A stretch of DNA of 10,615 nucleotides from Chlamydiota bacterium (GTDB lineage: Bacteria; Chlamydiota; Chlamydiia; Chlamydiales; SM23-39): assembly GCA_038534095.1 (NCBI GenBank), contig JBCAXK010000050.1, positions 1 through 10,615 on the forward strand. Direction: 5' to 3'. The notes below the pieces were generated by a model. That model was given only the letters and a program-made list of their open reading frames with translations. It had not been told where the DNA came from and searched no databases. Made by a program: the position numbers and the translations under genes. Positions 1 through 10,615 of the stretch are shown piece after piece. Each line of letters starts with the position of its first letter. Within the stretch, counting starts at the first letter, position 1.

Positions 1-505
1 ATAAATCCTTTGTTTTAGTAGCGCTAGTTTTTTGTATGTATGACTCAATTCTTGACGAAATATAGGAGTAGGTTTTTTGGATTGTGGCTTGATTCTTTTG
101 TTCATAAGGTTTTAATTTTAGGATCAAATCGTACAATTTTTTAGTTACATAGAAATCTTCAATGGATAAATCACGGAATTTAGGATTGGTATAGCTCAGC
201 GCTTTATCAACATTTTTTATTGCGGAAAAAATTTTTTCTGTGTTGTTTATTCTCTCACCAATGATGTTATTGGATTCTTCATTCCTCATACTTTCGGCAA
301 GAGGGTTTATATTACAGAATCTTTTCCAAGTATTTGAAAAACCGGTTTCTAAAGGGATTGTTCTTACTCTTTCTAGTACTTTTAGAAATAGTTGTACATT
401 ATCGGCGTTCGGTACCAGTTTTTCTTGGATGAAATCGTCAAGCTCACTATGCGTGCAATGTCTGACCAATCCAAAAAACCTGTCTACATTTTGTATAGAG
501 TTCAT
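1..505 (-). CDS. Hypothetical protein, 3'-truncated by the window edge (>=168 aa, MNSIQNVDRFFGLVRHCTHSELDDFIQEKL...)
   Basis: Manual translation: ATG at 505-503, open without a stop to position 2. An SD-like AAGGT lies 7 nt upstream. It is missing from the ORF track because its stop is outside the window. No recognisable domain. Confidence 0.8.
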   Translation of the reverse strand, partial: MNSIQNVDRFFGLVRHCTHSELDDFIQEKLVPNADNVQLFLKVLERVRTIPLETGFSNTWKRFCNINPLAESMRNEESNNIIGERINNTEKIFSAIKNVDKALSYTNPKFRDLSIEDFYVTKKLYDLILKLKPYEQKNQATIQKTYSYISSRIESYIQKTSATKTKDL

Positions 506-766
506 TCATCGTACCTTTGTCGTAGTTGTGGTTTTGCCTTATCGGAAGGGACTGTGTAAGAATGTTTGTAATGAAATGTCGTAAAAGGATCGTTATTGTA
601 TACCATGCTTTTGTTTCATAAAAATAAAAAATGGTCTTGTTCAGTCATCGAAGGCTCATGATGCGTCTTAGAAAAATAAGAGACTGAAAACTTGCTGGGG
701 TAAGAAAGAAGTATTAAAAAAAACACCTTTTCTCATGGATTAGAAGAAGCGATTTACGACAGAAAT

Positions 767-793
767 ATGCAAAAAACTAGATGTTTTTTGCAT
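767..793. promoter_or_regulatory. Perfect 11-bp inverted repeat (ATGCAAAAAAC-tagat-GTTTTTTGCAT); weak terminator or operator
   Basis: Arms 767-777 and 783-793, about 30 nt past the stop of the 825-1010 gene. The stem is AT-rich, so function is uncertain. Confidence 0.4.
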
Positions 794-824
794 GTAAGCT
801 CGCCTTATTAGAGTGACCGTTTTC

Positions 825-1010
825 TTAATGATCAAACCGGGCGTTGCATTTCCAGCAAGATCGGGCTTGATAGTGATTTTTGGCTCCACAATATTTGCAG
901 TTTTTTGCGTTTCGATTTCTAACGACCGTGATTTCTGCGTGAATTGCGTTTGACGGGGCTCCTAAGAAAAATAGAGAAAAACAACATAGTAGTATTCTGG
1001 ATATGTTCAT
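825..1010 (-). CDS. Small exported zinc-ribbon-like peptide (61 aa): signal peptide plus CxxC-x10-CxxC
   Basis: ATG at 1010-1008 preceded by SD GAGGT, a better start than 1022. Hydrophobic N-terminus MNISRILLCCFSLFFLGAPSNAIHA, then CKYCGAKNHYQARSCWKC, which resembles zinc_ribbon_2/L40e-type motifs. Confidence 0.75.
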   Translation of the reverse strand: MNISRILLCCFSLFFLGAPSNAIHAEITVVRNRNAKNCKYCGAKNHYQARSCWKCNARFDH

Positions 1011-1120
1011 CGTACACCTCAACTCTCAAAGTAAGAAAATCGGTGTTTTTTTTCGATCAATATTTTTTGTGTCTTTCGGTAAGCAATCCTAGCATAAAAA
1101 ATGAATAGCGCAGGAAAACA

Positions 1121-1480
1121 TTAGAATACTTTTCCACCAATTTTCGCAGGAGCAATAGGGGAAATGATTGTGGCTTCTCCGCTATCAGCTTTTGGATATT
1201 GCACTCCCAGGACAAGAACTTCAGAAACGGTATTTCCAATTTGCCTTGGCTCAAAGTTCAAGATCGCTAAAACGGATTGATTGAGCATCTCGTCTGGCGT
1301 ATGTTGCGTAAATCTTCCAACGCTGGTTTTTACGCCAAACTTACCGAAATCAATTTCCAGTTTATACGCTTTTTTTGGAGCTTGGGGTTCTTCTTCTACC
1401 CGAATTACTTTTCCAATGCGAATGTCTAAAAGATCAAAGGTCTCTTCTTTGAAAGCGGTGTCTTTGATTCCTTTTTTCAT
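1121..1480 (-). CDS. csaA: CsaA/Trbp111-family OB-fold tRNA-binding protein / export chaperone
   Basis: Motifs FDLLDIRIGKV, AYKLEIDFG, NFEPRQIG, SEVLVLG and terminal GGKVF match the CsaA pattern. GGAG lies upstream. Confidence 0.88.
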   Translation of the reverse strand: MKKGIKDTAFKEETFDLLDIRIGKVIRVEEEPQAPKKAYKLEIDFGKFGVKTSVGRFTQHTPDEMLNQSVLAILNFEPRQIGNTVSEVLVLGVQYPKADSGEATIISPIAPAKIGGKVF

Positions 1481-1668
1481 GGCGTACTCTCTCCAAATTG
1501 GTTGTCAAATAGTGTGTATCAATGCAATTTCTGAACAATTGTTTTATTCACGCGCCTAAGTAAGTGTACCTAGGGGTGAAACCTAATATTACCGCTCATC
1601 AAGTAGTAAACGTAGTCTAACGCCTGAAATAGTACAAAATCATCCCTCTTGTTGTCTTTTGTATCAAA

Positions 1669-1698
1669 GGCATTTTTACCTACCAAGGCAAAAATGCC
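1669..1698. terminator. Possible bidirectional intrinsic terminator
   Basis: GGCATTTTT(1669-77)/AAAAATGCC(1690-98) plus an inner CCT/AGG pair. The single A/C mismatch is a G-U pair on the minus strand. It lies about 100 nt after the oxidase stop and is followed by ATTTTTT on + and TTTG on -. Confidence 0.45.
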
Positions 1699-1798
1699 AT
1701 TTTTTCAATCATTGTAGATCGAGACTTGAGCAATCTTTGAGATCAATTTTTGGTTGCTCTAGGGGCGATCAGCTTGATCTGTTGATAAGAGCTAGATA

Positions 1799-2944
1799 CT
1801 ATTCTCCGATAGGCGCCTTTGGAGAAAATTTACTACGAACGTTGTTTAACATTTTTTGTACAATTGCTGGGTCTACAGACTTTTCTCTAACTCCTTCCTC
1901 CAATGTTCCGGAGATGATCAACTCATCGCCTCGCGGATAGATTCCTACCCAAGTAGAAGTTTCATCAGAAACATTTTCGTAGGTCATATAGTCGATATTA
2001 TGGACGTTTTTAAAGAAGAGTATATGACCTCGTATTGGAAGAAACTCTTGATCGTTGAATAGTTTTTCTGCGCCAAAACTTGTGCAATTCACAACAATGG
2101 GTTCCTCTAAATCCAAGATATCTTCGATATTTTCAATATGACGTTCCACTATTGATGCGTTGAATAATTTGACTTTTGTAAAAAGATCCTTGATAAACTG
2201 TTTCCCATCAATGCTTAAAATTCTTTTGACGCTTCCTGTTTTTCGTAATCCATTATCAAATTGCACGACAATTTTCGGCTCTTGGTCCTTAAACTTTGGC
2301 TTGAAATACTTTAGTTGCTTGTAATCTGCATTTTTGAAAATGTAATCATCAATAAAGCCTACTCCCAAAAATTCTGGTTCCTCTGCAGTTGCGAGTTGTA
2401 AGTACCTTTTTCTCGATACTTCTAACATATACTTCAATGCTTGTTTTTTTTCTGAAGACTGGATGCTATTCAAGGATGGAGGACTCCATATGCCAATAGC
2501 AACATCTGAGGTAAGATTCGGAGAAAATTCCTTAGAGTAAATCGTGACATCATAGCCTAGTTTCAATAATTCATAAGCAGTTGATAAACCAATCACTCCA
2601 GCGCCAAGCACTGCGATCCTGTTTGCGTGCAATAAGGAAGGGTCTCTCATAAAAGCGCTAGATAGAAGATCTATTACTCTCTGCGCTCCTCCCCAACACA
2701 AAGTTACTCCTGATCCGCTATAGCCATAATTGTGAACAATCAGCTTATCACCGTAGTATTCTTCCTCTACGCGAGGACCCGATTTTCTATAAGGGCGAAT
2801 TCCCACCCTTGCTCCTAAAAAATTTTCATCACTCAAATCAGGAGTCTTAAGATGGATTTCTTTGGGGGAAGTAGTTTGTGGCTCACTCGCCTGCAAGCAT
2901 ATTGCAAACGAACAAATCATGGTAATTATTGCGCAGTAAAACAT
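1799..2944 (-). CDS. FAD-dependent oxidoreductase, D-amino-acid oxidase (DAO) family, circularly permuted, with predicted signal peptide
   Basis: Contains VGIRPYR (47-53), VHNYGYSGSGVTLCWG (70-85), Rossmann IAVLGAGVIG (110-119), TSDVA, IVVNCT, PIRGH and IYPRGDELIISGT. Hydrophobic N-terminus ending LQA. Confidence 0.9.
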   Translation of the reverse strand: MFYCAIITMICSFAICLQASEPQTTSPKEIHLKTPDLSDENFLGARVGIRPYRKSGPRVEEEYYGDKLIVHNYGYSGSGVTLCWGGAQRVIDLLSSAFMRDPSLLHANRIAVLGAGVIGLSTAYELLKLGYDVTIYSKEFSPNLTSDVAIGIWSPPSLNSIQSSEKKQALKYMLEVSRKRYLQLATAEEPEFLGVGFIDDYIFKNADYKQLKYFKPKFKDQEPKIVVQFDNGLRKTGSVKRILSIDGKQFIKDLFTKVKLFNASIVERHIENIEDILDLEEPIVVNCTSFGAEKLFNDQEFLPIRGHILFFKNVHNIDYMTYENVSDETSTWVGIYPRGDELIISGTLEEGVREKSVDPAIVQKMLNNVRSKFSPKAPIGE

Positions 2945-2950
2945 CTTCTT

Positions 2951-2959
2951 ACCTCCTTA
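2951..2959 (-). promoter_or_regulatory. Strong Shine-Dalgarno (TAAGGAGGT) of the oxidase gene
   Basis: Located 6 nt upstream of the ATG at 2944, which supports the start and therefore the signal peptide. Confidence 0.85.
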
Positions 2960-3199
2960 AAATCATAAATAATTAGGAAAAAGAGGCTATCAAGGGATAA
3001 AAATTTTTAGCAAGAAGTTTGCTGTATTTCCAGAAATTACGACTAAGATTATCGATGGAACCTTGCTAGCTTCTCGCAATATCCTTGAAGAGTTGACCCT
3101 GAAAATACCCCTCAAATCAGAGAAAAATTGCGCTCATTTTTAGTTGCGAATCGGAGCATTTTTGGAGCTTTGTGTCTTAAGTCGTTAATTATAAATGTT

Positions 3200-3282
3200 T
3201 GCTCGGAGAGGGACTCGAACCCTCACGGGATTGCTCCCAAGGGATTTTAAGTCCCTTGTGTCTACCATTCCACCATCCGAGC
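3200..3282 (-). tRNA. tRNA-Leu (anticodon TAA), CCA not encoded
   Basis: Minus strand GCTCGGA-TG-GTGGAATGGTAGACAC-A-AGGGA-CTTAAAA-TCCCT-long variable arm-GAGGGTTCGAGTCCCTC-TCCGAGC-A. Acceptor, D, anticodon and T arms all pair. Confidence 0.98.
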
Positions 3283-3297
3283 AAATAGATCATACTT

Positions 3298-3326
3298 ATC
3301 CTAAGGCATGTAAAGATAAGTTTCAA
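3298..3326 (-). promoter_or_regulatory. Putative sigma70/sigma66 promoter of tRNA-Leu
   Basis: TTGAAA (3326-3321), 17-nt spacer, TAGGAT (3303-3298), 15 nt before the mature tRNA. Confidence 0.55.
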
Positions 3327-3820
3327 GGAACGTGTCTTGGAAATCGCAGTTACAATGTTTGCTAAAGAATCGTGGTGTGCTGCCTTAGGATAGTACTCTG
3401 ATTCTTGTGTTTCTTGCAGGCACATCTTTTCCTAAATTTTTCAAAGAATCTATAGGGAGTTATTGAAGTTCTTTGGGCCTCCTTGATACAATTCTCGATT
3501 GAGCAGCGCTACAAAATCTAAAAAATGATATGTATAGGCAACTTACATCAAGTTGCTTGTCATTAAGAAAACAGCTGAACTAGACAACAGATCTTCTTTC
3601 CCTAGTTATCTCAATGATGAACAGGTCCGAAGGTTGTTTTGATCTTTGATCATGGGAAAGCGAGTTGGTGCGTAGATCTCCTTACTTTGATGATGATACG
3701 TAGATGGATCTGCAATGGACAGATCCTCTTCGCAAAAGTAAGGCAGAGCATCTACCAAGGCATGTACACAGATGGTTCACTTGTGGTATATTGGGTATGG
3801 AAAAAGACCCCTAAGTATCT

Positions 3821-4393
3821 ATGGAAAGCAAAGAGCAAGAAGTATTTGACGCAAAAAACATCAATACGCAAAGCTTTTCTTCTACGCAATTTTATGAATG
3901 CCGTTTTGAGAAAGTACCTTTTGTAGAAAAAGATTTTCGAAGCGCCCAGTTCATCGATTGCTCCTTCAAAGCATGCCAGTTTCACCAAGTGATGATGGAG
4001 GGGTGCCGTTTACAAGATACGATTTTTGAAGATTGCAAAATCGTGGGAGGGGAGTTTTTTCTTTGTCATCAACGTTTTTTTTCCCCACGCTTTCTACGTT
4101 CCATTCTCCTTGGATGCAATTTCTCCCAAGTAAAACTATCTGGAGGGAATTTTTTCCAGAGTAAAGTCAAAGACTGCTCGTTTACAGGCGCGCATCTTTT
4201 GGGAGCCAATTTTCAAGAAGCAGATTTAGAAGGGAGCATTTTTCATCATACAGAACTATCGGGAGCCGATTTTCGACAGGCAAAAAATTACGCAATCGAT
4301 CCTAGATTCAATACACTAAAGGAGGCGCAGTTTTCCGTTCCAGAGGTGCTGTCCCTTTTGGAAGTATTTTCTATTCAAATTTCTGCAAGTTAA
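3821..4393 (+). CDS. Pentapeptide-repeat protein (Qnr/MfpA/McbG-like fold)
   Basis: Continuous pentapeptides (AQFID CSFKA CQFHQ ... ANFQE ADLEG SIFHH TELSG ADFRQ) and a typical C-terminal NYAIDP..N.LKEAQFS..EVLSLL cap. Confidence 0.92.
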   Translation: MESKEQEVFDAKNINTQSFSSTQFYECRFEKVPFVEKDFRSAQFIDCSFKACQFHQVMMEGCRLQDTIFEDCKIVGGEFFLCHQRFFSPRFLRSILLGCNFSQVKLSGGNFFQSKVKDCSFTGAHLLGANFQEADLEGSIFHHTELSGADFRQAKNYAIDPRFNTLKEAQFSVPEVLSLLEVFSIQISAS

Positions 4394-4487
4394 ACAGAGA
4401 TGCCAATAGAGCCTTTTTGTTGCTGAAAGTGTTTTGTTGCTAACAAGCGCATTTTTAAAGAGCTTCTCTATATTGTATCTGGATAAT

Positions 4488-5036
4488 TTAGGCTGCCGGA
4501 TTTTTTTTCCGATAGATCACGTGGGGCTGTAGCGGACTATCTAAGGGAACTTTAGGGCTGTCGAAATCTTCTTTTGGATTCCGCGTCATACCCAACTTTT
4601 GCATCAATTTTTGAGAGCGTTTGTTTTTTATCGAAGTCAAAGAGACAAGCTCGGGGAGTTGTAATTCAAAGAACGCGTATTCCATCACTTTTGATGCAGC
4701 TTCAAATGCGTAGCCTTGTCCCCAGTAGTCATAAGCGAGGCGCCATCCTATTTCTATGCAGGGAGTAAAATCGGCAGGGAAGTCTTGATACATTAAGCCG
4801 ACAAAACCAATAAAGGGAACGATTCCTGGCACTTCTACTGCCCAAGGGCCATACCCCTTCTCTTTGAGCATGCGGTCCATTTGCTCGACAAGATCTGTTG
4901 TTTCTTGTGTAGACAGTGTTTTAGGGAAGTAGGCCATCACTCTAGGATCTGCGTTCATTTTTGCAAAAGGATCGAGGTCTGTTTTTTTCCAATGGCGAAG
5001 TAGAAGTCGTTCAGTGATCAGGGAAGGAGCGAACAT
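4488..5036 (-). CDS. GNAT N-acetyltransferase, RimJ/RimL (Acetyltransf_3) family
   Basis: Motifs LITERLLLRHW, MNADPRVMAYFP, FIGFVGL, IEIGWRLAYDYWGQGYAFEAA and NKRSQKLMQKLGM. Confidence 0.95.
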   Translation of the reverse strand: MFAPSLITERLLLRHWKKTDLDPFAKMNADPRVMAYFPKTLSTQETTDLVEQMDRMLKEKGYGPWAVEVPGIVPFIGFVGLMYQDFPADFTPCIEIGWRLAYDYWGQGYAFEAASKVMEYAFFELQLPELVSLTSIKNKRSQKLMQKLGMTRNPKEDFDSPKVPLDSPLQPHVIYRKKNPAA

Positions 5037-5044
5037 GAAAAATA

Positions 5045-5073
5045 GTTATAGAGAATGCTACTTGAAGATTCAA
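5045..5073 (-). promoter_or_regulatory. Putative promoter immediately before the GNAT start codon
   Basis: TTGAAT (5073-5068), 17-nt spacer, TATAAC (5050-5045), 8 nt before the ATG. The -10 lacks the final conserved T. Confidence 0.4.
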
Positions 5074-5644
5074 TTGTAGAGAATCATTTTCCTTTGTTGC
5101 AAGATGTTTCCGCTTTATTACAAAAGACCTTTTGCATCAACCGACTAGACCTGATGGGCATCGGAACACTTAGCCAGTGTTTTTAGCAATCATCTCCAAC
5201 GTTTTTGGTAACGAAATATTTGTGGCAACCGCCATTTCTAAAAAGATTGTTCTAGTAGCATGTTTTCCAAAAATCTTCTGGAAATTCCTTTGAGGGAAAA
5301 GCGCATTTTGGAAGCTAGATCGTTTCTTTATTCGTTTTGTATCGAGAAATATGGTAAAATCACGCTTGTCTTACGTGAAATCTTTCTATGAACACAAGGT
5401 ATTTTCCCCAGGTCTTGTTACCCTTATTTTCTTTCCATAAGCAGCCCTTTTTCAAAGAGCGTTTCCCAGAATCTACGGAGCCTATTTTTTATGGAAAGTG
5501 AAGGTTTCTTCGTATATGCGGGTGGCGAGCGCAATTCCTTGCGTAGATTTTTGTCTTTTCTAGAGGCCTTTCTTAATGAGTCTGGCTGTTTTTTCAAGAA
5601 AACCAGTCTTTCAAGACGCTCTTGAGTGGAGGAATCGTTTAGGC

Positions 5645-6946
5645 ATGTACCCTATGGAACAGACACAACATCGCAAACATCTTTCTCCTCTGTATATCGC
5701 TTTTATTGCCGCGCTAGGGTCTGGGTTTGAATACTACGATTTTGTAATTTACGGAATGATGGTGAATTACTTATCAGAGGTTTTTTTCCCCACATCTACA
5801 GAATTTTTGCGTGTGGCGCAGGCCTTTTCCATTTTTTCTATAGGCTACCTTGTAAGGCCGATTGGTGGGGCGTTTTTTGGAGTGATTTCCGACTGTTATG
5901 GGAGAAAACAATCCTTCATAACCATTATGGCGTTGATGGCTTTTTCTACGCTGTTCATCGGATGCCTTCCCACGTATCAGATGGCAGGTTCTTTCGCTCC
6001 CTTGATGCTTGTGGCTCTTCGCTTGCTACAAGGAATTTCATTTGGGGCAGAGCTTCCAAGCGCAGCCACGATCGTAGTAGAATCTTCCCATCAAAGAGTT
6101 TTAGGCAGAGCGTGCGGCCTTGTTTTATCAGGAACGTCCCTTGGAGCGCTGATGGCAACCTTTGTGCTGGCAGCGCTTTCTTCTTTTTTTACTGATCAAG
6201 AGATCATCGCTTACGCTTGGCGCCTTCCGTTTATTTTTGGTGGAGTTCTTGCTTGGGTTGCGCTTTACAGCCGAAAACATCTGTATGAAACCGAAGAATT
6301 TTTGCAACAGGCCTGCAAAACTCGAGAATTTTTACAACAGCCTAAGTGCTTCCTACGCATCCTCAAAGAACATTCCACCTCTCTACTTATTGCTTTAGGA
6401 CTCACTTTTCTGTTAGCAACCTTGATCATCATCCATGTCTATTCGCCTGTATTTCTTTCTAAATATTTTGGTTACTCGTCTCCCATGATCTACCGATCGA
6501 TGTCGATTGGGATGGCATTTTCCTTTCTCTTTATGATTCTATTTGGGCATGTAGCTGATCATGTTGATAAAAAACAGCTCTTGTTTTACGGGATGGTGGG
6601 TATTTTTTTCTCAGCTTCTTTCATGAATGGTCTCTTAAAAATGGGAGATCCTACTTTTTTGACGCTGTTTTTTATTACGTATCAGTTTTGGATCGCTGTA
6701 TTTTTTGTGAGCTATCTTCCGATTGTATCGAGGCTATTTCCAACAAAGGTGCGCTGCAGCGCGCTGGCGCTTACCTACAACGCAGCTTTTACGATTGCAA
6801 GCACGATCCCTACGATTGGAACCGTCTTTTTTTCTGATAGCGCCTCGCCAGCCTTTCTGCTCTATTTTTTAGGGATCGCTTTGGGAATAGGAGCTTTCTC
6901 TCTCTACACTTTGCAAAGACTTTACGCGGATCCTTATGCCTATTGA
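5645..6946 (+). CDS. MFS transporter, metabolite:H+ symporter (MHS, ProP-like) family
   Basis: Motifs FEYYDFVIY, RPIGGAFFGVISDCYGRK, LRLLQGISFGAELP and WRLPFIFGG, with about 12 hydrophobic segments. Start moved from 5576 to ATG 5645 (5654 also possible) because GGAGGA lies at 5628-5633. Substrate cannot be assigned. Confidence 0.93.
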   Translation: MYPMEQTQHRKHLSPLYIAFIAALGSGFEYYDFVIYGMMVNYLSEVFFPTSTEFLRVAQAFSIFSIGYLVRPIGGAFFGVISDCYGRKQSFITIMALMAFSTLFIGCLPTYQMAGSFAPLMLVALRLLQGISFGAELPSAATIVVESSHQRVLGRACGLVLSGTSLGALMATFVLAALSSFFTDQEIIAYAWRLPFIFGGVLAWVALYSRKHLYETEEFLQQACKTREFLQQPKCFLRILKEHSTSLLIALGLTFLLATLIIIHVYSPVFLSKYFGYSSPMIYRSMSIGMAFSFLFMILFGHVADHVDKKQLLFYGMVGIFFSASFMNGLLKMGDPTFLTLFFITYQFWIAVFFVSYLPIVSRLFPTKVRCSALALTYNAAFTIASTIPTIGTVFFSDSASPAFLLYFLGIALGIGAFSLYTLQRLYADPYAY

Positions 6947-6956
6947 GGGGTGAAGA

Positions 6957-8666
6957 TCACCAGTCTATTTCTACCCCTTCTTCTGTGCCACTTTCGAAAG
7001 AGCTTTGGAGGATCTCGCTAGCATACTTCTGGGTAAGGTTTGTGTCTTCATGGGCAAGGAGCACTGTGGGGTATTTCTTAAAAAAATCGAGGGAATAGGC
7101 GCTTCCAAACAAAGTGACAATCGTTTTGTGGGCATACTTTTCTAAATGCTGAATCCAATTTTCGTAGGAGGGGATGATTCCATGGACGTGAAAATTCCGT
7201 AGCTGTTTTGTTTGCTCCTTTTCTTCTAGTAAGCGAATGTTTGTGATCCTTCTTGGATCGAGAGGGTGTACGGCAAAAATGATCCATGAATATTTATCTA
7301 GTTTCGTGAGTAGGGTGTCGTGTGTTTTAGGGCTTAAAAGATCGAAGGGGGTCATCTCTAGTCTGGAAGAAAGCTCTTCAAAAAAGGCATTTGAGGCACT
7401 TTCTCCTAATTGCACGTACGCAATAGGCTCCTCTCGATAAAGAAGGTTTGGAGGCATTCCCTTTCTAAAACCAATGACGCTTTTCCAAAGCTTTTTTTGT
7501 AGTTGCTGCGCCTGAGGACTCGCTAGATCACTTGGACCAGGTATATTGAGAGGGCGCTTCTCCTGAATATGAAAGCACTCTTTCATCTTTAGGATTTTGA
7601 AGACTCTAGCGTCTAACGTACTTTTTAGAATAAGACCGCTTTTGATCGCTGCGCTGATGGCTTTGTACGCTTTTAAAAAATCTCTTGGCATAAGAAGCAA
7701 GTCGTTTCCCGCTAAAAAAGCGCGGACGGCAATCTCTTCATCAGAAAAATCGCGGGTTAAACCCTTCATCCGGAGAGCGCCGCTAATCACGAGTCCATCG
7801 AAGCTAAGCTGATTTTTTAAAAGATGTGTAACAATGGAGGGGGATAAGCTTGCAGGCAAAGACGGATCTAGTTCTAAAGAGGGGACAAGGACATGTTCTG
7901 TTTGGATCGATAAGAGGCCTGAAGCAATGGCTTGAACAAACGGATAAAGCTCCACCTCTCCCAATCTTTCTTGACTATGCGCAGCTAGAGGTAGATGCAA
8001 ATGGGGATCTTGATCAATGTCTCCAAGTCCTGGAAAATGCTTCGCTGAAGCGATGATGCCACCCTCTTGTAGTCCCCGAATCATTGCGATCCCTTGCTTT
8101 GCGACCTTTTGGGGGCAGCTTCCAAAAGAGCGCACATTGATCACAGGGTTGTCTAGATGTCTATTTACATCTAAAACGGGGCTGAAATTCATGTGCACCC
8201 CAACCAGCTTTGCCTGCCGAGCAATTTCTTTACCCATTTGATGGATGAGGTGTGTATCCTCAAGAAAGCCTAAAGCGCTATTTTTTGGGAAAGACATGCC
8301 ATCTTCTAAGCGCATAGAAAGACCCCACTCTAAATCCTGAGCAATCAAAAGAGAATACTTGCTCAGGCTTTGGTAATGGTTGATTAGCCTAGCCTGTTTT
8401 TGACTAGAACTTGGCCCGACAAAAGCAATCCCCCCAACATGGTAATCTTGAATATACCGCTCGATTTCTACAAACAGATTAGGGTTTCCCGTTTCCTTTG
8501 CGCAAAAGTCTTCATCAACGTAGCCTGCAATCAAAAAGATTTGTCCAATTTTTTCCTCAAGAGACATCGTCTCTAATGTTGTCTCTGCCCATCTTGAGGG
8601 GTGTTCGGCAAAAGTGGAGTCAAGAGAGCAGAAAATAAGAAGAAGGAATAAGGCGCTTTTTAGCAT
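6957..8666 (-). CDS. Exported glycoside hydrolase family 3, NagZ-type beta-N-acetylhexosaminidase homologue; catalytic nucleophile apparently replaced by Gly
   Basis: Signal peptide (...DSTFA|EH). Motifs MSLEEKIGQ, QDLEWGLSMRL, SPVLDVN, NPVINVRSFG, KHFPGLGDIDQDPH and AGNDLLLMP. It has FDGLVISGALRM in place of F.GL(I/V)(T/S)DAL.M. Confidence 0.93.
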   Translation of the reverse strand: MLKSALFLLLIFCSLDSTFAEHPSRWAETTLETMSLEEKIGQIFLIAGYVDEDFCAKETGNPNLFVEIERYIQDYHVGGIAFVGPSSSQKQARLINHYQSLSKYSLLIAQDLEWGLSMRLEDGMSFPKNSALGFLEDTHLIHQMGKEIARQAKLVGVHMNFSPVLDVNRHLDNPVINVRSFGSCPQKVAKQGIAMIRGLQEGGIIASAKHFPGLGDIDQDPHLHLPLAAHSQERLGEVELYPFVQAIASGLLSIQTEHVLVPSLELDPSLPASLSPSIVTHLLKNQLSFDGLVISGALRMKGLTRDFSDEEIAVRAFLAGNDLLLMPRDFLKAYKAISAAIKSGLILKSTLDARVFKILKMKECFHIQEKRPLNIPGPSDLASPQAQQLQKKLWKSVIGFRKGMPPNLLYREEPIAYVQLGESASNAFFEELSSRLEMTPFDLLSPKTHDTLLTKLDKYSWIIFAVHPLDPRRITNIRLLEEKEQTKQLRNFHVHGIIPSYENWIQHLEKYAHKTIVTLFGSAYSLDFFKKYPTVLLAHEDTNLTQKYASEILQSSFESGTEEGVEIDW

Positions 8667-9204
8667 GACGTATCTCTATTGTCCTGGTTCAATTATTTCT
8701 TCAAGTGGCATGGGGATACATGTTGAATAGAAAAACAAATTTTAGAGAAAGTGCGCAATGTTTGGAAAGGAATTTTCAGAAAAAAATGCTATGCAATGTC
8801 TCTTGCTTGCGCTTCTCCTTAAAACAAGAAATTGTTCATCTGCGCGGTTTGTGATCGGAGTGTATTTCGTGGACGCCTCCAGAATTTTTTACCCCAGATC
8901 TTTTACTTCTATTCCTCGTAAAAGAAAATTTTCGAAGGAATATAGCTAAAACAGCTTTCAAAATGCTTCTCGCTTTTCTAGACCTTCCCCTCAATCTCCA
9001 ATATTTTTAGAAAGTATAGCATTCTCTTACATTGCTAAATCTACTTGAGGAATGGGGGATAGATAAAAACTCGAATCCAATAAAAATCATTAGCAATCTT
9101 TGTTTTTTACATAAATAAACACTGTTATTTTAAAATTGTTTTTAGTTTAAAATTAAATTACTTTCATTTATTATATTTAGAAATATTTATTCGGGAGGGT
9201 TGCT

Positions 9205-10251
9205 ATGAGTTTTTGTAACAGCATAAGAAAGTATTTCAAAGAGCCAGATTATCCATTGGTAGGTCCGTACATTCAGGAACCCAAATTCTTAATTACAAAA
9301 TGTTTTTTTACAAAAGTGGAAGAAACTGGAGCCAAGGCTTTACAGACATCTTCTGCAACTAGCTTACCCAAATGGGGCCGGGTCACTTGGATTCGCAATG
9401 GTTTGTTGCTGATTCCGGCTTTAGGCAATCTTGTTGTAAAAATCATCGATTTAATCTTGGGTTGCTTCTTCACTTCTTTGAAAGCAGACCCAACACAAAT
9501 CGTACCCATAAGCCCTGCATCAGAGCGCTCAAAAGCGGAATCCAAAACACAAAGCGTACCGATAAAGCCTCCTTCAGACTACCCAATAAAAAAGGTCAAA
9601 GATTTAATTATTCAAGCATTAAGTAATGATCAAATGCAGGTGTTAGACGATCTTTTAGAGATTTATGGAGACAAGCAGCTACCGAACGAACCCGAGGGAT
9701 GGTCGCTCATTGATTTTACTCTGAATGAAGCAGCATTGAGCGGAAAAATATCTCCAGTCGATCACCTGCTAAAAATCCATGGGCAAGAGCAATGGCCACA
9801 ACAACCGGCAGGATGCACGCGTGCTCAATACACTTTTAAAAAAGCTGCTGGTTATGGGCAAATACCCTTAGTTGACCACCTGATAACAATCTATGGGAAA
9901 ACACCATGGCCAGAAAAATCGTCAAGAGGGACTATGATTGATTATGCTATGGATGAAGCGGTACTTAGCGACCAAATAGCTTTAGTTGATCACCTTCTAA
10001 ACATTTACGGGGACGATGATCTACCGAACGAAGCCGAGGGGTGGAAGCGCCGTCATTACACTATTTGCGTAGCAACAGTTTACGAAAAAAGGGATTTGCT
10101 CGATCACCTGTTAAAAACCTATGGGGGCGAACCTTGCCCAGATAAAGCGATTGGAGAAACCTTGGTTGATTTTGCTTATGCTCATGCAAATAACAGCGGG
10201 CACACCGAATTGGCTGAGCATATAACCAATATGCATGGTTCACGCAGCTAA
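9205..10251 (+). CDS. Putative secreted effector with N-terminal hydrophobic motif and six ankyrin-like 38-aa repeats
   Basis: SD GGGAGG at 9193-9198 after a very AT-rich tract (about 9100-9190). IRNGLLLIPALGNLVVKIIDL at aa 63-83, a Pro/Ser/Lys linker, and repeats at aa 132-348. Confidence 0.85.
   Translation: MSFCNSIRKYFKEPDYPLVGPYIQEPKFLITKCFFTKVEETGAKALQTSSATSLPKWGRVTWIRNGLLLIPALGNLVVKIIDLILGCFFTSLKADPTQIVPISPASERSKAESKTQSVPIKPPSDYPIKKVKDLIIQALSNDQMQVLDDLLEIYGDKQLPNEPEGWSLIDFTLNEAALSGKISPVDHLLKIHGQEQWPQQPAGCTRAQYTFKKAAGYGQIPLVDHLITIYGKTPWPEKSSRGTMIDYAMDEAVLSDQIALVDHLLNIYGDDDLPNEAEGWKRRHYTICVATVYEKRDLLDHLLKTYGGEPCPDKAIGETLVDFAYAHANNSGHTELAEHITNMHGSRS
9598..10248 (+). repeat. Intragenic tandem repeat, 114-nt/38-aa unit, five full copies plus one partial
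   Basis: Units start at aa 132, 170, 208, 246, 284 and 322. Consensus approximately D[FY]xxxxAxxxGQxxLVDHLLxIYGxxxxPxxxxGxTxx. Confidence 0.9.
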
Positions 10252-10401
10252 GCAGTATCTGTTTATAAAAGCGAATAGGGGTGCCCCCTGAAAAAGCTCT
10301 TTAGAGTGAGTTGTGTTTGCCTGCAGGGCGTTTTCACTAAAAATTTTTGAGATTTTTTTATAGAAAATCATCGATAAAATTCCCTTAAGATAACCAGCTT
10401 C

Positions 10402-10610
10402 GAATAGGCTAGCTTGTGAGCGCGGAGGCTAATCTTCTTTTCAGATTGGTCGCAGCGGCGCTATGCACCGCCAGGGTGCAAATAGCCTAGATTCTCTGCT
10501 CTTTGTGCCTTTTTTTACCAGATGAGAGGTAAAGGAGGCCAGAACTGACGCATCAAAATTTTCATTGATTTTGTTATCCTCCTTGGGAAACCCCAAGGAG
10601 GATAAATGAA
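10402..10610 (+). promoter_or_regulatory. Structured 5' leader RNA, candidate translational riboswitch or attenuator
   Basis: Three-way junction at 10402-10494, hairpin at 10507-10539, and a perfect 14-bp hairpin at 10574-10605 containing the SD AAGGAGG. G-U pairs work only on the + strand. A -10-like TAAAAT lies at 10375-10380. Confidence 0.6.
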
Positions 10611-10615
10611 TTTCA
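10606..10615 (+). CDS. Probable start of a downstream gene (MNF...), truncated by the window edge
   Basis: AAGGAGG (10595-10601), then ATAA, then ATG AAT TTC. Only three codons are visible. Confidence 0.45.

Follow-up and report, generated by a model that had tools for sequence, protein, structure and literature searches.

The NagZ enzymes of family GH3, which are retaining glycosidases that employ an aspartate nucleophile, serve as drug targets within the AmpC induction pathway. The secreted GH3 proteins with two domains are represented by NagZ/YbbD of Bacillus subtilis (3BMX, 3NVD and 4GYJ/K), and by those of Paenibacillus sp. FPU-7 (6K5J) and Synechococcus (3SQL/3SQM). Such two-domain GH3 β-N-acetylglucosaminidases are the best PDB sequence matches (E = 2e-57 to 3e-56) of a protein encoded in the window, i.e. 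the whole stretch of 10,615 nucleotides of DNA that was analysed, which comes from an environmental chlamydia (Chlamydiota). The window protein shares with two-domain NagZ the KHFPG...D-x-H dyad loop and the Asp, Arg, Lys and His residues that bind the sugar, but Gly takes the place of the nucleophile, which is D318 in B. subtilis NagZ. The clade to which it belongs has QT(E/D)H, SGALRM, GLGDI and DPH where the canonical sequences are MxAH, TDALNM, GHGDT and DSH. Sequence comparison suggests that this subfamily, in which the key Asp has become Gly and its neighbors have been rebuilt, either performs a different chemistry or is a sugar-binding protein. The features of the gene are summarized in Table 1.

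Table 1. Features of the gene encoding the GH3 protein, with positions in the window
Feature	Position	Strand	Basis
Whole gene, 569-aa GH3 NagZ/YbbD-like protein (P0001), stop codon included	6957..8666	-	ORF list, translation
Hydrophobic leader at the N-terminus, probably a Sec signal peptide, ~residues 1-20, MLKSALFLLLIFCSLDSTFA	8607..8666	-	Sequence; hydropathy across clade
GH3 N-terminal (β/α)8 catalytic-type domain, residues 36-360	7587..8561	-	Pfam PF00933
D111 of QDLEWG, sugar-binding Asp, retained	8334..8336	-	Alignment
R179 of VRSFG, sugar-binding Arg, retained	8130..8132	-	Alignment
K209-H210 and catalytic loop G213-L214-G215-D216-I217-x-x-D220-P221-H222	8001..8042	-	Alignment
Q255-T256-E257-H258, end of strand β6 (canonical M-x-A/G-H)	7893..7904	-	Alignment; DSSP on model
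S295-G296-A297-L298-R299-M300, past strand β7 (canonical T-D-A-L-N-M)	7767..7784	-	Alignments
G296, GGC, Gly at the nucleophile Asp position	7779-7781	-	Base-by-base reading
C-terminal α/β domain, ~residues 398-560	6987..7475	-	Secondary structure and structural alignments
Clade-specific C-terminal motif P468-x-D470-P-R472-R...R478	7233..7265	-	Conservation in alignment
F492, conserved along with the C-terminal motif	7191-7193	-	Conservation in alignment

The translation of the open reading frame at 6957-8666 on the minus strand includes FDGLVISGALRMKG. In a Pfam search it scored 241.2 bits against PF00933 (cut-off 27), with residues 36-360 aligned to profile positions 2-315 of 316. This is the sole Pfam match of the protein, and the GH3_C profile PF01915 gave none. 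The NCBIfam equivalog for β-N-acetylhexosaminidase, NF003740, gave 127.2 bits, below its curated cut-off of 207; since we take this model to stand for the single-domain type, the shortfall is weak evidence only. The AF2 model of the protein has a mean pLDDT of 93.2 and a pTM of 0.90. Foldseek searches with it matched, over the full length, 3sqm, 3bmx, 4gyj and 6k5j, which are NagZ structures with two domains (probability 1.00, TM-scores 0.68-0.79). The alignments with the two-domain GH3 chains 3bmx, 4gyj, 6k5j, 3sqm and 5vqd extend over 549-607 columns, and the C-terminal domain pairs structurally with the second domain of these proteins. The architecture predicted by the model is that of YbbD, i.e. 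a (β/α)8 barrel followed by a C-terminal α/β sandwich. Unlike that of two-domain NagZ, the C-terminal domain is without a Pfam match and has its own motif, DPRR...IRLL. Within the variant clade, conservation at the sites of the C-terminal motif and F492 is 95% or more; among canonical proteins even the most frequent residue at any one of them occurs in only 2-26% of 199 rows. The PDB title of YbbD calls it a lipoprotein, and the window protein has an N-terminal leader. Among the 68 clade members whose N-terminus is complete, a hydrophobic 11-mer precedes the first conserved motif in 59, where a Kyte-Doolittle mean of at least 2.0 over the 11-mer was taken as a crude measure. Export via the predicted Sec leader is probable. 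The original prediction of an intact 569-aa frame with a signal peptide holds, in that the frame is intact and most clade members have a leader that is hydrophobic by this measure.

Reading the minus strand base by base, GTG (7790-7788, V) and ATT (7787-7785, I) are followed by AGC (7784-7782, S295) and GGC (7781-7779, G296), and 7904-7893 reads CAA ACA GAA CAT, encoding Q255, T256, E257 and H258. In phmmer alignments to solved NagZ chains G296 lies opposite D318 of B. subtilis YbbD/NagZ. Residues 221-322 of 3bmx_A pair with K209-M300 of the query, the chain segment ending ...VTDALNM at 322, so that D220/H222 are aligned with D232/H234, and K209/H210 with K221/H222. The Asp nucleophile of the NagZ signature (S/T)D(A/D/G)(L/M)xM is lacking from the window protein. 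By contrast the Asp-His dyad of KHFPGxGxxxxDxH is present, with Pro instead of Ser as the middle residue, as are the sugar-binding residues of the −1 subsite (Asp of QD.EWG, Arg of RSFG and Lys-His). It had been proposed from the sequence that Gly occupies the nucleophile position, that D111, R179, K209, H210, D220 and H222 are retained and that MxAH has become QTEH and DSH has become DPH, and the alignments bear this out on each point. D290 was considered as a substitute nucleophile near 296 and rejected, as position 290 is not conserved (x in the clade consensus).

We compared 88 members of the variant clade with the 198 nearest canonical homologues; to canonical proteins the identity is only 27-48%, at a median of 37. 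Position 296 is Gly in 88/88 of the variant clade and Asp in 198/198 of the canonical proteins, a pattern that in these alignments is well beyond chance. Around it, 295 is Ser in all 88 (Thr in 178/198 canonical sequences), 299 is Arg in 87/88 (0/198) and 255 is Gln in all 88 (Met in 191/198). Position 257 is always acidic in the clade, with Glu in 72 and Asp in 16; among the 198 canonical proteins it is Ala (142), Gly (51) or Ser (3) in 196 and never acidic. In the catalytic loop His214 (194/198) is replaced by Leu (84/88), Thr217 (173/198) by Ile (84/88) and Ser221 (194/198) by Pro (87/88). K209, H210, D220 and H222 are each found in 88/88 members, and R179 in 88/88 and 198/198. D111 is present in 86/88, the other two being N-terminally truncated, and in 198/198 canonical proteins. 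The loop is at least as well conserved in the variant clade as in the canonical enzymes. Co-occurrence of SGAL and QTEH across the clade (Glu or Asp at 257), suggested earlier as a check, was found in 88/88. At least five switches between Glu and Asp have occurred at 257 within the clade. Co-variation of E/D257 with L/F112 was sought within the clade, giving three independent pairs on starred branches and six on all branches, not significant by a sign test. R299, the M255Q, T295S, H214L and T217I changes and the Glu/Asp interchange at 257 were not included in the original prediction.

It had been suggested that the glycine could stem from a recent mutation of one base or from faulty assembly, so that GAC would have become GGC by a sequencing or assembly fault or by a fresh inactivating mutation in a single genome. 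The codon is one base from that of Asp, and the genome is metagenome-assembled, in 87 contigs. Yet Gly is present in 88/88 relatives, from many samples, and all four Gly codons (GGC, GGA, GGG and GGT) are used among 8 carrier genomes from at least six GTDB families. Few clade members have a source name, and these are mostly chlamydial. The variant proteins are monophyletic, with an SH-aLRT of 100, and their stem, of length 0.47, is the longest inner branch among those listed. The co-fixed changes at 214, 217, 221, 255, 257, 295 and 299 speak against a single lesion. Logan contigs of run X1 are identical over 7424-8666, with zero differing letters at a word depth of ~19; as X1 is probably the source sample of the window, these represent a different assembler and not an independent sample. 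Given the uniform Gly, the four codons in 8 genomes and the long, fully supported branch, an artefact or recent lesion is already refuted. From the same comparisons we judge the Gly296 subfamily to be old, with the change fixed throughout the clade.

The canonical Chlamydiota GH3 proteins belong to the same phylum and the same two-domain length class as the variant. They adjoin the variant clade on the tree, in a join that is weak (SH-aLRT 89, branch length 0.0027). All 22 that were inspected outside the clade (loci L010-L031) carry Asp, in (T/S/P/I)D, together with M-x-(A/G)-H, unlike the variant. Two of them, L031 (from genome G173, which belongs to the same family as the window) and L013 (from genome G235), have a DPH loop with GLGD or GYGS and keep the Asp. 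The loop changes can therefore occur without the nucleophile being lost.

We favor the reading that the window protein is a still-active enzyme with non-classical chemistry, to which we give a rough probability of 0.45; the substrate, and that there is any activity at all, are things that we infer. The protein would bind terminal β-GlcNAc, most plausibly on periplasmic peptidoglycan fragments or glycan ends, and cleave it without a glycosyl-enzyme intermediate on β7. With His222/Asp220 protonating the leaving group, the nucleophile of first preference would be the 2-acetamido group of the substrate, held by E/D257 (an oxazoline route, cf. GH18, GH20 and GH84). The second preference would be water or phosphate held by E/D257 and R299 in the space freed by the Gly, in a single-displacement, inverting reaction, and the third the E/D257 carboxylate itself. 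Residues 255, 257 and 299 would sit at the α face of the −1 site, adjoining 296. The more specific proposal of a mechanism switch within GH3, i.e. cleavage of β-GlcNAc with no enzyme nucleophile by the oxazoline route, in which E/D257 would polarise the 2-acetamido group, or by the single-displacement route (with water or phosphate), we consider somewhat unlikely.

The principal alternative is that Gly296 abolishes catalysis, and that the protein is an exported, non-catalytic periplasmic binder of terminal GlcNAc, muropeptides or glycan ends. It might then serve for sensing or sequestration, as a scaffold, or in the regulation of wall turnover, with Q255, E/D257 and R299 joined in a salt bridge or polar network that occupies the former place of the nucleophile and adjusts binding. 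We hold this to be a credible second choice. The nucleophile is missing in 88/88 members and every sugar-binding residue is kept. Binding proteins, such as the Chi-lectins and Klotho, are numerous among the natural homologues of glycosidases in which a catalytic residue is missing, and this weakens the case for an active enzyme. So too does the switching at 257. Precisely placed catalytic carboxylates rarely tolerate exchange of Glu and Asp, whereas a salt-bridge partner of the invariant new Arg299 would do so, and the new Arg and new acid may just pair, filling the hole left by Asp. The change of Ser to Pro221 would be expected to stiffen the loop, which is reported to be mobile in catalysis (Bacik 2012). 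Mutation of the nucleophile kills GH3 NagZ-type enzymes while leaving substrate binding. RmNag D268A loses activity (PMC4680927), and B. subtilis D318N is so inert that it traps substrate, giving complexes with GlcNAc-MurNAc (PDB titles). Moreover, Ngs1 provides a documented case of a NagZ-like GH3 domain that functions purely as a GlcNAc sensor (PMC5063960).

Other observations favor an enzyme that remains active. A single change is enough for inactivation, which by itself would not account for the fixation of four further first-shell changes around the nucleophile and three in the loop; this argues for a coordinated rebuild and not simple loss. Fixation of Gly296 is strict and old, and despite many synonymous changes the residue has never become Ala, Ser or Asn. 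The dyad D220/H222 is retained in 88/88 with no obvious need in a binder, whereas Ngs1 lost the dyad His (PMC5063960). By DSSP on the AF2 model strand β6 comprises 253-256 and β7 292-294, placing 257 and 296 one and two residues beyond the ends of adjacent strands. Met229 of RmNag is listed as a pocket residue (PMC4680927). We rejected its equivalence to Q255, as the alignment offsets place it at 257-259 of the query. The alignment suggests that this segment at the end of β6 lines the pocket, and the position of 257 and 296 near adjacent strand ends lends support to the active enzyme; that support is weakened because 257 and 299 are placed near C1 by inference.

The genome context bears on both readings. 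The window protein is the sole PF00933 match in its own genome (96.6% complete), and no other GH3 protein was found in 6 of the 8 carrier genomes. This suggests that it stands in for the enzyme and is not an added binding function, and so supports activity. The pattern is weakened because the carrier genomes are related, and because, of 300 genomes sampled from the phylum, 91 have no GH3 match (209 have one). In family f4 there was a match in 0/29 sampled genomes. GH3 is thus dispensable in the phylum, as would suit a binder. The genome that contains the window carries Amidase_3 and SpoIID genes as well as one resembling MurG (E = 1.6e-49, short of the curated cut-off), and a substrate is therefore expected to exist. 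NagA was not found in this genome. It does not discriminate between variant and canonical proteins, as it is rare in the phylum (19/301) and present in 2 of the 8 carriers. We also rejected the adjacent MFS gene as an AmpG, since it is a ProP-like metabolite/H+ symporter. No RNA data set was listed as containing the gene, and the ESM Atlas search returned generic GH3 clusters only. One carrier is in culture, Criblamydia sequanensis (WP_053332008.1), whose member is named 'beta-N-acetylhexosaminidase' in UniRef. Our literature search found no paper that describes a Gly296 GH3 subfamily.

We compared open reading frames of at least 90 aa up to ~6 kb on each side of the 8 carrier loci by all-versus-all blastp (1e-8), and the GH3 gene itself was the only one common to them. 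The absence of a common neighbor, including any gene of glycosyltransferase type or for a lipid carrier, speaks against a further reading, that the protein is a glycosynthase-like transferase. Such an enzyme would take an α-activated GlcNAc donor, for which a sugar 1-phosphate or a polyprenyl-diphosphate-linked sugar can be proposed, and build β-GlcNAc linkages with H222/D220 acting as base on the acceptor and R299 as an anion site on the α face. The strict Gly, the new and invariant Arg299 and the retained Asp-His dyad would fit, as the pattern of residues is that of engineered glycosynthases, in which the nucleophile becomes Gly and the acid/base is kept. An acidic residue at 257 beside the putative phosphate site would be unfavorable, and we know of no such activated α donor in the chlamydial periplasm. 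This reading is speculative, and we consider it very improbable.

The subfamily offers a natural experiment in which a glycosidase active site has been either re-wired or made into a lectin. If active, it would extend one of the largest GH families by a mechanism new to it, and would urge caution over annotation as 'beta-N-acetylhexosaminidase'. If inactive, it would be a conserved periplasmic GlcNAc- or muropeptide-binding protein in bacteria with unusual peptidoglycan biology, and may bear on wall turnover or on concealing wall fragments from the host. Either outcome could be reached by ordinary biochemistry, with a carrier organism in culture.

Amongst described proteins, Ngs1 of Candida albicans resembles the variant as a GH3 NagZ homologue that keeps the GlcNAc-binding residues and has lost one catalytic member. 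It has been shown to bind GlcNAc but has no hydrolase activity (PMC5063960). The two differ in which member was lost. In Ngs1, by its published description, it is the dyad His (replaced by Leu); in the variant clade it is the nucleophile, and with H222 kept in 88/88 the window protein does not follow the pattern of an Ngs1-like sensor. Ngs1 is also eukaryotic, nuclear and fused to a GNAT domain, while the window protein is bacterial with predicted export.

The GH3 phosphorylases Nag3 of Cellulomonas fimi and BglP/BglX (5VQD/5VQE) share with the window protein the His/Asp dyad as acid/base and the fold, 5VQD giving the best query-length-normalised TM-score to the AF2 model in Foldseek (0.77, rmsd 3.9). 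They show that NagZ-type sites admit phosphate (PMC8950772). Nag3 and BglP/BglX are retaining, keep the Asp nucleophile and make β-sugar-1-phosphates, and the same review names only retaining GH3 phosphorylases. With no nucleophile, any phosphorolysis by the window protein must be inverting; if true, GH3 would thereby gain its first inverting phosphorylase, with α-GlcNAc-1-phosphate as product. In GH130 enzymes having just a proton donor together with residues that bind phosphate are phosphorylases (PMC8950772), a precedent that supports an active enzyme. By this analogy the window protein has kept the proton donor, lacks the nucleophile and has the new Arg299, but the acid E/D257 is also new. 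The phosphate route is weakened further in that use of this anion would be unusual for an exported protein.

The window protein may also be set beside the engineered glycosynthases. These are retaining glycosidases in which the nucleophile has been replaced by Gly, Ala or Ser. Both have Gly at the nucleophile position and a retained acid/base. The variant differs in being natural and clade-wide, and in having acquired a new acid and a new Arg.

The gene under study is a single long open reading frame encoding 569 aa. Its sole Pfam domain is the GH3 N-terminal domain (PF00933, 241 bits, residues 36–360), and its top solved relatives are the two-domain beta-N-acetylglucosaminidases 6k5j, 3sql and B. 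subtilis YbbD/NagZ (3bmx/4gyj), with E = 2e-57 to 3e-56. Alignment of residues K209–M300 with residues 221–322 of 3bmx_A places G296 opposite D318, D220/H222 opposite D232/H234 and K209/H210 opposite K221/H222. The assignment of D318 as the catalytic residue agrees with PDB titles reading 'mutant (D318N) ... NagZ in complex with GlcNAc-MurNAc'. Base-by-base reading of the reverse strand thus bears out the original prediction that the nucleophile is replaced by glycine, and all its statements about the sequence were correct, including QTEH in place of the usual motif. D111, R179, K209, H210, D220 and H222, said to be kept, are conserved in both the Gly296 proteins and the canonical, Asp-containing ones.

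Features of the window, with residue numbers of the GH3 protein
Feature	Coordinates	Strand	Remarks
GH3 gene	6957..8666	-	569 aa
Codon 296	7781-7779	-	GGC, within V-I-S-G-A-L-R-M
Q255-T256-E257-H258	7904-7893	-	CAA ACA GAA CAT
P-x-D-P-R-R...R motif	7233-7265	-	P468, D470, R472, R478; clade-specific
F492	7191-7193	-	
ProP-like MFS symporter	5576-6946		convergent with GH3 gene, which it flanks
GNAT acetyltransferase (Acetyltransf_3)	4488-5036	-	182 aa, upstream of MFS gene
Pentapeptide-repeat protein	3821-4393	+	190 aa, upstream of MFS gene
348-aa ORF	9205-10251	+	weak ankyrin match (Ank_3, E 3.4e-4, below cut-off)
DAO-family FAD oxidoreductase	1799-2944	-	Rossmann motif begins only at residue 105-110

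The homologue search listed 120 proteins. Ranks 1–88, which include the query, all have S-G-A-(L/M)-(R/N)-M, and ranks 89–120 have Asp at position 296 in every case. The other 87 variants are 45–57% identical to the query; the few with names are labeled Parachlamydiaceae, Criblamydia sequanensis and Chlamydiales, with two MAG labels (Anaerolineae, Verrucomicrobia). When 1.84 billion representatives were searched exhaustively with HMMER, the variant group collapsed to two 50%-identity representatives scoring 616 and 457 bits, after which scores drop to 369 bits. None of the 177 proteins outside the clade pooled from both searches lacks the Asp. Final residue counts were taken from one profile alignment, in which the canonical set comprises these 177 and 21 chlamydial loci, with duplicates removed. 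SGAL and QTEH do co-occur across the clade, with G296, S295 and Q255 each invariant and residue 257 acidic throughout.

Residues at positions that distinguish the variant clade from canonical homologues
Position	Variant (88)	Canonical (198)
296	G 88	D 198
257	E 72, D 16	A 142, G 51, S 3; acidic 0
255	Q 88	M 191
299	R 87	R 0
295	S 88	T 178
214	L 84	H 194
217	I 84	T 173
221	P 87	S 194

The original prediction had allowed for a recent mutation or an assembly error. The uniformity of the glycine argues against this, as do its codons: GGC, GGA, GGG and GGT all occur among the eight carrier genomes read at the DNA level, so Gly has been maintained across repeated synonymous change. Moreover, Logan's separate assembly of sequencing run X1 is letter-identical to the window over 7424–8666 at a word depth of ~19, though this run is probably the source sample and hence not an independent one. 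The Gly296 feature is therefore real, old and clade-wide, and an artefact is vanishingly improbable. Within 7424–7453 the X1 assembly splits into two contigs with a 30-base overlap. One of them extends behind 7453 into a 13-base loose end, presumably sequencing adapter; the window is otherwise confirmed on both sides.

An AF2 model from a 46-sequence alignment (mean pLDDT 93.2, pTM 0.90) has a (beta/alpha)8 domain followed by a C-terminal alpha/beta domain. Foldseek aligned 549–607 columns to two-domain NagZ structures and the GH3 phosphorylase 5vqd. The query has a hydrophobic leader at its N-terminus; so, by a crude hydropathy measure, do 59 of the 68 clade members whose N-terminus is complete. 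Active sites of TIM barrels lie at the C-terminal ends of the strands. DSSP assigns strands to 253–256 and 292–294 of the model, so that E257 and G296 lie one and two residues beyond the ends of adjacent strands. The RmNag structure paper lists Asp80, Arg149, Lys179, His192, Met229, Asp268 and Met297 as residues of the catalytic pocket (PMC4680927). From the offsets of query K209–M300 against residues 179–272 of that chain, Met229 falls at 257–259; thus the new carboxylate arose in a segment lining the pocket. Ala129 and Ile130 support the N-acyl group in S. typhimurium NagZ (PMC3920638). By our own reading of the motif rather than by alignment, these correspond to the P-V-I-N-V-R segment, whose I176 is invariant in the 46 sequences. 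The C-terminal motif and F492 lack conservation in canonical two-domain homologues. We treat the motif as a separate feature because the second domain of RmNag is described as distant from the active site (PMC4680927).

Classical double displacement, which needs an Asp on beta7, is excluded, leaving two readings. We favor an enzyme with an altered mechanism, at a probability of roughly 0.45. The change is a coordinated package in which eight or more positions around the site became fixed, not one isolated loss; every member requires a carboxylate at 257, and the glycine is strict. Both the dyad and its loop are kept in full, whereas Ngs1, a proven GH3 sensor, has lost the dyad His (PMC5063960). 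Furthermore, the variant usually substitutes for the canonical enzyme instead of accompanying it. Ngs1 is also a precedent within GH3 for a binding protein, a reading that we consider a serious contender at somewhat under even odds. Nucleophile mutants of NagZ-type enzymes are dead yet bind substrate, as indicated by RmNag D268A and the D318N titles; D268A and H192A each abolish RmNag activity (PMC4680927). In addition, residue 257 has switched between Glu and Asp at least five times, an interchange more in keeping with a salt bridge to the new Arg than with a catalytic group held in an exact position. If the protein is an enzyme, the 2-acetamido group of a GlcNAc substrate might act as the nucleophile, Gly296 leaving space under C1 and E/D257 holding the amide. 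Alternatively, E/D257 and R299 might hold water or phosphate for a single-displacement attack. The logic of the phosphate route would resemble the GH130 rule that a proton donor plus phosphate-binding residues make a phosphorylase (PMC8950772). A glycosynthase-like transferase seems highly improbable, and a small share of the probability is assigned to no reading.

A quick IQ-TREE tree (LG+G4 without mixture, 86 rows) included 30 variants (the query, every fourth database member, i.e. 22 of 87, and seven genome loci), all 22 canonical chlamydial loci and 34 other canonical proteins (every third of those ≤700 aa). All variants group together (SH-aLRT 100); their stem, at 0.47 changes per site, is the longest of the inner branches listed, and the query branches earliest among them. 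The group attaches weakly to the main canonical chlamydial group (SH-aLRT 89, branch length 0.0027). Identity within the clade is 44–93% (median 59), and to canonical proteins 27–48% (median 37). GH3 matches (E ≤ 1e-10) were found in 209 of 300 sampled genomes of the phylum, one further genome being unscored; at this threshold there was none in family f4 (29 genomes, 1.0–1.2 Mb). Residues were read in the 30 best-scoring loci, the remaining matches lying far below the score range of the clade. Eight are variants (the window's genome, G147, G098, G117, G229, G119, G037 and G228; families f1, f3, f6, f9, f17 and f24) and 22 canonical. In six of the eight carriers the variant is the sole PF00933 match. 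G037 has, in addition, a canonical NagZ-like copy of one domain that keeps Asp (L032, G037:C17:741521-742528), and G228 an 802-aa GH3 of another type (L040, G228:C11:5748-6467) that does not match the NagZ dyad-loop pattern. Two canonical loci, L031 (G173:C29:4277-8452), from the window's own GTDB family, and L013 (G235:C21:20782-25437), have the DPH loop with GLGD or GYGS and retain T/P-D-A-L-N-M, with its Asp nucleophile, and M-x-A-H. The loop changes are therefore separable from loss of the nucleophile, and these loci could represent either intermediates or loop variants that arose independently.

The eight carrier loci share no neighboring genes; neither the pentapeptide-repeat nor the GNAT gene is conserved beside GH3 in the other seven. 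The 348-aa ORF has no NCBIfam match and could be an effector-like protein of an intracellular bacterium. The late Rossmann motif gives the DAO oxidoreductase an N-terminal extension of ~100 aa without a family match. In the window's genome, 1.6 Mb in 87 contigs and 96.6% complete, we found a MurG-like gene (E 1.6e-49, short of the curated cut-off) as well as Amidase_3 and SpoIID genes, so that wall fragments ending in GlcNAc should be present. A search of this genome for NagA found none. As a correlate of the variant NagA was rejected, being present in only 19 of 301 genomes of the whole phylum and not tracking the variant.

Full-text literature searches, with subscription journals largely outside their coverage, brought up no publication describing a chlamydial GH3 or a natural NagZ without its nucleophile. 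UniRef names the variant of Criblamydia sequanensis CRIB-18 (WP_053332008.1, CDR34893.1) 'beta-N-acetylhexosaminidase', whereas its NCBI name is 'glycoside hydrolase family 3 protein'. The function of the Gly296 subfamily is directly testable. The query belongs to GH3 by profile and fold, and resembles YbbD-type NagZ in all but the defining nucleophile; since that is absent, we leave it outside the NagZ enzymes.

Follow-up and report, generated by a model that had tools for sequence, protein, structure and literature searches.

At the right-hand end of the window, by which we mean the whole 10,615-nt stretch analyzed here, a perfect hairpin buries a strong Shine-Dalgarno sequence directly before an ATG, which raises the question of what this structure controls and by what means. 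The initial annotation took it to be part of a four-segment attenuator or riboswitch-like switch of the downstream gene, in which pairing of segment 1 with 2 and of 3 with 4 would mean off and pairing of 2 with 3 would mean on, and it offered a type I toxin mRNA as an alternative. The window is the whole of contig C50 (1-10615) of an 87-contig, 1.6-Mb genome, and the hairpin and the gene behind it consist of the following parts:

10574 to 10587, forward strand: 5' arm of the hairpin (anti-Shine-Dalgarno), TTATCCTCCTTGGG, placed by sequence, fold and inverted-repeat search
10588 to 10591, forward strand: hairpin loop AAAC, placed by sequence and fold
10592 to 10605, forward strand: 3' arm of the hairpin, CCCAAGGAGGATAA, containing the Shine-Dalgarno sequence AAGGAGG (10595 to 10601)
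10606 to 10615, forward strand: first codons of the transposase ORF (ATG AAT TTC A...), truncated here because the contig stops; an identical copy on contig C16 continues it

The two arms form 14 of 14 Watson-Crick pairs (100% complementary, 4-nt gap in the inverted-repeat search), and a spacing of 4 nt separates the AAGGAGG at 10595-10601 from ATG 10606. Of the 8 inverted-repeat pairs in the whole 10,615-nt window, this is the sole perfect one of at least 12 nt, and simple arithmetic puts the chance expectation of a perfect 14-bp short-loop stem in 10.6 kb at about 1e-4. Folded in isolation the hairpin reaches -24.0 kcal/mol; it is present in both the minimum-free-energy and the centroid folds of 10385-10615 on both strands, and the fold of that region gave z values of -4.62 and -3.88 on the two strands, with 0 of 200 shuffles as stable. 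Sequence and folds thus confirm the perfect 14-bp stem that had been described as burying AAGGAGG before ATG 10606, and the complementarity by which TTCAT (10561-65) could also cover ATGAA (10606-10) is likewise present in the sequence. For modeled transcripts that start at or before 10574, the pairing probability of the Shine-Dalgarno sequence is 1.0, and for modeled starts at 10587 or 10590 it is 0.54-0.56.

Reading the hairpin as an intrinsic terminator fails, since no U-tract follows the 14-bp stem on either strand and the terminator scan lists no intrinsic terminator at 10574-10605, in agreement with the earlier remark that the structure is not a typical terminator.

The gene that begins at ATG 10606 can be followed beyond the contig end in the identical copy on C16 (30175-30325), where the ORF runs on for 50 codons. 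These first 50 codons match PF13808 (DDE_Tnp_1_assoc) with an E value of 1e-7 and, on what is only a fragment, a borderline score (32.4 bits, cut-off 32.3), while a middle piece of the transposase on C87 and a C-terminal piece on C32 match NF033564, "ISAs1 family transposase," with 136.1 and 86.5 bits, respectively (cut-off 70). Their closest homologue, P0001, matches the same profile with 313 bits, and the assembled pieces correspond to its residues 1-50, 89-255, and 262-373; the assembly holds no full-length copy, and a walk from C16 toward the full-length element found no contig overlapping its end. The middle piece has 92 homologues, most of them about 370-400 aa long and the best at 81% identity, with PF01609 in 92/92 and PF13808 also in 90. 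On these profile matches, the ORF starting at ATG 10606 is the gene of an ISAs1-family transposase; a real ORF follows the ATG, and no convergent gene ends to its right. An element of the ISAs1 family has a single ORF of about 370 aa that fills about 1.2 kb. In the copies on C32 (16935-16960) and C7 (52232-52260), the right terminal inverted repeat contains the TGA stop codon, and the ORF thus reaches into the right end of the element. A distant PF13808/ISAs1-like gene on the minus strand of C17 (29247-29852; 23% identity to P0001, one in-frame TAG) indicates that the genome has more than one ISAs1 lineage.

The identity of the gene speaks against both a type I toxin and a metabolic gene under riboswitch control. 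Type I toxin mRNAs typically sequester their Shine-Dalgarno sequence strongly, as this hairpin would, but the ORF encodes an ISAs1 transposase (NF033564, PF13808) and not a short hydrophobic peptide, and we give a toxin mRNA with a sequestered ribosome-binding site practically no chance of being the right reading.

The hairpin and the start of the gene lie within a repeat, whose parts in the window are as follows:

10540 to 10615, forward strand: left end of an ISAs1-family insertion sequence, repeated at other contig ends and cut after 76 nt by the contig end
10540 to 10560, forward strand: left terminal inverted repeat of 21 bp, CAGAACTGACGCATCAAAATT, with a perfect inverted match at right ends
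10530 to 10539, no strand assigned: presumed 10-bp target site of the window's copy, TAAAGGAGGC, in the flank outside the element and predicted from two other copies

The final 76-77 nt of the window are 100% identical (over 74-77 nt) in C59, C16, C38, and C45 and 99% identical in C31. These five left-end copies besides the window's own lie mostly at contig ends, the flank is different at each, and the sequence common to all begins exactly at 10540. The terminal repeat CAGAACTGACGCATCAAAATT recurs in inverted orientation at the right ends on C7 (52232..) and C32 (16936..), where the match extends to 24 nt with one mismatch, and both of the left and right ends that could be paired (2/2) are bordered by 10-bp target duplications, namely, CGCCCATCCC for C16-left with C32-right and GCATTCTACT for C38-left with C7-right. 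Elements of the ISAs1 family have terminal inverted repeats of 14-22 bp that start with CAG... and duplicate 8-10 bp of their target. For the copy in the window, no right end was found among the contigs of the genome, and a search for the left-end DNA in 40 related genomes gave a match in the window's own genome only. Taken together, the shared 76-nt repeat, the inverted repeats, and the target duplications identify 10540-10615 as the left end of a multicopy insertion sequence, inside which the contig breaks; the contig end is thereby explained as a break 76 nt into a repeat.

Several more or less degraded forms of the element are scattered through the same genome. Decayed copies occur in C8, C17, C16 (16520), and C58, with weaker stems, at -14.0, -10.5, and -9.1 kcal/mol in three of them; a value of -2.6 kcal/mol for the C17 copy comes from a slice that is one base out of register. 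At C38:8672-8690, the terminal inverted repeat occurs alone, as a copy of 19-20 nt that no element follows. The remnant at C8:11490-11600 (L007 1501-1610) is miniature, consisting of the left inverted repeat, the leader hairpin (-14.0 kcal/mol), 8 codons, and then GCGTCAG, a motif that resembles the right inverted repeat; no clear target duplication was seen there, and the remnant looks like an internal-deletion derivative of the element. A compensatory double change that seemed to be present in the hairpin of this C8 copy was rejected, the changes being one G-U wobble and one C-A mismatch. In the decayed copy at C16:16520-16970, the ORF is frameshifted and the similarity stops near residue 126, and a second, unrelated repeat lies about 200 nt further on.

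The same second repeat occupies 10331 to about 10500 of the window, where the ISAs1 copy follows shortly after it. Its sequence opens with (A)GGGCGTTTT(A/C)ACTAAAAATTTTTGA, and further copies are found at C16:~17140-17317 (minus strand), C23:~1871-1942 (minus strand), C1:75069-75120, and C5:43577-43600; on C1, two of its ends lie directly side by side as inverted repeats, in the manner of a miniature element. The copies on C50 and C16 have about 136 nt in common at 79% identity, and part of the sequence folds as a three-way junction. Neither transposase similarity (tblastn of P0001) nor an Rfam match was found in this second repeat. We also considered 10325-10460 as an old transposase remnant and rejected this, as tblastn of P0001 is empty there and the sequence belongs to this different repeat.

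With the boundary of the element fixed at 10540, the proposed four-segment switch can be weighed. Its first two segments form one further structure:

10507 to 10539, forward strand: segments 1 and 2 of the proposed switch, a hairpin in the copy-specific flank (-12.0 kcal/mol), with unrelated sequence there in the other copies

All four segments and their pairings do exist in the window's copy, including the second AAGGAGG (10532-38), which lies, as had been pointed out, within a hairpin formed by 10507-19 and 10528-39 (12 pairs including 2 G-U, 1 bulge, -12.0 kcal/mol). The element contains segments 3 and 4, but segments 1 and 2 fall outside it, in a flank that is unrelated in the five other left-end copies; the 1:2 and 2:3 pairings are therefore not part of the design of the element. 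Moreover, the second AAGGAGG falls within TAAAGGAGGC, the presumed target site of the window's insertion. The 2:3 helix had been recognized from the outset as weaker than the 3:4 helix, and the folds bear this out (-11.1 versus -24.0 kcal/mol), which leaves it unable to compete. A search of 10200-10615 gave no Rfam match at E values up to 1, and no DNA match of the region was found in 40 related genomes. Switching between 1:2 plus 3:4 and 2:3 is accordingly rejected as the logic of this leader, and we attach hardly any probability to it. Of the broader idea that the region is a regulated leader of the next gene, one part stands, since a real gene begins at ATG 10606 and translational control is very likely; the part that invoked four-segment switching is unsupported.

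Whether the hairpin is peculiar to this copy or belongs to ISAs1 elements at large was judged from the upstream DNA of transposase relatives, taken from 80 genome-contig and 80 metagenome-contig loci from many phyla with 33-64% identity to the query. Three of the 80 genome-contig relatives, including those with the best E value and the highest identity, come from Chlamydiae MAGs. The start codon was set as the ATG nearest to the position expected from the protein alignment, a heuristic that is visibly wrong at, e.g., L112, L115, L116, and L143. Usable loci numbered 76 and 78, respectively, and removal of leaders at least 80% identical over 60 nt left 62 and 62, to which the window's element was added. 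The probability that positions -15 to -4 pair with upstream sequence was then compared with that in 100 mononucleotide shuffles of -60 to -17, with the following results:

Genome-contig leaders including the window's element: n = 63, of which 17 beat 95% of shuffles and 32 pair with a probability of at least 0.6
Metagenome leaders: n = 62, of which 16 beat 95% of shuffles and 24 pair with a probability of at least 0.6
Both leader sets without the window's element: n = 124, of which 32 beat 95% of shuffles and 55 pair with a probability of at least 0.6
Ordinary long ORFs of the same genome with a Shine-Dalgarno-like motif: n = 110 drawn from 232, of which 4 beat 95% of shuffles and 22 pair with a probability of at least 0.6

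The ISAs1 leaders differ from the ordinary genes with Fisher P values of 1e-6 (shuffle criterion) and 9e-5 (pairing criterion), to be read with the reservation that relatives are not independent. Pairing stays below 0.6 in 69/125 leaders, and the shuffle fraction is at least 0.5 in 35/125, which is partly due to the heuristic choice of start codons. A hairpin over the ribosome-binding site is thus a trait of the ISAs1 family that is enriched and not universal. In a copy from a Simkania MAG (L024), all 14/14 pairs are kept and the loop-closing G-C is changed to A-T on both sides. The E. coli K-12 gene ydcC (annotated as an H-repeat transposase) has arms CTCCTTA and TAAGGAG around a loop cataat, 7 nt before its ATG. 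Many leaders of relatives also show (C/T)AGGGC.AACGCATC..AAATT 80-95 nt before the ATG, an impression gained by eye among 76/80 loci and uncounted.

The sequences of the hairpin arms are unrelated between clades, and the 3' arm is always the Shine-Dalgarno sequence just before the start codon, a combination of free arms and constant cover that fits a role of the RNA in translation. The same observation bears on a role at the level of DNA, in which the subterminal palindrome would be (i) a binding site for the transposase or a host factor, (ii) a cruciform used in transposition, or (iii) a barrier to incoming transcription. That the palindrome is perfect and lies 34 nt from the tip of the element agrees with such a role, but the sequence is unconserved in relatives and yet invariably covers the Shine-Dalgarno sequence, the 353 nt of the right end on C32, inspected in part, showed no counterpart of the palindrome, and there is no U-tract and no terminator-like site listed. 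We therefore regard a DNA-level function as very improbable.

We conclude that the 14-bp hairpin is very likely a translational control element, and that the end of the window is probably the left end of an insertion sequence with a brake on translation, exerted by covering the ribosome-binding site of its transposase. That the hairpin blocks 30S binding is inferred by analogy with what has been shown for the IS200 stem-loop and proposed for ISPpu9; the fold itself and its repeated occurrence among ISAs1 leaders are established. In the RNA, the 5' arm (10574-87) would pair with the Shine-Dalgarno sequence and spacer (10592-605), so that transcripts containing both arms would load no ribosome at ATG 10606. 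Such a brake would hold transposase synthesis very low and, chiefly, would keep read-in transcription from neighboring genes from activating the element.

How the transposase would be made at all under this brake is a further matter, on which three proposals differ. One is that the brake is constitutive, as in IS200 or ISPpu9: the element's own mRNA would carry both arms, translation would always be strongly repressed, and the protein would come from rare translation or with a postulated helper, such as a stem-opening antisense RNA, a helicase, or a standby-site mechanism. This agrees with the behavior of IS200 (PMC4513863) and ISPpu9 (PMC8450116) and with the fact that no convincing internal promoter was found; in addition, because the arms read as a perfect palindrome in the DNA, a transcript of the opposite strand would have a loop complementary to that of the mRNA. 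At -24 kcal/mol, on the other hand, initiation should be nearly abolished, and yet the genome contains 5-6 (near-)identical copies. A relation between stem stability and translation initiation was reportedly worked out by de Smit and van Duin. The copies being presumably recent, it is difficult to see how they could have arisen if every transcript were blocked at -24 kcal/mol. The 34 nt before the 5' arm would also be too few for a complete internal promoter starting upstream of the arm, and no antisense RNA or helper was seen. Permanent repression of this kind appears to us rather unlikely.

The variant that we tentatively favor, while holding it to be far from secured, follows the logic of IS10 and IS50. 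A weak promoter of the element itself would overlap the 5' arm, so that its own mRNA would start near 10587, lack the 5' arm, and be translatable, and transcripts from outside alone would be silenced. The candidate is the following:

10572 to 10580, forward strand: hypothetical extended -10 element, TGTTATCCT, within the 5' arm, read from the sequence and from a promoter score of our own (8/13), with a predicted start near 10587

The tip of the element is separated from the 5' arm by 34 nt only. The candidate promoter has 4/6 matches plus TG at -10 and 3/6 at -35, judged against a sigma-70 consensus that may not hold across these phyla, and a promoter scan of 10200-10615 found no sigma-70 promoter. 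A search of RNA runs for the left end of the element gave no match. Among hairpin-bearing relatives with a promoter-like match scoring at least 8, 15/19 have their predicted start within the 5' arm or the loop, as compared with 30-33% of predicted starts in shuffles, and 0/200 shuffles reach 15, although here, too, the relatives are not independent; at a looser promoter threshold, the proportion is 23/44. The number of promoter-like matches in relatives (19 observed versus about 18-20 expected from shuffles) is that of chance and only their position is nonrandom, and this positional signal is confounded in that the complement of a Shine-Dalgarno sequence together with an A/T-rich spacer itself resembles TAnnnT. 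If the 5' arm nevertheless does contain a promoter, this arrangement may be the ancestral design of the whole ISAs1 family in many phyla, and the entire family would then run on the self-protection logic of IS10 and IS50.

In ydcC, the hairpin loop CATAAT (L186 6790-6816; NC_000913 about 1531789-1531815) matches the -10 consensus at 5/6 positions by eye, and a promoter in that loop would begin the mRNA inside or after the Shine-Dalgarno sequence.

The third proposal is a translation-coupled gate, by which transposase would be made only if ribosomes cross the stem: ribosomes coming from an upstream ORF, or from a host gene interrupted in frame, would melt the hairpin, stop at ATGA, and reinitiate. 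The upstream ORF in question is the following:

10565 to 10609, forward strand: hypothetical 14-codon upstream ORF (TTG ... TGA at 10607 to 10609), spanning the hairpin and overlapping the transposase start as ATGA

By eye, the +1 frame appears open from the tip of the element through the hairpin to the TGA that overlaps the ATG, and the Simkania copy L024 has the same upstream ORF; L024, however, is nearly identical here and hence not independent, and no Shine-Dalgarno sequence lies ahead of TTG 10565. Across the family, hairpin-bearing leaders are not enriched in either feature compared with other leaders, ATGA occurring in 23/56 versus 24/69 and upstream ORFs of at least 8 codons in 16/56 versus 21/69, for which reason family-wide coupling was rejected. 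For the element itself we consider such a gate improbable; were it true, the element would sense its insertion into expressed genes.

A structure that looked strikingly regulatory thus turns out to be ordinary transposon housekeeping: the hairpin is real and functional-looking, but ordinary, and belongs with those of IS10, IS50, IS200, and ISPpu9 to an established class of structures that restrain a transposase by covering its ribosome-binding site. For annotation, this means that perfect palindromes over a Shine-Dalgarno sequence at contig ends should be checked for insertion sequence ends before a switch is called.

In IS10 and IS50, the left-end inverted repeat pairs with the transposase initiation region, transcripts from outside go untranslated, and the element's own transcription start has been mapped between the two repeat units. 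Davis, Simons, and Kleckner are said to have described "fold-back inhibition" for IS10 (Tn10) in 1985, the structure of the IS50 (Tn5) read-through transcript was reportedly described by Krebs and Reznikoff in 1986 and Schulz and Reznikoff in 1991, and both are reportedly covered by Mahillon and Chandler in 1998. Like them, the element described here has a repeat upstream that can pair with the ribosome-binding site, with 14/14 pairs and a pairing probability of 1.0 for the Shine-Dalgarno sequence. It differs in that (i) those elements belong to IS4-type families and this one to ISAs1; (ii) a start between the repeats is mapped there and suggested here; (iii) the ISAs1 stem, with 14 perfect pairs and -24 kcal/mol, greatly exceeds theirs in strength; and (iv) the ISAs1 element is not known to be under antisense RNA or Dam control. 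Within the ISAs1 family, ydcC of E. coli K-12 shows the hairpin at the same position, with the 3' arm as the Shine-Dalgarno sequence before the ATG, but its stem has 7 bp as against the perfect 14 bp of the chlamydial element, the arm ends are unrelated, and its 114-nt leader is no better folded than shuffles (z -0.56). We found no description of ribosome-binding-site masking for ISAs1-family transposases in the searchable literature.

A parallel in function is the 5' untranslated region of IS200 tnpA, where a leader stem-loop buries a near-consensus Shine-Dalgarno sequence as a brake on transposase translation; sequestration is shown there by mutation and toeprinting, and mutations in the stem raise ribosome binding and expression (PMC4513863). 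IS200 differs in being a Y1 (HUH) element that lacks terminal inverted repeats, in carrying the stem-loop within its own transcript (start about nt 40), and in further controls by an antisense sRNA, by Hfq, and by a distinct terminator hairpin, none of which was seen for the ISAs1 element. In ISPpu9, of the IS110 family, a leader secondary structure likewise covers the transposase ribosome-binding site (PMC8450116); the family is another one, and the structure there needs the antisense sRNA Asr9 to open it and so activate expression, an RNA of a kind not known for the ISAs1 element. To this class the present analysis adds a very strong case, a stem of 14 perfect pairs in the genome of an uncultured chlamydia, together with a controlled count for the masking of ISAs1 ribosome-binding sites across many phyla.
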